Assembly (NCBI GenBank): GCA_016209705.1 | Contig: JACQVR010000094.1 | Coordinates: 64 to 64,063 of the forward strand | Reading direction: 5' to 3' | DNA from: Planctomycetota bacterium | GTDB taxonomy: Bacteria; Planctomycetota; MHYJ01; JACPRB01 | Length of the DNA stretch: 64,000 nucleotides | Part shown: in pieces, positions 1 to 64,000 of the stretch | How the letters are laid out: each line of letters starts with the position of its first letter | Numbering within the stretch: the stretch's first letter is position 1 | Notes under the pieces: generated by a model | Told to the model about the DNA's origin: nothing | The model's database searches: none | The model's input: the letters and a program-made list of their open reading frames with translations, nothing else | Translations under genes and position numbers: made by a program

Positions 1-1393
1 CCCCTCCCAGCCCCGGCTCCGTCATCGGACGCAACTGAAACAGCTTCTCCGCCTGCTCCGGCGTGATCAGCTTCTTCTCGAGGGCGAGTTGCTTGACGCC
101 CATGCGGCGCCGGTACGCTTCCTTCGCCAGCTCCGCCGCCTTGTCGTAGCCGATGACCGGGTTCAGGATCGTCACCAGCGACAGACTCTTGTGCGCCAGT
201 TCCTCGCACCGCTCGGCATTGGCCTGGATGCCGCTCACGCAGCGCTTCGCGAATTGCAACGAGGATGCCGCCAGAAGGTCGACGGCCTGGAGCACGTTGT
301 GCGCCATCACGGGAATGAACACGTTCAGCTCCAACGCGCCGCCCTGCGCGGCGATCGTCACCGCCGCGTCGTTTCCGATGACTTGCGCCGCGACCTGCGT
401 CACGACCTCGCACAGCACCGGATTCACCTTGCCCGGCATGATCGACGAGCCCGGCTGAAGGTCGGGCAGCAGGATCTCGCCCAATCCACCCAACGGCCCG
501 GACCCCATCCAGCGCAGGTCGTTGGCGATTTTCATGAGGCCGCACGCCAGCCCCTTCAGCGCGCCGCTCACCATGAGGAGATCGTCGCGCGACCCTTGCG
601 CCTCGAAGTGGTCACGGGCTTCGCGAAGGTGAAGGCCCGTTTCGTTCGCCAGGAGCGCGCACACCCGGCGCGCAAATTCCGGATGCGCGTTCATCCCCGT
701 CCCCACCGCGGTGCCTCCCAACGCCAGCTCCCGCAGCGGCTCCGACACCCGGCGGATCTGCTCGCTCCCCTTGCGCACCTGCATCGCGTAGCCGCCGAAC
801 TCCTGGCCCAACCGCACGGGCACCGCATCCATCAAATGCGTGCGTCCGAGTTTGATGATCGAGTCGAACTCCTTCGCCTTCGTATCGAGCGCCGCGTGCA
901 GCCCGTCCAGCGCCGGGAATAGCTCTCCGTGCAACGCCAGAAGCGCCGAAAGATGCGCTGCCGACGGAATCATGTCGTTGGAGGACTGTCCCAAGTTGAC
1001 ATGATCGTTCGGGTGGACGGGTTTCTTGGTCCCTCGCTCGCCCCCCAGTTTCACGTTCGCCAGATTCGCGATCACTTCGTTCGCGTTCATGTTCGTGGAC
1101 GTGCCCGAGCCGGTCTGGAAGACGTCGAGGGGGAACTCCGCGTCCCACCGGCCGTCGGCGACCTCCCCCGCGGCCTCGGCGGTCGCGGCCGCCAGTTTCG
1201 CGTCCAGCAGTCCCAGGTCCCCGTTGACCCGCGCCGCCGCGCGCTTCAGCCGCGCCAGCGCCTCGATGAACCGCCGCGGGAACCGGAGCCCGCTGATCGG
1301 GAAGTTCTGGATCGCCCGCTGGGTCTGCGCACCCCACCATGCATCGTCCGGAACTTCGACCGATCCCATCGAATCCTTCTCGATCCGGGACAT
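1..1393 (-). CDS. fumC: Fumarate hydratase class II, essentially complete. Start is the ATG complementary to 1391-1393; the last few C-terminal codons run off the window.
   Basis: Minus-strand translation gives MSRIEKDSMGSVEVPDDAWWGAQTQR at the N-terminus. It also gives GSSIMPGKVNPV and LNPVIGYDKAAELAKEA, which are FumC-type rather than aspartase-type motifs. The gene is absent from the ORF track only because it runs off the edge. Confidence 0.85.
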   Translation of the reverse strand, partial: MSRIEKDSMGSVEVPDDAWWGAQTQRAIQNFPISGLRFPRRFIEALARLKRAAARVNGDLGLLDAKLAAATAEAAGEVADGRWDAEFPLDVFQTGSGTSTNMNANEVIANLANVKLGGERGTKKPVHPNDHVNLGQSSNDMIPSAAHLSALLALHGELFPALDGLHAALDTKAKEFDSIIKLGRTHLMDAVPVRLGQEFGGYAMQVRKGSEQIRRVSEPLRELALGGTAVGTGMNAHPEFARRVCALLANETGLHLREARDHFEAQGSRDDLLMVSGALKGLACGLMKIANDLRWMGSGPLGGLGEILLPDLQPGSSIMPGKVNPVLCEVVTQVAAQVIGNDAAVTIAAQGGALELNVFIPVMAHNVLQAVDLLAASSLQFAKRCVSGIQANAERCEELAHKSLSLVTILNPVIGYDKAAELAKEAYRRRMGVKQLALEKKLITPEQAEKLFQLRPMTEPGLGG

Positions 1394-1443
1394 GTGCTCC
1401 TCCATCAAACGGGGCCGCCCATGATACAATCGAGATCGCCCGC

Positions 1444-2487
1444 ATGTCCGCAAAGACCATGACAAACCTCGACGAGTATCGCGCGGTCCGTGACGGAGCC
1501 GGAATCTCCCGCATCGGCTGGCGCGGCGTTCTCGAGCTCACGGGGCGCGATCGGGTGCGGTTTCTCCACAATCTCAGCACGAACGACGTGCTCCTGCTCG
1601 CGACGGGACGGCCGGGCGCCTCCTTCGCCAAAGGCGAGCGACTCGACCTTTCCAGGACCAAGGCGGGTCCGGGCCATTACAACACGCTCGCCAATCGCCA
1701 AGGCAAGCTGGTGGCGGAGTTCAAGGTGCGGATGCTGGAAGACCGCATCTGGCTCGACATCGATCGCGCCGCCCTTCCCGCCGCGATGGACGCGTTGGGC
1801 GGGATGATCATCATGGACGACGTGACACTCGCGGATCGAACGGCGGACTTCGCGCTTCTGCGCCTCGACGGGCCGAAGGCGCGCGACGTGCTGGCCAAGG
1901 CGGCCGGCCCCGTGGCCGACCTGCCTGAGTTTCAATTTTCGATGATCGAGGACCTGCTCGTTTCTCCTTTTTCGCTGATCGGCATGCCGGGATACGACCT
2001 CCAGATCGCCGCCAGCCGTGCCTCGGACGTCTTCGAACGGCTCGCCGCCGCCGGGTCGCGCGAAATCGGCGAGGACGTTCTCGAGACGCTCCGCATCGAG
2101 CACGGCTTCCCCCGATGGGGCGTGGATCTCGACTCGACGATGCTTCCCTTGGAATCCGGCTTGGAGCCCATCGCGGTCAGCTTCACCAAAGGATGCTATC
2201 TCGGCCAGGAAGTGATTCAGCGCGTGAAGACGTACTCGGAGGCCCCGCGCCAGATGGTGCAGCTCGTTCTCGAGACTTCGGAGATCCCGGCCTCCAAGGA
2301 AATCCGCGTGGACCATTCGGCCGCCGGTCGCGTCACGAGCGTGGCGTACTCGCCGCGCTGGAAACGCGCCGTCGCCTTGGGGCTGATTCGCAAGGAACAC
2401 CAGGCGCCGGGAACCCGCGTGACGATCGGCGCTGACGTTCCGGCGGAAGTCCGTGCCCTTCCGTGGCACTCCGGCGCGCGCGCCTGA
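1444..2487 (+). CDS. ygfZ: YgfZ/GcvT-family folate-binding protein (tRNA-modifying YgfZ-like).
   Basis: The KGCYLGQE hallmark is present near the C-terminus, with an aminomethyltransferase-like fold signature. The start was chosen at ATG 1444 because the upstream part of ORF 1339 overlaps the fumC start. Confidence 0.7.
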   Translation: MSAKTMTNLDEYRAVRDGAGISRIGWRGVLELTGRDRVRFLHNLSTNDVLLLATGRPGASFAKGERLDLSRTKAGPGHYNTLANRQGKLVAEFKVRMLEDRIWLDIDRAALPAAMDALGGMIIMDDVTLADRTADFALLRLDGPKARDVLAKAAGPVADLPEFQFSMIEDLLVSPFSLIGMPGYDLQIAASRASDVFERLAAAGSREIGEDVLETLRIEHGFPRWGVDLDSTMLPLESGLEPIAVSFTKGCYLGQEVIQRVKTYSEAPRQMVQLVLETSEIPASKEIRVDHSAAGRVTSVAYSPRWKRAVALGLIRKEHQAPGTRVTIGADVPAEVRALPWHSGARA

Positions 2488-2988
2488 TTATTTCTTCTTT
2501 TCCCCGTCCTTTTCTTGCGACGGCTCCACGAACGAGACGTCGTGCTTCTTGAGGATGTCCCGGAACTTGGCTTCCAGCTCCGCGGCGGACGTCACGCCCT
2601 TTCTCCCGCGATAGGGAATCGCCTCGTGGATTTTCTTGTCGGGTGAGACGAGCCACAGGATCTGTCCGCCGTTCCAGCCGTCGGTCTCTTTCCAGAGCTC
2701 CGGCTCGATTTTTTCGCCCTTCTTGCGGGGCGTCCGGGGATGCCACGTCAGGACGGGGTAGAAATTCGTTTCGATGACCTTCTTGATCCGTTCGTCGAGA
2801 AGCGAACCGTTCTCGAATTTCTGGCAGGACGGTCAGCGCGGCCATTCTTTGTAGATGAGGACCCATCGCGACGTCTTCTCGTCCTGGGCCTTCTCGAAGG
2901 CCTCCTCGGACGACATCCATTTGATCTCGTCGATCCGATCGCCCGCGGCGACCGCCGCCGCCATGCCCAACCAGAGCATCGTCTTCAT
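2488..2988 (-). CDS. Secreted thioredoxin-fold (Thioredoxin_7/DsbD-gamma-like) protein with an in-frame TGA (complement 2833-2835) at the first position of a U-P-S-C (UxxC) redox motif. Candidate selenoprotein.
   Basis: The gene starts at ATG 2988, preceded by a GGGGG RBS, and encodes a signal peptide MKTMLWLGMAAAVAAG. Translation continues ...IKWMSSEEAFEKAQDEKTSRWVLIYKEWPR-TGA-PSCQKFENGSLLDERIKK... through to TAA at 2488. The segment after the TGA has no start codon of its own. Confidence 0.55.
2795..2816 (-). promoter_or_regulatory. Candidate bacterial SECIS hairpin, 16 nt downstream of the TGA at 2833-2835.
   Basis: Sense strand reads UCGAGAA-CGGUUCGC-UUCUCGA. This is a 7-bp perfect stem whose apical loop contains GGUUC. 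Confidence 0.4.
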
Positions 2989-3157
2989 GATCTACCCCCT
3001 TGAAGTCGTTTCTGGTTATACGGGCGAACTCCGGGATGCGCGCCAAAAGACTTTTCCCCCTGACGAGGGACGCGGGACTTGGGGGGTGGAACGGGCACCT
3101 TCGTCGACTTCGCTCAAGGCACGTCGCCCGCCGGGAAGCCGCTTTTCTTGCGGCGAC

Positions 3158-3976
3158 TCAAACTTCAATGTGCTCCGCGCCGGTGTAGATGTTGAACGCG
3201 TCGGCGCGCAGGAAGCCGACCAGCGTCATCCCGGCCTGCTGGGCTATTTCGACGGCGAGGCTGGACGGCGCCGACACGGCGCAGACGGCGGAGATGCCCG
3301 CCATCATCGCTTTCTGCATGATCTCGAAGCTCGCGCGGCCGCTGACCATGAGGATGTGGCGGTCGAGCGGCACTCTCCCGTTAAGAAACATGGAACCGAT
3401 CGCCTTGTCCGTGGCGTTGTGCCGCCCGATATCTTCCCGCAGGACGAGCAGCGTACCGTGCGCGTCGAAGATCCCCGCCGCGTGAAGGCCGCCGGTGCGC
3501 TCGAACACGGTTTGAGCCTTGCGCAAGGTCTGCCCCAGGGAATAGAAAAACTCCAGCTTCAACCTCAGCTTGGAATTGGTCGGCTTCACTTCCATCTTGA
3601 TGTTTTCGATGGCCGCCTTTCCGCAGATGCCGCAGGAGCTCGTCGCGTAGAAGTTCCGCTTGAGCCGGGAGAGATCCACGGAAACGCCGGCCGCCGGCGT
3701 CACGTTGACGATGTTGCGCAGATCCGGATGCTTTTCGTCCTGGCAATACCGCAAGGCGCCGATGTCGTCGGGTGACTTCAGAATTCCTTCGGTGAACAGG
3801 AATCCGGCGGCCAGATCGAAATCTTCACCCGGCGTGCGCATGGTCACGACGACGGGTTCGTCATTGACGCGAACTTCCAGCGGCTCCTCGACGGCGAGCT
3901 CGTCGAGGTCCTGCTCGTGAGGTATGCCCTGCTCGATCTTCCGAGTGCCGTGCCGGGCGATGCGCGGTGACGTCAT
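3158..3976 (-). CDS. fdhD: Formate dehydrogenase accessory sulfurtransferase FdhD.
   Basis: A GRHNATDKAIG motif is present. The size and sequence are typical of the FdhD/NarQ family. Confidence 0.85.
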   Translation of the reverse strand: MTSPRIARHGTRKIEQGIPHEQDLDELAVEEPLEVRVNDEPVVVTMRTPGEDFDLAAGFLFTEGILKSPDDIGALRYCQDEKHPDLRNIVNVTPAAGVSVDLSRLKRNFYATSSCGICGKAAIENIKMEVKPTNSKLRLKLEFFYSLGQTLRKAQTVFERTGGLHAAGIFDAHGTLLVLREDIGRHNATDKAIGSMFLNGRVPLDRHILMVSGRASFEIMQKAMMAGISAVCAVSAPSSLAVEIAQQAGMTLVGFLRADAFNIYTGAEHIEV

Positions 3977-3996
3977 GTGTTCTCCCGCGCGCCATT

Positions 3997-6246
3997 CTAA
4001 TCAATCTTGGAAATGTCCACCACTACGTTGTAGTCGGGTTCGCACGACACGGGATCGTACCGGCGCGGAATGAGCACGTTCGCTTCCGGCCAATGCAGTT
4101 GCAACGTTCGAGGCCGCACGGGCGCGATGAAGACGCGGCCCATGAACTCGCCGGCACCCGAGCGCAGCCTGACCCGGTCGCCTTCGACGCATCCCAGCTC
4201 GCGCGCGTCTTCGGCGCACATGAAGACTGCCTCGCGGGCCGCCCGTCCCGTCAAAGGATCCCGCCGCGACTGGACCATCGAATTGAATTGCTTGCCGCGC
4301 CGCGTCGTGACCTGGAACTTGCCCTCCGGCAGATCCCGCCTCGGAATCTCCTGGACCCACATCCGGGCGCGTCCCCCGGGCATGCGGTCGAACGTTCCGC
4401 CTTCGAACAGGCGTTCGCCCCCCCATTGGACCGAATCCCCTTCGTTCCGGAGCGACGCGACGCCCTTGTAGAACGGAACCGCCCGCTCGATCTCCTCGCG
4501 CACTTCCTGCGGATGGCGATACGGGACCAGCCGCTCGAACCGGGGATCGACCTTCCGCGCCAGAAGGACGGGGATCTCCCACTCCGCTTTCGCCTCGCCG
4601 ACGCGCGGGCCGGGAACTTCGGGACTGAAGCGGATGCGCCGCTCCGTCGACGTCGCCGTGCAGCCGCCCGGCTGCTCGTAGCGGGTCATCGCCGGCAGGA
4701 GCACGACCAGATCGCCGTCCAGGAGGGTCGAGGTATTCACCACGATGTCTTGGTGCAGGCGCACGCCGATCCGGCCGATCGCTTCGCGGACGTAACGGCG
4801 GTCGGGCATCGTCTCGAGAAGGTTGCCCCCGATGTTGTACAGAAAATCGATCCGTCCCTCATGGGCGGCCTCGATCATGTGCGGCGTCGCCAACCCCCGG
4901 CGCGCGGGCACCGGAGCGCCCCACAGCGATTCCAGTTCCTTCGCCGATTCCGCGGTGATCGGGCGGCCGCCGGGGAACTTGTCCGGAGCCAGTCCCACCT
5001 CCGCGCCGCCCTGCACGCCGCTGTGGCCGCGGATGGCCATGACGCCGCACTTCTCGCGGCCCACCATGCCGCGCGCCAGCGCCAGCGTGCCGATGGAGCG
5101 GACGTTCCGGACGCCGAACTCGGATTGCGTCAGACCCATGCTGTAGACGAAGACGGCGGTCTCGGCCTCCTTGTAGATGGAGGCGAAGCGCGCCATCTCG
5201 GACCGCGGAAGTCCGCTCTCGCGCTCGAGTTCTTCCCACGCCATCGCGTCGAGCCGGGCCATGGACTCCTCGACGCCGGCGCCGTGGCGCTGGAGGAAAT
5301 CGAGGCGGAAGCCGTACATCTCCTTCAGCGCCTTGAGCGTTCCGTTCGCGAACGCGATGTCGCCGCCGATGCGGACGGCATAGTAATCGTCCATGAGGCG
5401 GGTGCCGAAGAGCGCGCTGCCCGCCACCGAGGGCACCCAGTATTTCTCCAGCCCGGGCTCGCGAAACGGGTTGACGACCGCCACCCGCGTGCCCTGCTTC
5501 TTCGCGTAATGGATGTACTTGGTCGTGACCGGCTGGTTGTTGGCCAGGTTCGTGCCCCACAGCACGAGCAGGTCGGTCCCGATGAAATCTTTCAGCGAGC
5601 AGTTCGGCGCGCCGACGCCGAAGATGTCCGCCAAACCGTAGGTGGACGGCGCGTGGCACAGGCGGGCACAGTAGTCGACATGCGGGCTTCCCAGCAGCCG
5701 CGCCACCTTCTGGAAGGTGTAGTAGGCCTCGTTGGTCAGACCGCGGGACGTGGCGAACCACGCCATGCGATCGGGATCGGTCTTCCGGAGTCGTTCCGCG
5801 ACGGTCTCGAGGGCTTCGTCCCAGGATACGCGGCGGAATCCGCGCTCCCCGCGCCGCCGCACGAAGGGATACGGCACGCGGCCGAGCGCCTGGAGCTCTT
5901 CATTGCGCAGCTTCCGAAGCGCCTCGACGTCCTCGAGCACGGCGGGGTCGAAGGCCGGCATCGTATTGAGGCGCAGGAGCCGAAGCCTCGTGGTGCACAG
6001 ATGGACGCCGTTGATGACGTCGTCCTTGAGCCCGTACGGACCCAGCGAGCAGCCGTCGCAGACGCCGTGGCGCAGGATGTTCCACGCGTACTTCAGGCTG
6101 TCGCGGTTCTCCCACGCGACCTTGAGCATTTCCGTGAAATGGCGCGGCTTGCGGCGGGCGCCGATGCCGAATGGCAGCGCTTCCAGGAACGTCCGGGTCG
6201 GCTTTTGGAGCGGCCGTTCCGGCGGCGGTCCGATGCGGGGATTCAT
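3997..6246 (-). CDS. Molybdopterin oxidoreductase alpha subunit, FdhF/YdeP family, Cys-type.
   Basis: The N-terminal Cys cluster reads HGVCDGCSLGP. The active-site region reads RLCHAPS, corresponding to E. coli FdhH V-U-HGPS but with Cys instead of Sec. The preferred start is ATG 6246 (MNPRIGPP); the track start at 6288 is TTG. Confidence 0.8.
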   Translation of the reverse strand: MNPRIGPPPERPLQKPTRTFLEALPFGIGARRKPRHFTEMLKVAWENRDSLKYAWNILRHGVCDGCSLGPYGLKDDVINGVHLCTTRLRLLRLNTMPAFDPAVLEDVEALRKLRNEELQALGRVPYPFVRRRGERGFRRVSWDEALETVAERLRKTDPDRMAWFATSRGLTNEAYYTFQKVARLLGSPHVDYCARLCHAPSTYGLADIFGVGAPNCSLKDFIGTDLLVLWGTNLANNQPVTTKYIHYAKKQGTRVAVVNPFREPGLEKYWVPSVAGSALFGTRLMDDYYAVRIGGDIAFANGTLKALKEMYGFRLDFLQRHGAGVEESMARLDAMAWEELERESGLPRSEMARFASIYKEAETAVFVYSMGLTQSEFGVRNVRSIGTLALARGMVGREKCGVMAIRGHSGVQGGAEVGLAPDKFPGGRPITAESAKELESLWGAPVPARRGLATPHMIEAAHEGRIDFLYNIGGNLLETMPDRRYVREAIGRIGVRLHQDIVVNTSTLLDGDLVVLLPAMTRYEQPGGCTATSTERRIRFSPEVPGPRVGEAKAEWEIPVLLARKVDPRFERLVPYRHPQEVREEIERAVPFYKGVASLRNEGDSVQWGGERLFEGGTFDRMPGGRARMWVQEIPRRDLPEGKFQVTTRRGKQFNSMVQSRRDPLTGRAAREAVFMCAEDARELGCVEGDRVRLRSGAGEFMGRVFIAPVRPRTLQLHWPEANVLIPRRYDPVSCEPDYNVVVDISKID

Positions 6247-6273
6247 AACGCAATTGTAAGAATCACCTTCAGA

Positions 6274-6298
6274 ACCACCAAGGCACAAGGTTGGTGGT
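6274..6298. repeat. Small hairpin ACCACCAAGGCACAAGGTTGGTGGT (8-bp stem). The CACCAAGG motif family is shared with the MITE-like element at 18515-18718.
   Basis: A perfect inverted repeat accaccaa/ttggtggt with a 9-nt loop. It lies in the divergent intergenic region between ydeP and the antitoxin gene. Confidence 0.4.
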
Positions 6299-6364
6299 GA
6301 AGAATGATCCGGGGTAAACGTTCATCTTGATCCTCGTCCCGAATGGTTATAACATAGTTCTTAT

Positions 6365-6604
6365 ATGATTCGCACGCAACGCATCCAAAAGGTCGGCAAC
6401 AGCGCGGCCGTGCTGCTGCCCAAGGATTGGCTGCGGGGGCACCGTCTTCGAGCGGGGGCCAAGGTGACGGTCGAGGTCTCTGAGACCCGGCTGACCATCT
6501 ATCCCGAGCTGCAGGAGCGCGAAATCCGTGTCAACGCCGAATTCGGCCGCAGGGTGGACCGTTTTCTTCGAAAGCATCGAGCCATCCTGAAACGGCTGTC
6601 CTGA
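6365..6604 (+). CDS. AbrB/MazE/SpoVT-type antitoxin.
   Basis: Contains KVGNSAAVLLPK, a looped-hinge-helix signature. It is 79 aa and its stop overlaps the start of the Doc toxin gene. Confidence 0.75.
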   Translation: MIRTQRIQKVGNSAAVLLPKDWLRGHRLRAGAKVTVEVSETRLTIYPELQEREIRVNAEFGRRVDRFLRKHRAILKRLS

Positions 6605-6993
6605 TGCCGATCTTCTACCCCCCGGCCGTGGCCTTGCTCTATCTCCACGAGCAAGTCATCCGCGAATTCGGAGGATCCGGCGGATTGCGGGACCGCGGAG
6701 CTCTCGAAGGCGCAGCCGCTCGTCCCCGCGCGACGTTCGGCGGCCACCCCTTGTACGCGACGCTCCCCGAAAAGGCGGCGGCGCTCCTCGAGTCGATTTG
6801 CGTCAATCATCCTTTTGTCGACGGAAACAAACGCGTCGCGTTTTCCGCCGCGGGTCTTTTTCTCCAATACAACGGCCGCACGCTTGCGTGCGAAGAGGAC
6901 GAGGCGGTCGAATTCATGCTCGGCGTCGCGGCGGGGAAGCTCAGGAAAGAAGAGATCCGCATCTGGCTCCAGGAACACTCCCGCCCGCTCTGA
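6604..6993 (+). CDS. doc: Doc (death-on-curing) family toxin with a Fic-fold kinase.
   Basis: The HPFVDGNKRVA motif is present. It is 129 aa and translationally coupled (TGATG) to the upstream antitoxin. Confidence 0.85.
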   Translation: MPIFYPPAVALLYLHEQVIREFGGSGGLRDRGALEGAAARPRATFGGHPLYATLPEKAAALLESICVNHPFVDGNKRVAFSAAGLFLQYNGRTLACEEDEAVEFMLGVAAGKLRKEEIRIWLQEHSRPL

Positions 6994-7012
6994 GAGCGCT
7001 GCGAAAGTCCAT

Positions 7013-8409
7013 TCAACGGTCGACCTTGAAGTCCTGAGCGATGACGTTGTACCCCTTCGCGGCATCCCAGGTCTGCTCGTTGGCGAGCCGGATGGCGTAC
7101 TCGGGCCGGTGCCGCAGAGCGTCGGCCTCGTCGGGCAGCCACAACGCGAGGAGATAGACGCCGGCCGGCACGAGCGCTTGGAGGCCGGCCTCGATCTTGA
7201 TGTCGCCCGGCCGCCACGTTCGGGGATCCTCGGAGTCAAGTCGGACCTCGTATCGGCGGATCTGGTTCTCCAGAACAAGGTACACCGGGCGAGCGTTATA
7301 CGGCGCGGCGAATCCGTCGTTGCGCATGCGGATGGAAAGGTAGGCGGTATCTCCGGAGCGTACGGAGGCGGGCATCTCGGAATCCACGAACATGAAGCGG
7401 TATCCCAGGCGCGAGCGGATCTCGGGCATAACCCCCTGTTCCTGCCAGGAGGCCAGAACCTCGGCGTGATAATGGGCGTTGACGAATGACCAATTCAGCC
7501 GCCTCATTTCGTGGATGGCGTTCGGGCCGTCGCTGCGCGGCGGATTATAGTTGGCGGTCTCTCCACCGACCGGAAGGTATCGGGAATCCTGGGCCAGCCA
7601 ATCCTTCCAATCTTCGACGGGCGAAGGGTACGTTCCATAATCGGTGCTGCTGGCCAGAAAGGCGTCGTTGTGATGGCCGGTGCGGGCGCGGCGACTTCCA
7701 TCGTGCCCTTCCGATTTCGTGAGCGCCCCGGCTTCGAAAATCTCGTTCTTGAAGTTCGGTTTCCGGATTTGAACCATGCGAGAGGGAGGCAAGGCGTCCA
7801 GGAGAGCGAACAGAATATCCCGCCGGTCTCTGACGTTGTCCAGGCCGTTCGTGGAGCCGTGCCACTCTCCCCACGCGCCGATGAATCCGGCCTGAAGGAC
7901 GGCGATCACGTCGGCGTGCTCCCAGAGGAGACCGGTCAGTTGAGCGATGTGCCCCAGCACGCGATCCTTCGGCGCGTCCGGATCCCCGATGTACGAACTG
8001 TAATAGAAGCAAGGATCACCTTGATTCCGGCGGCGCGAACCGCGTCCAGACCCGCAGAAACCTTGTTGATGAAGGCGGGATCGATATCGGCGGCGCGATA
8101 AGACTTCAGGTTCACTCCCGCATAGGCGAGAGATCGCCCTCTTTGGCGGACGAACGCGAAATCGCGGTCGTTGACGAGGTCGATCCAATCGAAGAACCCC
8201 CGCTCCGGATTGACGATCTCCTCCGCCGTCGCCTCATATGTGCGCAAGACAAGCGCTTCGCCCAGCGGGAGGAATGGATTGAAATCCGGAAGCATCGGGT
8301 CGCCGGCCGCTCGATGGGCCACGCCAAGCGGGGTTTGGCCAGAGTCGCAACCGACCGCAGCGAGTGAAATCCCAAGCAGGAGGAACGCGGAAATACAACG
8401 ACAGGGCAC
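7013..8409 (-). pseudogene. DUF4874/DUF4832-type glycoside-hydrolase-like lipoprotein interrupted by a frameshift near 8015-8035.
   Basis: The N-terminal frame carries a lipoprotein signal (LLLGISLAAVGC) and ...RAAGIKVIL. The C-terminal frame continues (C)FYYSSYIGDPDAP...FIGAWGEWH. A single missing nucleotide in ATCCTTGCTTC would restore KVILRFYY, matching the family consensus. Confidence 0.55.
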
Positions 8410-8603
8410 GGCGGGTGGCGTGTCCTTTCCTACCGGCTCACGGTACGGGTCCCGGATCGCGGCCCCTGAAGCCTAACCTTCAGACAGTCGGAGGCCGAAT
8501 GAAAGGACCTAATCTTGGCAAATCCCTCGGGGTTGTCAATAGCGAAAAAGCGCCGGGGGGACGATTTTCTCTTGACAGGGCGGCGCGTCCCCGGCCTCTA
8601 TTG

Positions 8604-8631
8604 AAAATAGATTTCAATGAAAATGGATTTC
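8604..8631. promoter_or_regulatory. Fur-box-like AT-rich dyad immediately upstream of fur.
   Basis: Sequence AAAATAGATTTCAATGAAAATGGATTTC resembles GATAATGATAATCATTATC-type Fur boxes. It is an AT island in a 68% GC genome, and TTGACA lies just upstream. Confidence 0.4.
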
Positions 8632-8637
8632 ACATAG

Positions 8638-9138
8638 ATGACCCGGGGCATCGGACGGCAAATGGATTCCTTCAAGCGTGCGCTCGGCGACCTGGGACTC
8701 GAGGCCACGCCTCAGCGGCTCGCGATCGGCGAGGCCGCATTCACCGTCCGCCCTCATTTCACCGTGGAAGAGCTCTTCCAGCGCGTTCGGAAGCGCGAGC
8801 CCCGCATCGGTCGCGTCACGGTCTACCGGACGCTCAAGGTGATGATGCAGGCCAGGCTCGTCGAAGAACGTCCCTTTCGCAAGGGCGGCATGCTGTACGA
8901 ACCCATGGCCGGCCATCGCCACCATGATCACATGCTGTGCCTTCGCTGCGGCAAGATCATCGAATTCGAGAACGAGCGGATCGAGCAGGAACAGGCCCGC
9001 GCGGCCGCCCGGCACCGCTTCCAGATCCTCACCCACAGCCATACGCTGTTCGGGTATTGCCGGAACTGCCGGAAATCCTGCTGCTCGACGCGGGGAGCCG
9101 GTCCGGGAGAATGCGGGAGGAACGGCCGAGAACGGTGA
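8638..9138 (+). CDS. fur: Fur family metalloregulator.
   Basis: HHDHMLCLRCGKIIEF and a winged-helix N-terminus are present. Alternative start ATG 8662. Confidence 0.85.
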   Translation: MTRGIGRQMDSFKRALGDLGLEATPQRLAIGEAAFTVRPHFTVEELFQRVRKREPRIGRVTVYRTLKVMMQARLVEERPFRKGGMLYEPMAGHRHHDHMLCLRCGKIIEFENERIEQEQARAAARHRFQILTHSHTLFGYCRNCRKSCCSTRGAGPGECGRNGRER

Positions 9139-9161
9139 CTCTTTCTTTTTTTGGTCTGTAG

Positions 9162-9178
9162 TTGAGACTGAGTCTCAA
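9162..9178. promoter_or_regulatory. Perfect 17-bp palindrome TTGAGACTGAGTCTCAA upstream of hemP.
   Basis: TTGAGACT/AGTCTCAA is self-complementary. It lies between fur and hemP and is not GC-rich, so it is unlikely to be a terminator. Confidence 0.4.
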
Positions 9179-9209
9179 TAAGGATTCATCGAGGGAACGC
9201 GTGTCGGCG

Positions 9210-9389
9210 ATGGAAGACAAGCATTCACCGAGACGGGATGCGCCTCGGATCACCGCCTCGGGTTCAACCCGCAAAGTGGTGCGGGTCGAGGAACTCCTCA
9301 ACGGCGTCCAGGAAGCGATCTTGAACCACGGGGGAGAGGAATACCGATTAAGGATCACCCGAAATGGAAAGCTGATTTTGACGAAGTAG
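9210..9389 (+). CDS. hemP: Hemin uptake protein HemP (small).
   Basis: The C-terminus reads HGGEEYRLRITRNGKLILTK, the HemP family signature. An RBS GAGGGA lies upstream. Confidence 0.7.
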   Translation: MEDKHSPRRDAPRITASGSTRKVVRVEELLNGVQEAILNHGGEEYRLRITRNGKLILTK

Positions 9390-9518
9390 CCGTTTCCACC
9401 CCAGCCAGCCACCCACCGGTAGCCAGCCAGGGACGACAAGGTTCGCGCCCTGGCTTTTTTTATGGCCTCGAAAGCGCGGAAGAAACGCGATGGAGTCCTT
9501 TCGGATCGAGGTGCAAAG

Positions 9519-10075
9519 ATGACGCTCGGCATGCCGAGGATGAGTATCGGGATCGCCCTGGCTCTCCTCGTTTTTGGCGTGGTGGCCACCGGACAGGAAA
9601 AGTCTGCGGAGAGGGGGAATGGAAGAAAATTCACGCGGCAGATCCCCACAGCGTTGGCATCGGCCCTGGAGAGACCCTCTTGGTAGCGACAAAGCAAGAA
9701 GGTTTGCTCGTCAGCAGAGACGGTGGCGCGACCTGGATGCGAGATCTCCAGCGCGAGGAATCGCTGGCCGCGTTGGCCCCTTCGACGGACGGTCGAATCC
9801 CCGTGGCGAAGCTCGTGATCGATCTCCATACCGGCAAGGCGCTCTTCGGAAAATCGGGCGAGGTGTACTGGATTCATGCCGGTGGCTGGTCGCTGGCCTT
9901 CCTGGTTTTCACCGGCTTGGGCATCTGGATCAAGATCCAGTGGCACAAGCTGTGGGTACATCGCCGCAAATGCGTTCCCTTTCCCTGCGCCAAGGATTGC
10001 ATCGCAACCCCGTCCGCGTCCCCCACCCTGCTATCGAGAGGAATCGATCATGACCGTGGCCCCGTTGTTGCGTGA
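9519..10075 (+). pseudogene. Secreted BNR/Asp-box plus PepSY-TM-like protein split by a frameshift in the G5 run at 9613-9617.
   Basis: Frame X encodes a signal peptide MTLGMPRMSIGIALALLVFGVVATGQEKSAE. Frame Z continues GEWKKIHAADPHSVGIGPGETLLVATKQEGLLVSRDGGATW...LHTGKALFGKSGEVYWIHAGGWSLAFLVFTGLGIW. One extra G in the run would fuse them. Confidence 0.5.
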
Positions 10076-10826
10076 ACCTGAAACAGGAGTCATTCCGTCT
10101 CGTCGAATCGGAAAACGGCGACGCACATGGGCCTCGTGGCCCTTGTCCCTGATGGTCCATGGGACCGTCGCCGGATTGATCGCGTTCGTGAGCGCTCTCG
10201 TCCCGTCCCCGCGGCCGCTCTGTTTGGCTGCTCCCCAAGTCGAGGAAACTTCTTCGGTTCGGCTCCGTTCGGAAGGGGCGACGCCGGAGGTATCCTTCGA
10301 GCCTCGAACACCGCTGTCGATCCCTCTGGAGCCGCCCGAGGTCGGCAGGGATGAACCGGAATTTATTCGCGAAGCCTTTCACGTTCCTGTAGAGGAGAAA
10401 ATCGTCGAGCCTTCGTTCGACGAGGGAGTTCTAGATCCGCTTCGAATCCTCGACCGCCCCTTTAAGAGCACTCAGCGTTTGCCGGAGGAGAGTTCTTTAT
10501 CGCGGGAAGGCGCCGATTCCACGGTCATCCCCGCCTCGCCGGCGCAAAATCCTCCCCCGGAGTATCCCCTCATCGCGCGAAGGCGAGGCCTTGAGGGATG
10601 CGTCGTGCTGCGGGTCCGAGTTTCCGAGGAAGGACATCCCCTCGAGGTGCAGGTCCAATCGTCGTCCGGTCATCGCTGCCTGGATGAAGCGGCCATTCGG
10701 GCCGTCAAGAATTGGCGCTTCACGCCCGCCAAACGAGGCAATGCCGCCATTCCATCGCTGTGTGAGATCCCCATTCGATTTCGCCTCGAACAGAGCGGTC
10801 CAGAAGAGAAGAAGGATCCAAGTTGA
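10050..10826 (+). CDS. tonB: Energy transducer TonB.
   Basis: An N-terminal TM helix is followed by a Pro/Glu-rich spacer. The C-terminal TonB domain reads PPEYPLIARRRGLEGCVVLRVRVSEEG...VKNWRFTPA. Confidence 0.75.
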   Translation: MTVAPLLREPETGVIPSRRIGKRRRTWASWPLSLMVHGTVAGLIAFVSALVPSPRPLCLAAPQVEETSSVRLRSEGATPEVSFEPRTPLSIPLEPPEVGRDEPEFIREAFHVPVEEKIVEPSFDEGVLDPLRILDRPFKSTQRLPEESSLSREGADSTVIPASPAQNPPPEYPLIARRRGLEGCVVLRVRVSEEGHPLEVQVQSSSGHRCLDEAAIRAVKNWRFTPAKRGNAAIPSLCEIPIRFRLEQSGPEEKKDPS

Positions 10827-10840
10827 AAATAAAGATCCGG

Positions 10841-11641
10841 CTACTCCCCCTCCCCGCGCTCCTTCCAGCGCCGGACCGCTTCCCGGCGCATCCGCTCCTT
10901 CGCCGGCCCCCACGATATTCGCGCGGCGTCCAATTCCCTCCGGAACGCGGCGTGCTCGAGATCGGGGACGGCGATTTGGCCGCACACCAACTTCCGAGGC
11001 CGCGGATTGGGCAGCAAGCGACCCTTCAGAAGATCGTCGTCGGATATGTCCTTCTCCGTGATGTGCTCCGACGCCCTGTTTCCATTCCAGCTCGGAAATC
11101 CTTCGACATGAGAGAGGGGGCCCGGCATCACCACGGTTCGATGAATCTCCAGACCGCCGATCAACTCCCTGAGGATGCGCTTCTTCAACTCGTCGCCCGG
11201 TTCTTCCCCCTCCCGTTTCTTCTCCCCCATCTTGACGGCGATCTCGATCTTGCAATCCACGCGCTCTGCGATGTCCAGCATGCACCCTTCCCCGGCTGGG
11301 CCGAATGCGAACTGGACGACGTTCTTCCCCTTCCTGAGCTTCAGGCGGCCGATGTCCTCGAAATAAAGGACCAGGGCGCAGGAACGCCATCCCCCGCGCT
11401 CCTCCTCCTGCGGCTCGGAGCCGCCTGAAATTCCTTCGCTCTCCTCCACCAGCGAAGCCATCCAGGCGTAGGCGTCTTCGGCACCATACAGGGCGTAATC
11501 GCTCGGAACGGAGAACCGCATCCGCAATTTTCCGGAGCCGTCGGGCAGAAGCGTCCACTCCTCGTCATACTTGAAGCAGCCGGCTCCCAGGAGCAACGCG
11601 CCGGCCGCCGCCGCCCAACGACCGAACCTGAAGGATTTCAT
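10841..11641 (-). CDS. Hypothetical lipoprotein, last gene of the ECF sigma operon.
   Basis: Lipobox LLLGAGC follows MKSFRFGRWAAAAG. The upstream part of track ORF 10841..12319 is antisense artefact. ATG is at 11641. Confidence 0.55.
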   Translation of the reverse strand: MKSFRFGRWAAAAGALLLGAGCFKYDEEWTLLPDGSGKLRMRFSVPSDYALYGAEDAYAWMASLVEESEGISGGSEPQEEERGGWRSCALVLYFEDIGRLKLRKGKNVVQFAFGPAGEGCMLDIAERVDCKIEIAVKMGEKKREGEEPGDELKKRILRELIGGLEIHRTVVMPGPLSHVEGFPSWNGNRASEHITEKDISDDDLLKGRLLPNPRPRKLVCGQIAVPDLEHAAFRRELDAARISWGPAKERMRREAVRRWKERGEGE

Positions 11642-12939
11642 TTGGGGAGACCGGAATTGAGGTGGTCGCACGCGATCTCCAATCGCCGGGTCTCCACATA
11701 GGCCGTCTCCAGTTCGCCGACGCGCGGGTCCGCGTCCCTCGGCGCCCGAAGTCGGAGCTCGATCAGAGGTCCCTCCCATTCGAGGCGCTTCCATTCCACT
11801 TCCAGGCCCGCCAACGCGTCCTCCGTGGAGGCGTATCCCCGGCGATACATGAGCTCCACGACCAACGCGTCGCGGAACACAGGAGCCACATCGTCCAGGA
11901 GATCTTCGGCGCGTTCCTCGGCGACATGGGCCATCAGCTTGATCATGGAAGCCGAAACGGCTTCGGAGTGCCGGATCAAATCGCCGAGCGACCCGGTCCG
12001 GCCATCCTCCATCAGGATGCCGACGCGCCGGCAAAGATCCGGATGCACCGTCACCAATTCGGAGAAGCCTTGACTCTGAACGGCGACTTCGAGCGTCGGC
12101 CGTTCGGGCCCCCCTTCCTCGATCATCAGGCGCACGACGCCGTCGTTGAATTGCTTGCACTCCATCGCCTTCATGAGGCCCCCCACGTCCGCGCGAACCG
12201 CGATGAGCAGGACGGCGTCCTCCCTCGCTTCGGACGGGGTCTCGGCATCCTGCCTCCACAGGGCCAGATGGCGCACGTACCGTTTCGCCGTGGGTTCCAG
12301 GGCGGTCGTCTGGGTCCATGCGTTCTTGGACGCCTTGAACAGCGCCTTCTTCGCGGCGACCCTTCGAGCCACGTTTCGGGAATCGATCTCGTCCAGCGCA
12401 TCCTGCGGCGAGATCTCGACGGGGGGATAATCCTTGGCCACGATTTCTTCCAGCGCGAGGGTGTGGAGATTCAGGGCGCCCTCGAACAGGGTCGTGGAGG
12501 CCACGACGGGGCGCGCGGCGATCTCGTCTAATCTTTCCTCGATCGATTTGGCCAGCGCGGTCTTGTATTCCTGGACTGTCCTTTCGGCGACGTCCGGAGC
12601 GGGCTTCGTCTCATCGGCCTTCCAATACCGCATCCCACCCCACAAGGCGACCGCGGCGGCGGCCGCACCGGCGCTCCGGAGCGCCCATCGACGGAACGCG
12701 CGGGAGGGTGACGCCAGGCGAGACACGTAATCGCGACGGCGTCGCGGGTCCGGCCGATGGACGGAAGCGCCGAGCTGCACGGCGCGCGCCAGGATCCGCC
12801 ATTCCTCCTGCATCTTGGCGAACAACGCCGCGCACGCCGGGCATTCCGACGCGTGGGACCGCGCATCGCGCTCCCGGACCGCGTCGAGCCGGCGATCCAG
12901 CAATTCGGCCGCGCGGGCGGAAAATTCGTCACACCGCAT
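11638..12939 (-). CDS. Anti-sigma factor (zf-HC2 N-terminal domain, single TM, periplasmic C-terminal domain).
   Basis: The N-terminus reads SHASECPACAALF (HxxxCxxC). It overlaps the upstream ECF sigma stop and carries a TM segment near residue 100. Confidence 0.7.
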   Translation of the reverse strand: MRCDEFSARAAELLDRRLDAVRERDARSHASECPACAALFAKMQEEWRILARAVQLGASVHRPDPRRRRDYVSRLASPSRAFRRWALRSAGAAAAAVALWGGMRYWKADETKPAPDVAERTVQEYKTALAKSIEERLDEIAARPVVASTTLFEGALNLHTLALEEIVAKDYPPVEISPQDALDEIDSRNVARRVAAKKALFKASKNAWTQTTALEPTAKRYVRHLALWRQDAETPSEAREDAVLLIAVRADVGGLMKAMECKQFNDGVVRLMIEEGGPERPTLEVAVQSQGFSELVTVHPDLCRRVGILMEDGRTGSLGDLIRHSEAVSASMIKLMAHVAEERAEDLLDDVAPVFRDALVVELMYRRGYASTEDALAGLEVEWKRLEWEGPLIELRLRAPRDADPRVGELETAYVETRRLEIACDHLNSGLPK

Positions 12940-13540
12940 AGAGACCTTCCAGCAAGCCCCTCAGCTTCTGCCTCGCGCTGAACAGGCGGGACTTGACGGT
13001 TCCTTCCGGAATATCCAAGGCCCTCGCGATTTCGGCGTAACTCAGCTCCTCGAAATGGAACAGCTCCAGGATGAGCCGATCGTCCGCGCCGAGTCGCCGG
13101 AACGCTCTTCTCATGAGCTCGTCCGTCTCGCCGGGCGCCCCGACCGGAGGGCTGACCGCTTCCACCTGAATCCTGGCGGCCCGACGAAAGCGCGCGTCTT
13201 GCTGCTGGCGTTTGAGCCACTGTCTCTTGAGGATGCCCACCAGCCAGGTGAAAATCCCCGACTCCCCTCGAAAGCGCGCGATCGCTTTCAACGCGACCGT
13301 GAATGTCTCCTGCGTGAGATCTTCCACAGCCTCCCGATCATGGACCAACGCGCATGCGACGCGGAACAGCCGGTCGTAATGCGTCTCGACCAGCGTCCGG
13401 AGCGCGGAACGGTCTCCCCTCCGAGCTCGTTCCACGAGCCGGCCGTCGCCGATCGAACCCGGTACAGGCGGAATCGCCCGGCCGGATTTCTCCGACTCCC
13501 GGGCCGACGATTCCCTGCGGGTGGTCACAGATTCTTCCAT
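12929..13540 (-). CDS. RNA polymerase ECF (sigma-70 family) sigma factor.
   Basis: Regions 2 and 4 are present, reading DLTQETFTVALKAIARF ... LSYAEIARALDIPEGTVKSRLFSARQKL. Confidence 0.85.
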   Translation of the reverse strand: MEESVTTRRESSARESEKSGRAIPPVPGSIGDGRLVERARRGDRSALRTLVETHYDRLFRVACALVHDREAVEDLTQETFTVALKAIARFRGESGIFTWLVGILKRQWLKRQQQDARFRRAARIQVEAVSPPVGAPGETDELMRRAFRRLGADDRLILELFHFEELSYAEIARALDIPEGTVKSRLFSARQKLRGLLEGLYAV

Positions 13541-13557
13541 GAAGATCCGGAAGGAAA

Positions 13558-15225
13558 TTAATCTTCCTCTTTTTTCTTTTCTTCCGATCCCTTCCGCAGG
13601 TTTTCGAGCTGCTTCATGTTGGGATCGTCCTGTCCGACTCCCATCTTCTTGAGAAACTCGATCGCCTCGTCGATGCTGTTGAACGTCCGATTCAATTTGG
13701 GGTCTTCCGCGGGTTTGGACACGTCATCGACGAGAACCCCATTTCCGTCGCGCGTGCGTTTTCCGGCGGCTTCGGCTTTGACCCAGACGAGCGAGTCGTT
13801 CTGGAGCAGGCAGATCAAAGCGTAGTGCGCGGTGCGCCAGCTCGGTCCGTCGCAGGCCTCGTACCCAGCGAACCGGGGGGCCGCCCGCCGGGGCGGAGCC
13901 GCGAAGGATCCCTTCAATTCCTGCTGGCTCAGGATGAACACCTGGTGATGCTCGTTGAAATTCGTCCATGCCGACAGTCCCACCTGCCGGGACCAGATCG
14001 CCGCCGAGAGGAAGTGCGTCGGCAGCGCGACCGCTGCCTGGGCGACGGAGCGCACGTGCTCGCTGTAATACGCGGTCAAGTTCTGAAGGAACGCGTCTTC
14101 CATTCGACAGCCCATCGATCTCAAGGCCACGAGGGCGCCGGCGCAGCGTCCCGCTTCGCGGCGGCTGTCGAACGTCGGATCGACGACGAACCCCGCCGTT
14201 CCATCGTTCGAATGTTTCTTGAGATAGGCGCAGGCGCGCTCGAATACTTGGTTCTCGATCTCCACGCCCACCCGCTCCGCCGCGCCCAACGCCGTCAGAC
14301 ACTGATTCGCCGTCAACGTCCGTTCGCAATATCCCAGGTCCTGGCCCGCGGACCATCCCCCCTCCTCATGGGACGCGATCAGGAGGCGAACTCCCTCCTG
14401 AATCAGCGCGAATACGGACGGTTCCGGCGCGCGAGCGTAGCGTTCCGCGAAAAAGAGGGTCGTGGCGGCGGTCGCCCACGGTCCGATAGCCGTGGCGCTC
14501 TTCAGCGCGCCTTCGAGATAGCGGCCGCATCGGCCTACGGACTCGGCGTACGTTCCCGCCTTCCCGTCGCTCCCCGAAGCCAGAAACGCCAAACCCACCA
14601 TGGCGGTCACGGCCGCCTTGGGTCCCGCCTCATCCCGAGCCGCCGGAAACGAGCCGTCCGGAAGTTGGCTCCCCTTCAGGAACTCAAGGCCTTTCTCCGC
14701 CGCCAGCTCGTATCGCGCGCTCCGTCCCGGCAGCCCTTGTTCCAGCGGCGGAAGCGTCAGCGCCAGCCGCGCCGTTTGAATCCGGCCGTCCCTCAAAAAG
14801 GCAAGCTCCACCGTCTCCAGGCCGGCGGATAAGGCGGCTTCCAGCCGCCTGAGAAGATCGAGGGTCGGATCCTCCTTGAGCGGAAGAAAATCCTTCTCGA
14901 CGCGAATCAGAACGTCGCCGACTCGCAGCCCGATGGCGCGCAACGGCGATCCATCCTCGATCGTGCGCAGGACGACGCCGCCGGGGTAGCGGAATTGCTG
15001 CGGATCCGTGGCGTCCGGAACCTTGATCGAGCGCGTGGCGCCGTGCCCCGCGGCGCCCAGGAATCCGAGGGTGTGAAACTCGGCGACGTCGGGATCGAGA
15101 TAATCGACGCGTGGCGGGCCGGAAGATGACGTGAATCCGCGGAACGCCAGAAAGGCCGCGATGCCGGCGGCGATCAGCACCAGCAGAAAGGCGCCGGCCC
15201 GGCCCGACGAAGGATTGCAGGTCAT
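13558..15225 (-). CDS. Membrane-anchored PDZ-domain protein with prenyltransferase/squalene-oxidase (terpene-cyclase-like alpha/alpha toroid) repeats.
   Basis: An N-terminal TM anchor is followed by a PDZ-like segment IGLRVGDVLIRVEK. Repeated QLPDGSF/EEGGWS-type motifs follow. Confidence 0.6.
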   Translation of the reverse strand: MTCNPSSGRAGAFLLVLIAAGIAAFLAFRGFTSSSGPPRVDYLDPDVAEFHTLGFLGAAGHGATRSIKVPDATDPQQFRYPGGVVLRTIEDGSPLRAIGLRVGDVLIRVEKDFLPLKEDPTLDLLRRLEAALSAGLETVELAFLRDGRIQTARLALTLPPLEQGLPGRSARYELAAEKGLEFLKGSQLPDGSFPAARDEAGPKAAVTAMVGLAFLASGSDGKAGTYAESVGRCGRYLEGALKSATAIGPWATAATTLFFAERYARAPEPSVFALIQEGVRLLIASHEEGGWSAGQDLGYCERTLTANQCLTALGAAERVGVEIENQVFERACAYLKKHSNDGTAGFVVDPTFDSRREAGRCAGALVALRSMGCRMEDAFLQNLTAYYSEHVRSVAQAAVALPTHFLSAAIWSRQVGLSAWTNFNEHHQVFILSQQELKGSFAAPPRRAAPRFAGYEACDGPSWRTAHYALICLLQNDSLVWVKAEAAGKRTRDGNGVLVDDVSKPAEDPKLNRTFNSIDEAIEFLKKMGVGQDDPNMKQLENLRKGSEEKKKEED

Positions 15226-16424
15226 GGCTTCGAGCCGGCCGGACGACTCGCCGCCGGCTTTTTCTCCAGGGCGCCGTGAGCGGCCAGATAATGCTCAAGG
15301 CTCAGAATCGCGAAGCCGGTTCCCCACTTGTCCCCGTAACCGTAACAGATCGTATCCCACCAGCTCTTTTCCTTCTCCTGGTTGCGGAGAATCACTGTGA
15401 CGAGGTGATTCCAATGCTCCGGCGGGACGTCTTTCCCCAGCAGGGTCATGACCTCCGCCGCGTAATAGCATCCGTAGTAGAAGAAATAGCCGGAGATGTT
15501 GTGCGGCGCGTCGCGGTGGGGAATGATGCGCTTGTTTCCGATCCGCTCCACGTAGTCCAATGTTTTGAAAAAGAACTGATTCCGCTCGCGAAGGATCTCT
15601 CGCGTGTACGTATCGTCGTAATGATGCAGCGCCAACCCTCCGGCCTGCGTCCGCGCTCCGGCGCCGAGTTCTTCCAACGGATGCGTCGTGCTTCTTTTCA
15701 GGTAGTAGCCGTACATCATGTTCTTGTCGGGATACATCATCCGCTTCATGATCTTGGCGGCGTCCCCCAACATCCCTTCGGGGATGTCGAACCCTTGCTT
15801 CTTGGCCTTCATCAGCGGGAGCATGACCGACGCCGTCGTGAAGCTCAGGCAATCCCCACCCATGCCCGGATCCGAATAGTACGCCCATCCTCCCTCGTGC
15901 GCCTGAAGCTTTCGGAGCTGCTCGATGACCTCGGGGATGATGCGCTTCATTTCGTTGCGATGCGCTGAACCATACGGATGGTCCCAGAGCGCCGTCAGAA
16001 AATCCAAAATGTAGGCGTATCCCCACACATTGAACGCCTCCCCCGGATCGTAAGGACACTTCCACCCGCTCAAGACGGCATGGATCCCCTTGTCGAGCGT
16101 CTCGCCGTGCTCTTTCGTGCGCAAGGGATAATGCAGGAAAGCTTTCGCGATGATGGAAGTGCACGCCAGGCGCACGCTGTGTTGAGCGCCCCGACTCGTG
16201 AGTCCGAATCCGAGCTGGGAATCCTCCAGCGCCACGGGATCGTGGGATCCCCAGGATCCGTCCTTGTTCTGCTTTTCTCGAAGGAACCGGAAACCGTCCT
16301 CGATGGCCTGATGCGCCGCGACCGCGACGCTTTCCCGACTCGGCGGCGCCTTCTCGGTGTCTTGGCTTCGAGCGCTCAAGGGGGCCAGGAGCGCCCCGAC
16401 CAGCATGATCGGCGCGAGCCTCAT
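15222..16424 (-). CDS. Secreted prenyltransferase/squalene-oxidase repeat protein (terpene-cyclase-like).
   Basis: Signal peptide MRLAPIMLVGALLAPLSA. Repeat motifs include QNKDGSWG, HEGGWAYY and KEKSWWD. It overlaps the next gene by 4 nt. The 5' portion of the track ORF is antisense to the permease. Confidence 0.6.
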   Translation of the reverse strand: MRLAPIMLVGALLAPLSARSQDTEKAPPSRESVAVAAHQAIEDGFRFLREKQNKDGSWGSHDPVALEDSQLGFGLTSRGAQHSVRLACTSIIAKAFLHYPLRTKEHGETLDKGIHAVLSGWKCPYDPGEAFNVWGYAYILDFLTALWDHPYGSAHRNEMKRIIPEVIEQLRKLQAHEGGWAYYSDPGMGGDCLSFTTASVMLPLMKAKKQGFDIPEGMLGDAAKIMKRMMYPDKNMMYGYYLKRSTTHPLEELGAGARTQAGGLALHHYDDTYTREILRERNQFFFKTLDYVERIGNKRIIPHRDAPHNISGYFFYYGCYYAAEVMTLLGKDVPPEHWNHLVTVILRNQEKEKSWWDTICYGYGDKWGTGFAILSLEHYLAAHGALEKKPAASRPAGSKP

Positions 16425-16435
16425 GCGTGGCACTT

Positions 16436-16512
16436 TGAACCGCCAAAACGCCAAAGCGCCAGGGGAAGTCCTTACCGGAACTCTTTCGGCGGTTTGGCGC
16501 TTCGGCGGTTTA
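16436..16512. repeat. REP/MITE-like 77-bp palindromic element, copy 1 (TTGAACCGCCAAA...GGCGGTTTA).
   Basis: The arms gaaccgccaaaacgccaaagcgcc and ggcggtttggcgcttcggcggttta are inverted. A second copy with the same termini lies at 50596-50672. Confidence 0.45.
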
Positions 16513-16549
16513 CCCAAAGGATAAAACATGGATGACTCCTCACGGATCC

Positions 16550-17818
16550 TCATTCGGCCCGCAGCGCCAGGACCGGATCGAGCCGGGCCGCCCGGAACGC
16601 GGGAAGGGTGCCGAACAAGAGGGCGACCACGACGGAAACGCCGAACCCCAGGGGGAACGCGACCGGTTGGAACGCCACGTTCCATTGCGCCAAGGTTCCG
16701 ACGACCAGCGCGATCAAGACGCCCATTCCCAGACCGAGCAACCCGCCCAGTCCTCCCAGCAGCGTGCTCTCGCCCAGGAAAAGCTTGACGATCTCGCTTC
16801 GCGTCGCGCCCAGAGCGCGCCGAACGCCGATCTCCTGCCGACGCTCGGCCACGTTGGCCAGCATGATGTTCATGATCCCGATGCCGCCGACCAGCAGCGA
16901 GAGCGAAGCGATCGAACCCATGACCCACATGAAGATCCGCTCGGCCAGTTGATGCTCCTTCAACAAGGCGTGCGGGATCGTGGCCTCCACGTCCTTCAGG
17001 CGATGGCGGCTCTCCATCAAGTTGAGCGACGCCTGCGCCACGGGACCGAGATGGCCTACATCGGAAACGCGCAGGACGGCCCGATTCACTTCCACCTCGG
17101 TGGATTCCCAGACACCCTGACCCGAGCGGACCTGACGTGTTCCGAAACGGGCCAGCGCCGTGGAATACGGAATGTACGCGGCGTGATCCGGATTGGACAA
17201 CGCTCCCTGCGTTCCCGTCTGCCCCTTCTGCTCCAACACCCCCACGACGGTGAAGGGATCGCCGCCGATCTTGACGATCTCCCCGATGGAGTCGCTGAGC
17301 GGAAAGAGCAGGCGCGCCGTGTCGTGCCCGAGGACGCATATGGAGTCCGCCTGCCCTTCGTCCACCGGGCAGAGGAATCTCCCCTCGCGGATTCCGTGCT
17401 CCATGATCTCGCCGTACTCCGACGTCGTGGCGACCACGCTGGCGTCGGAATTCTGGAACGTCGTCGACACGTCGCGCAGGATCAGGCGCATCGGAAGCAC
17501 CGCTTCGACGCTGGGAAGGTTGTCCTTCAGAATCTCGAGGTCTTTCTGGGTGATTCCGTAGCTGGCGGTCCACGAAGACGTCGACCGCTCCTCTTCCCGC
17601 TTGCGGACCCTCTGGGGCTTGACGGAGTCCAGGATGATGTTGCGCAATCCCATGCGCTCGATGCGCGTGACGACGTCCCGCCGGGCCACCTCGCTGATGG
17701 ACAGCATGCAGATGACCGAGCTCACTCCGAACACGACGCCGAGCATGGCCAGGAAGGAGCGGGTCTTGTGCAGCAGGAGGTTCTGAAAGGCTTCGATCCA
17801 GAATTTGACGATCTTCAT
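16550..17818 (-). CDS. ABC transporter permease, MacB/FtsX family.
   Basis: The N-terminal TM is followed by a large periplasmic domain and a C-terminal FtsX 3-TM bundle, with GVRRALGATRSEIV. Confidence 0.85.
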   Translation of the reverse strand: MKIVKFWIEAFQNLLLHKTRSFLAMLGVVFGVSSVICMLSISEVARRDVVTRIERMGLRNIILDSVKPQRVRKREEERSTSSWTASYGITQKDLEILKDNLPSVEAVLPMRLILRDVSTTFQNSDASVVATTSEYGEIMEHGIREGRFLCPVDEGQADSICVLGHDTARLLFPLSDSIGEIVKIGGDPFTVVGVLEQKGQTGTQGALSNPDHAAYIPYSTALARFGTRQVRSGQGVWESTEVEVNRAVLRVSDVGHLGPVAQASLNLMESRHRLKDVEATIPHALLKEHQLAERIFMWVMGSIASLSLLVGGIGIMNIMLANVAERRQEIGVRRALGATRSEIVKLFLGESTLLGGLGGLLGLGMGVLIALVVGTLAQWNVAFQPVAFPLGFGVSVVVALLFGTLPAFRAARLDPVLALRAE

Positions 17819-18489
17819 GCCGACACCCGCCCGTTCTTCAACGTGATCGTCCGCGGCGTCCGTTCGGCGATCGCCCGATTATGCGTCACCACCACCACCG
17901 TCTTGCCTTCCCGGTTCAACGCCGCCAAGAGGTTGAAGATCTCGTTTCCGGTGTTTTCGTCGAGATTGCCCGTGGGCTCATCCGCCAGGATGAGGCTGGG
18001 ATTCCCGAGCAGGGCGCGCGCCACGGCCACGCGCTGCATCTCCCCGTTCGACAGTTCGAAGGGTCGATGGCGAAGGCGATGGGACAGGCCCACGCGCTCC
18101 AGGAGCGTCCGGGCGGTCCGCTCCTGCGCCCGCGCGTCGCCGTTCGCCAGGTACCGGGCGCCGAGCATCACGTTCTTGACGACGTTGAGCTGTGGAATGA
18201 GGTGAAACGATTGGAAGACGAAGCCGATCTCTTTCCCTCGCAGGCGCGCCTGCTCCACATCCGAGAGGTCCTGCACGGGCTGACCGTGAAAGCGGTAGGT
18301 TCCGCTCGTCGGCCGGATCATGAATCCCAGCAGATAGAGGAAGGTGGACTTGCCGGATCCCGAGCTTCCCACAATCGAGACGAATTCCCCCGCCTCCAAG
18401 GTCAGGCTGACATCCGAGAGCGCATAAACGCTCCCCCCCGGCATGGGGTATTCCTTGCCGACGCCCTGCACTTCGATCTGAGCTGGCAT
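17815..18489 (-). CDS. ABC transporter ATP-binding protein (MacB/LolD-type).
   Basis: Walker A GSSGSGKST, an LSNGEMQRVAVARAL signature and Walker B ILADEPTGNLD are present. Start MPAQIEVQG is at 18489. Confidence 0.9.
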   Translation of the reverse strand: MPAQIEVQGVGKEYPMPGGSVYALSDVSLTLEAGEFVSIVGSSGSGKSTFLYLLGFMIRPTSGTYRFHGQPVQDLSDVEQARLRGKEIGFVFQSFHLIPQLNVVKNVMLGARYLANGDARAQERTARTLLERVGLSHRLRHRPFELSNGEMQRVAVARALLGNPSLILADEPTGNLDENTGNEIFNLLAALNREGKTVVVVTHNRAIAERTPRTITLKNGRVSA

Positions 18490-18514
18490 TGCTTGACTCG
18501 GATAATTCATCAAG

Positions 18515-18718
18515 ATCACCACCAAGACACCAAGACACGAAGTAGGCTTGAGGGCACCAAGGACCGCATTTGGGTGGCTTCATCCATCGCCTCAGCTCCC
18601 GCGTGGCGACAGACTGTCGAAGCGAAGCGGAGCCAACGACCGTTGCAAAACACCATCCAGTGGCGTGCTTGGTGGCCCCTTAGCCCGCTTGGTGCCTTTG
18701 TGCCTTGGTGGTGCATGG
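18515..18718. mobile_element. MITE-like element, about 200 bp, with imperfect ~52-bp terminal inverted repeats built from CACCAAG units. It is inserted between the exporter MFP and ATPase genes.
   Basis: Left arm is atcaccaccaagacaccaagacacgaag...ggcaccaagg. The right arm's reverse complement is caccaccaaggcacaaaggcaccaagcgg...ccaccaagcacgc. No credible ORF is present. Confidence 0.45.
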
Positions 18719-18733
18719 ACAACTCAGGTGACC

Positions 18734-20212
18734 CTATCCCTTAAACGGATTGTAGAGGTACACCTTTTCGCCGGGCCGCAGGCCTTCCACGATCTGCACG
18801 GCCTTGCCGTTGCTGGTCGCGATCTTCACTTCGCGCTTGACCGGGCGATCGCCTTCCTGGACGTAGCAGTAGTACTGCCCTCCTTCTGCGAAGACCGAAA
18901 CCACGGGCACCTGAACGGCTTCCGCGACGGTGTCGACGTGGATCGTGACGCGGCAGTTCATTCCTGCCCGCAGTTGAGGATGGACTCCTTCGTACGCGCC
19001 GACGACCTTGAAAGACCGGACGGCGCTCATGAACTCGTCGCGGCTGGCGATATGCTCGACTTTCGTCACTTTTCCGCGGATGTTCAGATCCGGGAACGCG
19101 TCCGGACGAAGGGTGATCGGCAAGCCCTCCTTCATGTGCTGGATGTCGTTCTCCCGCACCTGCATCTTGACGGACAAATGCTCCATGGAGGCGATGGTCA
19201 GCAGCGTTTCGTGCGTCTGCACCCGGCCGCCCACGCGCAGGTTCCGCTGGCCGCCCCCGAAGGAAATGATCACGTCGCCGAGCGGATTCTCGTCCGTGAG
19301 CGAGCCGTAGAAGACGATTCCGTTGCGGGGAGAAAGGACTTTCAGCATTTCCAGGTCCTGCTCGAGGCGGCTCACCTTATCCTGGGCGATCTTGAACTCG
19401 CGCTGCGCCTTCTGGACCCCGGCTTGCTTCTCCGCCACCTTCGTCTCGAAGCTGACCTTTTCCTTCTTTTCTTCGGCCTGGATCTTCTTGATCTCGAGCA
19501 TCTTCTTCTCGGCGTCGATGTCCAGCTCGTACTTCTTGAAGTGTTCCAGCTTCTCCCGCTGCTTCTCGAGCCCTCGCTCCGCTTCCTCGATTTGCCGCCG
19601 CGCGCGCTCGACCAGAATCGTTTCGGTGGCGGTATGGAGTTCCCGCTCGTCGTACAGCTTCTTGAGCTGCTCGAAATTGATCCGGCTGTCCTTCAATGAA
19701 TTTTCCGAGTTGCGGATTTCTTTCAACTTGTCGTCCAGCTTGAACTCCTTGTTCTTCACCTCCGCCTCATGGCTCCGCTCGGCCATCTCCAGCTCTTTGA
19801 GGATGCGCTCCAGGGTCGCCGCCTGATCGATTTGCGTGACGGCGAGCTCCGATTCGGCCTTTTGAAGCGCCAGGCGGGCGTCGTCCACGGCGGTGACGGC
19901 CTTTTCGATCGCGTCCTGGATCGTCTTGGTATCGAGCTGGAGGAGCGGGTCCCCTTCCTTGACGGAGGCGCCCTCGGGAATGATCTGGGTGATGATCAAG
20001 TCGCCGCGGTACTCCTTGGGCTCGACCGCGATGCGCGTCTTGTCTTCGGCGTGGAAGACTCCGGCGACCTGGGCCTCGATGGAGAGGTTGTCTTTCACGA
20101 CCGTCGCCAGCATGCCCTCCTTCGCCCCTCCATCCCCCGTTTTCGCCGTGGGAAAGAGAGCCAGCGCCGCCACGGCGGAAAAAGCGATCAAGGCACCCGT
20201 CTTCACGATCAT
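18734..20212 (-). CDS. HlyD/MacA-family periplasmic adaptor (membrane fusion protein).
   Basis: A signal anchor is followed by a long coiled-coil (Glu/Lys-rich heptads). The C-terminal beta-barrel/MPD domains read KVYLYNPFKG. Confidence 0.85.
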   Translation of the reverse strand: MIVKTGALIAFSAVAALALFPTAKTGDGGAKEGMLATVVKDNLSIEAQVAGVFHAEDKTRIAVEPKEYRGDLIITQIIPEGASVKEGDPLLQLDTKTIQDAIEKAVTAVDDARLALQKAESELAVTQIDQAATLERILKELEMAERSHEAEVKNKEFKLDDKLKEIRNSENSLKDSRINFEQLKKLYDERELHTATETILVERARRQIEEAERGLEKQREKLEHFKKYELDIDAEKKMLEIKKIQAEEKKEKVSFETKVAEKQAGVQKAQREFKIAQDKVSRLEQDLEMLKVLSPRNGIVFYGSLTDENPLGDVIISFGGGQRNLRVGGRVQTHETLLTIASMEHLSVKMQVRENDIQHMKEGLPITLRPDAFPDLNIRGKVTKVEHIASRDEFMSAVRSFKVVGAYEGVHPQLRAGMNCRVTIHVDTVAEAVQVPVVSVFAEGGQYYCYVQEGDRPVKREVKIATSNGKAVQIVEGLRPGEKVYLYNPFKG

Positions 20213-20440
20213 AAGCTTCGACCTCCTTCGGCCTGCGGCCCCACCGCCGGTCTATGGGAACACTCCGGCTGTCTTCGTGGAAAATCGGAAACGCCCGGCG
20301 CAAGGTCCTCTCAGTTAGTACGAGATGAGCTCGGTTTGTTCGAACGTATTTGAGAAAAAAGCTTGAACGTAGGCCGCAACCGGCTTCCCCTTCCGAAACG
20401 TGACTTCGAGATAGCGGTCTTTCATGGGTCAAAACCTATC

Positions 20441-21262
20441 CTACCGGAGGTGACGCGCTTCGGCGGTCTCGGGAGCGACATCGAACTCCACGAGCACCGG
20501 CAGGTGATCCGAGGCGACCCGCGTCAGCCGCGTCCGCAGCACTTCCGCGCGCTTGACGCTGATTTCCGGGCTGACGAACACGTGATCGTAGCGCACGAAC
20601 GGCCACAGGCTCGGCCATGTGGGACGCGACGTGCCGCCGTTCACGATCTGCGCGTCGCGCAAGGTGCCGTTGATGAGCCGATAGACCGGCGATCGCGCGG
20701 TCGCGTTGAAATCTCCGCAGAGGATGCGCGGGAACGCGCACGCGGCGTGCGTCAGCCAATCCTTCCCGCACAAGTCGGTGGCTTGAAGCATCCGCTCGCC
20801 GCGAACCAGTCCAAGATGCGTGTTGATCACCTGAACATCCCGGTTTCCGACCTTGACCGAAGCCCACAGGGCGGCGCGGCGCTGCACCCGAAACACGGGC
20901 GAGGTCGGCAGCAGCGCGCTGCGGACCATGCGCAAGGGAAGGCGGCTCAAGATGGCGTTGCCGAAACGCGCCCCGTCCCGCTCGCGGGCCGGATGGTAGA
21001 GGAACTCCATCCCCAGGAGCTCCGCCAGACGGGAAGGCTGGTCGAGGTGATCCGTTCTCAGATGGTCGGTTTCGAGCTCCTGCAGCGCCACGATGTGCGG
21101 ATCGGCCTCGCGGATCGCCGCCGCCACGCGGGCGGGATCATGCCGCCCGTCGACGCCGACGCAACGATGCACATTGTAGGTCAGAATTCGAAAGGTAGGA
21201 CGCGGCGCCGGAACGGGCGCCGGGAATGAAGCCGGAAGCGGCTTCGACAGAATGGATATCAT
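20441..21262 (-). CDS. Endonuclease/exonuclease/phosphatase (EEP) family protein.
   Basis: TYNVHRCVG, LQELE and DHLPVLVEF motifs are present. The overlapping plus-strand ORF 20363..21229 is antisense artefact. Confidence 0.8.
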   Translation of the reverse strand: MISILSKPLPASFPAPVPAPRPTFRILTYNVHRCVGVDGRHDPARVAAAIREADPHIVALQELETDHLRTDHLDQPSRLAELLGMEFLYHPARERDGARFGNAILSRLPLRMVRSALLPTSPVFRVQRRAALWASVKVGNRDVQVINTHLGLVRGERMLQATDLCGKDWLTHAACAFPRILCGDFNATARSPVYRLINGTLRDAQIVNGGTSRPTWPSLWPFVRYDHVFVSPEISVKRAEVLRTRLTRVASDHLPVLVEFDVAPETAEARHLR

Positions 21263-21597
21263 GGGCTGGGAAAAACTCCCCTACGCGGGGACGCGCCTCC
21301 CTCGCGAAAATCCTACCACCTTGATTCGGCATTTGCGGAGCGGCAACCGGCGTGGTGGGTAAGACGCCGCGCGAATCGCCCTGAGTATAAGCCGAACGGA
21401 CCGCACTTTCAATCGCGTTGTTCGGTCGGTCTGAAACTCCGGAATGAGGCAAAGCCTGACCCGAAAGGCGATGGAGGACGCTGGAGCGACAGATTGAAGC
21501 GATGTCCGCGTTCCATCCAACTCGAACATAACATTCCTCCTTTCGCGCGCATCAAATCAGAGGGGAATCTATCCCCCGACGAGAAAGGAGTACCACC

Positions 21598-22038
21598 ATG
21601 ACGGCCGTAAAAGAAGTAATGACGCGACAGGTCGCCACGATCGAACCGGAGACGACGCTGGCCGACGCGGCCAAGAAGATGCGGCAGCTCGATTGCGGCT
21701 CGCTTCCCATATGTGAAGGCAAAGGGCATATGCTCCTGGGCATCGTCACGGACCGCGACATCACCGTCCGGGCCGTCGCGGAGGGCCGCGATCCCAACCG
21801 CACGCCCGTGCGGGAAATCATGTCTTCCGACCTGGTGTGCATCGCGGAGGATCGGGATACGGAGCAAGCCGCGACCCTCATGTCGACTTACCAGGTCCGC
21901 CGGCTGCCCGTCGTGGATCCGACGAACCACGTCATCGGCATGCTGTCCCTCGGCAAGCTCGCCCGGACGGACAACGGCCAGCGAACGGCGCAGGTCCTCA
22001 AGGACATATCCGAACGGAGAACGAGCAGGAAGAAATAG
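21598..22038 (+). CDS. CBS-pair domain protein.
   Basis: Two CBS motifs are present (GIVTDRDI and VIGMLSLGKL). A strong RBS AGGAG lies upstream. Confidence 0.8.
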   Translation: MTAVKEVMTRQVATIEPETTLADAAKKMRQLDCGSLPICEGKGHMLLGIVTDRDITVRAVAEGRDPNRTPVREIMSSDLVCIAEDRDTEQAATLMSTYQVRRLPVVDPTNHVIGMLSLGKLARTDNGQRTAQVLKDISERRTSRKK

Positions 22039-22306
22039 GCGAGCTTTCATCCCTCCGCGATTCTGCGCCAACCGACGCCGGAAGATCGACACCGTCAGAT
22101 GTCGCTGTTCACGGAAGGTCTCCGCACGGTCGCGCGATTGCTCAACGGCAACGGAAGCGTTTCAGCCTCGATCGCCCGAAGGCGTCGCGAAGGTCCTCCT
22201 TGGCCCGTTCAAGTCGCGCGCGGCGGGAATCGTTACGTCCCAGGGGTCGACGAGCGGCCATCATCGACACGGACGCTCGGTAAGATTAGACTTCGTGGGA
22301 GGTTCC

Positions 22307-23062
22307 ATGAGAACGCTGCTTCGGCTCAGCTTCGGGGTGGCGCTGACCGCGTCAGGCTGCCATTTCCGATCGCAGGATGACCCAGCCCAGGAGCCCCGCG
22401 CGGCGGCCGCAGCCGTCGCGAACATCCCGGCTCTCGACCGACAAATCCCCGATGTTCTCGAATCCGCCACATTCGCGGTCGGCTGATTCTGGGATGCGGA
22501 CGCCCGGTTCGGGACCGTCCCCGGCGTCGTGCGCACGCGCGTGGGATACGCCGGCGGAACGCTCGCGAATCCCGCCTATGACCACATAGGCGACCATCTC
22601 GAGGCGATCCAGATCGACTACGATCCGTCGCGAGTCACGTACGAGGATCTCCTGGATCTCTTCTGGGAGATCCATGATCCCTGCCCGCCGCGCTGGACCC
22701 GCCAGTACATGTCCGTCATCTTCACGCACAACGAGACGCAACGGGAACTCGCGGAGGGATTCAAGGCGCGCGAGGACGCCCCGGGCGCGATCATTCCGAC
22801 CAAGATCCTCCCGTTGACCCGGTTTTATCCGGCGGAGGACCGTCATCAAAAGTACGTGCTGCGTCAGATAGAAGAGCTGATGCGGGAGTTCCGCGCCATG
22901 TATCCCAGGGAGGCCGACTTCGTGAATTCCACGGCGGCCGCGCGCGTCAACGGATTCGTGGCCGGCCTCACCCTAGCGGAACGGATCGAAGCGGTGATCG
23001 ATCAATTAGGGCTTTCTCCCGAGGGTCGGCGACTGCTGCGATCCTTCGCCCTTCCGCAGTGA
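22307..23062 (+). CDS. msrA: Peptide methionine sulfoxide reductase MsrA lipoprotein with in-frame TGA (22484-22486) at the catalytic Cys position. Candidate Sec-MsrA.
   Basis: A GGGAGG RBS precedes signal/lipobox MRTLLRLSFGVALTASGC. Translation continues ...ESATFAVG-TGA-FWDADARFGTVPGVVRTRVGYAGG... (GCFWG becomes GUFWD). The rest of MsrA, including DPCPPRW, is in frame through to 23062. Confidence 0.7.
22498..22520 (+). promoter_or_regulatory. Candidate bSECIS hairpin, 11 nt downstream of the msrA TGA.
   Basis: GGACG-CCC-GGUUC-GGG-AC-CGUCC folds as a bipartite stem with an apical loop GGUUC. Confidence 0.45.
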
Positions 23063-23093
23063 ACGCCTATTTTTACACTCCAATCGCCGCTGG

Positions 23094-23113
23094 GCCGCCG
23101 CACGCGGCGGGGC
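23094..23113. terminator. GC hairpin between convergent msrA and the antiporter gene.
   Basis: CCGCCG-CACG-CGGCGG is followed by GGCTTTCACC. The U-tract is weak. Confidence 0.3.
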
Positions 23114-23127
23114 TTTCACCGTTGTGA

Positions 23128-24444
23128 TCACGACCTCGACTCCTGCCCTTTCATGAGCCATCGGATCAGCGGCGTGGCCATGAACGTGGTCACCAGCGCC
23201 ATGACGACGAGCATCGTGAACATGCCCGTGGGGAGGAGCCCAAGGTCTTTCCCGATGTTGAGCACGATCAGCGCCATGAGCGCCCGCGTGTTCATGCAGA
23301 TTCCGATCGTCGCGGCGCTGCGGGGATTCTCTCCCAGGAGCCGGGCGGACACGTAGGCGCCCCCGAACTTGCCCGCGAACGCCACGACACACACAAGGAC
23401 GCACAGCCACGCTCCGAACCATCCCTGGAGGGAGCCGATGTCGGTGCGGAGCCCGGTGTAGGCGAAGAAGACGGGCAGGAAGAACGTAGTGACCAGCGCA
23501 GACACGCGGTCCTTCCATTCCTGGACGAATCGGCGGTCGTCGTGCAGCGCCAGCCCTATCACGAAGCCGCCGAAGATGGCGAAAACGCCCAGGTTGCTCG
23601 TGACGCCGGCGGAAGTGAAGAGAAGCAGCAGGAGACTCGCGATCGCGCCGAAGCGCAGGCTTCCGTGACGGTCCAAGTGGGCCGCTACAGCCCGCCGCAG
23701 GAGGGGCCGCAGAACCACCCCCACGAACGCCACGTAGAGGACGAGGCCCCCAAATCTGGCCGCCGCCCAGCTCGCCGTGAAATTTCCCGTCACCAGCAGC
23801 GAGATCGCTCCGAGGAGGAGCCATCCGATCGCATCGTCGATGGCCGCCGCGCCGATCGTCAGCGCGGCCGTCCGCGTGTGGGAGAGCCCAAGCTCCATGA
23901 AGATCCGCCCCAGGATCGGGATCGCGGTGATGGAGATGGCGACCGCGAAGAAGAGGCGAAATCCATCGAGCGGCGGAAGCGCTTCCCCGGGCCGGAGCTG
24001 GAGGTGATCGTAGAAGAAGGACGCGGTGAGGAGCGCCAGCGCGAAGGGAATGACGATGCCGCCGGCGCTGATGGCCGTCACGGACCTCAGGTCGCGGCCC
24101 ACGTGGCGGCGGAACTCGAATTCGAGGCCGATCTGGAACATGAGGAGCACGAGTCCCACCTGGGCCAGCCCCACAAAGATGGTCGACGTCGAGGGGTGGA
24201 ACAGCTCGCGCATGAAGCCGGGGGCGAGCGCGCCCAGACAACTCGGGCCGAGGAGGATGCCTGTCAGGATCTCGCCGGACACGTCCGTCTGGCCCAGCCG
24301 CCGGACGATCCAGGTGACGATGCGGGTGGCCAGGAGGATCGCGATCAACTGATAGAGAAGGCGGAGAACGATCTGCTCGGCATCGGCGCTGACCGCCGAC
24401 TCCTGAAAGGGAGCTATCGGAAGGAGCGCAAGCATCCGGTGCAT
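23128..24444 (-). CDS. Monovalent cation:proton antiporter (CPA2/Kef-type Na+/H+ exchanger domain).
   Basis: The protein is polytopic and contains GEILTGILLGPSCLG. The start is uncertain (ATG 24444 or the track start 24498). Confidence 0.8.
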   Translation of the reverse strand: MHRMLALLPIAPFQESAVSADAEQIVLRLLYQLIAILLATRIVTWIVRRLGQTDVSGEILTGILLGPSCLGALAPGFMRELFHPSTSTIFVGLAQVGLVLLMFQIGLEFEFRRHVGRDLRSVTAISAGGIVIPFALALLTASFFYDHLQLRPGEALPPLDGFRLFFAVAISITAIPILGRIFMELGLSHTRTAALTIGAAAIDDAIGWLLLGAISLLVTGNFTASWAAARFGGLVLYVAFVGVVLRPLLRRAVAAHLDRHGSLRFGAIASLLLLLFTSAGVTSNLGVFAIFGGFVIGLALHDDRRFVQEWKDRVSALVTTFFLPVFFAYTGLRTDIGSLQGWFGAWLCVLVCVVAFAGKFGGAYVSARLLGENPRSAATIGICMNTRALMALIVLNIGKDLGLLPTGMFTMLVVMALVTTFMATPLIRWLMKGQESRS

Positions 24445-24645
24445 CGGGATTCCTGTCTGGAGGAAGAGCTTCGAGAACGCGTTAAGGAAATCCTCCAATG
24501 TCCCCCGAGATCCCCGGCAGCGCGCCCGCCGGTTACCCGAACAGCCACGTGGTCATCTCAGGCAAGAAGGTCGTCTCGAACCGGCGGGAAATGAATCCTT
24601 GGTAACCGGGAATCCGCCTTCGCTCCTGTTTCTGCCTCTTCCGAT

Positions 24646-24777
24646 CAGTTCCTGCCGGAGCTACGGCGTGATATTCGCCTCCGCTCGCTCAGATCAGGAA
24701 AGGCAGGACCAACATTACGCCGAAGCCCCGCCCATTTATCTCGTAGACTGCCGAATGGGCGGGGCGGAGGCGAATAC
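24646..24777. other. Highly structured non-coding segment: a nested 12-bp/12-bp perfect helix plus an outer 12-bp helix. Function unknown.
   Basis: The outer helix is ATTCGCCTCCGC...GCGGAGGCGAAT. The inner helix is GCCCCGCCCATT-(17 nt)-AATGGGCGGGGC. The segment lies between the antiporter start and tRNA-Arg. Confidence 0.25.
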
Positions 24778-24915
24778 GCCCTACTGAACGATTTTAGAAC
24801 CACTCTTCGGACATGGTTCGACTCGCCGCTGCGCGGCTCGCTCACCATACTTCGCCTCGCGCGGCAAGAGGGTACTTGTACTGAGCGAGCGCGGTGACAG
24901 CCGCGCGAGTCGAAG

Positions 24916-24989
24916 TACGCCCGGCAGGAATCGAACCTGCAACCTACTGGTTCGTAGCCAGTCACTCTATCCAATTGAGCTACGGGCGC
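24916..24989 (-). tRNA. tRNA-Arg (anticodon ACG).
   Basis: Sense sequence is GCGCCCGTAGCTCAATTGGATAGAGTGACTGGCTACGAACCAGTAGGTTGCAGGTTCGATTCCTGCCGGGCGTA. It folds as a cloverleaf with anticodon loop CUACGAA and T-loop GGTTCGATTCC. The 1:72 pair is G:U. Confidence 0.85.
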
Positions 24990-25200
24990 ACGCGCCGGCG
25001 AAGGCGCCGCTCCGCGCGAAACGCGGAGCGCAACCGATAGTCTATCGCCCACGGGGCGCGTTTCAATAGTTTCGCCTCGGTGCCTCCTTCCCCAAGCTCC
25101 CAGCCCCGAGCTCCAAGCCGCGCCTTCACCAGCCCCATGCGTAAACTCGTTCCATGCGCCGCTTCGTTTCGCCGTTGGACTTCCTCCGGCCGCCGATATA

Positions 25201-26847
25201 ATGGCCGCGATGCGAAAGCGAGAATCCGACCCGACCTACACCGTCCTCGCCCGGCGCTACCGTCCAGTGCGCTTCGAAGAAGTTGTCGGCCAGGAGCACG
25301 TCACCACCACTCTGGCCAACGCCATCCGCGAAGGGCGCATCGGCCACGCCTATCTCTTCGCGGGCCCCCGCGGCGTCGGCAAGACGTCGACCGCCCGCCT
25401 CCTGGCCAAGTCGCTCAACTGCGAAAAAGGTCCCACGCCCACCCCGTGCAACGCGTGCGAGCTGTGCCGTCGCATCCAGGACGGAACGGATACCGACGTC
25501 ATCGAAATGGACGCCGCGTCCAACAACAGCGTCGAAGACGCCCGCGACCTGCGCGACGGCGTCCGCTATCTCCCGATGAAGGGTCGATTCAAGGTCTATA
25601 TTCTCGACGAAGCCCACATGCTGTCCAAGGCGGCCTTCAACGCCCTTCTGAAGACGCTCGAGGAACCGCCGCCCCACGTGAAGTTCATCTTCGCCACCAC
25701 GGAACTCCACAAGCTTCCGGACACGATCCTCTCGCGATGCCAGCAGTTCGATTTCCGCCGCGTCACCTCCGCGGACATCGTGAAGCGCCTGCGCCAGGTG
25801 ATCGACGCCGAGAAGCTCGCCGTGAACGAACCGGTCCTCGCGTCCATCGCCCGCGCCGCGCGCGGATCGATGCGCGACGCGGAGTCCATCCTCGACCAGC
25901 TCGTCGCGTTCAAGCGCGGCGGCCTGACCTCCGACGACGTGGCCGTCCTGCTCGGGGCCGCGGGAGGCGACCGGGTGGACGCGCTGGTGCGGGAGATCCA
26001 ATCCGGAAACGCCGGCGGCGTCCTGACCTCGCTCGACGCGATCTTCTCCACCGGCGTGGATTCCTCCGCGTTCGCGGACCAGATGATCGACCATTTCCGC
26101 GGGCTCCTGGCGATCAAGGCGTGCGGCCGAGCTTCCCCCGTCATCGATCTGCCGGACGCGCTCTTGGACGCCGCGGACCGGCAGGCGGCGGGATTCTCGC
26201 TGGAATCGCTGCTGTATCACCTCCAGCTCCTGCTGGAGGCGAGGCGCCGCATCAAGGAAGGCGCGGATCCGAGAATCGTGATCGAAATCACGTTCGTCAA
26301 GATGGCCAAGGCGGCCGACCTGGTGCCGCTGGCCGAGATCCTCCGCGCGGGATCGCCGCCCGCGCCGCCCAAGCCTCCCCCGCCTTCGACGGCGAATCCG
26401 CCCGCGGCGGCCGTCCCCATCGAGCCGCCCGAAGAGACGGATCCCGGGCCCGTGAGCGCCGAGATCACCGTGCCGACGCTCCGCGCCCACTGGCACCGGG
26501 TGTCGGCGGAAGTGAAAAAAGTCAGCGCCATCCCGGGCGCGCTGCTGGAACACGGGAAACCGACCCGAATGGCGGGCGACGAGGTGGAGATCGCCTTGCC
26601 TCCCACGTTGTCCATGCATCGCGACCAGCTCGATTCCGCCAAGAACCGGCAGATCATCGAGGCGGCGCTCCAACGCGTTTTCGGGCGGCGGCTGGGAGTT
26701 CACGTGGTCGTCACCCCGAGCGGACCGGAGCCCGACCTGCCGCTGCTCCAGAGGCCGGCCGCGGCGCCGGCCGACCTTGCGTCCGACCCCGGAGTCCGCA
26801 AGGTCCTGGAAAAATTTCCGGGGTCCAAGATCGTCGGAATAGAATGA
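25201..26847 (+). CDS. dnaX: DNA polymerase III subunit gamma/tau.
   Basis: Walker A GPRGVGKTS and a clamp-loader zinc module CNACELC are present. It heads the conserved dnaX-ybaB-recR arrangement. Confidence 0.9.
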   Translation: MAAMRKRESDPTYTVLARRYRPVRFEEVVGQEHVTTTLANAIREGRIGHAYLFAGPRGVGKTSTARLLAKSLNCEKGPTPTPCNACELCRRIQDGTDTDVIEMDAASNNSVEDARDLRDGVRYLPMKGRFKVYILDEAHMLSKAAFNALLKTLEEPPPHVKFIFATTELHKLPDTILSRCQQFDFRRVTSADIVKRLRQVIDAEKLAVNEPVLASIARAARGSMRDAESILDQLVAFKRGGLTSDDVAVLLGAAGGDRVDALVREIQSGNAGGVLTSLDAIFSTGVDSSAFADQMIDHFRGLLAIKACGRASPVIDLPDALLDAADRQAAGFSLESLLYHLQLLLEARRRIKEGADPRIVIEITFVKMAKAADLVPLAEILRAGSPPAPPKPPPPSTANPPAAAVPIEPPEETDPGPVSAEITVPTLRAHWHRVSAEVKKVSAIPGALLEHGKPTRMAGDEVEIALPPTLSMHRDQLDSAKNRQIIEAALQRVFGRRLGVHVVVTPSGPEPDLPLLQRPAAAPADLASDPGVRKVLEKFPGSKIVGIE

Positions 26848-26857
26848 GGAGGCCCGC

Positions 26858-27178
26858 ATGTTCCCCGGCGGCATGAACCTCGGCAAGCTGAGCAAACAGG
26901 TCCAGGACATGCAGAAAAAACTGGCCCAGGTGGAGGAGCTGCTCAAGGAACGGATCGTCGACGCCACATCGGGCGGGGGCATGGTGACCGTGAAGGTCAA
27001 CGGCGCGGAGGAGGTCGTGGACGTCAAGATCGAGGAGCAGGTGCTGGCCTCGAACGACAAGGCCATGGTGGAAGATCTGGTCATGGCCGCCGTGAACGAA
27101 GGCATCAAGAAAGCCAAGAAACTGCGCGAAGCGGAGATGGCGAAAGTCACGGGAATGTCGCTTCCGGGGTTGTTCTAA
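26858..27178 (+). CDS. ybaB: Nucleoid-associated protein YbaB/EbfC.
   Basis: It is 106 aa and contains GGGMVTVKVNG. Confidence 0.9.
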   Translation: MFPGGMNLGKLSKQVQDMQKKLAQVEELLKERIVDATSGGGMVTVKVNGAEEVVDVKIEEQVLASNDKAMVEDLVMAAVNEGIKKAKKLREAEMAKVTGMSLPGLF

Positions 27179-27197
27179 CTTTGCGGTACGACCGGCC

Positions 27198-27794
27198 ATG
27201 GGCACCGCGACGCCGATCGTTCGACTCATGAAGGCGCTCTCCAGGCTTCCGGGGATTGGAGAGAAGACCGCCGAGCGACTGGCGTTCTTCATCCATGCCC
27301 AGTCTCAAAGCGATGCGCTGGACCTGGCGGACGCCATCCGCGAAGTGAAAGAACGGCTGAGGTCCTGCTCGTTATGCTATGATATGACGATTGAAGATCC
27401 GTGCGCGATCTGCTCGGATGCGAAGCGGGACCGGGCCCTCGTCTGCGTCGTGGAGCAGTCGAAGGATCTCGGAGCGATCGAGAAGGCGGGAGCGTACCGC
27501 GGCCTTTACCATGTGTTGAACGGCCACCTCTCCCCGCTGGACGGCATCGGGCCCGAACAGCTCACGATCCGGCCGCTCGTGGAACGGGTCCGGAAAGGCG
27601 GAGTGGACGAAGTGATTCTGGCGACGAATCCTACGGCGGAAGGAGACGCGACGGCCTTTTACGTGCAGAAGGCGTTGACCCCTTTGGGCGCGAAGGTGAC
27701 CCGGATCGCCCGGGGCCTGCCTGCGGGATCCAGCTTCGAATACGCCAGCCGAACGATCGTCGCCGACGCGCTCAAGGGCCGGCGGGAGTTCTGA
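27198..27794 (+). CDS. recR: Recombination protein RecR.
   Basis: HhH motif LPGIGEKTAERLAFF, C4 zinc finger CSLCYDMTIEDPCAIC and a Toprim domain are present. Confidence 0.9.
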   Translation: MGTATPIVRLMKALSRLPGIGEKTAERLAFFIHAQSQSDALDLADAIREVKERLRSCSLCYDMTIEDPCAICSDAKRDRALVCVVEQSKDLGAIEKAGAYRGLYHVLNGHLSPLDGIGPEQLTIRPLVERVRKGGVDEVILATNPTAEGDATAFYVQKALTPLGAKVTRIARGLPAGSSFEYASRTIVADALKGRREF

Positions 27795-29341
27795 TGGTCA
27801 TGAAAATGGAAATCCATCTCCAGCAGCGACTCGAGCAGCGCCAGCAGCTCTCTCAGCAGATGCTGCAGAATCTGGAGCTGCTCCAGCTTCCGATCCTGCA
27901 GCTTCGCCAGAAGATCGACGAGGAACTCGAGGGAAACCCCACGTTGGAGCTGGGCGCCGAAATCGAGGAGCCTGGAGAGCCTGCGGCGCCCGTGGAAACC
28001 GCCGAACCCGCCGAATCGTCGGAAGAGGGAAAGCAGGAGTTTCTCGAAGCGGTCGAAGACGAATGGCTGCAAAGCGAGCGCCTCTATCCCCGCAGCCGCG
28101 GCGGGGAATCGGACGATTCCAAGTTCGAATTCCTCCAGAATGTCAGCGCCTCTCCCCTTTCCCTGCACGAATATCTGCGCGCGCAGCTTGCGCTGCTCGA
28201 AGTGGACCCGGACCTGCGGGTCTACCTGGAGCTTCTGATCGAACACCTCAACGACAATGGATATCTGGGAACGCCGCTCGAGGAAATCGTTCAGGCCGCG
28301 CCGGAGGAGATGCGGAAGCTCCCCCCGGAATTGCTGCTGAAGAAGTTCGAAACGGCGCTCGTCTTTCTGCAGAAAATGGAGCCGTTGGGGATCGGAGCGC
28401 GCACTCCCCGGGAATGCCTGCTTCTCCAGCTGGACGAAAGCGATTCGAATTACGCCGCCAAGCGGCGATTGATCGAGCGCCATCTGGAGGACATCGGCAA
28501 CAACCGCCTTCCGAAAATGGCGCGCGACATCACCGCCGACCCCGAGGCGCTGGCCGACTTCGGATACAAGCCGGGCGCCGATCCCGAGATCATCCTGGAG
28601 GACATCAAGATCCTGATCGGCGAGATCCAGAAACTGAATCCCCATCCCGGCGCGAACTTTTCGACGGAAAGCAATCCGCGCGTCTATCCGGAAGTCATCA
28701 TCCGCCCCATCGACGGGAAATTCGAGATCGTGATCGAGGATTCGTACCTCCCTCCCCTGTCCATCAACCGGACGTACCAGGAGATGCTCAAGGACAAGTC
28801 CCTGGGAAAGCCCGAACGGGATTACCTCCGCCGCAAGTTGGACGCCGGCCGCAAGCTGATCAGCGCGATCGAGCAGCGCCGCCACACCATTCGCCGCATC
28901 ACCGAAGAGATTCTGCGGCACCAGCTCGACTTCTTCGAGCGCGGCGCGGAATATTTGAAACCGCTCAAGATGCAGGAGGTCGCCGACGCCGTGGGAATCC
29001 ACGTCTCGACGGTCAGTCGGGCGATCTCCGGGAAGTGGATCGAGACGCCGCGGGGCATCTTCCCGATGAAATTCTTCTTCGCGTCCGCGGCGCCGCGGTC
29101 GGCCGGTCAGGCGCCGAGCTTCATCGGCGGCGAGGCGCCTCCCCAGGATGATCGAACCCGCCTGGCGCTGATGGAAAAGCTGCGGGAGATCATCGACGCG
29201 GAGGACAAGAGGCGACCCCTGGCGGATCTGGAGATCGTCAAGCTGCTCCGGCAGCAAGGCCTCGCCGCCGCCCGGCGAACCGTCGCGAAGTACCGCGAAG
29301 AGATGGGGATCCCCAGCTCGAGATTGAGAAAGCAGTATTGA
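27794..29341 (+). CDS. rpoN: RNA polymerase sigma-54 factor.
   Basis: A Gln/Leu-rich region I leads to the C-terminal RpoN box ARRTVAKYRE. The start overlaps the recR stop. Confidence 0.9.
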   Translation: MVMKMEIHLQQRLEQRQQLSQQMLQNLELLQLPILQLRQKIDEELEGNPTLELGAEIEEPGEPAAPVETAEPAESSEEGKQEFLEAVEDEWLQSERLYPRSRGGESDDSKFEFLQNVSASPLSLHEYLRAQLALLEVDPDLRVYLELLIEHLNDNGYLGTPLEEIVQAAPEEMRKLPPELLLKKFETALVFLQKMEPLGIGARTPRECLLLQLDESDSNYAAKRRLIERHLEDIGNNRLPKMARDITADPEALADFGYKPGADPEIILEDIKILIGEIQKLNPHPGANFSTESNPRVYPEVIIRPIDGKFEIVIEDSYLPPLSINRTYQEMLKDKSLGKPERDYLRRKLDAGRKLISAIEQRRHTIRRITEEILRHQLDFFERGAEYLKPLKMQEVADAVGIHVSTVSRAISGKWIETPRGIFPMKFFFASAAPRSAGQAPSFIGGEAPPQDDRTRLALMEKLREIIDAEDKRRPLADLEIVKLLRQQGLAAARRTVAKYREEMGIPSSRLRKQY

Positions 29342-29410
29342 CCTGGAGCTCGAAGGCGCTCCGATCCGATCTATTGCACAATTCCCCCTCCCTCCCTATC
29401 CTGTCCCTTC

Positions 29411-30400
29411 ATGACCGTCGAAGAACAAGCGCGCCGATTTCGCGAGGGCATCGAGCGGCTCCGCAAGGAGATCGGCAAGGTGATCGTGGGCCACGAGGAC
29501 GTGGTGTCGCAGGCGATCATCACGATCCTGTCCGGGGGCCATGCCCTGCTCGAAGGGGTTCCGGGCATCGGCAAGACGCTGCTGGTGCGCACGATCAGTC
29601 AAAGCCTGAGCCTGCGCTTCTCGCGCATCCAGTTCACGCCCGACCTCATGCCGGCGGACATCCTGGGCACGAACATCGTGGTGGAAGATCCCAGCGGGCG
29701 GAAGAGCTTCCAGTTCCAGAAGGGCCCGATCTTCGGCCATATCATCCTGGCGGACGAGATCAATCGGGCCACGCCCAAGACCCAGTCGGCGTTGCTGGAG
29801 GCGATGCAGGAAAAAGCGGTGACCGTGAGCGGGCAGCGCTATCCCCTGGAGGAACCGTTCTTCGTGCTGGCGACGCAGAACCCCATCGAAATGGAAGGAA
29901 CCTATCCCCTGCCCGAGGCCCAGATCGATCGCTTCTTCTTCAAGATCGAAGTGAAGGCGGCGACGCTGGCCGGGCTGCTGGAGATCATCGATCGCACCAC
30001 CGGCCGCGAGATTCCTTCCATTTCTCCCGTACTGCGCGGGGAGGATATCCTGGCGATGCGCGCGCTGGCGCGCGAGGTTCCCATCGCCTCCCACGTGAAG
30101 GAGTACGCCGCGCGCCTGGTCCTGGCCACGCATCCCACCGAGGGGGGAAGCGACGTAGCCCGCAAGTACGTCCGCTACGGGTCCAGCCCCCGCGGCGTCC
30201 AGGCCCTGGTGCTCGCGGGAAAGATCCTGGCGTTGATGAAAGGACGCTACAACGTGGCCTTCTCGGACATCCGCGAGGCCTCCTACCCCGCCTTAAGACA
30301 CAGATTGATCCTGAACTTCGAAGCGGAGGCCGAAGGCGTCCGGCCCGACCAGATTCTCGGCCGGATCCTCGAAAAGACGCCCGACGCCATCCCGGCCTAG
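29411..30400 (+). CDS. MoxR-family AAA+ ATPase.
   Basis: Walker A GVPGIGKT and Walker B ILADEINRA are present. The size (329 aa) is typical. Confidence 0.85.
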   Translation: MTVEEQARRFREGIERLRKEIGKVIVGHEDVVSQAIITILSGGHALLEGVPGIGKTLLVRTISQSLSLRFSRIQFTPDLMPADILGTNIVVEDPSGRKSFQFQKGPIFGHIILADEINRATPKTQSALLEAMQEKAVTVSGQRYPLEEPFFVLATQNPIEMEGTYPLPEAQIDRFFFKIEVKAATLAGLLEIIDRTTGREIPSISPVLRGEDILAMRALAREVPIASHVKEYAARLVLATHPTEGGSDVARKYVRYGSSPRGVQALVLAGKILALMKGRYNVAFSDIREASYPALRHRLILNFEAEAEGVRPDQILGRILEKTPDAIPA

Positions 30401-30433
30401 GAGCGTGTCGACCCCATGAATCCGACACGCTCC
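30400..30433 (+). other. Stable hairpin directly after the moxR stop, an 11-bp perfect stem. Its first 16 nt recur at 36719-36734.
   Basis: GGAGCGTGTCG-(12 nt)-CGACACGCTCC, with no U-tract after it. The 16-mer CCTAGGAGCGTGTCGA also follows the stop of the gene ending at 36718. Confidence 0.4.
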
Positions 30434-30456
30434 TCGCCTTGGCGACCCCGCGCGCT

Positions 30457-30539
30457 TATGGTATGTTACATTCCATGTTACGTTTTATTCTCAAAACTTA
30501 TTGTAACGTTACAATATATTTTCAAAATATTTCGTAACA
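30457..30539. promoter_or_regulatory. AT-rich operator cluster A. It holds a perfect palindrome TTGTAACGTTACAA (30501-30514) and arrayed GTTAC/GTAAC half-sites separated by TTTTCAAAA-type cores.
   Basis: An ~85-bp island of >75% AT in a 68% GC genome, immediately upstream of the mscL-like gene and the DUF21-CBS-EIIA gene. The same motif grammar recurs at 34980-35012 and 39185-39280. Confidence 0.5.
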
Positions 30540-30548
30540 GGAGGGAGC

Positions 30549-30815
30549 ATGGAGTTCGACCCGAAGACGCTGGTCAAGACGCCGGCGTTCGCGATCGCCG
30601 GGGGGTTCGTGCTGGGGGCCGCGGTGTTCGAGCTGATTCGGGGCGCGATCAACCATTTGATCGTCCCCTTCTTCAGCATCGTCGGCGACGGCGGGGGAAT
30701 ACGGATCGGCGACAGCATTTACATCGGGTGCGGCGGGTTCATTGGCGCGGTCATGGTGTTCGTGGTCGCGACCGCCGTCGGAGTGCTGATGATCCGGGTC
30801 GCGGCGAAGGATTGA
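30549..30815 (+). CDS. Small MscL-family-like membrane protein (88 aa, lacking the C-terminal cytoplasmic helix).
   Basis: AFAIAGGFVLGAAVFELIRGAINHLIVPFFSIV resembles MscL TM1 and the periplasmic loop. An RBS AGGAGGGAG lies upstream. Confidence 0.5.
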   Translation: MEFDPKTLVKTPAFAIAGGFVLGAAVFELIRGAINHLIVPFFSIVGDGGGIRIGDSIYIGCGGFIGAVMVFVVATAVGVLMIRVAAKD

Positions 30816-30852
30816 CCCCCTCGTCCGCCTCCGATAGCCTTGCCCGCGCTCC

Positions 30853-32424
30853 ATGATTCCCTCCCCGGCCCTATGCGCGCTTTCCGAAGCCGACGGCGCC
30901 TCGTCTTCCTGGCTTCAGCTCCTCTACCTCGCGGCGGCGGGCCTGCTGGTGCTGCTGAACGCGTTTTTCGTTCTCGCGGAGTTCGCCATCGTCAAGATTC
31001 GGGCGACCCAGATGCTCGAACTGGCGGAACGCGGCAACGCGAGAGCCGCGCTCGCCACCTCGATCGTCAAGCGCCTCGACGCCTACCTCTCCACCTGCCA
31101 ACTCGGCATCACCGTCGCGAGCCTGGGGCTGGGGTGGATCGGAGAACCCGCGTTCGCCACGTTGCTGAAACCTTGGTTGGACGCCCTTGGAATCTGGTCC
31201 CGGACGGTGACGACGTCGGTCGCCTTCGCGATCTCGTTCGCATTCGTCACCTTCATCCATGTCGTGATCGGCGAGCTGGCCCCCAAATCGATCGCGATCC
31301 GCCGGACCGAATGGGCCACCCTCTTCGCGGCGCGCCCCCTCCACTGGTTTTACCGGGTCACCTTCCCCGCCATGTGGCTCTTGAACGTGACCAGCAACGC
31401 CGTCCTCCGGCTGCTGCGCATCCCTCCGGTCACCGACATGGAACTGGCTCATTCCGAGGAAGAACTTCGCATGATCCTGGGCGCGTCCCACGAGAAGGGC
31501 GCCGTCACGCTCAATCGCCTGCTCATGATGGAAAACGTCCTCGACTTCGGAACGTTGACCGTGGCGGACGTCATGACGCCGGCCGAGCGGGTGATTTCCC
31601 TGTCCGCGGCCGCGCCGTGGTCGGAAACTTTCGACAAGATCCGGAAATCGCTCCACTCCCGCTATCCCCTGGACTTCGGGACCTCGAAGAAACGGGATCG
31701 CATGATCCATCTCAAAGACCTGCTGATCGCCGTGGCCGCCGGAAAACCGCCGGACTTGACCTCCATCGCCCGTCCGGTGCGCGCCGTCCGTCCCGACCTC
31801 TCCCTCGAGGACCTCCTCCAGCACTTCTATCGGAACCGCAGCCATCTCGCGATGGTGGAGGACGACGCGGGCCGGTTCCTGGGACTGGTCACCATCGAAG
31901 ACGTCATCGAAGAACTGATCGGAACCGTTCGCGACGAATTCGAGACGGTCAAGGAGTTCAATCTCTCCGACTTGGTCCCGCCGGGAGCGATCGCGCTCGG
32001 CCTCGAACCGATGACCAAAGAGCAGTCGATCCGAACCCTGATCGAAAGGCTGGCTCAGAAGCATCCGGAGTTGAACGTCCCGTTGATCGTCTCCACGATC
32101 CTTCGCCGAGAAACGCTCGCATCGACGGGTCTGGGTGAAGGCATCGCCATCCCGCACAGCCGCATTCCAGCCCTCTTGCGTCCGATGGGCGCGATCGGCC
32201 AATGGCCCCAGGGAATCGAATTTCAGGCGCTCGACGCCCACCCCGTCTACTTGATGTTCCTGATCCTGACGCCCGTCCATGACGAGGGCGTCCACGTGCA
32301 CATCCTGGGAAAGATCAGCGCCTTGCTCTCCAGCGATTACCTTCGCGAACGCCTCCGCCACGCCCAAAGCGTCGAGGAGGTACGGGAGGTGTTGCGGATC
32401 TCCGACCAGTCGCTGCCGGCGTGA
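30853..32424 (+). CDS. CNNM/DUF21 membrane domain plus CBS pair fused to a C-terminal PTS EIIA(Ntr/fructose)-type domain.
   Basis: DUF21 TM helices and a CBS pair are followed by GLGEGIAIPHSRIPAL (EIIA active-site His region). This replaces the usual CorC_HlyC terminus. Confidence 0.7.
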   Translation: MIPSPALCALSEADGASSSWLQLLYLAAAGLLVLLNAFFVLAEFAIVKIRATQMLELAERGNARAALATSIVKRLDAYLSTCQLGITVASLGLGWIGEPAFATLLKPWLDALGIWSRTVTTSVAFAISFAFVTFIHVVIGELAPKSIAIRRTEWATLFAARPLHWFYRVTFPAMWLLNVTSNAVLRLLRIPPVTDMELAHSEEELRMILGASHEKGAVTLNRLLMMENVLDFGTLTVADVMTPAERVISLSAAAPWSETFDKIRKSLHSRYPLDFGTSKKRDRMIHLKDLLIAVAAGKPPDLTSIARPVRAVRPDLSLEDLLQHFYRNRSHLAMVEDDAGRFLGLVTIEDVIEELIGTVRDEFETVKEFNLSDLVPPGAIALGLEPMTKEQSIRTLIERLAQKHPELNVPLIVSTILRRETLASTGLGEGIAIPHSRIPALLRPMGAIGQWPQGIEFQALDAHPVYLMFLILTPVHDEGVHVHILGKISALLSSDYLRERLRHAQSVEEVREVLRISDQSLPA

Positions 32425-32428
32425 CGCT

Positions 32429-32803
32429 TCAGAAGAGATCCTTGGCCGCCGCGGCGCACAGTGCCGCGCCGATCAGGTAGACCGCCGCGCCGACGAGCAG
32501 GACGGCGCGACCGAGTCCCAAAACGTCGGAGCGAAAAAGGCCGGCCGCCAGGAAGGCCGCGCCGGTCGCGGCGAAGACGACTTGACTGATCGCCCACCGG
32601 CGGAGGGTGAGTTCCTGCGACAGCGCCTCGACTCCGTAGCCGATGAACGCGAGGCCGCCGGCCAGGATCGCCGCGATCTTCAACCACCACGGCAGCGTCT
32701 CCGCGGGCACGTTCCATAACAGGGCCCCGGCCGCCAGGACCAGTCCGAACCAACACACGGCGGCCGTGACGGACGTGGCTCGATCCGCGTCGCGAAAGGA
32801 CAT
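32429..32803 (-). CDS. Small hypothetical membrane protein (4 predicted TM segments).
   Basis: The ORF is hydrophobic and 124 aa long. No recognisable motif was found. Confidence 0.45.
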   Translation of the reverse strand: MSFRDADRATSVTAAVCWFGLVLAAGALLWNVPAETLPWWLKIAAILAGGLAFIGYGVEALSQELTLRRWAISQVVFAATGAAFLAAGLFRSDVLGLGRAVLLVGAAVYLIGAALCAAAAKDLF

Positions 32804-32924
32804 GACGCTACTATACCCGCGGAACGCTCCGCGCCGTTCGCAAATCCGAGACCGCGTGCGGACACAAATTCTTGCGCTTCATCCTGTTCTCACTACAATG
32901 TGCGCGCGAGCCGCGCGCACTCTT

Positions 32925-34037
32925 ATGGGACTATCCGACGACAACGTGCTTCAACCGCTGAACGCCGCGAATCGCAGGCAGAAGAAAGCGCTCTTTCGGC
33001 AACCCGTCCGGCCCCTCGCCCTGCGCCCGAACACCACCGTCGCCGACCTGGTCGAGGGCATGGCGGGCATGTCCATCCAGGCGCGCAACATCGGGCAGTG
33101 CGCGCAGGTCCTCGAGCGCATGCTCAAAGACCCGGCTCGCCCGACGGTTTTTCTCGGACTGGCTGGTCCGTTGATCGCGGCGGGCCTGCGCAAAGTCATC
33201 CGCGACCTCATCGAAGCGGGCGTCGTGGACGTCGTCGTCTCCACCGGCGCGATCTTGTATCAGGATATTTATCAGGCGCGCGGCTTCCGCCATTATCAGG
33301 GCGACGTGGATGCGGACGATTCGGCGTTGCGCGATCTGTACATCGACCGCATCTACGATACCTACGTCGACGAGGAGAAATTCTGGGATACCGACGTGTG
33401 GTGCGGGGAGCTGGCGAACGAGCTCCCGCCCGGCCCTACCTCCAGCCGGGCGTATCTGGATTTCGTCGCGTCGCGCCTTGAGGACGATGAGTCGATTCTG
33501 GTCACCTGCCGGAAGCACGGCGTCCCGGTTTTCTGCCCCGCGCTCAACGACAGTTCGATCGGCATCGGACTCACCCACCACCGCCATCTCGCGCATCGGG
33601 AAGGCCGCACGCCGCTGGCGATCGACTCGATCCGCGACAACTACGAGCTGACCCAGATCGTCGTGCAATCGAACATGACGTCCGCCATCTACATCGCCGG
33701 AGGCGTTCCCAAGAACTACATCAACGACTCCGTGGTCATGAGCTACATCTTCGGCCTGGAGCGCGGCCATGAATACGCGGTTCAAGTGACCACGGCCGTG
33801 ACCGCGGACGGCGGGCTGTCCAGCTCGACACTTTCCGAAGCCCGCTCGTGGGGCAAGATCAAGAAGGAAGCCAAGTTCGCGATGGCGTGGGTCGAGCCCA
33901 GCGTCGCCTTGCCGCTGCTGGCGGGCTATGTGCTCCAGCGGAACCTGGCGAAGGGGCGCGGCCGGCTGCACCTCACGTGGGACGGCGAGATCCTCCGCGA
34001 GTTGCGCGCGGACCCGCGAAAGCACCGCGGCCGCTGA
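32925..34037 (+). CDS. Deoxyhypusine synthase-like (homospermidine-synthase-related) protein.
   Basis: DHS-family signature segments are present (GLAGPLIAAGLR, VSTGAILYQD, IAGGVPKNY). ATG at 32925 lies within track ORF 32643. Confidence 0.75.
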   Translation: MGLSDDNVLQPLNAANRRQKKALFRQPVRPLALRPNTTVADLVEGMAGMSIQARNIGQCAQVLERMLKDPARPTVFLGLAGPLIAAGLRKVIRDLIEAGVVDVVVSTGAILYQDIYQARGFRHYQGDVDADDSALRDLYIDRIYDTYVDEEKFWDTDVWCGELANELPPGPTSSRAYLDFVASRLEDDESILVTCRKHGVPVFCPALNDSSIGIGLTHHRHLAHREGRTPLAIDSIRDNYELTQIVVQSNMTSAIYIAGGVPKNYINDSVVMSYIFGLERGHEYAVQVTTAVTADGGLSSSTLSEARSWGKIKKEAKFAMAWVEPSVALPLLAGYVLQRNLAKGRGRLHLTWDGEILRELRADPRKHRGR

Positions 34038-34045
34038 ACCTTCGA

Positions 34046-34990
34046 ATGGCCAGAAAGACGCGATTCCTGAACATCCTCGTCACCGGCGGCGCCGGATTCA
34101 TCGGATCCAACCTCGTCCAGGCGATCCAGGCCCGCTGGCCGTCGGCCCTGCTGACCGTGGTCGACGACTTTCGCTCGGGACACTTCAAGAATCTCACCGG
34201 CTTCCGCGGAGACGTGGTGGCAGCGGACATCGGAGCCTGGGAGTCGTCCGAGAAATACGACTGCATCTTCCATCTGGCCTCGATCACCGACACCACGATC
34301 AGCGATCAATTCCGGATGGTGCGGGACAATGTGGAAGGCTTCCGCAGCGTCTTGAGGATGGCCCGCAGAATGAAGGCGATCGTGGTGTACGCCTCCAGCG
34401 CCGCGACGTACGGGCAGGCGAACGAGCGCGCGTTGGAAACGTCTCCCGCCCTTCCGACGACCGCGTACGCGTTTTCGAAGGTCGTCCTGGATCACCTGGC
34501 GGAGCGCGCGCGCTGGGACGGAATGCGCGTCGAGGGGGTTCGGTACTTCAACGTCTACGGCCCCCACGAGGCGCACAAGGGGGCGGCGGCCAGCATGATC
34601 TATCAGCTCGCCGCGCAGATGCGGAAGGACCGCCGGCCGCGAATCTTCAAGCACGGCGAGCAGCGGCGCGATTTCATCTTCGTGGACGACGCCGTGCATG
34701 CCACGCTCCTGGCGGCCGAGCGTGGAAAGAACGCCGTCTACAACGTCGGCACCGGACGCGCCCGGTCGTTCAACGAAGTCATCGACGCGCTGAACTCGGC
34801 CCTGGGAACGCGCCTGGAGCCGGAGTACTTCGACAATCCCTACGATTTCTATCAGGACTACACCGAAGCCAACATCGCCCGGGCCCGCGCCGACCTCGGC
34901 TTCACCGCCGCCTTCGGCCTCGAAGACGGAGTGCGCGAATACCTCCAGCGCCTCGGATGGACGCGCGCCGCCCATCGCCTGTTACAATAA
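34046..34990 (+). CDS. NAD-dependent epimerase/dehydratase (HldD/ADP-heptose-6-epimerase-like SDR).
   Basis: Rossmann motif ILVTGGAGFIGSNL is present, with YAFSK in the catalytic YxxxK position. Confidence 0.8.
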   Translation: MARKTRFLNILVTGGAGFIGSNLVQAIQARWPSALLTVVDDFRSGHFKNLTGFRGDVVAADIGAWESSEKYDCIFHLASITDTTISDQFRMVRDNVEGFRSVLRMARRMKAIVVYASSAATYGQANERALETSPALPTTAYAFSKVVLDHLAERARWDGMRVEGVRYFNVYGPHEAHKGAAASMIYQLAAQMRKDRRPRIFKHGEQRRDFIFVDDAVHATLLAAERGKNAVYNVGTGRARSFNEVIDALNSALGTRLEPEYFDNPYDFYQDYTEANIARARADLGFTAAFGLEDGVREYLQRLGWTRAAHRLLQ

Positions 34991-35012
34991 GTTTTGAAAA
35001 TTATTTGTAACA
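34980..35012. promoter_or_regulatory. AT-rich operator B. It is one GTTACA-N22-TGTAACA dyad with a TTTTGAAAA core, overlapping the epimerase stop and directly upstream of selenoprotein candidate 3.
   Basis: Sequence is TGTTACAATAAGTTTTGAAAATTATTTGTAACA. It follows the same grammar as operator clusters A and C. Confidence 0.45.
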
Positions 35013-35074
35013 CCTACGAAGGGCCGCCCGGCCGGTGTCTAAGCTGGAGATCCCAACTCCAGGAGATGAACGTC

Positions 35075-36718
35075 ATGAAAAAATTAGGTGGAGCCCTTCT
35101 TGCGGGCCTGGTGTGCTTGAGTCCTCTTTGGGCTCAGCAGGAAGATCTGAGGTCTATCGAAAAGGACCTCAAACAGGGACTTAAGGCCCAAGCCGAACGG
35201 GAAGTGGAAAAAGCCGTTCAAGCGCTGCACAAAATCAACACGCCGGAAGCGGTAAAAGTCCTGCTGAGAGGGTTGCGGGAACGCCTGCTCCCCAGCACGT
35301 ACTGGATCCTGGTCCGCGGAGCCGCCGCCTTCTCTTCCCCCGACGCCTTGGGCGAAGTCACCGGCTACATCCTCAAATACAAGCAGACTCCCGTGGCGCG
35401 CGACATGGCGGCCGCGTTGCATGGAAATTGGACGCCCGCGTGCGAAGGCGCGCTCATCGCGATTCTGAACAAAGGGACGCCCGAACTCCAAGCGCTCGCC
35501 ACCGAGCACCTGATGGAAGTCGGCGCCAGGGATGCGGTGGAAGCGGTCCTCGCGCTGCTGAAAAAAGGCCGTCCCGGCCCGGACCTGTCCCGCAGACTGT
35601 TCCGCGTTCTCTCCGTGATCACCATCGGCGACTACGGAGACAGCCTTTCCAACTGGGAGGGCTGGTGGGAGGCGAACAAACACAAGGACTGGGGCGAACT
35701 CAAAGCCAAAGAAGGCCCCGGCTATCGCAGCGGAGGAGGAACCGTCACCGACAGCCTCGACAAAGCGCGCGATAAGGAAGTCGAGCAGCTCAAGAAAGGG
35801 AAAGTCCTCGTGCTGGGCGCGGGTAACAAATGCAAGGACGGGAAAAACCACGATCTGGATCGTATCGACTCGCTCATCAAGAAGATGGATCTTCAGGTCG
35901 ACTTCATCGACAAGATCGAGTTCTGCAAACCGTCATTCAAAGTCGACGATTACCTCTCCATCCTCTGCAACTGCACGTTCATCGAGGAACACTGCATCTG
36001 CCCGACTTGCAAACGCGGGCCGCCCGGAGACAAGCGCCGATTCCAGTGAGCGGGCTGCGACAAGCATGAAATAGTACGGTACGTACTAGATGAGGCCGGG
36101 CTGAACAAGATCCGCAAATATGTCGACGACGGGGGATATCTCTTCACCGAAGACTGGTGTCTCAAGGAAATCCTGGCGGCCAAGTTCAGCGAATTCGTCA
36201 ATCTGGGGCCGTATCTTCCCGAGATGAACGTCCCCATCTTCCCCAAACCGGGCGCCGGAACCCATCCCTACCTGCGGCGCATTTTCACGCGCCATCCGAA
36301 AGACCTCCGGCGCGGAGAAACGGGCACCGAGGAAGAGTTCGAACGGCTCACGCACGAGTGGAAGATCGACAACGAGAGCCCAGCGATTCGGATCACGAAC
36401 AAGCAGGCCGTCACCGTGCTGGTCTACTCCACGGAGGTGGGCAAGAAAGCGGGAGCGGAAGGAAGCGACGCGGTCGCGATCACGTTCGCCGTCGGCGCGC
36501 GGGGACCCGAGGCTAAAGATCCGGTGGCGACTGGCAAACCCATCGAGCAGGACCGGGCCAAGATGAGCGGCGGGCGGGTCCTGCACGTCATGAGCCACTT
36601 CGGCAAGCAGAAATCGGTCTCCGACGAGTACACGATCCAGAACCTGCTGCTGAACTTTCTGATCGAAGCCAGCGAGCGCCGCGGGTTTCAGAAGGAAGCG
36701 GCTCAGAAGAAGAAATGA
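35075..36718 (+). CDS. Secreted HEAT-repeat protein with a C-terminal Cys-rich GATase1/DUF4159-like region, read through an in-frame TGA (36047-36049) at a U-A-G-C (UxxC) motif. Candidate selenoprotein.
   Basis: RBS AGGAG precedes signal peptide MKKLGGALLAGLVCLSPLWA and HEAT-like repeats. Translation continues ...CNCTFIEEHCICPTCKRGPPGDKRRFQ-TGA-AGCDKHEIVRYVLDEAGLNKIRKYVDDGGYLFTEDWCLKEIL... in the same frame with no further stop until 36718. The segment after the TGA has no in-frame ATG until 36224, which would cut into the conserved GGYLFTEDWC block. Confidence 0.5.
36072..36088 (+). promoter_or_regulatory. Candidate bSECIS hairpin, 22 nt downstream of the TGA at 36047.
   Basis: UAGUAC-GGUAC-GUACUA is a 6-bp stem with apical loop GGUAC. 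The other two candidates carry GGUUC. Confidence 0.35.
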
Positions 36719-36834
36719 TCCCTAGGAGCGTGTCGAGACATTCAAGGGGATGTCGAGATATAGGGGATGCAGGTGATAAGACCCTCCATGCGTGGTACGG
36801 CACATCTCCATATCTCCAATATCCCGACAACCTC

Positions 36835-39159
36835 CTAGCGCATGAGGCGCCGCGCCGCTTCGACCACGTCCGAGGCTTTGGGGAGATGCGCCCACTCGAG
36901 GGGCGGCGCGTACGGCACCGGCTGGTCCGGAGCCGCCACCCGCGCGATCGGCGCTTCCAGTTCGTAGATCGCCTTCTCCGCGACGAGGGCCGCCAGCTCC
37001 GCGCCCGGCCCGCCGCGACGGGAATCCTCGTGCAGGACGAGGAGGCGGTGCGTCTTCGCGACGGAGTTCAGCAGTGCCTCCTCATCCAGCGGAACCAGCG
37101 AACGGAGATCGAGCACTTCGAGCGAGATGCCTTCGGCATGAAGCGTCTGAGCGGCGTCCAGCGCCGTCCACGCCATCGCGCCGTAGGTGGCGCATGTGAC
37201 GTCCTTCCCTTCGCGGCGCACTTCGGCTTTCCCGATCGGAACTTCAAAATCGCCCCCCAGCGGAACCTCTTCGAGCAGATCGGTCCGGAACAAGGAGTAG
37301 AGCCCCTTCGATTCCAGATAGATCACGGGATTCCCGTCGCGCACGGCCGCGACGAGCAAACCTTTCGCGTCGGATGGCGTGGACGGCGCCACGATCTTCC
37401 AGCCCGGAGTGCGCAAAAACCAAGCTTCCGGACACTGTGAATGAAACGGGCCTCCGCCCAGCAGGCGATTCATCGTTCCCGTCGCGCCCCCGTACGGCAG
37501 CCGCACGACCATCGGAACGCGCTTTCCGTACCTCCAATGGATCTTCGCCGCGTTGTTGACGAACGCGTTGAACCCCGGCGTCAGGAAATCCGCGAATTGC
37601 ATCTCGACGATCGGCCGCTTCCCCATCAGGGCCGCGCCTACCGCCGCGCCCACGATCGCCGACTCCGCCAGCGGCGTGTTCAGCACGCGGTCCGCCCCGA
37701 AGCGTTTCGCCAACCCGCGCGTCACGCCGAAGGCGCCGCCGTAGCGGCCGCCGACGTCTTCTCCCAGAAGAAAGACGCGCGGATCGGATTCCAGGAGTTC
37801 CGATAGCGCCAGACGCACCGCTTCGTCGTAGCCCGCCCGCTTCGTCGCGCGCGCAGAGGGAGGGGGCGTCGCATCCTCCCGCACGGCGAATACGCGTTCG
37901 ACCTGCGGAGCCGGATCCGGCCACGGCGCCGCTTCAACCTTTCGAGCGGCGGCCTCCACCACAGCGGCGACGTCCCGGCGCATCCGCTCGGGATCGCTCG
38001 CTTCCAGAATACCCTCGTCCAGCAGGCGCTTCTCATAAAGCTCGATGGGATCGGCCTTCTCCCATAAGGCCCGTTCCTCGTCGAGCTCGTAGCCGGGAAC
38101 CTTGTGTTGCGGGACGCCGTGAAAGCGTTCGTCGTCATGATGCGCGTGTCCCGCCCGGCGGTACGTCACGAGCTCGATGAGCGCCGGCCCCTTGCCGGCC
38201 CGGGCGCGCTCCGCCGCCCACGCGGTCGCGGCGGCGATCTCGTCGGGGTCGTTGCCGAAAATCGTGAGGCCGGGGATCCCGTATCCGGCGCCTTTCGCCG
38301 CGAACCGGCGCGCGGCGGTCTGCTCGCTCCAGTGCGTCCCCAGCGCCCAGTGGTTGTTCTGGACGAAGAAGATCATGTTCAGTCGCTGCGCCGCCGCGAA
38401 ATTGATGGCCTCGTGCCATTCGCCCAGACTGGATCCCCCTTCGCCGATGAACGACACGGCCACGCGATCGCTCCGGTCGAGCTTGAAGGCGTACGCGACG
38501 CCGATCAGCGTCTGCGTGGCGATGGCCAGGGGCGCCGTCGCCGGCAGCACGCCGCATTCCAGATCGCCGATGTGCAGATCGCGCCCTCCCATGGGACCGC
38601 CGAGTTTGCCGGATTGCGCGCAGAGGACGTTCTCGACGTCGCCCGACCACATGAGCTGGACGCCGACGTCACGAATGATGGGCGCGACGAGGTCCCCGCC
38701 CGGCCCGCGGCGCAGTCGGGCCGCGACGCCCACGATCGCCTCCTGCCCCCAGGAACGAAATCCTTTTTGGGGCGAGGGATAGACCGTCCCGTCGGGAGCC
38801 GTCCAGGCGATCTTCTTTTCGACGAACCAGCGCTTGCACAGGTTGTCGACCTCGCGCGTCAGCAACATGCCACGATACATCTCGCGGCGCTCGCCGGCGG
38901 TGAGCGACTTCTTGATCTCCCGCCGCCGCACGAATCCGTCGAGCTGCTCCAGCAGCGCCTCGCGGGTCCAACCCGCCGCCTCGCCGGCGGTGACGCCGGG
39001 CCACAGCGGCGTGGGATCGGCGGAGATGCGCTGGATGGCCTTGCGCAGGTCCCCCAGCGAGGTGGCCTCCGGAATCAGATACGGCGCCTCGACCGCCAGG
39101 AAATCGAGCAAGGCGCGATCCACGCCAGGGGGAGCTTTCGGCATGCCGAGCGAAAACAT
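36835..39159 (-). CDS. Fused 2-oxoacid dehydrogenase E1 component alpha+beta (TPP-dependent; BCKDH/acetoin-DH type).
   Basis: The N-terminal half carries a TPP-binding E1-alpha region (GDLECGVLPATAPL, IGEGGSSLGEWHEA). The C-terminal half is E1-beta/transketolase-like (LGEDVGGRYGGAFGVTRGL). A single 774-aa ORF. Confidence 0.85.
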   Translation of the reverse strand: MFSLGMPKAPPGVDRALLDFLAVEAPYLIPEATSLGDLRKAIQRISADPTPLWPGVTAGEAAGWTREALLEQLDGFVRRREIKKSLTAGERREMYRGMLLTREVDNLCKRWFVEKKIAWTAPDGTVYPSPQKGFRSWGQEAIVGVAARLRRGPGGDLVAPIIRDVGVQLMWSGDVENVLCAQSGKLGGPMGGRDLHIGDLECGVLPATAPLAIATQTLIGVAYAFKLDRSDRVAVSFIGEGGSSLGEWHEAINFAAAQRLNMIFFVQNNHWALGTHWSEQTAARRFAAKGAGYGIPGLTIFGNDPDEIAAATAWAAERARAGKGPALIELVTYRRAGHAHHDDERFHGVPQHKVPGYELDEERALWEKADPIELYEKRLLDEGILEASDPERMRRDVAAVVEAAARKVEAAPWPDPAPQVERVFAVREDATPPPSARATKRAGYDEAVRLALSELLESDPRVFLLGEDVGGRYGGAFGVTRGLAKRFGADRVLNTPLAESAIVGAAVGAALMGKRPIVEMQFADFLTPGFNAFVNNAAKIHWRYGKRVPMVVRLPYGGATGTMNRLLGGGPFHSQCPEAWFLRTPGWKIVAPSTPSDAKGLLVAAVRDGNPVIYLESKGLYSLFRTDLLEEVPLGGDFEVPIGKAEVRREGKDVTCATYGAMAWTALDAAQTLHAEGISLEVLDLRSLVPLDEEALLNSVAKTHRLLVLHEDSRRGGPGAELAALVAEKAIYELEAPIARVAAPDQPVPYAPPLEWAHLPKASDVVEAARRLMR

Positions 39160-39184
39160 AACAGAAACCGCTTCCCTCCTGTAG

Positions 39185-39280
39185 TGTTACAAAACATTTT
39201 CAAAATATATCGTAACGTTACAATATATTTTGAAAACTATTTGTAACTGTTACATAAAGTTCTCAAAACTTATTGTAACG
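39185..39280. promoter_or_regulatory. AT-rich operator cluster C. Three consecutive GTTAC-N19/20-GTAAC dyads including TCGTAACGTTACAA, in the divergent region between the E1 fusion gene and trpD.
   Basis: Sequence is TGTTACAAAACATTTTCAAAATATATCGTAACGTTACAATATATTTTGAAAACTATTTGTAACTGTTACATAAAGTTCTCAAAACTTATTGTAACG. A TTGACA -35 box follows at 39282. Confidence 0.5.
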
Positions 39281-39436
39281 CTTGACAGGGAACGGGGCGG
39301 CTGATTGAATGCCGCTTGCTATGAAACGTTCCGCCACGCGACGCACGTCCGGCATGTGGCGACGCTCTGCCTAGGGCGGAGAACGTTCAGCGTTCCTGGC
39401 CTTCCCTCTTTCGTTCCCGATCCCCGTGGGAACCCG

Positions 39437-40495
39437 ATGTCCCAAGCATTTTCCGGAGCCACTGCCATGAAAGACGTGCTCGAACAACTGATTCAAGGAC
39501 GGCATCTCGCCGAGACCACCGTCCGCCACGTGATCTCCGAATGCGTCGAGGGGCGGCACACGCCCGCGCAGATGAGCGCGTTCCTGACCGCCATGCGCAT
39601 GAAAGGCGAGAGCGCCGGCGAACTCACGGAACTGGCGCGGACCCTGCGGGACATGGCCGTCCGGCCGAACATCCCGCGCCGCCCCTTGATCGACACCGCC
39701 GGAACCGGAGGGGATTCCAGCGGAAGCTTCAACATCTCGACGCTGACCGCGCTTCTGCTCGCATCGCTGGGCCTGCCCGTCGCCAAGCACGGCGGCCGCG
39801 CGGTGTCGGGCCGCGTCGGCAGCGCCGACCTGTTGGAGAGCCTCGGGATCCGCATCACGCTCACGCCCGAGGAAGTCGAAACGTCGCTGGATCACGCCAA
39901 CTTCGCCTTCCTCTTCGCGCCCGCGTTCCATCCCGCGACGAAAGTCTTTTCTCCCATCCGCAAGGAACTGGGGATACGCACGATCTTCAATCTGCTGGGG
40001 CCGTTGACCAATCCGGCTCGGCCGGAATACCAATTGCTCGGCGTCTACCCGCCCGGCGCCGGGCCGCTCATGGCGGAGGCATTGCGAGCCCTCGGCGTCC
40101 AGCGCGCCACGATCGTGCGCGGCGGCAACGGATGGGATGAAGCGACCTTGGGCGAACCCGTTTCGCTGATCGACGTCAGCCCGGAAAGAATCACTTCCCG
40201 CGAGCTGGATCCAAGGGAGCTGGGATTCACTCCCGCTCCCGCCGATACGTTGCGCGTCTCGAGTCGCGAAGATGCGCTCCGCTTGGCGCGCGCGGTCCTC
40301 GACGGCGCCGACGGGCCGGCGGCGGATACGGTCCTGCTGAACACGGTCCTGGCCCTGCAAACGCGCGATCCGTCGCTTTCGCCCGCTCAGGCCAGAACGA
40401 CGGCCGAGGAAGCGCTTCGAAAGGGCGCGCTGCGCGACACGGTCTCCAAGCTCCGGCACCTTTTCCCGGTGGAATCATGCTCGAAGACATCCTGA
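39437..40495 (+). CDS. trpD: Anthranilate phosphoribosyltransferase.
   Basis: GTGGDSSGSFNIST and KHGGRAVSGRVGSADLLE are present. Alternative start 39466. Confidence 0.9.
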   Translation: MSQAFSGATAMKDVLEQLIQGRHLAETTVRHVISECVEGRHTPAQMSAFLTAMRMKGESAGELTELARTLRDMAVRPNIPRRPLIDTAGTGGDSSGSFNISTLTALLLASLGLPVAKHGGRAVSGRVGSADLLESLGIRITLTPEEVETSLDHANFAFLFAPAFHPATKVFSPIRKELGIRTIFNLLGPLTNPARPEYQLLGVYPPGAGPLMAEALRALGVQRATIVRGGNGWDEATLGEPVSLIDVSPERITSRELDPRELGFTPAPADTLRVSSREDALRLARAVLDGADGPAADTVLLNTVLALQTRDPSLSPAQARTTAEEALRKGALRDTVSKLRHLFPVESCSKTS

Positions 40496-41229
40496 ACCGA
40501 ACCCGCGATCTGGTCGCGCTGCGGAAGGAGAAATTCCCGCTGCGGAAGCCGGAGATTCTCCCTGCGAACGGAAGGCGATTCGCGGACGCCCTCCGCGGAG
40601 GAAGTCGGATCAACCTGATCGCGGAGGTGAAACGCGGATCCCCCACCGCGGGATTCATGCGGCCGCTGGACGCCGCCGCGACCGCCGCCGCGTACGTCGA
40701 AGGCGGGGCGCGCGCCGTCTCGGTCCTCACCGAGCCCCATTTCTTCTTCGGCTCGCTCGAGGATCTCGAGCATGTGGCGCGACGCATCGAGGCGCCGGTG
40801 CTGAGGAAGGATTTCATCCTGGACGAATATCAGCTCTACGAATCGGCCGCCCGCGGCGCCGACGCCGTGCTGCTCATCGCGGCCGTCCTGCCGGAGGCGG
40901 AGCTGAAAGCGTTCTTTCAGCTCGCCGTCCATCTGGGGTTGTGCCCCCTGGTGGAAGTCCACGAGCCCCCGGAACTCGACTCCGTCTTGAAGCTGGACCC
41001 TCCCGTGATCGGCGTCAATCAGCGCAACCTGAAAACATTCCGAATCGACTCGAAGGCGGAACTCGTGGAACGGATCCCGGCCGGCATCGTTCGCGTCATC
41101 GAAAGCGGCATTCGAGACGGCGACCAGGCGCGGAAGTTCAAACTCATGGGCTACGATGCATGCCTGGTCGGAGAAGCGCTGGCGCGAAGCGACGACCCCG
41201 CGGCCGCCGTGCGGAAGCTCCTCGAATGA
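40477..41229 (+). CDS. trpC: Indole-3-glycerol phosphate synthase.
   Basis: LIAEVKRGSPTAG, GARAVSVLTE and GVNQRNLKTF are present. Confidence 0.9.
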   Translation: MLEDILNRTRDLVALRKEKFPLRKPEILPANGRRFADALRGGSRINLIAEVKRGSPTAGFMRPLDAAATAAAYVEGGARAVSVLTEPHFFFGSLEDLEHVARRIEAPVLRKDFILDEYQLYESAARGADAVLLIAAVLPEAELKAFFQLAVHLGLCPLVEVHEPPELDSVLKLDPPVIGVNQRNLKTFRIDSKAELVERIPAGIVRVIESGIRDGDQARKFKLMGYDACLVGEALARSDDPAAAVRKLLE

Positions 41230-41795
41230 AAATCAAGATCTGCGGCATCACGAATCTGCGCGACGCGCTACTGAGTTACGAACTCGGCGCCACGGCGATC
41301 GGCCTGATCTTCGCGTCCAGCCCGCGGCGGGTCTCCATCGAAACGGCGCGCGAGGTGGTTCGGAATCTGCCTCGAGATCTCGAATCGGTTGCCGTGTTTC
41401 AGGATCAAGACGCGGACTTCGTGCGTCGCGTCCTTCGCGACGTGCGCGCGCGCACGCTCCAATTTCATGGAAATGAGTCGCCGGAGTTCGTGGCTTCGTT
41501 CGGATATCCCACCATCAAGAGTTTCCGCGTTGGGGAAGCCGGCCCGCCGCCGGAAGCGGAGCGATATCCGGACCGGATCCTCTTGGAGATCGCCCCGGAG
41601 CATCCGCCGGATCTGGCGCGCGTCCGTCGAGATTTCTTTATCGCGGGCTCCCTGACGCCCGACAACGTCCGCGAAGTCGCTTCGCGCGTGCGACCCTATG
41701 GCGTGGATGTGGCGCGCGGCGTGGAAGCGAGTCCCGGCCTGAAGGATCCGGCCAAACTCAAGGCGTTCATCAAGGAAGCCAGGAGATGCGGATGA
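41226..41795 (+). CDS. trpF: Phosphoribosylanthranilate isomerase.
   Basis: MKIKICGIT is followed by a PRAI fold. The ATG overlaps the trpC stop (ATGA). Confidence 0.85.
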
Positions 41796-42937
41796 ACAAT
41801 GGCTATTTCGGAGCCTACGGGGGGCGGTTCGTGCCCGAGACGCTCATGGAGGCGCTCCTGGACCTGGAGCGCGCCTTCCATGCGGCGTGGGCATCCCCGA
41901 AATTTCGCGATGAGCTTCATGCTCACCTGAGCCGGTTCGCCGGACGGCCCACGCCCCTCTATCGCGCGCGCCGCCTGGAAGCCGCGCACGGACTCCGCCG
42001 CCTTTATCTCAAGCGCGAGGACCTCTGCCACACCGGCGCGCACAAGATCAACAACAGCGTCGGGCAGGCGCTGCTCGCGCGCGCCATGCGCAAGAGGCGG
42101 ATCGTGTGCGAGACGGGCGCGGGCCAGCACGGCGTGGCCACCGCGAGCGTGTGCGCCATGATGGGTCTCGAATGCGTGGTCTACATGGGCCGCCGCGACG
42201 TGGAGCGCCAGCGCCCCAACGTGGAGCGGATGCGACATTTCGGCGCGCGGGTGATTCCGGTCGCTTCCGGGAGTCAAACGCTCAAGGACGCGATCAATGA
42301 AGCGCTGCGCGACTGGGTGACGAACGTCAAGGACACGCACTACTTGCTGGGTTCGGTGGTGGGACCGCATCCCTATCCGCTCATGGTGCGCCGGTTCCAT
42401 TCCGTGATCGGAGAAGAGGCGCGCCGGCAGATCCTGCGGGAAGAAGGGCGGCTCCCGGACGCCGTCGTGGCCTGCGTCGGCGGAGGTTCGAACGCGATCG
42501 GAATCTTCTCGGCGTTCCTGAACGATCGCTCCGTCCGACTCATCGGAGTCGAGGCCGAGGGCGCGGCCAGCGTGTCGTGCGGATCGCCGGGAGTGCTTCA
42601 CGGCTGCCGGAGCTATGTCCTCCAAGATCACGACGGCCAGATCCGTGAAACGAATTCGATCGCGCCGGGACTCGACTATCCCGGCGTGGGGCCGGAGCAC
42701 TCGTCTCTTCGAGACTCGGGACGCGTTCGATACGTCTCCATCGGCGATCGGCAGGCGCTCGCCGCATTCCGCGAGCTTTCCCGCATGGAGGGCATCCTGC
42801 CGGCGCTGGAATCGTCGCACGCGCTGGCCTATGCGCCGAAGCTGAAGCGACTCAGAGGTGTTCGAGACATTCTCGTGAATCTCTCCGGACGCGGAGACAA
42901 AGACTTGGGCATCGTTTCGGGAGCCAAGCATGCCTAA
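41786..42937 (+). CDS. trpB: Tryptophan synthase beta chain.
   Basis: PLP lysine context HTGAHKINN is present, with GGGSNAIG. Confidence 0.95.
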
Positions 42938-43685
42938 GAAACTGATTCCGTATCTGACCGCCGGATATCCCGATTCGGCCGGGTTTCTCGAACTCCTGCG
43001 CGTGGCGGAGGAACAGGCCGACGCGCTGGAAATCGGATTGCCGTTTTCCGATCCCGTGGCGGACGGTCCTGTGATCCAGCGCAGCAGCCAATCCGCGCTG
43101 GCGAACGGGATGAATCTGCCGCGCTTGTTCACTCTGCTGAAGCGGGTTCGCCCGCAGCGACCGCTGCACCTCATGAGCTACCTGAACCCGCTGCTGCGGC
43201 CGGGTCTGGACGAGCGCCTGCGGACCCTGGCGCGACTTGGATTTCGATCGCTCATGATCCCCGATCTGCCGCTGGAGGAGTCCGGCTTCTTGATGAATCG
43301 CGTCGCCAAGCACGGCCTTTCGCTGACGCCGTTTCTCTCTCTCGAAACGCGTCCCGCCCGGGCGCGGCGGATCCTCGAGTCGCCGGCGGAATCGATCTAT
43401 TTGATTTCGGTCCGCGGGACGACCGGCATCCGCGCGCGTTTTTCCGGCGAGACGATCGATTTCATCCGAACGATCCGCGGCCGGACGGAAAAAGAATTGC
43501 TGCTCGGCTTCGGCATTTCCGCGCCCGAGCAGGTGCGGCAGGTTGCCCCCCATGTGGACGGCGTGATCGTCGGCTCGGCGCTGATCGATCTCATCGACCG
43601 TTCACGAGGGAACTTACCCGCGATCACGCAATTCTTGAATCGCCTGAGAAAGGGATTGTCCCGCGAACATCGTCACCCGGCCTGA
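42930..43685 (+). CDS. trpA: Tryptophan synthase alpha chain.
   Basis: [26 protein letters not shown] and GFGIS are present. Confidence 0.9.
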
Positions 43686-43759
43686 CGCGCCGCAAGAAAA
43701 AGCGACGACCATTCATTTTTTCTCCGGCTTTCTGGCCGGCTCGCGCACTACGTATTAGA

Positions 43760-44197
43760 ATGTTTGAGATGCGTGGCAACGGGCGAGAAGAGAAGCCTCC
43801 CTCGTGGGCTCGAAGTCTTTCCGCCGAAATGCGCGCTTACCTCCGGCACGGCTCCGAGGAAGCGGCAAGGAATCGGAAGGAGGCGCAAAAGGATCGGCAG
43901 GAAATGCGGGCCTATTTCCAGAAAGTAATCGAGAAGGCCGATGCGGATCGGCGGGAAACGCGGGAGTACTTCCAGAAAGTGATCGCGAATGCTGAAGCGG
44001 ACCGGAAGGAAATGCGGGCCTTCTTCCAAACCGTGGCCGCGCAGGCGGCGGACGACCGCGCGGACTTCAAGGCGGATCGGGCCAACTTCGCCAAGCTCAC
44101 CGCGATGGTCGTTAAGATCGGCAACGAGATCATCAGGCGGCTCGAAGATATCCAGCGAACGCTCTACATCCAAGGCAACGGGCGTAGGAATAGGTAA
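43760..44197 (+). CDS. Hypothetical repeat protein. It has 3 copies of an ~19-aa EMRAYFQKVIxxAxADRxE unit plus a C-terminal module DFKADRANFAKL...IQGNGRRNR that is duplicated at 50410-50549.
   Basis: Internal periodicity is clear. The C-terminal 46 aa are ~80% identical (about 75% at DNA level) to the tail of ORF 50247..50549. Confidence 0.5.
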   Translation: MFEMRGNGREEKPPSWARSLSAEMRAYLRHGSEEAARNRKEAQKDRQEMRAYFQKVIEKADADRRETREYFQKVIANAEADRKEMRAFFQTVAAQAADDRADFKADRANFAKLTAMVVKIGNEIIRRLEDIQRTLYIQGNGRRNR

Positions 44198-44209
44198 AGC
44201 CGCCTCCTG

Positions 44210-45037
44210 TTACCGGGCTTTGTGCCGGTACCACCACGTTCCATCCAAGATCCCCAGCGCCGCGAGAAGATCCAGTCCGACCGAACCGCATCCGCCGCCT
44301 CCGCTCTCCGAGCTCCCGCTCGACCCTCCCGTCGGTCCGCCATCGCCTCCGTTCCCGCCCCCTTCTCCACCGCCGCATCCGCCTTCCCCGCCGACCTGAT
44401 CCGCGCCGGTATCTTTTCGATCCACGCGAACCGTGAAATCGACGCGCTCGTCGATAACTTCCTCTTTTTCGATCCGGGCCAGCAGCGCCTCGTCGAGACG
44501 GAGCAGTCTTTTGGCTTTGATGTATTCGACGTTTTCGCGATAGACCGCCACGAGATCTTCTTCCGCCAGTTCGCCTTCTTTGATGAGCTGGTTCAGGATC
44601 TTTTCCGGAGCCGACGGATCGCGCATCTGGCCGGGGTGCACGTGGAGCGCGTGGAGGTAGCCGCGGATCAAGGCGCGGATCTTTTGATTCGGCGCGGGCG
44701 GCGGAGCCTTTTCTTCCGCCACGCGTTCCTCGGAACGGCGGGAAGCATCCGGAGATTCGTCACGCTGAATCGCGAAACTCCAGACGATCAGGATCGTGGC
44801 GGCAAGCAAGGGGAAAACCAGGTATCTCAACAGGCGCTTTCGCGGGCCGGCGAAGTTCGCCGGACGGCCGCTCATCTTTTCGAAGAGAAGCGCTTCCTCG
44901 CAGGATGCTTCGATCATTTTCCGGGCCAGGCCACGATCCCGTTTCAGCCGCGCCGTGAATTCCGTCTCTTCGTCCGCGTCGAGCTGCGCATAAAGGGCGC
45001 GCAGGATGAGGTCGTCGGCGGCGGTCCTCGTGTTCAT
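44210..45037 (-). CDS. Putative anti-sigma-like single-TM membrane protein with a Gly/Cys-rich C-terminus.
   Basis: An N-terminal cytoplasmic domain is followed by TM LVFPLLAATILIVWSFAI. The C-terminal low-complexity region reads GGEGGCGGGEGGGNGG. It lies directly downstream of the sigma fragment. Confidence 0.4.
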   Translation of the reverse strand: MNTRTAADDLILRALYAQLDADEETEFTARLKRDRGLARKMIEASCEEALLFEKMSGRPANFAGPRKRLLRYLVFPLLAATILIVWSFAIQRDESPDASRRSEERVAEEKAPPPAPNQKIRALIRGYLHALHVHPGQMRDPSAPEKILNQLIKEGELAEEDLVAVYRENVEYIKAKRLLRLDEALLARIEKEEVIDERVDFTVRVDRKDTGADQVGGEGGCGGGEGGGNGGDGGPTGGSSGSSESGGGGCGSVGLDLLAALGILDGTWWYRHKAR

Positions 45038-45440
45038 GATTCGTTCGCTCCCCATTCCGAGCTTTCGACCTTTCGGTTGACGCAATCACGAATCGCCAGG
45101 CGAACGCGCTTCAGGAGCGCGTACGTCGCCTGCACGGTCTTCCCGATCGATCCGGCGATTTGCGGCACGTCCAGGGCCGAACCGTAGCGCAAGGTGATGA
45201 TCTTGCGGGAAAGACCGCGAAGGGACTTCATTCACTCGTCCAGCGCCGCGCACCGTCGTTCGATGTAGGAGGTTTCATCGACTTCCTTCGCGGCTTCGGC
45301 GAGTTGATCGAGCACTTCGGGATCGACGGTGACGAAACCGGCGCGACTCTTCTTGAAGAAATCCAGGATGGAGCGCCGGGCGATTTCGCGGATCCACGCA
45401 CGGAAATTGAGGATCGGCCCCTGGCGTTCCCATTGAGCAT
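45034..45440 (-). pseudogene. ECF sigma factor remnant. It is N-terminally truncated, and region 2 and region 4 are separated by an in-frame TGA.
   Basis: The frame reads ...WERQGPILNFRAWIREIARRSILDFFKK...AALDE-TGA-MKSLRGLSRKIITLRYGSALDVPQIAG.... There is no start codon or region 2.1/2.2 between it and the upstream gene end at 45508. Confidence 0.5.
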
Positions 45441-45507
45441 TCTTTTTTCCTCTGCGAAACGCCGGTTTATTCGACAGCGCTTATCCGGTCTCCTCCCTGG
45501 AAGGAGC

Positions 45508-46680
45508 TTATCCGGCTATCCTCTGGAGCCATTCTCCAGGGTTGCATACGAGGAGGGATGGATTTTCGATCTTGCGCGCGATTCGGCAGACGAGAACGCG
45601 GCGCTTTGCCTGGATCATGTCCGCCGTTTTGTTCAACCGTTCGATCTCTTCAGTCGAGGGATTAGAGGTCAGCTTGATCTCGACGGCCCACGATTCTCCG
45701 CCTTTTTCCAGCACGAGGTCCAATTCGTAGCCGTCCGACGTGCGGAAGAAATAGGCGCGATCTTGCTTGCCTACGGCGGAGAGCGCGGCGAGCGTTTGCT
45801 CGATCACGAAGCCCTCCCAGCTTGCGCCCAGCCAGGGCTGGCGATACAGGTGATCGAGATCGTTTACCCCCATCAACGAGTGAAGCAGGCCGCTGTCCCT
45901 CCAGTAAACGCGGGGCACCCTGACGAGGCGCTTCCTGATGTTCTTGAAATAAGGTTGGAGCCTATGGATGAGGAAGGCGCCCTCCAGGTAATCGCAATAT
46001 CGGATGACGGTCTTGTGGTCCAGCGCCAGGCTTGACCCGAGCTGGGAGGCGTTCAGCGGTTGTCCCTGGATGGAGGCGAGCATGTGCAGCAATCGAAGCA
46101 GCAACTGCGGTTTGGCCGGCAGGCCCCACGTGGGAAGATCGCGCGTCACCTGCGTGTTCAAATAATCCCGCTGCCATTCGGGAAACATCCGAGCGTCGAG
46201 AATCCCGCCGTCGGGATAGCCGCCGCGAAGCCACAGATCATCGATTTGGTCAGGTGCAAGTTCGGGCAAAATGAAGGGACTCATCATGACCAGTCCCATT
46301 CGGCCGGCCAAGGATTCTGAGACATTCTCCATCAACGCCGGGGAGACCGAGCCCAGAAGCAGGAAGCGTCCGTTTCGCTTTCGGTCCGCATCGATGGCCC
46401 CGCGCAGCCGCGAAAAAACCTCGGGGGCTTGCTGGACCTCGTCGAGAACGATCAATTTTTTGCCCGCCACCAAGGCATCCCATTCGGCGTCGAGGCGGGC
46501 TTCGCCGCCGTCCGTTTCCAGGTCGAAATAGACGCCTTCGAAGCCGCGGGCGAGCGTGGTCTTGCCGCATTGACGCGGCCCCAGAATACCCACGGCGGGG
46601 AACTTCCCGAGCTTGTCCCGTACTTGGAGGGCATAGAGACGGGGAATCATTTCTTGTATTATGGGAATTCGTTCCCACAT
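45508..46680 (-). CDS. AAA-family ATPase (AAA_14 plus DUF4143 type).
   Basis: Walker A GPRQCGKTT, Walker B LIVLDEVQ and a DUF4143-like C-terminal domain are present. Start MWERIPII. Confidence 0.75.
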   Translation of the reverse strand: MWERIPIIQEMIPRLYALQVRDKLGKFPAVGILGPRQCGKTTLARGFEGVYFDLETDGGEARLDAEWDALVAGKKLIVLDEVQQAPEVFSRLRGAIDADRKRNGRFLLLGSVSPALMENVSESLAGRMGLVMMSPFILPELAPDQIDDLWLRGGYPDGGILDARMFPEWQRDYLNTQVTRDLPTWGLPAKPQLLLRLLHMLASIQGQPLNASQLGSSLALDHKTVIRYCDYLEGAFLIHRLQPYFKNIRKRLVRVPRVYWRDSGLLHSLMGVNDLDHLYRQPWLGASWEGFVIEQTLAALSAVGKQDRAYFFRTSDGYELDLVLEKGGESWAVEIKLTSNPSTEEIERLNKTADMIQAKRRVLVCRIARKIENPSLLVCNPGEWLQRIAG

Positions 46681-46889
46681 TGCAATAATTACTGAAAACA
46701 TGGCGCAACCTTTACGGATGGGTTTCGCGCGGACTTCAGGTATTTTTCAAGACAGCCATAAATTTGTAACGATCTTTCTTGAGATGTATGTCTTTCCCCC
46801 AACGATCTCGCTACATAAATGTTTTACTTGACAATTGCTGATTTATAACTATATTAAGTTAGCTGTAAGTGTTTTTCACAAACCACGCC

Positions 46890-48425
46890 ATGGACAAACA
46901 CGACCAGCGAAAGGCAGGGATCAGGCCGGCCGGCTATGAGGCCCTGATCGCCCGGTACGAACTGGACGTCATCCCGAACTGGCACCGTTCTTTCGTGGCC
47001 GCCGGTGGCCTCCGTCGGATCAAGGCCTCTTCCGGTGTAACCGAGGAAATCTATCCGCCGAAGTACTGGCCAGGGGATTCTCTTGGAGACCATCTCGAGT
47101 TCGCGCTCAAGTACGACGGCACGAACCTGGCGATCCTCGCCAAGATATTTCAGGTCTCGCCACAAGAGGAAATCCTGGATCACATCCGGTCCAAGCCGAC
47201 CGGCAAGTACGCCCGGAGGTTGTGGTTCCTGTACGAATTTCTGACCGGCAACCCCCTCCCCTTGGACGACCTCACGCGAGGAAACTACATCAACCTCCTC
47301 GATCCTGAGGAGTACTACACGGCCGAAACAGCCCGGCTCGTGCGTCGCCAGCGGATCAACGACAACCTGCTCGGTGACCGGCGATTCTGTCCGGCGATCC
47401 GTCGCACCGCTGCGCTCCAGGGCTTCGAGCGCGCCGATCTTCCCGAACGCGGCCGGAAGGTCGTGGCCGCCTTTGCGCCGGAGCTTCTGAAACGGGCCTT
47501 GAGCTACCTGTACACCAAGGAGACGAGATCATCCTTCGAGATCGAGCGCATCAAGCCGGACTCGATGCGCACGGAGCGCTTCGTCGCGCTCTTGCAACTG
47601 GCGCAGCGGGAGGACTTCTGCGAAAAGCTCCAGTTGATCGACCTCCAGAACCGTATCGTCGACCCTCGGTTCCGAGAAGTCGATTATCGCACAAGCCAGA
47701 ATTACGTCGGCGAAACCGTCGCTTGGCAGCAAGAAAAGGTCCATTTCGCATGTCCGAAGCCGGAAGACCTGCGCGATCTGATGGAAGGGTTGGTCGCCGC
47801 TCATCGCCGCATGAACGCGGGCGATGTTTCGCCCGTGGCGCATGCCGCGGCGATCGCCTATGGATTCGTCTACCTCCATCCGTTCGAAGACGGGAACGGC
47901 CGCATCCATCGTTTCCTGATCCACAACATTCTGGCGCGCCGCGGCTTTACCCCCGAAGGAATGATGTTCCCGGTGTCGGCATCCATGCTGAAGAACGCCG
48001 CGGACTACGACGCCTCGCTCGAGGCCTTTTCCCGTCCTTTGATGGCCCTGGTGGAATACTCCTTGGACGACGAGGGGCGGATGACCGTTCACAACGATAC
48101 GGCCTCCTGGTATCGGTACATCGACATGACCTTCCAGGCCGAGGCTTTGTTCAAGTTCATCGAGCGGACGATCGCCACGGAACTGGTCGAGGAGTTGACC
48201 TTCCTGGCCAACTACGACCGGACCAAGAAGGCGATTCAAGAGATCGTGGACATGCCGGATCGACACATCGATCTTTTCATCCGGTTCTGTCTGCAAAATA
48301 ACGGCCGCCTTTCCGCGCGGAAGCGCGCCGGCCCCTTTTCTTCCCTCTCGGACGAGGAAGTCGCGCGCATGGAAGAGGCCGTTCAATCTTCCTATGGAAA
48401 CGAGACGAGGGACGAGCGTCGATGA
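46890..48425 (+). CDS. Fic family protein (adenylyltransferase/AMPylator-type).
   Basis: The Fic motif HPFEDGNGRIHR is present, with a long N-terminal helical extension. The AT-rich divergent promoter upstream has TTGACA and TATAAC boxes. Confidence 0.85.
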   Translation: MDKHDQRKAGIRPAGYEALIARYELDVIPNWHRSFVAAGGLRRIKASSGVTEEIYPPKYWPGDSLGDHLEFALKYDGTNLAILAKIFQVSPQEEILDHIRSKPTGKYARRLWFLYEFLTGNPLPLDDLTRGNYINLLDPEEYYTAETARLVRRQRINDNLLGDRRFCPAIRRTAALQGFERADLPERGRKVVAAFAPELLKRALSYLYTKETRSSFEIERIKPDSMRTERFVALLQLAQREDFCEKLQLIDLQNRIVDPRFREVDYRTSQNYVGETVAWQQEKVHFACPKPEDLRDLMEGLVAAHRRMNAGDVSPVAHAAAIAYGFVYLHPFEDGNGRIHRFLIHNILARRGFTPEGMMFPVSASMLKNAADYDASLEAFSRPLMALVEYSLDDEGRMTVHNDTASWYRYIDMTFQAEALFKFIERTIATELVEELTFLANYDRTKKAIQEIVDMPDRHIDLFIRFCLQNNGRLSARKRAGPFSSLSDEEVARMEEAVQSSYGNETRDERR

Positions 48426-48458
48426 TCGTCTCGCCGGGCTCCGTGAAAATCGAGATCT

Positions 48459-48938
48459 CTACAAAAGCGATTTTTGCCAGAAGCGTAGCGGTCCCGCCTC
48501 AGCTTTGTATCGCACCTCTTCGAATCCGAAATTCGCGTAGAACCTCTGTGCCTTGGTGTTGTTCTCTTGAACTTCCAAGGTCAGCTTGCCACAGTCCAAT
48601 TCATTGGCTCTCCGCTCGATAGCTTTTAGCATACATCCACCTACGCCCTGTCTCTGATATCTCTGCTGAACGTATAAGTCATGAATGTTTATCAATCTTC
48701 TGCCGGTAAATGTTGAAAAGCCAATGAAACAGATGGCAAGGCCAACCGGCCTTTTGTCGCAATAGGCCAGGAAGACCAATGCCGTGGCCAGAGAACGGAG
48801 GCCAGGAATCAAGCGATCGCACACGTCAGGCGGAAGGTCTCCCGTGATCTCTCGCGCAAATTCTTTGATGAGGCCAAGGACCGCTTTCTGATCCTCCGAT
48901 CTGCCGAGATCGGTCTCCTCGACCGTGATTACGAGCAT
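48459..48938 (-). CDS. GNAT family N-acetyltransferase.
   Basis: An acetyl-CoA site QRYQRQGVGGCML is followed by a C-terminal FGFEEV. Start MLVITVEE. Confidence 0.75.
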   Translation of the reverse strand: MLVITVEETDLGRSEDQKAVLGLIKEFAREITGDLPPDVCDRLIPGLRSLATALVFLAYCDKRPVGLAICFIGFSTFTGRRLINIHDLYVQQRYQRQGVGGCMLKAIERRANELDCGKLTLEVQENNTKAQRFYANFGFEEVRYKAEAGPLRFWQKSLL

Positions 48939-49118
48939 TGTTTCGGACCTCCTCTTTACTTGCGCGCCCGCCGGCACATGTGGGCAACGGGCCGCAAAGG
49001 ACCGGCTCCTGCTCGGATTGACCACGGTAGAGCCCTTGGTCCGTTCCGACCAAGGGCGTCGTACGTGCCATGGCCGCACACTGTCGTGGTCGGGTTCGCG
49101 GACGGTCCATCAGGTATA

Positions 49119-49478
49119 TTATCGATACGCATATTCCGGCCGGTATGAAACCACCTCGATCTCCAGGCCGTCCGGGTCCATCACGTAGACCGCATCCCCC
49201 TCCTTCCGCGACGCCGACTCCGCGATTTCGATTCCTTCCCGTTTCAGGCGTTCCCGGAACGTCGCCAGATCGGTCGTGACGAATCCCACATGAGCGAAGA
49301 AGCCGGTCGATCCGCCGGTTCCTCCCTCCGTGAGGGCGACGTAGAACCGGTCCGTCCCGATGTGCACGGTCCGGCCGTACGGTCCCACCCCATCGTACCG
49401 GACGGCGAATCCGAACGCTCGCCGGTAGAAATCGGCGCTGCGGTCGACATCCGCGACGGACAAGTGGATGTGCTCCAT
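49119..49478 (-). CDS. VOC (glyoxalase/bleomycin-resistance/dioxygenase) family protein.
   Basis: A paired beta-alpha-beta-beta-beta module is present, with HIHLSVADVDRSADFYRRAFGF and the metal-binding Glu near the C-terminus. Confidence 0.7.
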   Translation of the reverse strand: MEHIHLSVADVDRSADFYRRAFGFAVRYDGVGPYGRTVHIGTDRFYVALTEGGTGGSTGFFAHVGFVTTDLATFRERLKREGIEIAESASRKEGDAVYVMDPDGLEIEVVSYRPEYAYR

Positions 49479-49550
49479 GCGCTCCGCGACGGCCCGAGAA
49501 TCCGGACCCAGGGCGAGGTTTTCCACGGCGATTCTCCTTAAATCTTATCT

Positions 49551-49564
49551 ACAGTATATACTGT
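49551..49564. promoter_or_regulatory. Perfect 14-bp palindrome ACAGTATATACTGT in the AT-rich divergent region upstream of the regulator gene.
   Basis: The sequence is self-complementary. It sits 60 bp upstream of the wHTH regulator start and is a likely autoregulatory operator. Confidence 0.45.
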
Positions 49565-49626
49565 CTAAATAATATTTACTCAAGGAACATCTGGCATCCC
49601 GCGGACGCGCGGTTTAGGATGCCCGT

Positions 49627-50250
49627 ATGCCCGAATACACGGAAGCCGACCGACCGCGGATCTTGGACGTGCTCAAACTTCACGGCCCGCGGAACGTGCC
49701 GGCGCTTGCGCGGACCTTAGGCGTCAACCCCACGGCGGTGCGCCAGCAGCTCGCGGTGCTCCAGAGGGACGGCCTGGTCGCCGTCGGCATCGAGCGCCGC
49801 CGGGTCGGCCGGCCGACGCAGGTCTGGAGCCTGACGGCGAAGGCGGAGGCCTTATTCCCGCAAGCGTACGGGACGATGGCGCTGTCCCTGCTGCGGCAGC
49901 TACGGGAGGTGGACGGCGAAGCCAAGATCGAGCGCCTCTTCGCCCGGCGGACGCGGGAGTTGATGAAGGCCTATCGCCGAGCGCTACGGGGGAAGTCGGC
50001 GGCGGAGAAGTTCCGCGAGCTGGCGCGGATCCGCGACCGCGAGGGATACATGGCGCGGGCGGATCGGGACGGCCTCACGGAGCACCACTGCCCGATCGCG
50101 GCGATCGCGCGGGAGTTCCCCGCGGTGTGCCGGTACGAGAAGCTCCTCTTCGAGGCCGCGCTGGGGGCGGAATTGACGCGCACGGAGCACATCGCCTCCG
50201 GCGGCCGCTCCTGCGTGTACCGCCAGAGTGAGCCGATAATCTTTATGTGA
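49627..50250 (+). CDS. Winged-helix transcriptional regulator with a C-terminal Cys/His-rich (putative metal or Fe-S sensing) domain.
   Basis: The N-terminus has ArsR/DeoR-like HTH LARTLGVNPTAVRQQLAVLQRDGLV. The C-terminus reads EHHCPIAAIAREFPAVCRYE...GGRSCVY. Confidence 0.6.
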   Translation: MPEYTEADRPRILDVLKLHGPRNVPALARTLGVNPTAVRQQLAVLQRDGLVAVGIERRRVGRPTQVWSLTAKAEALFPQAYGTMALSLLRQLREVDGEAKIERLFARRTRELMKAYRRALRGKSAAEKFRELARIRDREGYMARADRDGLTEHHCPIAAIAREFPAVCRYEKLLFEAALGAELTRTEHIASGGRSCVYRQSEPIIFM

Positions 50251-50549
50251 GAGGGGGCATAGGATACTCCAGCTACGATATACGGCTGCGTGCGGTCAGC
50301 GCAGTGCAGCGAGGTACGGGGATCTGCGTCGTGGCGGAGGCTTTTGGCACAAATCGCTCGACGCTCCATCGGTGGATACAGCGTTATCAATGGGAAAATG
50401 AAGCCGATCGAGAAGATTTCAAAAAAGATCGGGCCAACTTTGCCAAGCTCATGGCCGTGGCGCTCAGGACCGGGAACGAGATCATCCGCCGGCTCGACAA
50501 CATCCAGCACACCCTCCGCATCCAAGGCAATGGGCGCAAGAATCGATAG
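50247..50549 (+). mobile_element. IS630-family transposase N-terminal HTH fragment fused to a copy of the DRANFAKL...IQGNGRKNR module.
   Basis: YDIRLRAVSAVQRGTGICVVAEAFGTNRSTLHRWIQRY resembles the IS630/Tc1 HTH. No DDE domain follows. Instead the tail matches the C-terminus of ORF 43760..44197. Confidence 0.45.
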
Positions 50550-50595
50550 GGCAAGGTCCGCGAAAAAATAACCGATGCTATTTTTGATGAAAGGC

Positions 50596-50672
50596 TTGAA
50601 CCGCCAAAGCACCAAACCGCCAACCGAGTTCATCAGGAACTTCCAACGGCGCTTTAGCGTCTTGGCGGTTCA
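50596..50672. repeat. REP/MITE-like palindromic element, copy 2 (TTGAACCGCCAAAGC...TTGGCGGTTCA).
   Basis: It has the same termini and internal CGCCAAA units as the element at 16436-16512. Confidence 0.45.
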
Positions 50673-50706
50673 TGCACGAGACAGAGCCGCTATTTTCTAA
50701 CGATCT

Positions 50707-51423
50707 CTACTGCTGGTACTTCATGACGTAAATCACCGGGCGCGCATCGCTCGGGAGGCTCTGCTTGTCCACCTCGAATTTGACATCCTCGATCCGCTTG
50801 ATCGAGGCCGCGTCCTTGCCCTTCAGGAACTCGTCGACGCCGGATGCCAGCCACGTTGCTTCCTTGGTCTTGTAGTGCATGGGCACGACGATCCGCGGCT
50901 TGAGCTTCTTGATGACCTCGTCCGCCTCCTTGGCGTTCAGGACGACTTTGCCGCCCACAGGGATGAATAACACATCGACCCTTCCCAGCATCAAGACCTG
51001 CTCGTCCGAGAGAATTTCGCACAAGTCCCCGCAATGGGCGAACCGCACCCCGTTCAGCTCCACCGCGAACATGGTGTTCTGGCCGCGATCGCCGCCGTGA
51101 TCCGAAACCACGTGCGTGAACTTGAGGCCGCCGATGGTGGTCGCTCCGTTCTTGAATTTTTGCCGCAGCACCATCGGCATGCCGTTGATCGCGGCGACGT
51201 TGTTGTGGTCGCCGTGCTCGTGCGAGCAGCAGCAGATCTGGGCGGTCGCGGATTGCACCTTATAACCCCATGCTCCGTCGTACGGATCGAACGCCACGGT
51301 CAGTCGGCCGGCGGAGACGGTGAAGAAGGAATGGCCATACCAGGTTACCGTCACTTTGTCCGACTTGCCTTCTTGCGGGACGGTCGCGGCCAACACGGCC
51401 GACGCGATCAGCGCGAGACGCAT
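50707..51423 (-). CDS. MBL-fold metallo-hydrolase (secreted).
   Basis: A signal peptide and an HEHGDH metal-binding motif are present. Confidence 0.8.
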   Translation of the reverse strand: MRLALIASAVLAATVPQEGKSDKVTVTWYGHSFFTVSAGRLTVAFDPYDGAWGYKVQSATAQICCCSHEHGDHNNVAAINGMPMVLRQKFKNGATTIGGLKFTHVVSDHGGDRGQNTMFAVELNGVRFAHCGDLCEILSDEQVLMLGRVDVLFIPVGGKVVLNAKEADEVIKKLKPRIVVPMHYKTKEATWLASGVDEFLKGKDAASIKRIEDVKFEVDKQSLPSDARPVIYVMKYQQ

Positions 51424-51447
51424 GACATGCTCCTTTCTGCCAGGAGA

Positions 51448-51774
51448 TCATCGGGATATTGGAGATACGGAGATTTCCTCCACTATGGCGGTCTTAGTAC
51501 CGCCACCCGCAAATGAATGACCAGATGGCGGGTGGCGGAGTCCGACGCCATTGAAGAAGCCGAATGTCACGTGGGCTTTCGCGGCCATCATGAAACAGAT
51601 CAGGCCGCTCTTGGCGTAACAGAGTTGTCCCCATTTGATCGACTCTTCGAATCCCGGCTCGGCATCGAGGAGGAGCTTCCGAAGCGCCTGAGCGATCTCC
51701 CGGAGTTCAGGCTTGAGCTTGGCGATCCAGTCGGAGGCTCCCGGCCGCGCTTTCTCTTTCGCCGCCATGATTTC
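51448..51774 (-). CDS. DUF1801 (YdhG-like) domain protein.
   Basis: IKWGQLCYA is present. RBS GAGGAG lies 7 nt upstream of ATG 51774. The longer track ORF start is artefactual. Confidence 0.6.
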   Translation of the reverse strand, partial: EIMAAKEKARPGASDWIAKLKPELREIAQALRKLLLDAEPGFEESIKWGQLCYAKSGLICFMMAAKAHVTFGFFNGVGLRHPPSGHSFAGGGTKTAIVEEISVSPISR

Positions 51775-51779
51775 GCTCC

Positions 51780-52255
51780 TCATGGAACCATCTGCTTCAT
51801 GTGATGCTTCAAATGCTGGACATAGTCCCGCATGAGGAATTCCAGCGTCACGGGATCGTCGTCGCCGATGACGCATCGGTTTCCAAGACGCCGCGAATCC
51901 GCGCTTTTCATCACGCGCGCCAGATGAAGATTGTACCCCTTCCAAAGGTTCACCAGAAGCGCCCACGGTTCGCGATGATATCCTTGGGTCGCCACCCATT
52001 CATCCTGATCATAGGCGGGGAAGCGGAGTTCGCCGGCCAACTGGGCTCGGACGAAGCGTTGATGGTTGTTCGACGCGGAATCGATGAGATGGCCCAGGAT
52101 TTCTTTCTTCGACCACTTGCCCGGCGCGGGACGGACTTCGCTCTCCTCTTCCGTGACGCGATGAAGCAGAGCGGCATAATGTTCCACGGACGCATTCAAG
52201 TCTTCGACAACGTCTTCAAGGCCGGTGCTTTGTTGGCTCATTCGCATTCTCCTTC
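51780..52255 (-). CDS. DinB/YfiT-like (DinB_2) metal-dependent hydrolase superfamily protein.
   Basis: His-triad type motifs are present (ILGHLIDSASNNHQRF ... HLKHH). Confidence 0.65.
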
Positions 52256-52258
52256 CGC

Positions 52259-52885
52259 TCAATGACCGCCCAATCCACGGCCGGCGACATGCAGGATGAC
52301 AAAGAGCAGGACCAAGACGAGGGCGATGATACCCAATATCTTCACCCAGCGGCCGGGTTCGATGGCGGTGTCGCCACGCTGATCGCGCATCTTGCGCCGT
52401 CCATATGGGGTCATCCCTCGCGGCTTGTACACGGAGAGCGCCGCCGCCACGCCCAACGCGACCAGAGCCGCGCCGGCGTCCGCCACGAGTTGAAGCCGCA
52501 GTCCGGCGAGCTCGCCATGGGCCAGCGTCGTCTCCGCCACGACGCGCGCCAGGTGCCCGACGGGTTGCATGTGCATCAGCAAGAGGATCGTGGCGAGGAC
52601 GGTGATCAGGAATTTCACCAGGACCCAATAGTGCCGGAACAAGCCCCACTCCGTGCCCAGCGACATGATCAGGCCGGTCGGCAGCGATGCGAGACTCAGC
52701 GGAACGATGACGAACCAGCCGGTCAATGTCATCGCCAGATAGGCGGCGCGCACCATCTGAACATCCTCGCTCGCGAGGCCGGCGATCGCGAGGGCGAGGA
52801 AGCCCGCGACCGCGCCGAGCCAGCCGACCGAGGAGGTAACATGTCCGGTGAGCGCGAATTTTCGAAGACTCGAGGTCATGATCAT
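52259..52885 (-). CDS. Hypothetical integral membrane protein (about 5 TM segments).
   Basis: The ORF is hydrophobic. Start MIMTSSLRKF is at 52885, and it overlaps the upstream AKR gene by 4 nt. Confidence 0.5.
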   Translation of the reverse strand: MIMTSSLRKFALTGHVTSSVGWLGAVAGFLALAIAGLASEDVQMVRAAYLAMTLTGWFVIVPLSLASLPTGLIMSLGTEWGLFRHYWVLVKFLITVLATILLLMHMQPVGHLARVVAETTLAHGELAGLRLQLVADAGAALVALGVAAALSVYKPRGMTPYGRRKMRDQRGDTAIEPGRWVKILGIIALVLVLLFVILHVAGRGLGGH

Positions 52886-53706
52886 GGCGAAACCTCCAGG
52901 TATTCGATCGCCCGCACCGCTGGATCGGGCAAGGCCAGATCGAGGGAGGCGAGATCCTGTCTCATATGCTCGGGATCGGAGGTGCCCGTGAGAGGCAGCA
53001 TCCCGACCGCTCGCGCGAATCGGAACACGATCTGAGCCGGGGTGACGTTCAGACGCCTCGCGAGATCCGTGACACGCGGGAGGTGGAGAACCTCCGGATT
53101 GGCCGTGAGCAACGAAAACCCCTGATAAACGATGCCCCTTTCCTTGCAGAACGCGCGCACGCCGCGATCCCAACCCAGCCGCGCGAAGCAACGATTCTGA
53201 ACGAACGCCGGAGGTTCCGGCTGCGCGGCCGCCATTTGTTGAAGATGCCGGAGCGACACATTGCTGACGCCCACCCGCCGCGCCCGTCCGGCATCTCGCT
53301 CCCGCACCATCGACGCCCAGACTTCCGTGTCCTCCGCCGTCCAGCCATGTCCAGAGGACGGCCCATGCATGATGAAGCTGTCGACGTAGTCGGTTCCCAG
53401 ATGTTCGAGTGAGCTGGCCGTCGACTGAGCGACCTGCGTGGAGAGATCGGCGGCGGGATCGTACGGCAAACGGTGGTCCTGTCCGGCCTGGTGCGTGAAC
53501 TTCGTCTGGAGGAACAGATCCTCGCGCTTGACAACTCCCGCCCGGTAGGCGGCGGTGAGACCCTCGCCTACTCCGGCTTCAAAATAGTGGCGTCTCTGGT
53601 TGGCCGTGTCGATGCCGCGAAATCCCATCCGCAGCGCGAGTTCGGTGAGCGCGGCGGTGCGGTCTTCCTTCCAGGCGGTGCCGTAGAGGAAATAGGGGAC
53701 GAGCAT
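52882..53706 (-). CDS. Aldo/keto reductase.
   Basis: YGTAWKED...GFRGIDTANQ, catalytic tetrad context and IMHGPSSGH are present. The start was set at ATG 53706 because the 64-nt leader element abuts it directly. Confidence 0.75.
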   Translation of the reverse strand: MLVPYFLYGTAWKEDRTAALTELALRMGFRGIDTANQRRHYFEAGVGEGLTAAYRAGVVKREDLFLQTKFTHQAGQDHRLPYDPAADLSTQVAQSTASSLEHLGTDYVDSFIMHGPSSGHGWTAEDTEVWASMVRERDAGRARRVGVSNVSLRHLQQMAAAQPEPPAFVQNRCFARLGWDRGVRAFCKERGIVYQGFSLLTANPEVLHLPRVTDLARRLNVTPAQIVFRFARAVGMLPLTGTSDPEHMRQDLASLDLALPDPAVRAIEYLEVSP

Positions 53707-53709
53707 GGC

Positions 53710-53773
53710 GTAGAATTTGCTCAGATGTCCGAATGTCGCAAATTCTACCATCCGAAACCTGCGGTTTCGGCAT
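53710..53773 (-). ncRNA. Conserved 64-nt structured leader element, copy 1, immediately 5' of the AKR start codon.
   Basis: Sense strand is AUGCCGAAACCGCAGGUUUCGGAUGGUAGAAUUUGCGACAUUCGGACAUCUGAGCAAAUUCUAC-GCC-AUG. It folds as two hairpins. Copy 2 at 60163-60226 differs by a compensatory change (AAUUUGC/GCAAAUU versus AAAUUGC/GCAAUUU). Confidence 0.5.
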
Positions 53774-53881
53774 AATTTCGAGGGGAACGGATGGCGTGAG
53801 CAAAAGGATCCATCGGTGTTTCGAGACTGTAGCATAAATACCGGGCTTATCCGTGCCTCGAGCGAACTGAATGAAGGGTGC

Positions 53882-54620
53882 CTAGCGTTTTGTGGCGGCT
53901 ATCGGCTTGGGATAAAGCGGAGAGGCGTCGCTGGTGATTTCCTTCAGCTTCAGCTCGCGACTCTGCAGGATCAACTGGAAGCGTTGGAGAAACCGTTGGA
54001 TGTCCTCGTGAGTCGGGTCATGGTCAACAACCTCGTACAAAAGCCGTTTGAAGTTGCGGTTGTCCACGATCGACAGCACGCAGAAAGGCCCGTCATAGAG
54101 TTCGTCTATGGCAATGTATCCGGAGAATCCACGAAGGGCCCAGTCCAGGTAGTCAGCCTCGATGCGAGCTTCGCCTTTTTTTCCCTGACGTCTCAACCCA
54201 GTTCTGGATCGTGGCGAATGGCACAAAGACACGGTGGTCACGCCAAAGATGCCAGGAGGCCGCCCGATACGGCAGACTGTCTTCGACGACCAATCGGACA
54301 GCGGCCGATACAACGCGGTGGGTGTAGCGGCGGCCGGGTAAGGCGAGGTCTGACATGTCGGCGTTGAAATACTTTCTGCAGCGAGAGCAAAAATGCTGAG
54401 AGTAGGTAAGCTGAATGTCGACGGGGCGTTCCGACCGCGGGTCCCCCAGGTCGTGGAGCACTCGCCCCATCCGCTTCTCGCGATAACATCTGTGAGCACA
54501 TTCGGGGCAGGGTCGACGTTTGTAGTCTCGGCTCCTCTGAATAGCCTTGGGTTTCGGAAGGTCTTCAACTCGCGTTATCCCTTCTGTCCGGTCCGGCCGA
54601 TTTTCCCCCGGTGCAGCCAT
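53882..54620 (-). pseudogene. ISL3-family transposase remnant (N-terminal zinc-finger/HTH region plus the start of the DDE domain), frameshifted and C-terminally truncated.
   Basis: Frame 1 reads RPCPECAHRCYREKRMGRVLHDLGD...RFCSRCRKYF. Frame 2 reads ...YIAIDELYDGPFCVLSIVDNRNFKRLLYEVVDHD. Only about 245 of the expected 400-450 aa are present. Confidence 0.6.
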
Positions 54621-54671
54621 TCTTTCTCTCTCCAGGCAAGAAACCGCCTCTCCCCTGGAGAAATCGGCTCA

Positions 54672-54719
54672 AAACGACGAATAGCTGAAGATTAATCCCG
54701 GTTTCTATGCTACACACTC
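54672..54719. repeat. 48-bp exact direct repeat, copy A (AAACGACGAATAGCTGAAGATTAATCCCGGTTTCTATGCTACACACTC).
   Basis: It is identical to 56016-56063. It lies at the outer edge of the ISL3 remnant and forms the C-terminal tail of the truncated sigma gene. Confidence 0.6.
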
Positions 54720-54720
54720 C

Positions 54721-55203
54721 GTTTGTTCGTCCGTTTCTCCTACCTGGTCCTGCCGAATTTCGGGAGCGCCGAAGGGTGATGACGCGCCGGTACGCCCCGC
54801 CCAGCTCCTCCAAGTACTCGTCGAGCGCTTGGCGCTGCCGGTCGAGATCGCCGGCCGCCTCGACTTCCAGGGCGACTTTCTCCATCCGTTCGAGGGCCCC
54901 CGGAGGCACGGCCATGGCGCCGCGCCTGGCGCGTTCGAGGTGCTCGAGCAGGCGGTGGCGCGAGATTTCGCGCACCCACGCCAGGAAGTTCGTGCCCGGC
55001 TTGTACTGCGCGGCGCTCCGGAGCGCGACGAGCGACACCTCCTGGAGCAGATCTTCCGCGTCGTGCGAGTTCCATACCGCGGCCAGGAGATAGGCGTAGA
55101 GGTCCGCCCGATGCTTGATGAGCAGCATCGGGACGACGTCGGAATCGCCAGCGCACCCTGCGCCCACGTCGGGCTGATCGTCCGGTTTCTGCATCCTCTT
55201 CAT
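54721..55203 (-). pseudogene. Sigma-70/ECF-type sigma factor truncated within region 4 by the 48-bp repeat.
   Basis: Region 2 (DLLQEVSLVALRSAAQYKPGTNFLAWVREISRHRL) and the start of region 4 (YRRVITLRR) are present. The reading frame then enters repeat-derived sequence (VCSIETGINLQLFVV). Confidence 0.5.
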
Positions 55204-55571
55204 AAGTCCTCGGCGAGCCGAATTAGGAAGCGCTTTCTCGAAAATTTTCTGTAAGGTTGACTACAAATAGAACCATGAATTCTATCACATCAAAAACCGC
55301 GCCGCGGAAGAGGGAGAAGAAGTCTTTTTCGCGACCTCCTCAAGCTTCCATTTCCCGGATGCGAGGATATAATTCTTCCCGATAGTGGGGAGGGCCATGC
55401 ATCGGAGTCGAGGGGTTTCACGGTGCGCCGATTGAACCGGGCCGAATTCCCGGCTCGCGCGCCGGACGACGCGACGGAATCCGATCGACCTCTCCCTTCC
55501 TCGAGCTAGAAGCTTCCCCGCCTGACGCGGAGCGGTTCCGGGTCAAGGGGACGGAGGGTCTTTGGAGGAGA

Positions 55572-55883
55572 ATGGACATGCGAAAATTGGCGCTCGTCGT
55601 GGTGGCGGCGGTCTTCCTCGGAGCGACCGTCGGATGCGGCGGACCGTTCACGGTCAGCCGCAGCGTCAACGACTGGTACAACCAGAAGTACGGGGAGACG
55701 CCCTGGCTGTATGGGAACATGGTGTCCAGCGCCGTTTACGGGCTGGCCATGGGCCTGTCCTGGACGGCGGACATGCTGGTCGTGAACACCTATCACTTCT
55801 GGGTGAAGGACGCGCAGCCGATCGGCGACGGCAAGGGAACGACGTTCGAGCACAAGAATCCGACCTCGGGCAAGAAGCGGTAG
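55572..55883 (+). CDS. Small hypothetical lipoprotein.
   Basis: Lipobox FLGATVGC is present in a 103-aa ORF with RBS GGAGGAG. A strong terminator follows. Confidence 0.55.
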   Translation: MDMRKLALVVVAAVFLGATVGCGGPFTVSRSVNDWYNQKYGETPWLYGNMVSSAVYGLAMGLSWTADMLVVNTYHFWVKDAQPIGDGKGTTFEHKNPTSGKKR

Positions 55884-55901
55884 GCCCGGCAAAGTCTGCG
55901 G

Positions 55902-55940
55902 AAAACCCCCGGCGCCCGCCGGGGGTTTTTCTTTTTACCG
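55902..55940 (+). terminator. Rho-independent (bidirectional) terminator.
   Basis: AAAACCCCCGGCGCCCGCCGGGGGTTTTTCTTTTT has an 8-9 bp GC stem flanked by an A-tract and a T-tract. Confidence 0.8.
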
Positions 55941-56015
55941 CGCGATGAACGACTGGACATCGCCTGTGGCGATGAGATCCCCGGAAATGCCCACGTTTCC
56001 CGCCGATCCCGTGGG

Positions 56016-56063
56016 AAACGACGAATAGCTGAAGATTAATCCCGGTTTCTATGCTACACACTC
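56016..56063. repeat. 48-bp exact direct repeat, copy B. It supplies the last 4 codons and the stop of the M48 protease gene.
   Basis: It is identical to 54672-54719. The minus-strand reading GAG TGT GTA GCA TAG within the repeat ends ORF 56049..57419. Confidence 0.6.
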
Positions 56064-57419
56064 AACAACGTCGATCTTTTGCCCGCAGCGGTCGCAGCGG
56101 ACGAAAGGCGCCTTGAACTTCGGGCTCAAGTGCTTCACGGCGCCGCAGGCGCACTTGAACGACTCCCAACCGTGGGACGACCTCTCGTAGCGAAGGATGG
56201 GAACGGACGGCGCTTCGGGGGCGGGGACGGGTTGCGCGGAGGGAACCGCGCGGGTGCGGCCGCAGCGAGGGCACGGGATTCCCTCCCTTTTCATCTCGGC
56301 GGGAACTTTGATTTTCACCCCGCAGGCGCAGGTCAGCAGCACCAGCCCGTTCAACCGGCCCAGGAGGTCGTGCACTTCTTCGGCGCGCCGAACCGCCTCT
56401 TCGCGGGACTCCCGATCCACGGAGGGAGCGCGCACCGGGACGGGCGTGTCCTTGGACAGCGTCGTTTCATCGAGGCAGGGACGTTTCCCGCCTCGGACGC
56501 GCCGGAAGGCCTCCTCGTAGGCGGAATACCCGGCGCCGGCCATCCCGCGAAGGATCTTCACGCGCTCCTCCGTGGGCGGATGGGTGGAAAAAAGCTGGAA
56601 GGATGCCAGGGATTGCAAAGGGTTGATGATGTACATCGGCGCCAGAACCCGGCTGGCCCCGCCTACCGCACTCGCGCCCGCCGCGATCTTCTCCAGCGCG
56701 GATGCCAATCCTTCCGGATAGCGCGTGAATCGCGCGGCGCACGCGTCCGCCAGATGCTCCCGCCGGCGGGAACACGCCAAATACAAAAGGCGGGCGAAGA
56801 ACGGAGCCAGAATCGCCGCCGCCAGCGCGGCCAGGAAGACCGCCGCGTGGCCGCCTCGCGAGGAGCGCCGGCGTCCGCCTCCCCACCACGCCACTCGCAG
56901 GACCGCCTCCGACAGAAGCACGATCGCGCCCAGCATCACCCCGGCCAAGGTCATGAACGACGAGTCTCGATTGCGGATATGTCCGATCTCGTGCCCGATC
57001 ACTCCCTGCAATTCGTCCCGACTGAGCCGCTCCAGCAAACCCGACGTCACGGCCACGCTGCGGCGCCGGCCCCGTTCCACGGCGAACGCGTTCGGTCCGG
57101 GGTCCCAGATCAGGTAGACGTCCGGAGGGCCGCCCAGTCCGGACGCGATCGACATCTCTTCCACGATGTTCCAGAGCTGGGGCGCGTCCTCCTTCCCGAT
57201 GCGCTGCGCCCCGGCCGTCATCAGCAGCACTCGATCGCCTTCGATCGTCGCTCCGAACCACAGCACGAGCCACAGGCCGGACGCCGCCAGCATTCCGAGC
57301 CACCCGGCCTCCGGAGCCACCGCGGAACCCACCAGAAAACCGAAGCCAAGAAGGATCGCTCCCATGCATCCGACAAGCACCCAGGAGCGGCGGCGGTTTC
57401 GACGGATGGCGGCCCACAT
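56049..57419 (-). CDS. M48 family (HtpX-like) zinc metalloprotease with a C-terminal double zinc-ribbon domain.
   Basis: The HEIGHIRNRD (HExxH) motif is present along with TM segments. The C-terminus reads CACGVKIKV...CPRCG...CACG...CDRCGQ. The antisense ORF 56079..57467 is artefact. Confidence 0.8.
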   Translation of the reverse strand: MWAAIRRNRRRSWVLVGCMGAILLGFGFLVGSAVAPEAGWLGMLAASGLWLVLWFGATIEGDRVLLMTAGAQRIGKEDAPQLWNIVEEMSIASGLGGPPDVYLIWDPGPNAFAVERGRRRSVAVTSGLLERLSRDELQGVIGHEIGHIRNRDSSFMTLAGVMLGAIVLLSEAVLRVAWWGGGRRRSSRGGHAAVFLAALAAAILAPFFARLLYLACSRRREHLADACAARFTRYPEGLASALEKIAAGASAVGGASRVLAPMYIINPLQSLASFQLFSTHPPTEERVKILRGMAGAGYSAYEEAFRRVRGGKRPCLDETTLSKDTPVPVRAPSVDRESREEAVRRAEEVHDLLGRLNGLVLLTCACGVKIKVPAEMKREGIPCPRCGRTRAVPSAQPVPAPEAPSVPILRYERSSHGWESFKCACGAVKHLSPKFKAPFVRCDRCGQKIDVVECVA

Positions 57420-57421
57420 AA

Positions 57422-57463
57422 GAGTCCCGAGTCCCGAGTCGCGAGTCCTGAGTCACGAGTCGC
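57422..57463. repeat. Tandem heptanucleotide repeat (GAGTCNC) x6 in the lemA-M48 intergenic region.
   Basis: Units are GAGTCCC GAGTCCC GAGTCGC GAGTCCT GAGTCAC GAGTCGC. The unit length is not a multiple of 3, and every unit contains GANTC. Confidence 0.7.
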
Positions 57464-57485
57464 GTAACCCTCGGGCGCGCGACCG

Positions 57486-58052
57486 TTAAAACTTCACTTT
57501 CGGAGCTTCGCGCGCCGCTTCGTCCGCCAGCTCGAAATGCGCCGCCGGACGGAACGAGAACATCGCGGCGACGAAGTTCGAAGGAAAGGTCTCCAGCTGC
57601 GTGTTGAAGTGCATCACGCTGTCGTTATAGAACTGCCGGGCGAACCCCACCTTGTTCTCGGTCGAAGTCAGCTCCTCCTGAAGCGCCAGGAAGTTTCGAT
57701 TGGCCTTGAGGTCCGGATACTGCTCGACCACCAGCATGAGCCGGCCCAGCGCGCCGCTCAGGGCGGATTCCGCGGCGATCCGTTCCTCGACCGTGCCGGC
57801 GCCCATCGCCTGCGCCCGAGCCTTGGTGACATTCTCGAGCGTGGCGCGCTCGTGGGCGGCGTACCCCTTGACGGTCTCCACCAAATTCGGGACCAGGTCG
57901 TGCCGGCGCTTGAGCTGCACGTCGATCTGCGCCCACGCGTTCTTGGTCTCGTTGCGCAGCCGGACCAGGCCGTTGTACAGGCCGATCACCACGATTCCGA
58001 AGAGAAAGAAGACGCCCACGACGACGGCCAGCACGATGAGCGCGGTTGTCAC
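57486..58052 (-). CDS. lemA: LemA family protein.
   Basis: A TM anchor is followed by YNGLVRLRNETKNAWAQIDVQLKRRHDLVPNLVETVKGYA. A GTG start follows the RBS AGGAAGGAGGG. The upstream part of the track ORF is not coding. Confidence 0.8.
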   Translation of the reverse strand: MTTALIVLAVVVGVFFLFGIVVIGLYNGLVRLRNETKNAWAQIDVQLKRRHDLVPNLVETVKGYAAHERATLENVTKARAQAMGAGTVEERIAAESALSGALGRLMLVVEQYPDLKANRNFLALQEELTSTENKVGFARQFYNDSVMHFNTQLETFPSNFVAAMFSFRPAAHFELADEAAREAPKVKF

Positions 58053-58465
58053 GTTTCCCTCCTTCCTGATTCCCCCAGATCCTTCCGGAACAACTCCCCG
58101 AAGAAGCGCGCCACCGCTCCCTCCCCGCCGGCGGGACCGGCGCGAACCAACGCTTCCACTTCGCCGCGGTCGAACCACAAACCATGTCCGAGCGGGCATC
58201 GATCGATCTCGACGTCATGGACGGGGGCCCGCCGGAGCTTCCGCCCGCACCGCAGGCAACGCCGCGCTCCGTGCGCTTCGCCGGCCGCCCGACCCAGCGC
58301 CCGGGACCATCCACCCGAATCCGCCCCGGAAAGCTCGACCAGCCGTTCCAGTTCGCCGGCGTCCAGCCACGTCCCCCCACATTCGAGGCACCGATCGACT
58401 TCGACTCCTTCAAGCTCAAAAACCACGAGCGGTGCTTCGCACCCCGGACATCGCAGATTCGTCAT
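58049..58465 (-). CDS. zf-TFIIB-type zinc-ribbon domain protein with two CPxC...CxxC modules.
   Basis: LRCPGCEAPL...DRCLECGGTWLD is repeated as RCLRCGRKL...DRCPLGHGLWFD. Confidence 0.65.
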   Translation of the reverse strand: MTNLRCPGCEAPLVVFELEGVEVDRCLECGGTWLDAGELERLVELSGADSGGWSRALGRAAGEAHGARRCLRCGRKLRRAPVHDVEIDRCPLGHGLWFDRGEVEALVRAGPAGGEGAVARFFGELFRKDLGESGRRET

Positions 58466-58562
58466 GAGGGAGACATTATGCAGACTGCCGAAGCGGAGCG
58501 TCCATTACGACTTTTAGCCTGAATCTTCGCCTGCGCCGCTTCGCGGCGCGCGGAAATTCAGG

Positions 58563-59432
58563 CTAAGGCTCCGGGCGCGAGACGCTCTTCCGAAACGCCA
58601 TGAACCGCTCCACGAACAGATCGTCGCGCATTCGCCGCGCGAGATCTTCTCCCAATTCCGCGAAGAGGGAGCGATACGCCTCGATCCTCTCCGCCTCGCT
58701 GCGAGGAAGGGCCCGCCCGCCGACCGGCAGCCGCTGCCGCCAGATGACCGACCCCGGCACCTCTCGGCGCAGGAAATCGAGCACCGCCGTGGCCGCCGGC
58801 ATCATCACGCCCACCGCCAGCGACACCGATTCGGTGACCGCCCGCGCGACATGCCAGTAGCCGGCCGGAATATACAGCCAGTCCCCTTCCTCCAGCATGC
58901 ACCGCAACGACAACGGATGGGTCTCCCGCTCGAAGCCCATGTCCTTCGGAATCGTCTCCAGCAGCGGCCAAGGATGGACGGTGTTCTTGCGCAGCGAATA
59001 TTCCTTGCGTCCCCGCGCCTGGAGGATGAAGACGTCTTCCGCGTCGTAATGCCACCCGAACCCCTGCCCGTCGGCCGGCGTGCAGTAGAGATGAATGTTC
59101 ACCGGCGCCTGGAAATCTTCGAAAAAGGAGGATGCCAGATCGGCCAAGGCCGCATCATGCCGCTCGGCATTCCGGAGGACGAGCGTATACCCCGACGCGT
59201 AGAGTTGCCGCGCTTGCTCCGCCGTGGGCGTCCCTCCCTTTTCCCAGGGCCGGCCATCCCGAGCGACCAGAACGTCGGCGCCCTCCCGCGCCAGCGCGCG
59301 CTCGAGGATGTTCCAAGACGCCAGCGGAACGAATGGCCGGGCGCCTCCGGTCCGGGCCAAGGGAAGGCGATGGAGGTGCTCCTCGACGAACGAAGAAACC
59401 GGGAGGTCGCCGAGTAGACGTTCCAACGCCAT
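58563..59432 (-). CDS. Cupin/JmjC-like (ribosomal-oxygenase-type cupin_4) protein.
   Basis: HYDAEDVFILQARGRKEY ... WLYIPAGYWH is a 2-His-1-carboxylate cupin signature. Confidence 0.6.
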   Translation of the reverse strand: MALERLLGDLPVSSFVEEHLHRLPLARTGGARPFVPLASWNILERALAREGADVLVARDGRPWEKGGTPTAEQARQLYASGYTLVLRNAERHDAALADLASSFFEDFQAPVNIHLYCTPADGQGFGWHYDAEDVFILQARGRKEYSLRKNTVHPWPLLETIPKDMGFERETHPLSLRCMLEEGDWLYIPAGYWHVARAVTESVSLAVGVMMPAATAVLDFLRREVPGSVIWRQRLPVGGRALPRSEAERIEAYRSLFAELGEDLARRMRDDLFVERFMAFRKSVSRPEP

Positions 59433-59460
59433 GCCTCCAGCATAGCACGGAGCACGGCGA

Positions 59461-60162
59461 TCATCCGATCAGATGCGTGTAGTCCCGGAAAGGCGCTCGG
59501 CAGGGAGGGCCATCCGCAAACAGGAGCCGCTCTCCGTGTGAAGATCGGATGAGCATGAGCGAGGAAACGGTTCCGTACACGTCGCCGTGCTTGCAGACGG
59601 GTCGATCTCCTTCGTGCGAACGCAGGAAATCCGCCAGATCCGCCTCCGGCGGGACCGCGGAGTTCTCGGAAAAGCTCCGCAGAAACGTCCGCCGTTCAGG
59701 CATCGCGGGATCGTCGAGGTCGGCGTTCGTCGAAATGACGTGACGGCCGGGTCCGAACGAAGTTCTGCGAAGCTCGCCATCCCAGTGGAGGCACAACCCG
59801 ACGCCGTCCTTTTCCACCGCGACCATGTTGAAGCCGGCCACCGGCCGCTCGCCGACGCGCTTGGCGATAAGGGCTTCGACTCAGCCCAGCGCGCGGCAGT
59901 CCAGCGCCTCCAGAGCCACCAAACCGCGCGAGTAAGAGTCCGGCGTCTTCGCCGGAGTCCGGCGATTGGTCACGGCCACGACAAGTCCGTGGCGGTTGAC
60001 GGCGAACCACGTGCCGCCCCCCTCGAGGTCCTGAGGGCCGACAACGCCGGGTCGCAGCTCCTTCGGCGGCGCGGAGAGGCGCGCGACCCGTTCGTCCCGA
60101 TTGGCGCCGATCACCAGGGGGATGTCACGATCCAGGCCGACGAACAGGGTGAGCACGCACAT
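59461..60162 (-). pseudogene. NRDE (TANGO2-like, DUF833) family gene interrupted by an in-frame TGA (complement 59881-59883).
   Basis: The start reads MCVLTLFVGLDRDIPLVIGANRDERV (the MC...ANRDE signature). The frame then reads ...LEALDCRALG-TGA-VEALIAKRVGERPVAGFNMVAVEKDG... to 59461. No UxxC chemistry or GGUUC-loop hairpin follows the TGA. Confidence 0.45.
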
Positions 60163-60226
60163 GTAGAAATTGCTCAGATTGTGGGATGTCGCAATTTCTA
60201 ACGGCTGAAACCTTCGGTTCCGGCAT
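60163..60226 (-). ncRNA. Conserved 64-nt structured leader element, copy 2, immediately 5' of the NRDE start codon.
   Basis: Sense strand is AUGCCGGAACCGAAGGUUUCAGCCGUUAGAAAUUGCGACAUCCCACAAUCUGAGCAAUUUCUAC-AUG. It is ~80% identical to copy 1 with covarying stem positions. Confidence 0.5.
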
Positions 60227-60983
60227 CCCGCTGCCGAGTCTCGCAAGCGGGCCGTCGCTCCTGCGGAACCGTATTCTGGAACTTGAGAGGGCGCGGTAGG
60301 ATTCGGGGAAAGCACTGGAAAGGAGGAAGGTAAATGACCTGTCCCCAAATCCAATCCCAACGGCGCCGGTCGAACCGCGCGCGAAGCTCCTCCACCGCCG
60401 CTCGCGCCCGGTTCGCGGCCGCTTCGGCCTCGAGCATTCTGGTCCGCAGGAGTTCCAGTTCCGCGCGACGCGCCTCCTCGGCCCCCCGCTCCGCTTCCCG
60501 CTTCAGGATGGCGTCCGCTTCGCTTTCCAGAACCCACCGGCCCCGGAAGCGGACGAAACCTTCGGCCGCGCGGATTTCGACCTCCGTCATCCATCGCCCT
60601 TCATGCCGCCGGTAGCCGAGCGCGGCCCGAGCGCCGGCGTGATCGGGTTCTCGAACCACGACTTCCTCGAAGAGCTTGCGGGCGCGAGTGAGCAAATCCC
60701 GCTCGGCGGCCCACCGGGCCAGCCGGTATCGACCCTCCACATCGCCGGGCCGCAGGGCGGCCGCGCGCCGCTCCAACTCGTCAAGCGCCGAAGGCCCTCG
60801 GTGAATGCGGGCCACGTCGGATCGCCGGAGCGTGATCGTGCCATAATCCAACTCCACCACCACGCTCGACGCGGATTCCGTCACTCGGCCTTCGAACCTG
60901 GCTCCGTTGCGCAGTACGACTTCGTCCGCGCGCGCCGGCACGCGGAGAAGCGCAAGCCCCACGATCCACGCAGCGTATTTCAT
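60198..60983 (-). CDS. Hypothetical secreted protein (Arg/Glu-rich coiled-coil C-terminus).
   Basis: Signal peptide MKYAAWIVGLALLRVPARA is present. The extent is uncertain because the upstream track ORF portion is artefact and the 3' end overlaps the leader element. Confidence 0.4.
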   Translation of the reverse strand: MKYAAWIVGLALLRVPARADEVVLRNGARFEGRVTESASSVVVELDYGTITLRRSDVARIHRGPSALDELERRAAALRPGDVEGRYRLARWAAERDLLTRARKLFEEVVVREPDHAGARAALGYRRHEGRWMTEVEIRAAEGFVRFRGRWVLESEADAILKREAERGAEEARRAELELLRTRMLEAEAAANRARAAVEELRARFDRRRWDWIWGQVIYLPPFQCFPRILPRPLKFQNTVPQERRPACETRQRDAGTEGFSR

Positions 60984-61031
60984 GAGTCTATATATTATAA
61001 GCCTGGAGCGGCGCGATTGATTCGAAATACG

Positions 61032-63383
61032 ATGGGCGGCACGCGGACCCGTGCGGAAGCGGCGGGGATTTTCCTGCTCAGCGCCGCCTGTCTGTTCTTC
61101 GAGCTCCACGCGTTCCGATTCTTCACGCTTTCCCAATGGCACCATTTTGGAGCGCTCGTCGTTTCGCTGGCGCTCTTCGGCGGCGCGGCGGCGGGTGTCG
61201 CCCTCGCGCTGTCGAGGCGCCTTCGGCGGGCGGATCCCGGGACCGCTGCGGCGACATGCGCCGTCGCCATGGCGGTCTCCGCGTGGGCTGGCCTGCACGC
61301 CGCTTCCTGGATCCCTTTCCGTCCGGTTCGCGCCTCGGTGGGACCGGAAGAACTGGCGGCGGTGGCGGGATGGTATCTATGTTTCGGCGTCCCGATGTTC
61401 TTCGCCTCGTTGGGCGTGCTGTACTTCCTGCTCAGGCGTCCCGGGAACGTGGGGACGATCTATGCGTCCAATCTTCTCGGCGGGGCGGCGGGCGTAGCGT
61501 CGGCCCTTTGGCTGGAAAGCGCCCTCGACGGGCAGGAAGCGGCGGCAACGGCCGTTTTGGGCCTCTGCGCCGCCACGTGCTTCGTTCATCTTTCCCCGTG
61601 GCGGATCGGCGGCGCGTCCGTTTTCTTGCTGCTCGCCGCCTGGATGCGTCCCGAGATCCCGGTATCCGAATTCAAGGCCCTGGCGAGCCTGCCGAATACG
61701 CTGGGAGCGCGCAGCGTTCATTCTGGTCGTGCCGAAGGACATCACGTGGCGTTGTTGAAGGTTCCCACGTTTCGGCGCGCGCCGGGACTCTCGCTGGCCT
61801 ATCGTGGAAGGGTTCCGACCGGTCTGACCGTCGTGGTGGACGGCGATCGTCCCGATGTGCTTCTCGAACCGCCCGTGGATCCGGATCTGCCGGCCCATCT
61901 GCCGGGAGCCGTCGGCCACGAGCTGGCCCCCGAAGGGCGAGCTTTGATCCTGGACGCGGCGGGGAATCTGCCGGTCCTGACCGCCAACCGATATGGGAGA
62001 TCTTCGCTGGTGCATCTCCCTCCCGAAATCGCGGGCGTTTGGTTCGACGTTCAGGGCTTGGATGCCCGCCGATATTTCCCGGGGGCGACGGTGGTGACGG
62101 TTCCTCCGAGAACGCTGCTGCGGGCCCAACCCGACGGCTCGGTTGCGTATGTGGAGATCGCCTTGCGTGACGGCGCGGCCACCATGACGGCCGCTCTGGG
62201 ACAGCCGACCGAAGGCTATCTGTTCACGGTGGAAGCGTGGAGGGAAATGCTGAGGTGTCTGGCTCCGGACGGCCTCTTGTGCGTGACGCGATGGCTCGAA
62301 TTTCCTCCGCGCGAAAGCTTGCGGCTGGCCGCGACCGCCGTCGAGGCGTTGAAAGAAGGCGCTCCGGCGGAGCGCTGCCTCGTGGCGTTTCGGTCGCTCC
62401 AGACGATCACCTTTCTAATCAGGCCTCGAGGATTCGATCCAGCTTCGCGCCGACGGTTGGCCGAAGCGCTGCGAAGGCGATCCTACGAATTGATCTATCC
62501 TGCGGGAGGAGGCGGAGTTCATGCCGCCGCCCTCGATGCGTTGCTGCGCGATCCGGAGAAGTTGTACGCTTCCTATCCCTTCTACATACGTCCCGCGACG
62601 GATGACCGGCCCTTCCCATGGTTTTTCCTCAAGCCGGGACGACTGGGCGAGTTGCGCGAACGGGCGGACATCGGCTGGCGCCCCCTGCTGGACGGGGGGT
62701 TTCTTTTGGGAGCCGCGGCGGTGCAGGCGGCCTTCATCGGCTTGATCTTGATCGCGCTTCCCTTTCTGCGAGCGCGCGATCGGCCTCCCGTATCGTCGGC
62801 GGTCGCGCCCGGAATCTACTTCTTCTTGATCGGCCTCGGATTTCTATTCGTTGAAATCCCTCTCGCGCAAATCTTGACGCGATCGGCGCCTTCGGCCGCG
62901 CATGCGTTCGGACTCGTGATCGCGACCATGTTCCTGGGCGCCGGCACCGGTTCCTACTTGTCCGGACGTCTGAGACTGGATCGTGTGGCCGTCGTCGTGG
63001 CCGCCGCCGCGCTGGTGATCGGTGCGCAGTGTGCCTTGTTGCCGCGGATCGGGACGTGGACGCTGGTTCCGGGAGGGTGGTGGATGGTTGGATCCCTTCT
63101 GGGCGCGCTTCCCTCCGTGGCCATGGGCATGGCCATGCCGGGAGGATTTCGCTGGGCGGGGCCGCTCGGCTCTTGGGGACCTTCCTGGGGATGGGCGGTC
63201 AATGGATGCGCCTCGGTGGTTTCGCCGCTTTTGGCGTCGATCCTGGCACTCGGCGTCGGGTTCCGTTTTGTGCTCGGCGTGGCGGCGGTCCTATACGTTA
63301 CCGCCGGAGGAATGCTTTATTTCAAGTCCCGAGTCGTGAGTCCGGAGTCCCGAGTCGAAGACGAGCTATCGCCTTCTTCATGA
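61032..63383 (+). CDS. Polytopic membrane protein with a spermidine/spermine-synthase-like (aminopropyltransferase) domain.
   Basis: N-terminal TM helices are followed by a central methyltransferase-like fold (LLCVTRWLEFPPRESL) and C-terminal TM helices. The extreme C-terminus overlaps GAGTC heptamer repeats and may terminate earlier. Confidence 0.55.
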   Translation: MGGTRTRAEAAGIFLLSAACLFFELHAFRFFTLSQWHHFGALVVSLALFGGAAAGVALALSRRLRRADPGTAAATCAVAMAVSAWAGLHAASWIPFRPVRASVGPEELAAVAGWYLCFGVPMFFASLGVLYFLLRRPGNVGTIYASNLLGGAAGVASALWLESALDGQEAAATAVLGLCAATCFVHLSPWRIGGASVFLLLAAWMRPEIPVSEFKALASLPNTLGARSVHSGRAEGHHVALLKVPTFRRAPGLSLAYRGRVPTGLTVVVDGDRPDVLLEPPVDPDLPAHLPGAVGHELAPEGRALILDAAGNLPVLTANRYGRSSLVHLPPEIAGVWFDVQGLDARRYFPGATVVTVPPRTLLRAQPDGSVAYVEIALRDGAATMTAALGQPTEGYLFTVEAWREMLRCLAPDGLLCVTRWLEFPPRESLRLAATAVEALKEGAPAERCLVAFRSLQTITFLIRPRGFDPASRRRLAEALRRRSYELIYPAGGGGVHAAALDALLRDPEKLYASYPFYIRPATDDRPFPWFFLKPGRLGELRERADIGWRPLLDGGFLLGAAAVQAAFIGLILIALPFLRARDRPPVSSAVAPGIYFFLIGLGFLFVEIPLAQILTRSAPSAAHAFGLVIATMFLGAGTGSYLSGRLRLDRVAVVVAAAALVIGAQCALLPRIGTWTLVPGGWWMVGSLLGALPSVAMGMAMPGGFRWAGPLGSWGPSWGWAVNGCASVVSPLLASILALGVGFRFVLGVAAVLYVTAGGMLYFKSRVVSPESRVEDELSPSS

Positions 63384-63410
63384 CCGGACTCATGACTCAT
63401 GACTCGTGAC
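63324..63410. repeat. GAGTCNN heptamer repeats in inverted arrangement (4 units forward at 63324-63358, 3 units reverse at 63386-63410) between convergent genes.
   Basis: Forward units are GAGTCGT GAGTCCG GAGTCCC GAGTCGA. Reverse units are GACTCAT GACTCAT GACTC. Together they can form a long imperfect hairpin. The unit matches the 57422-57463 array. Confidence 0.6.
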
Positions 63411-63417
63411 GCAAGAC

Positions 63418-64000
63418 TTATTTTGCTCGTTCGATCTTTCCCGTCATCGGCACGAACCGCACGCCGCCGTGGTCTTCCTGGATCAGTTCGCTTCCATTTT
63501 TCCTGATGCGAAACAAAGTCTGTCCGAAAAAAGGTTCGCCGATCGGAGCGACCAGGCGGCCGCCATCGGCCAATTGATCCAGGAGCGGCGGCGGCACGTG
63601 TCCCGCCGCGGCGGTGATGAGAATGGCCTGGAACGGCGCGGCCTCGGGCCACCCCTCGTATCCGTCGGCGGCTTTCGTGCGGACTTTGCTGTAGCCGAGT
63701 CGATCCAGCCGTTCGCGAGCTTCTTTGGCCAGCTCCGGAATGATCTCGATGGAATACACTTCGGCTCCGCACTCGGCGAGGACCGCAGCTTGATACCCGG
63801 AGCCGGTTCCGATCTCCAGCACCCGATCGCCCGGCTTGACAGCGGCCAGCTCCGTCATGAGCGCCACAATGTAGGGTTGGCTGATCGTCTGTCCGTATCC
63901 GATGGGCAGAGGACCGTCGTCGAACGCGCGGTGGCGCTGATCGGGAGGGACGAATTCCGGCCGGGGCGTCTTCCGCAGGGCGCGCAGGACCGAGACGACG
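63418..64000 (-). CDS. pcm: Protein-L-isoaspartate O-methyltransferase (N-terminus beyond the window end).
   Basis: SAM motif VLEIGTGSGYQAAVLA is present. The C-terminus GVRFVPMTG...* is at 63418, and the frame remains open to position 64000. Confidence 0.8.
   Translation of the reverse strand, partial: VVSVLRALRKTPRPEFVPPDQRHRAFDDGPLPIGYGQTISQPYIVALMTELAAVKPGDRVLEIGTGSGYQAAVLAECGAEVYSIEIIPELAKEARERLDRLGYSKVRTKAADGYEGWPEAAPFQAILITAAAGHVPPPLLDQLADGGRLVAPIGEPFFGQTLFRIRKNGSELIQEDHGGVRFVPMTGKIERAK

What the first reader, a model, noticed from the sequence alone, without database searches (positions are those of the whole stretch)
53882..56063. Mobile-element scar: ISL3 transposase remnant plus 48-bp exact direct repeats that terminate two different genes
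A frameshifted, truncated ISL3 transposase (53882-54620) is followed by the 48-bp sequence AAACGACGAATAGCTGAAGATTAATCCCGGTTTCTATGCTACACACTC (54672-54719). This sequence reappears exactly at 56016-56063. Copy A forms the aberrant C-terminal tail of a sigma factor truncated in region 4. Copy B supplies the last four codons and stop of the otherwise intact M48 protease. The 1.3 kb between them holds the sigma remnant and a small lipoprotein gene. This is consistent with an IS terminal sequence or an att-like core left by insertion/excision events that remodelled gene ends.
Basis: seen in the sequence. Interest (0 to 1): 0.55.

Follow-up and report, generated by a model that had tools for sequence, protein, structure and literature searches.

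The report
Decayed ISL3-like element plus solo end
The 48-bp repeat is the outermost 48 bases of a small jumping gene (an ISL3-like insertion sequence), present once on a crippled 897-bp copy that cut off a sigma-factor gene and once as a lone stub capping a protease gene: ordinary mobile-element debris.

Summary
In detail: the 48-mer occurs exactly twice (54672-54719, 56016-56063), with none expected by chance. It is positions 1-48 of the transposase-proximal end of an insertion sequence. Its outer 27 nt form an imperfect inverted repeat (22/27) with 53823-53849, bounding an 897-bp element. Intact relatives are about 1520 bp. They carry the same GAGACTGTAGC...GCTACAGTCTC termini 98-100 bp upstream of the transposase start. 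Two of them, on long contigs, show 8-bp target duplications. Their full-length transposases pass Pfam DDE_Tnp_ISL3 but fall far below NCBIfam's ISL3 cut-off, so this is a divergent ISL3-like lineage. The window copy has both ends but lost about 625 bp internally. Its 'frameshift' at a G/A run is shared by every close relative examined, so it is not a lesion. Copy A abuts a sigma gene lacking region 4.2. Copy B is a solo end that supplies ECVA-stop to an otherwise intact M48 protease. Neither copy has a target duplication. I read this as two insertions of one IS lineage followed by deletions. An att-like core is not supported. The locus is ordinary. Caveats: the source is a metagenome-assembled contig, and no empty-site relative was found.

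The parts
53823..54719 (-). Internally deleted, non-autonomous copy (897 bp) of an ISL3-like insertion sequence; both termini are present.
   Evidence: Terminal inverted repeats (I2). Colinear without gaps with the intact 1522-bp relative L002 for its first 819 nt (76.6% identity), after which only the terminal ~25 nt align. Intact relatives are 1518-1523 bp.
54672..54719 (-). 48-mer copy A: IS positions 1-48 (transposase-proximal end), contiguous with the rest of the IS. The outer edge at 54719 abuts the sigma remnant.
54693..54719 (-). Transposase-proximal terminal inverted repeat (GAGTGTGTAGCATAGAAACCGGGATTA).
   Evidence: 22/27 complementary to 53823-53849. Matches the family terminus GAGACTGTAGC..CCGGG of L001, L002 and L005 at the same distance (98-100 bp) from the ATG.
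53823..53849 (+). Transposase-distal terminal inverted repeat (GAGACTGTAGCATAAATACCGGGCTTA).
   Evidence: I2, I3; identical terminal 11-mer to relatives. Only three IR-like sites exist in the 64 kb.
54153..54620 (-). ORF A (155 aa): zinc-finger (CxxC...CxxC) plus helix-turn-helix N-terminal part of the transposase.
   Evidence: 82.6% identical to L002 ORF A. About 40 homologues of 149-186 aa stop at the same place.
54176..54185 (-). G3A7 run where ORF A must shift +1 into ORF B; a conserved recoding site in the clade.
   Evidence: window G3A7, L002 G3A8, L005 G5A6, L004 G6A6; G6A6.
53882..54184 (-). ORF B remnant: the start of the DDE domain up to just after the second catalytic-type D (ITSDASPLYPKPIAA). 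The rest is deleted.
   Evidence: 80% identical to L002 fused transposase residues 146-240. Full-length relatives are 465-466 aa.
56016..56063 (-). 48-mer copy B: a solo transposase-proximal IS end. The outer edge at 56063 abuts the M48 coding sequence; the inner edge joins non-IS DNA.
   Evidence: The junction is confirmed in an independent Logan contig.
54769..55203 (-). ECF-type sigma factor remnant (region 2 through the start of region 4). Region 4.2 (about 45 aa) is missing. The annotated ORF runs on through the IS leader to 54565.
   Evidence: Pfam Sigma70_r2 only. Homology to P0242, P0243 and P0245 ends at ...RRVITLR. Full-length relatives are 166-183 aa.
54720..54768 (-). 49 nt between the end of sigma homology and the IS terminus; origin unresolved (degenerate sigma sequence or foreign DNA).
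55572..55883 (+). DUF3332 small lipoprotein gene, apparently intact.
   Evidence: Pfam PF11810, 28.1 bits against a cut-off of 25.
55900..55931 (.). G+C-rich hairpin terminator between the DUF3332 gene and the M48 end.
55936..56015 (-). Possible former 3' end of M48 (26 codons in frame once copy B is removed, ending in TAA next to the terminator). Uncertain.
   Evidence: GC1/2/3 of 0.62/0.58/0.77 against 0.68/0.54/0.82 for M48. Homologue tails, however, are only 0-15 aa.
56064..57419 (-). M48 (HtpX-like) metalloprotease with C-terminal zinc ribbons. The native coding sequence is intact up to ...CGQKIDVV.
   Evidence: Pfam Peptidase_M48, 1.7e-31. 44 relatives align to residues 1 to ~452.

Best explanation
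The locus carries the debris of one lineage of a divergent ISL3-like insertion sequence. Intact relatives are about 1520 bp, have 27-bp imperfect terminal inverted repeats, and make an 8-bp target duplication.

Shown:
- The 48-mer is the first 48 bp of the IS at its transposase-proximal end.
- At site A it is still attached to the IS.
- That IS has lost about 625 bp of its DDE domain and cannot move on its own.
- Its proximal end is joined to a sigma gene lacking region 4.2.
- Its distal end lies about 70-115 bp upstream of an aldo/keto reductase gene.
- There is no target duplication, no remainder of the sigma gene, and no anti-sigma-like partner nearby.
- At site B only the 48-bp stub remains, joined at the exact IS terminus to the last codons of the M48 gene. 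In that frame it supplies ECVA-stop.

Inferred:
- The same IS lineage integrated twice, in the same orientation, 1.3 kb apart, each time in a locally A/T-rich stretch.
- The site B copy was then deleted from position 49 through its distal end, plus at most a little flanking DNA.
- The site A copy suffered an internal deletion and a flank-changing event. That event was either an adjacent deletion or recombination with another copy.

Likely consequences: a dead sigma gene, and an M48 protease that probably still works with a replaced short tail.
For: - The 48-mer is exact and non-random.
- The IR pairing bounds an 897-bp element, and only three IR-like sites exist in the window.
- Relatives L001-L009 and L056-L065 share the terminal motif GAG(A/T)CTGTAGC at both ends. 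The proximal end lies 98-100 bp upstream of the ATG, as in the window.
- L004 is a contig that begins and ends exactly at these termini.
- 8-bp target duplications are present at L003 (CCAAATCA) and L065 (GCGTTTTC).
- Both 48-mer copies end outwardly at exactly the IS terminus with different flanks. That is the signature of transposase-made junctions.
- The internal deletion is mapped against L002.
- Sigma homology stops at 54769, and region 4.2 is found nowhere else in the window.
- The sigma relative L066 has an overlapping downstream anti-sigma-like gene that is absent from the window.
- M48 is complete relative to 44 + 21 homologues.
- The M48/stub junction is seen in an independent assembly.
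Against: - Neither copy has a target duplication: flanks are ACGTTGTT / CCCACGGG at B and AACAAACG / GAAACACC at A. The deletions are therefore inferred, not observed.
- No intact copy with an identical 48-mer was found. The window has none, two metagenome scans were empty (though that collection is demonstrably incomplete), and ORF A is not on record elsewhere.
- The proximal terminus GAGTGTG differs at positions 4-5 from the family consensus GAGACTG.
- Removing copy B leaves M48 in frame for 26 codons to a TAA next to the terminator, with coding-like GC3. That fits a clean 48-bp insertion better than a messy deletion.
- The source is a short-read MAG. The link between the two flanks of copy A runs through 819 bp of potentially multicopy repeat and could be chimeric. 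Short metagenome contigs of relatives also lack target duplications.
Confidence: 0.62

Rival explanations
1. One insertion plus a transposase-mediated rearrangement. A single IS copy produced both junctions. For example, its proximal end attacked a second nearby target (one-ended, aberrant or intramolecular transposition), or it underwent abortive or near-precise excision that left a precise 48-bp, duplication-less footprint in the M48 3' end.
For: Both copies are 100% identical and share the unusual GAGTGTG terminus. They are only 1.3 kb apart in the same orientation. Removing copy B restores a 26-codon in-frame continuation to a TAA adjacent to the terminator, with coding-like codon-position GC. 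L020 and L026 have tails beginning PTG and PAG, like the continuation PTGSAG. No target duplication is present at either site.
Against: The 48-mer has no internal inverted-repeat symmetry and contains nothing from the distal end, unlike Tn10-type near-precise excision remnants (from my own knowledge). ISL3 elements are thought to use copy-out-paste-in through circles (10.1101/2023.06.07.543989), which does not leave footprints. A 26-27-aa M48 tail would be longer than in any of about 37 homologues examined, whose tails are 0-15 aa. An open frame of 26 codons is not unusual in 63% G+C DNA. No significant flank-to-flank homology exists.
Confidence: 0.15
2. Partly an assembly artefact. The two sides of copy A (sigma flank and reductase flank) belong to different IS copies and were joined by the assembler through the repeat. 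On this reading the missing target duplication and the missing sigma 3' end are not biological at this locus.
For: The source is a MAG contig. Five short metagenome contigs spanning one identical 1521-bp relative all lack target duplications, whereas copies on long contigs have them. The 819-bp proximal part exceeds short-read length. Logan contigs break at the repeat.
Against: This cannot explain copy B. A 48-bp stretch is spanned by single reads, and a false join would still need IS-end sequence next to CCCACGGG. The junctions sigma|IS and M48|stub are each local and real. The deletion junction lies only 78 bp from the reductase flank. Each individual feature remains a genuine IS scar whatever the long-range order.
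Confidence: 0.15
3. The 48-mer is an att-like core or a recombination site of some other element (integrative element, integron-like cassette), and the 1.3-kb sigma/lipoprotein segment is a cassette inserted by site-specific recombination.
For: Two identical direct repeats flank a 1.3-kb segment. This is formally the product of integrating a circle carrying one repeat.
Against: The repeat's outer 27 nt are the IS terminal inverted repeat, and its outer edge is exactly the IS terminus shared by many relatives. No integrase, tRNA or cassette features are present. The segment has genomic G+C (0.628 against 0.631). It carries a truncated gene rather than a functional cassette.
Confidence: 0.03

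Closest known systems
ISL3 family insertion sequences (e.g. IS31831, ISPpu12, IS1411)
   Same: N-terminal zinc finger plus HTH followed by a DDE domain that passes Pfam DDE_Tnp_ISL3 in full-length relatives. There is also a weak hit to the DesA/ISL3 alpha-bundle tail. Size is about 1.5 kb, with ~27-bp imperfect terminal IRs and an 8-bp target duplication (an 8-bp DR example for ISL3 is in PMC9782665). Insertion flanks are A/T-rich.
   Different: Scores are far below NCBIfam's ISL3 equivalog cut-off, and IS66 and IS256 models score almost as well. Termini start GAGACTGTAGC rather than the GG(C/G)TCTT-type ends I recall for classical ISL3. The transposase is split into OrfA and OrfB with a conserved +1 shift, whereas classical ISL3 has a single ORF (from my own knowledge). 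No match in 72,556 plasmids.
Solo inverted repeats / IS remnants left by deletion (generic IS decay)
   Same: Copy B is one IS end with an exact terminus on one side and an arbitrary breakpoint on the other. Copy A is an internally deleted, non-autonomous IS.
   Different: Nothing substantive. The only oddity is that the stub is 48 bp (16 codons) and leaves the downstream frame open.
Tn10/IS10 'nearly precise excision' remnants
   Same: A ~50-bp piece of the element is left at the old insertion site, with most of the element removed.
   Different: Tn10 remnants contain both ends as a small palindrome and arise between short direct repeats in the IRs (from my own knowledge). Here only the proximal end is present, and no such repeats were found.
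IS1 / IS3-family OrfA-OrfAB recoding
   Same: An upstream DNA-binding ORF and a downstream catalytic ORF are joined at a homopolymeric A-rich run. The ORF A-only product is a plausible regulator.
   Different: The required shift is +1 (or -2, or loss of one nucleotide by transcriptional slippage), not the -1 ribosomal frameshift of IS1 and IS3.

Membership tests
ISL3 family (IS) | DDE transposase matching the ISL3 catalytic-domain model | tested here: inconclusive
   The window remnant has no Pfam hit and scores 28.7 bits on NCBIfam ISL3 (cut-off 180), with IS66 scoring slightly higher. Full-length relatives (80-83% identical to the remnant) pass Pfam PF01610 (29.9 and 31.4 bits against a gathering score of 23). 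They fail the NCBIfam equivalog (44.9 and 60.1 against 180).
ISL3 family (IS) | N-terminal zinc-finger/HTH DNA-binding region | tested here: met
   CPECAH...CSRC motifs are present in ORF A. The NCBIfam ISL3 N-terminal region aligns to residues 31-114.
ISL3 family (IS) | Terminal inverted repeats of about 15-40 bp | tested here: met
   27-nt IR, 22/27 complementary. The same IRs bound relatives of 1518-1523 bp.
ISL3 family (IS) | 8-bp target-site duplication | tested here: met
   Met for relatives on long contigs: L003 CCAAATCA and L065 GCGTTTTC. Not met for either copy in the window, which is attributed to later rearrangement or to assembly.
ISL3 family (IS) | Single transposase ORF | tested here: not met
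   ORF A and ORF B are separated by a +1 shift in the window and in all close relatives. Only more distant relatives (L001, P0021) are in one frame.
ISL3 family (IS) | Copy-out-paste-in transposition via circular intermediates | not testable with these tools
   Literature only (10.1101/2023.06.07.543989).
Autonomous (active) IS copy | Complete DDE catalytic domain | tested here: not met
   The protein ends at residue 245 of ~465. The region carrying the third catalytic residue and the SNAVERGN motif is deleted.
att site / integrative element | Repeat independent of IS ends, with an associated integrase or tRNA | tested here: not met
   The repeat is the IS terminus. No integrase-type ORF was found among the Pfam-scanned neighbours.
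MITE | Short non-coding element with both IRs and a target duplication, in multiple copies | tested here: not met
   Copy B has one end only. The 897-bp copy still carries coding sequence. No further copies exist in the window or the metagenome scan.

The most novel reading that the evidence does not exclude
Copy B is a precise, duplication-less 48-bp footprint of the IS proximal end, placed in frame into an otherwise untouched M48 3' end. It would be the product of an abortive one-ended transposition or a near-precise excision pathway not described for ISL3-type (copy-out-paste-in) elements. In that case this IS lineage can leave defined 'end stubs' that re-terminate host genes.
Probability: 0.1. 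Interest if true: 0.4.

Novelty: new member of a known kind. Interest (0 to 1): 0.15.

Why it matters
For this locus it matters little. It explains why a sigma factor is annotated as a 212-aa 'hypothetical protein' with a nonsense tail. It also explains why the M48 protease ends in ECVA, and it warns that contig order across the IS in this MAG may be unreliable. More generally, the relatives gathered here define a very large IS clade (more than 6000 protein clusters) that curated models recognise poorly. The clade is ISL3-like, with clear termini, an 8-bp duplication and a conserved two-ORF, +1-shift organisation. That description could improve IS annotation in Planctomycetota and other environmental genomes.

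Tried and rejected
1. Clean in-frame insertion of copy B. The 26-codon continuation and its GC3 looked promising. However, 16 + 21 homologues have unconserved tails of only 0-15 aa, so this is neither proven nor excluded and is kept as a minority rival.
2. Empty-site search with a degenerate M48 3'-end pattern in JGI metagenomes: no hit.
3. Search for further copies or solo ends of the lineage with a 26-base IS-end pattern: no hit. The pattern should have matched JGI contig L002, so the null is weak.
4. Exact-protein look-ups of ORF A, the sigma ORF and the DUF3332 protein: none on record.
5. Synteny. LemA-M48 is conserved in all relatives but nothing downstream is, so the ancestral arrangement cannot be read from relatives of 56% identity or less.
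6. Rescuing sigma region 4.2 in another frame of the 49 nt next to the IS. Only a weak resemblance was found (PEI..VGET..QT against P.IA.AVG.TVQAT), and there was no tblastn or DNA alignment support.
7. Microhomology or slipped-mispairing explanations for the position 48/49 breakpoint, and hidden homology among the five flanks: nothing significant.
8. -1 ribosomal frameshifting. The A AAA AAG heptamer is in phase with ORF B, not ORF A, so the needed shift is +1.
9. Plasmid database search with a full-length transposase for an annotated name: no match.
Full report
**Observation**

The 48-mer is present exactly twice, at 54672-54719 and 56016-56063 on the + strand. There are no further matches at up to three mismatches and none in 100 shuffles. 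The sequence on either side differs immediately, so the repeat is exactly 48 bp.
- a two-piece transposase on the minus strand (ORF A 54620..54153, continuation to 53882);
- a sigma ORF at 55203..54565 with only Sigma70_r2;
- a DUF3332 lipoprotein gene at 55572..55883;
- an M48 peptidase at 57419..56049.

**What the 48-mer is**

Its outer 27 nt (54693-54719) are an imperfect inverted repeat (22/27) of 53823-53849 (I2). This bounds an 897-bp element with the transposase inside. Only these three IR-like sites exist in the 64 kb.

The fused 245-aa transposase has more than 6000 homologous protein clusters. I fetched the DNA around several of them.
- L002 (1522 bp), L003/L004 (1519 and 1518 bp), L056-L060 (1521 bp) and L065 (1523 bp) are complete elements. 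All begin GAG(A/T)CTGTAGC and end with its complement.
- L004 is a contig that starts and stops exactly at those termini.
- In every case the proximal terminus lies 98-100 bp upstream of the transposase ATG. In the window the outer end of the 48-mer is 99 bp from the ATG.
- L002's end, GAGACTGTAGCGTAAAAACCGGGATTCCCCTTCAGC, is plainly the same sequence as the window's GAGTGTGTAGCATAGAAACCGGGATTAATCTTCAGC.

So the 48-mer is positions 1-48 of the transposase-proximal end of this IS. On long contigs the element is flanked by 8-bp target duplications: L003 CCAAATCA and L065 GCGTTTTC.

**Family**

The remnant itself hits no Pfam model. It gives only sub-threshold NCBIfam hits: IS66 32 bits and ISL3 29 bits, against cut-offs of 180. 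Full-length transposases rebuilt from L002 and L004 (465 and 466 aa) pass Pfam DDE_Tnp_ISL3 (29.9 and 31.4 bits against 23). They remain far below NCBIfam's ISL3 equivalog cut-off (45 and 60 against 180), with IS66 and IS256 close behind. With the zinc finger/HTH N-terminus, ~27-bp IRs and an 8-bp duplication, I call it a divergent ISL3-like lineage. An 8-bp direct repeat for an ISL3-family element is reported in PMC9782665. No plasmid record carries a relative.

**State of the copy at site A**

It is colinear without gaps with L002 for 819 nt (76.6% identity). After that, only the terminal ~25 nt align. The protein stops after ...ITSDASPLYPKPIAA, just past the second aspartate motif, where relatives continue for about 220 residues. 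So about 625 bp were lost internally while both ends were kept. The copy is non-autonomous.

The 'frameshift' is a different matter. ORF A must shift +1 into ORF B at a G/A run: window G3A7, L002 G3A8, L005 G5A6, L004 and L056 G6A6. In those relatives ORF B stays open for about 300 codons. Forty short homologues at 65-82% identity all stop just after the motif WVE..GKK. More distant relatives (L001, P0021) are in one frame. The shift is therefore a clade-wide feature, most likely programmed recoding. It cannot be -1 frameshifting, because the A AAA AAG heptamer is in phase with ORF B, not ORF A. It is not evidence of decay.

**Effect on the neighbouring genes**

*Sigma.* Homology to the three nearest relatives (49-57% identity, 166-183 aa) ends at ...RRVITLR, window 54769. 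That is about 45 residues short of their C-termini, so region 4.2 is missing.
- The next 49 nt up to the IS terminus are not recognisably sigma in any frame.
- The ORF then runs through the 48-mer and the IS leader to a stop at 54565. This gives the 212-aa 'hypothetical protein' HY716_12255 of an NCBI Planctomycetes MAG, which identifies the source.
- No region 4.2 remnant lies beyond the IS or elsewhere in the window.
- The relative L066 has an overlapping downstream anti-sigma-like gene that the window lacks.

*M48.* The protein aligns with 44 genomic relatives and the 21 closest database homologues up to the last zinc-ribbon motif ...C..C.R.I.V. Those proteins then end after 0-15 unconserved residues. 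In the window the native sequence stops at ...KIDVV and the stub adds ECVA*. The protease is therefore essentially intact. LemA-M48 is a conserved pair in all relatives, and nothing downstream is conserved.

**Is it real?**

A Logan assembly of run SRR12113390 contains the M48 gene (99.8% identical over 1871 bp) ending ...IDVVECVA*. Its contig stops exactly 30 nt into the 48-mer, which is the behaviour of a k=31 unitig entering a repeat. A 48-bp stub is spanned by single reads, so site B is not an assembly product.

Site A is less secure. The link between its two flanks runs through 819 bp of a possibly multicopy repeat. Short metagenome contigs of a relative (L056-L060) all lack target duplications while long contigs have them. 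The absence of a duplication at site A (AACAAACG | GAAACACC) may therefore be biological or a chimeric join.

**History and mechanism**

Both 48-mer copies end outwardly at exactly the IS terminus, next to different host DNA that is locally A/T-rich, like the flanks of relatives. Junctions at the exact terminus are what a transposase makes, whereas the inner breakpoint of copy B (position 48/49) is arbitrary.

The simplest account is two integrations of one IS lineage in the same orientation. The site B copy was then deleted from position 49 through its distal end. The site A copy lost an internal segment and changed one flank, by adjacent deletion or by recombination with another copy. ISL3 elements are thought to move by copy-out-paste-in through circles (10.1101/2023.06.07.543989), which leaves no excision footprint. 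This favours secondary deletion over excision.

One oddity remains. Removing copy B leaves M48 in frame for 26 codons (PTGSAGNVGISGDLIATGDVQSFIAR) to a TAA directly before the hairpin terminator at 55900-55931. Its codon-position GC resembles that of M48. Two relatives have tails starting PTG or PAG. That would make copy B a clean 48-bp footprint. But such a tail would be longer than any homologue's, and 26 open codons are unremarkable at 63% G+C. I keep it as a minority reading. I found no microhomology or flank-to-flank similarity that would explain the breakpoint.

An att-type site is excluded, because the repeat is the IS end.

**Verdict**

The corrections are:
- the 48-mer belongs to the element, which spans 53823-54719;
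- the element is internally deleted, not end-truncated;
- the frameshift is a family trait;
- 'ISL3' holds only in the loose sense.

This is ordinary IS decay in a MAG, of low interest. The side result is a large, poorly modelled ISL3-like clade with a conserved OrfA/OrfB +1 shift, which is more interesting than the scar itself.

**Limits**

No intact copy with an identical 48-mer and no empty-site allele could be found. Two metagenome scans were empty, but the second should have matched JGI contig L002, so that collection is incomplete. Exact-protein look-ups were also empty.

Noticed in passing
window 54174-54185; L002, L004, L005, L056-L060; proteins P0045-P0120: In this large ISL3-like clade the transposase is split into OrfA (zinc finger/HTH, 149-186 aa) and OrfB (DDE, ~300 aa). 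They are separated by a +1 shift at a G/A homopolymer run of varying composition (G3A7, G3A8, G5A6, G6A6). OrfB stays open, which suggests programmed recoding (loss of one nucleotide by transcriptional slippage, or +1 frameshifting) rather than decay. More distant relatives are in one frame.
   Followed up: partly
window 54647-54663 (minus strand); L002 and L005 leaders: The IS leader carries a conserved inverted repeat, CTCCAGG...CCTGGAG, ending just before the GGAGAG/ATG of the transposase. It keeps pairing in relatives (CTTCAGG/CCTGGAG in L005). It probably masks the ribosome-binding site against read-through from outside, such as from the truncated sigma gene.
   Followed up: partly
window 30476-30539, 34980-35012, 39185-39280: Six copies, in three clusters, of a 33-nt A/T-rich palindromic unit TGTTAC-N21-GTAACA in an otherwise 63% G+C region. 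They look like operator sites for one regulator controlling several promoters.
   Followed up: no
window 57422-57461, 63325-63356, 63387-63418: Heptamer tandem arrays: GAGTCCC x5.7, AGTCCCG x4.6 and GACTCAT x4.6. The first fills the LemA-M48 intergenic space and ends 2 nt before the M48 start codon. Function unknown.
   Followed up: partly
window 45058-45432 (minus strand): A second, paralogous sigma-factor remnant (43-49% identical to the same relatives). It retains region 4.2 but has an in-frame stop (AALDE*MKSL) and lacks the N-terminal region 2.1/2.2, so it appears to be another pseudogene.
   Followed up: partly
window 43891-44046; 44053-44196 vs 50405-50548: Three tandem 54-nt (18-codon) repeats, and a 144-nt segment repeated 6.3 kb away at 75% identity. 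These are probably repeated protein modules in paralogous genes.
   Followed up: no
L005-L009 (five samples): A 1205-bp internally deleted derivative of a related IS, with both termini intact, recurs with identical flanks in contigs from several unrelated samples (ENA, Logan, JGI). Deletion derivatives of this clade therefore persist and are widespread.
   Followed up: no
Metagenome-contig collection: A pattern that matches JGI contig 3300045950|Ga0484001_0057145 (L002) returned no hit from the JGI metagenome scan. That collection does not hold every JGI contig reachable through the protein tools, so nulls from it are weak.
   Followed up: no

What the first reader, a model, noticed from the sequence alone, without database searches (positions are those of the whole stretch)
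57422..57463. GAGTC-containing heptamer tandem arrays at two gene boundaries
Six tandem GAGTCNC units sit between lemA and the M48 protease start (57422-57463). Four forward plus three inverted units (63324-63410) sit between two convergent gene ends and can pair into a long hairpin. A 7-nt unit in or near coding sequence is a classic slipped-strand phase-variation substrate. Every unit also contains GANTC, the CcrM-type methylation/HinfI site, so these arrays would be dense methylation targets if such an enzyme exists in this organism.
Basis: seen in the sequence. Interest (0 to 1): 0.5.

Follow-up and report, generated by a model that had tools for sequence, protein, structure and literature searches.

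The report
Seven-base tandem repeats at gene boundaries
Two short stretches made of a repeated 7-base unit (GAGTC plus two variable bases) sit at gene ends in a planctomycete genome; they are real, but they belong to a widespread and still unexplained class of bacterial 7-base repeats, and nothing I could test supports an on/off switch or a role as methylation targets.

Summary
Array A (57422-57463) is six GAGTCNN units in the 66-nt lemA-M48 spacer and ends 2 nt before the M48 ATG. Array B is a forward arm (63324-63358) facing an inverted arm (63387-63419); it folds into a long hairpin (-47.6 kcal/mol, z -6.9) between a 926-aa ORF and pcm. These are the only short-period tandem arrays in the 64 kb.

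They belong to the known class of heptanucleotide intergenic repeats (cyanobacterial STRRs, Xanthomonas GGGANTC repeats, Beggiatoaceae TAACTGA repeats). In related Planctomycetota, period 7 scores highest in 23 of 41 intergenic spacers, with many different cores. Orthologous sites there are either empty or hold other heptamers. Arrays of four or more GAGTCNN units occur in over 120 genomes across many phyla.

Phase variation is not supported:
- The units are imperfect.
- Neither array sits where a change in unit number would switch a gene.
- The few near-identical assemblies available show no 7-nt indels.

The methylation reading has no support and is mostly untestable here.

Most likely the arrays are slippage-born repeats gained in this lineage. 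B probably serves as a 3' hairpin or terminator and has replaced the end of the upstream ORF. A is an unstructured leader abutting the start codon.

New member of a known kind; modest interest.

The parts
57422..57463 (-). Array A: six direct heptamer units. They read GAGTCNN on the + strand and NNGACTC in the sense of the lemA-M48 transcript. The array ends 2 nt before the M48 ATG.
   Evidence: No significant fold on its own (z 0.35; z -1.5 for the whole spacer).
57486..58052 (-). lemA. Probably 188 aa starting at GTG 58052; the open frame extends to 58199. Its stop codon is at 57486-57488, 22 nt upstream of array A in the sense of transcription.
   Evidence: Pfam PF04011, E 4e-63. The 188-aa form aligns end to end with the LemA of relative L126.
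56049..57419 (-). M48 (HtpX-like) metallopeptidase gene, 456 aa, with its ATG at 57417-57419.
   Evidence: Pfam PF01435, E 2e-31. Homologues of 451-458 aa cover 98-99% of it. The N-terminus MWAAIR matches MWDAIQ of L002.
63324..63358 (+). Array B forward arm: AAGTCCC GAGTCGT GAGTCCG GAGTCCC GAGTC. It lies inside the last 19 codons of ORF 60603-63383.
63359..63386 (+). Central, non-repeated part of hairpin B, with a small inner stem. It contains the ORF's stop codon TGA at 63381-63383.
   Evidence: The sequence occurs once in the window.
63387..63419 (-). Array B inverted arm: on the - strand AAGTCTT GCGTCAC GAGTCAT GAGTCAT GAGTC. It abuts and overlaps the pcm stop codon (63418-63420).
   Evidence: It pairs with the forward arm.
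60603..63383 (+). Membrane-protein ORF of unknown family. The open frame is 926 aa; NCBI aa (HY716_12300), which would start near 61017. Its 19-aa C-terminal tail KSRVVSPESRVEDELSPSS is repeat-encoded.
   Evidence: P0121, 100% identity. The tail is not homologous to the 64%-identical orthologue P0122.
63418..64000 (-). pcm (protein-L-isoaspartate O-methyltransferase). It runs off the end of the window and converges on the ORF above.
   Evidence: Pfam PF01135, E 5e-45. 81% identical to the pcm of L129.

Best explanation
The two loci are copies of a dispersed family of 7-base simple-sequence repeats (GAGTCNN) in an uncultured Planctomycetota genome. They are the same kind of element as cyanobacterial STRRs, Xanthomonas GGGANTC repeats and Beggiatoaceae TAACTGA repeats.

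Shown:
- The arrays are real.
- Period 7 is the only short tandem period in the window, and it dominates intergenic DNA in related genomes.
- The orthologous sites in relatives are either empty or carry heptamer arrays with different cores, so both arrays were gained in this lineage.

Inferred:
- The arrays arise and change length by slipped-strand mispairing or local (inverted) duplication, in spacers where extra DNA is tolerated.
- Array B is transcribed into a hairpin of about 40 bp that caps the 3' ends of two convergent genes, acting as a terminator or as protection against 3' degradation. Its gain replaced the original last codons and stop codon of the upstream ORF.
- Array A is an unstructured repeat leader inside the lemA-M48 operon, directly abutting the M48 start codon. 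Its last GGGACUC units may serve as a weak ribosome-binding context and may modulate translation of M48. It does not act as an on/off switch.
- The strict conservation of GAGTC against free variation at the two NN positions suggests some sequence-specific constraint that I could not identify.
For: Reality and periodicity.

Hairpin B: -47.6 kcal/mol, z -6.85 on the + strand and -46.8 kcal/mol, z -5.65 on the - strand. If AAGTC/GACTT pair, the extended stem is followed by AUUUUG.

The B site is empty in a relative: in L129 the orthologous ORF (64% identical) and pcm (81% identical) overlap by 19 nt with no repeat, and the window's 19-aa tail has no counterpart there.

Orthologous lemA-M48 spacers:
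- L126 has 12 nt and no repeat.
- L123 and L128 have hairpins of AACGG/CCGTT-core heptamers.
- L002 has a hairpin of TCAGC-core heptamers.

Lineage-wide pattern: period 7 gives the highest self-match in 23 of 41 intergenic spacers of four relatives. Lag-7 arrays dominate. Many fold as hairpins with z -3 to -8, in co-directional, convergent and divergent gene contexts.

They come from Cyanobacteria, Planctomycetota, Acidobacteriota, Gemmatimonadota, Bacteroidota, Verrucomicrobiota, Xanthomonadales and others, and the same unit often recurs at several loci of one genome.

Literature:
- Heptamer repeats are over-represented in bacteria. Xanthomonas (GGGANTN)n arrays are intergenic, heterogeneous, sometimes occur as inverted pairs, and have no demonstrated regulatory or phase-variation role (PMC4692102).
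- TAACTGA arrays lie within a few nt of start codons (PMC4679880).
Against: - The functions proposed for A and B are inferred from position and folding only; there are no transcript data.
- The terminator scan did not call hairpin B. The stem is longer than the scan counts, the central part exceeds its loop limit, and the U-run is short. The - strand has no U-tract after the stem.
- Local slippage alone explains neither why two loci 6 kb apart share the GAGTC core nor why the core is nearly invariant (3 mismatches in 80 core positions) while NN varies (17 of 32; my count).
- The window itself has far fewer arrays than its relatives (3 segments in 64 kb against up to 7 in 14.7 kb). The lineage-wide pattern may therefore not transfer fully to this genome.
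Confidence: 0.6

Rival explanations
1. Phase-variable contingency loci. Slippage changes the number of units and so switches or tunes expression of the M48 peptidase, or changes the C-terminus of the 926-aa protein.
For: - A 7-nt unit shifts the reading frame, and the forward arm of B lies in coding sequence.
- Array A abuts a start codon.
- Heptamer arrays differ in unit number between species-level relatives.
- Rehm et al. report extensive length variation between Xanthomonas species.
Against: - The units are imperfect (84% and 80% matches).
- No promoter-like site overlaps A.
- Unit changes in A leave the geometry between the last unit and the ATG unchanged.
- Unit changes in B alter only a non-conserved tail, with stop codons in all frames.
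- The flanking genes have housekeeping-type Pfam families or none.
- The copy number is identical in the second assembly.
- Three near-identical strains of a relative show no 7-nt indels across about 15-18 kb that holds several arrays.
Confidence: 0.08
2. Arrays of sequence-specific recognition sites. GAGTC (within GANTC/GASTC) is kept because a protein reads it. Candidates are a DNA methyltransferase or a type IIS restriction-modification system of the MlyI/PleI/BstNBI kind, a DNA-binding regulator, or an RNA-binding protein with a footprint of about 7 nt (Csp, S1 or CsrA type) acting on the lemA-M48 leader.
For: - The core is nearly invariant while NN varies freely across 16 units at two loci.
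- Both loci share the core.
- GAGTC-core arrays recur at several loci within other genomes.
- GAGTC is a known type IIS and nickase site with a GASTC methyltransferase (PMC4081073).
- MacGregor proposed heptamer-binding S1, Csp or CsrA proteins for arrays that abut start codons.
Against: - No methyltransferase ORF lies in the window.
- Outside the arrays, GAGTC and GANTC are neither avoided nor enriched.
- Relatives use many unrelated cores within a single genome.
- Only 2 of 190 unselected heptamer arrays contain GANTC.
- A permuted core (GTGAC) and GAATC are at least as frequent as GAGTC in viral contigs.
Confidence: 0.15
3. Small mobile hairpin elements (REP- or MITE-like). Array B, and the hairpins in relatives, would be inserted as units at gene ends. 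Array A would be a half-element or a decayed one.
For: - Clean presence or absence at orthologous sites.
- Loss from, or absence in, L126, the sister of L128, which carries the element.
- The same core at dispersed loci.
- The variable positions are complementary between the two arms of the L128 hairpin, as expected of an inverted duplicate.
- AT-rich ATTT-like motifs flank B on both sides.
Against: - There is no clear target-site duplication or terminal inverted repeat beyond the heptamers themselves.
- The central sequence of B is unique in the window.
- Each spacer in the relatives has its own core rather than one consensus element.
- No transposase or RAYT was identified (not searched systematically).
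- Direct-only arrays such as A do not fit a hairpin element.
Confidence: 0.12

Closest known systems
Xanthomonas/Nostoc G-rich heptamer repeats, GGGAATC / (GGGANTN)n and GGGGA(C/T)T (Rehm et al. 2015, PMC4692102)
   Same: - 7-nt unit, intergenic and close to ORF ends.
- Heterogeneous units with conserved and variable positions.
- 2-26 units per array, and many dispersed loci.
- Some occur as inverted pairs able to form stem-loops.
- The associated genes are ordinary metabolic genes.
- On the gene strand the window's unit reads GGGACTC, one base away from GGGAATC. Lysobacteraceae loci in my scan switch between GATTCGG and GAGTCGG within a single array (L097).
   Different: - The organism is a planctomycete.
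- Only two of the six units in A carry GGG, so a G-quadruplex is not possible.
- Only two loci can be seen here, against about 186 per Xanthomonas genome.
- The variable positions differ: NN lies outside GAGTC here, whereas positions 5 and 7 of GGGANTN vary there.
Cyanobacterial STRR (short tandemly repeated repetitive) heptanucleotides
   Same: Tandem heptamers in non-coding DNA, with several families per genome and function unknown. GAGTCAG and GAGTCGG arrays are abundant in Anabaena, Nostoc, Microcoleus, Moorena, Okeania and other genomes in my scan.
   Different: STRRs were defined in heterocystous cyanobacteria with other units (three heptanucleotides in Calothrix PCC 7601, as cited). Here the host is a planctomycete, and the number of copies per genome is unknown.
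TAACTGA intergenic direct repeats of marine Beggiatoaceae (MacGregor 2015, PMC4679880)
   Same: Direct heptamer arrays of 2-6 units lying within a few nucleotides upstream of start codons. They overlap the place where a ribosome-binding site would be and usually lack a canonical Shine-Dalgarno sequence. Array A (6 units, ending 2 nt before the ATG) has exactly this layout.
   Different: The unit is different. Only one such array is seen here, against 169 sets there. Here the array lies between two genes of an operon.
Phase-variable simple-sequence contingency loci (for example the Haemophilus and Neisseria tetranucleotide and heptanucleotide tracts)
   Same: Tandem short units near or inside coding sequence, with a unit length that is not a multiple of 3.
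   Different: Here the units are imperfect, the genes are housekeeping, the arrays do not sit where a length change would switch a gene, and no length variation was seen in the few comparisons possible.
Intrinsic terminators and REP/BIME-type extragenic palindromes
   Same: Hairpin B lies at the junction of two convergent genes, is very stable, and is followed by a short U-run on the + strand.
   Different: The stem is built from heptamer repeats and is far longer than a typical terminator stem. The stop codon of the upstream ORF lies in the loop. There is no U-tract on the - strand, and no RAYT-type gene is known here.

Membership tests
Heptanucleotide intergenic repeats (STRR / GGGANTC-type / TAACTGA-type) | Head-to-tail tandem copies of a 7-nt unit, with at least 2-4 units | tested here: met
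   6 units in A; 5 plus 5 units in B. Lag 7 is the only short period present in the window.
Heptanucleotide intergenic repeats (STRR / GGGANTC-type / TAACTGA-type) | Located in non-coding DNA close to ORF starts or ends | tested here: met
   A lies wholly in the 66-nt lemA-M48 spacer. B lies at the junction of two convergent genes, with its forward arm overlapping only a non-conserved 19-codon tail.
Heptanucleotide intergenic repeats (STRR / GGGANTC-type / TAACTGA-type) | The same unit dispersed at many loci of the genome | tested here: inconclusive
   Two loci 6 kb apart share the GAGTC core. The rest of the 126-kb contig and of the genome could not be read. The source was identified only through P0121.
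Heptanucleotide intergenic repeats (STRR / GGGANTC-type / TAACTGA-type) | The host lineage shows a general excess of period-7 repeats in intergenic DNA | tested here: met
   In four relatives with 59-60% identical M48, period 7 scores highest in 23 of 41 spacers. Lag 7 dominates in relatives L002, L123, L126, L128 and in L129. The window itself has only 3 segments in 64 kb.
G-quadruplex-forming heptamer repeats (the subset studied by Rehm et al.) | At least four G3 tracts in one array | tested here: not met
   On the - strand, A reads GCGACTC GTGACTC AGGACTC GCGACTC GGGACTC GGGACTC, which has only two GGG tracts.
Phase-variable contingency locus | The repeat sits where a change in unit number switches a gene: inside the conserved reading frame, or between promoter elements | tested here: not met
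   A is intercistronic with no promoter-like site. A change of one or two units in B alters only the tail.
Phase-variable contingency locus | Unit number varies among reads or closely related strains | tested here: inconclusive
   The second assembly also has 6 units, but it may come from the same sample. Three near-identical strains of a relative show no 7-nt indels. No reads were available, and a metagenome scan for the flank found nothing.
Phase-variable contingency locus | Perfect or near-perfect repeat units | tested here: not met
   84% matches in A and 80% in both arms of B.
CcrM/HinfI-type (GANTC) or MlyI-type (GASTC) methylation target cluster | The recognition site is present in every unit | tested here: met
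   All six units of A and seven units of B contain GAGTC or GACTC.
CcrM/HinfI-type (GANTC) or MlyI-type (GASTC) methylation target cluster | A cognate methyltransferase is encoded in the genome | not testable with these tools
   No ORF of at least 150 aa in the 64-kb window carries a credible (D/N/S)PP(Y/F/W) methyltransferase motif.
CcrM/HinfI-type (GANTC) or MlyI-type (GASTC) methylation target cluster | The site shows a genome-wide bias (avoidance or enrichment), as expected for a restriction-modification or regulatory motif | tested here: not met
   Outside the arrays GAGTC/GACTC occurs 93 times against 96.3 expected (z -0.5), and GAATC/GATTC 198 times against 195. The apparent depletion against dinucleotide shuffles disappears under a maximal-order Markov model.
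Intrinsic (Rho-independent) terminator (array B) | A stable GC-rich stem-loop followed at once by a U-tract, downstream of the stop codon | tested here: inconclusive
   The stem is very stable. AUUUUG follows only if the outer AAGTC/GACTT pair is counted. The consensus scan did not call it. The stop codon lies in the loop, and the - strand has no U-tract.

The most novel reading that the evidence does not exclude
In this planctomycete clade, and perhaps in all heptamer-rich bacteria, a dedicated process generates or maintains 7-nt periodic arrays made of a fixed 5-nt core plus 2 free positions. One form of this would be a nucleic-acid-binding protein with a 7-nt footprint, or a polymerase or repair property. 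The resulting arrays and hairpins would then act as modular ends and leaders of transcription units. On this reading, the GAGTC family in this genome would mark a sequence-specific factor that could be found by phylogenetic profiling.
Probability: 0.12. Interest if true: 0.6.

Novelty: new member of a known kind. Interest (0 to 1): 0.3.

Why it matters
On its own the finding is a routine example of a repeat class known since 1990 (STRRs). That class was shown in 2007 to be over-represented in bacteria, and its origin and function are still unexplained.

What the follow-up adds:
- The class extends to uncultured Planctomycetota. In some of these genomes, period 7 is the strongest self-repeat period in more than half of the intergenic spacers examined, and opposed arrays often form long hairpins.
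- Orthologous spacers turn over between an empty state and arrays with unrelated cores.
- GAGTC-core arrays recur across many phyla.

These genomes could serve as material for asking why 7 is the preferred unit length, and whether such arrays act as terminators or translation leaders. For annotation there is a practical lesson. The arrays can overwrite gene ends, as with the 19-aa repeat-encoded tail here, and gene callers disagree on the start of the gene downstream of one: one public assembly calls M48 33 aa short.

Tried and rejected
- Exact-protein look-ups failed for M48 (456 aa), LemA (237 aa and 188 aa) and the NCBI protein P0121. The source contig beyond the window could therefore not be fetched.
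- A metagenome scan for the left flank of array A plus its first unit gave 0 hits, so no other strains were available to test for copy-number variation.
- GAGTC looked depleted against dinucleotide shuffles (106 against 177). I took this as a possible sign of a restriction-modification system. It vanished under a maximal-order Markov model, so I rejected it.
- GANTC seemed enriched among heptamer cores in the relatives (5 of 24). This was not reproduced in the larger unselected set (2 of 190), so I rejected it as a general feature.
- I asked whether the GAGTC core is special. It is not special.
- The 963-aa protein in L126 is not an orthologue of the 926-aa ORF. The true orthologue came from a homology search.
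- The test of whether variable positions are concentrated in unselected arrays gave only a weak signal (0.65 against 0.56). Amplification of variant units confounds it.
- The crude test of whether GAGTC arrays avoid long open frames gave 48% against 79% for random segments. The direction is right, but spurious ORFs in GC-rich DNA make it weak.
- No Rfam family matches either array.
- I considered tandem-repeat synthesis driven by a nickase, because GAGTC is the BstNBI/BspD6I site. That lead rests on memory; one search turned up no paper on nickase-driven repeat synthesis. The diversity of cores argues against it as a general cause.

Full report
**1. What is there**

Array A (57422-57463) reads GAGTCCC GAGTCCC GAGTCGC GAGTCCT GAGTCAC GAGTCGC. 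TRF reports period 7, 5.7 copies and 84% matches.

Array B has two arms:
- The forward arm (63324-63358) reads AAGTCCC GAGTCGT GAGTCCG GAGTCCC GAGTC.
- A 28-nt unique centre follows.
- The inverted arm (63387-63419) reads, on the - strand, AAGTCTT GCGTCAC GAGTCAT GAGTCAT GAGTC.

This is far from chance:
- The two-unit pattern, with up to one mismatch, occurs 17 times against 6.4 +/- 2.6 in shuffles. Twelve of the 17 lie in these two loci.
- A self-match scan at lags 4-12 (28-nt window, at least 75% matches) finds exactly three segments in the 64 kb. They are these three, all at lag 7.

**2. Gene context**

Both genes around A are on the - strand. lemA (PF04011) ends at 57486. The M48/HtpX-like peptidase (PF01435) starts at the ATG at 57419. 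That start is supported by homologues of 451-458 aa covering 98-99% of the protein, and by a matching N-terminus in a relative. In the sense of the transcript the array therefore reads (NNGACUC)6 and ends 2 nt before the AUG, inside a 66-nt intercistronic spacer.

Around B, a 926-aa open frame runs in on the + strand. It has no Pfam family, and NCBI aa of it (HY716_12300, 'Planctomycetes bacterium'). pcm (PF01135) runs in on the - strand and continues past the end of the window. The forward arm encodes the last 19 residues of the + strand ORF, its stop codon lies in the centre of the hairpin, and the inverted arm abuts the pcm stop codon.

**3. Structure**

B folds into one long imperfect hairpin on either strand: -47.6 kcal/mol with z -6.85, and -46.8 kcal/mol with z -5.65. 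A on its own has no significant structure (z 0.35). No Rfam family matches either array. No sigma-70-like promoter is found near A or B, and the simple terminator scan does not call B.

**4. Orthologous sites**

The organism is a Planctomycetota MAG with no close relative in the collections. The best M48 homologues are 59-61% identical.

The lemA-M48 spacer in relatives looks like this:

| Locus | Spacer length | Content |
|---|---|---|
| L126 | 12 nt | no repeat |
| L123 (L124 and L125 identical) | 94 nt | hairpin of ACGGC/CCGT-core heptamers |
| L128 | 88 nt | hairpin of (NNCCGTT)3 facing (AACGGNN)7 |
| L002 | 133 nt | hairpin of (NNTCAGC)4 facing (GCTGANN)4 |

L126 is the sister of L128 (86% identical M48). 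L123 (76%) shares the AACGG element with L128. The element was therefore lost from L126.

At the B site, the 64%-identical orthologue of the ORF and the 81%-identical pcm in L129 overlap by 19 nt, with no repeat at all. Homology to the window's protein stops exactly where the forward arm begins.

Both arrays are thus gains in this lineage. B replaced the original end of the ORF.

**5. The wider pattern**

- In the four relatives, period 7 gives the highest self-match in 23 of 41 intergenic spacers of at least 25 nt.
- TRF and the lag scan are dominated by period 7.
- Many different cores coexist in one genome, for example CGATTNG, AACGGNN, GGAATNN, GCATCCN, GTTGACN and GAGTTCN. Some cores recur at several loci.
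- About two thirds of the period-7 spacers I folded (14 of 22) have z of -2.3 or lower, most from opposed arrays, and they occur between co-directional, convergent and divergent genes.
The hits come from Cyanobacteria, Planctomycetota, Acidobacteriota, Gemmatimonadota, Chloroflexota, Bacteroidota, Verrucomicrobiota, Actinomycetota, Xanthomonadales/Lysobacterales and others, and several genomes contribute more than one locus.
- Those same 8-kb loci hold 190 further period-7 arrays with other cores.
- In viral contigs, GAGTC-core arrays (116 stretches) are no more common than arrays with the permuted core GTGAC or with GAATC (both at least 120).

The window's arrays are therefore ordinary members of a very widespread kind of repeat, and GAGTC is one core among many.

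**6. Testing the phase-variation reading**

- Neither array sits where a change in unit number would switch a gene. A is outside coding sequence and outside any recognisable promoter. Because it abuts the ATG, adding or removing units leaves the geometry between the last unit and the ATG unchanged.
- Simulated changes of -2, -1 and +1 unit in the forward arm of B alter only the non-conserved tail, with stop codons soon after in every frame.
- The units are heterogeneous.
- A second public assembly (Logan SRR12113390) matches the window over its first 1,850 nt, array included. It differs only at 6 positions within the last 23 nt of the contig, and it may come from the same sample.
- In a relative, three assemblies from different samples differ by 1-3 substitutions over 15-18 kb and show no 7-nt indel in any array.
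- This argues against hypermutability, but it cannot replace read-level data.

**7. Testing the methylation reading**

- Every unit contains GAGTC or GACTC, which fits GANTC. It also fits GASTC, the specificity of the MlyI methyltransferase, and GAGTC is the MlyI and BstNBI site (PMC4081073).
- No methyltransferase-like ORF lies in the window.
- The apparent depletion of GAGTC against dinucleotide shuffles disappears under a maximal-order Markov model: 93 observed against 96.3 expected. GAATC/GATTC is also at expectation.
- GANTC is not a general property of heptamer arrays (2 of 190).
- The reading is unsupported, but it cannot be excluded without the whole genome or a methylome.

**8. One observation remains unexplained**

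Across the 16 units at the two loci, the 5-nt core has 3 mismatches in 80 positions, all in edge units. The two NN positions depart from the commonest base at 17 of 32 positions and show at least nine different dinucleotides (my count). Hairpin pairing cannot explain this for A, which has no partner arm. Amplification of variant units explains part of such patterns in general, but not this many distinct variants. Together with the sharing of the core between two loci, it leaves room for a sequence-specific constraint or a means of dispersal. The same puzzle is unresolved for STRRs and for the Xanthomonas repeats.

**9. Most likely mechanism**

- Shown: these are lineage-specific heptamer arrays of a widespread class.
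- Inferred: they originate and change length by slippage or local (inverted) duplication in spacers that tolerate extra DNA.
- Inferred: B acts at the RNA level as a 3' hairpin for the two convergent genes. It may be a terminator on the + strand, where AUUUUG follows the extended stem, and a barrier to degradation on the - strand.
- Inferred: A is an unstructured leader whose last GGGACUC units provide at best a weak GGA-type ribosome-binding context 5 nt from the AUG. This layout matches the TAACTGA arrays that MacGregor described within a few nucleotides of start codons (PMC4679880).

**10. Comparison with what is known**

The closest described relatives are the Xanthomonas (GGGANTN)n and Nostoc heptamers. 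Those are intergenic, close to ORF ends, heterogeneous and sometimes in inverted pairs. They are associated with ordinary genes, and no regulatory or phase-variation role has been found for them (PMC4692102). On the gene strand the window's unit GGGACTC differs from GGGAATC by one base. With only two GGG tracts, however, array A cannot form a quadruplex. That paper cites an earlier finding that heptamers are over-represented among bacterial repeats, and the suggestion that this reflects the polymerase footprint.

**11. Verdict and limits**

This is a new member of a known kind.

The limits are:
- Only 64 kb of the genome is visible.
- There are no reads, transcripts or methylome.
- The nearest relatives are distant.
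- Gene maps for the 120 scan loci were crude.

Noticed in passing
L002, L123, L126, L128, L129 (relatives; for example L128 2034-2258, 3205-3292, 4664-4767, 8320-8431): In related Planctomycetota metagenome contigs, period 7 is the strongest self-repeat period in more than half of the intergenic spacers. The arrays have many different 5-6-nt cores, and many pair into long hairpins (z -3 to -8) in convergent, co-directional and even divergent (promoter) spacers. I found no description of this for the phylum in the papers searched.
   Followed up: partly
window 39185-39280: Three tandem AT-rich units of 31-32 bp, each bounded by the inverted repeat GTTACA...TGTAAC, in a genome of about 64% GC. 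They lie in the divergent spacer between an E1 dehydrogenase gene (36835-39159, - strand) and trpD-trpC (39305-41229, + strand). They look like a triple operator or other protein-binding array.
   Followed up: partly
window 43891-44028: A tandem repeat with a 54-nt period, 2.6 copies and 79% matches, inside ORF 43760-44197 (145 aa, no Pfam family). It would encode an 18-residue protein repeat.
   Followed up: no
window, whole (pentamer statistics): GGATC/GATCC is the most depleted pentamer under a maximal-order Markov model (320 observed against 383 expected, z -5.3). TCGCA/TGCGA comes next (z -5.3). This may be avoidance of restriction-modification sites (GGATC is the AlwI-type site).
   Followed up: no
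window 55620-55950: Several Rfam hits below threshold (mir-1197, BjrC68, rnk leader, BSnc120; all well under their gathering scores) cluster in one stretch downstream of the M48 gene. This suggests a structured RNA or a terminator region.
   Followed up: no
window 56049-57419, 60603-63383 and 57486-58199: Public start-codon calls disagree with the homology evidence.
- Logan calls M48 as 423 aa, although homologues support 456 aa starting right after array A.
- NCBI aa of the 926-aa open frame.
- LemA is probably 188 aa starting at GTG 58052, not the 237-aa open frame.
   Followed up: partly
L002 15608-15753 and L126 15656-15904: AT-rich perfect palindromes (for example AAAACAGAATAATATTCTGTTTT) sit upstream of AsnC-type regulator genes in two relatives, next to heptamer hairpins. 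They are probably operators.
   Followed up: no
L097 1908-1996 (Lysobacteraceae MAG) and L028, L052, L075: Single arrays switch core part-way along: GATTCGG x6 then GAGTCGG x7; GAGTCAG alternating with GAGACAG; GAGTCCT then GCGTCTT; GAGTAGG then GAGTCGG. A point change in one unit apparently spreads along an array in blocks.
   Followed up: no
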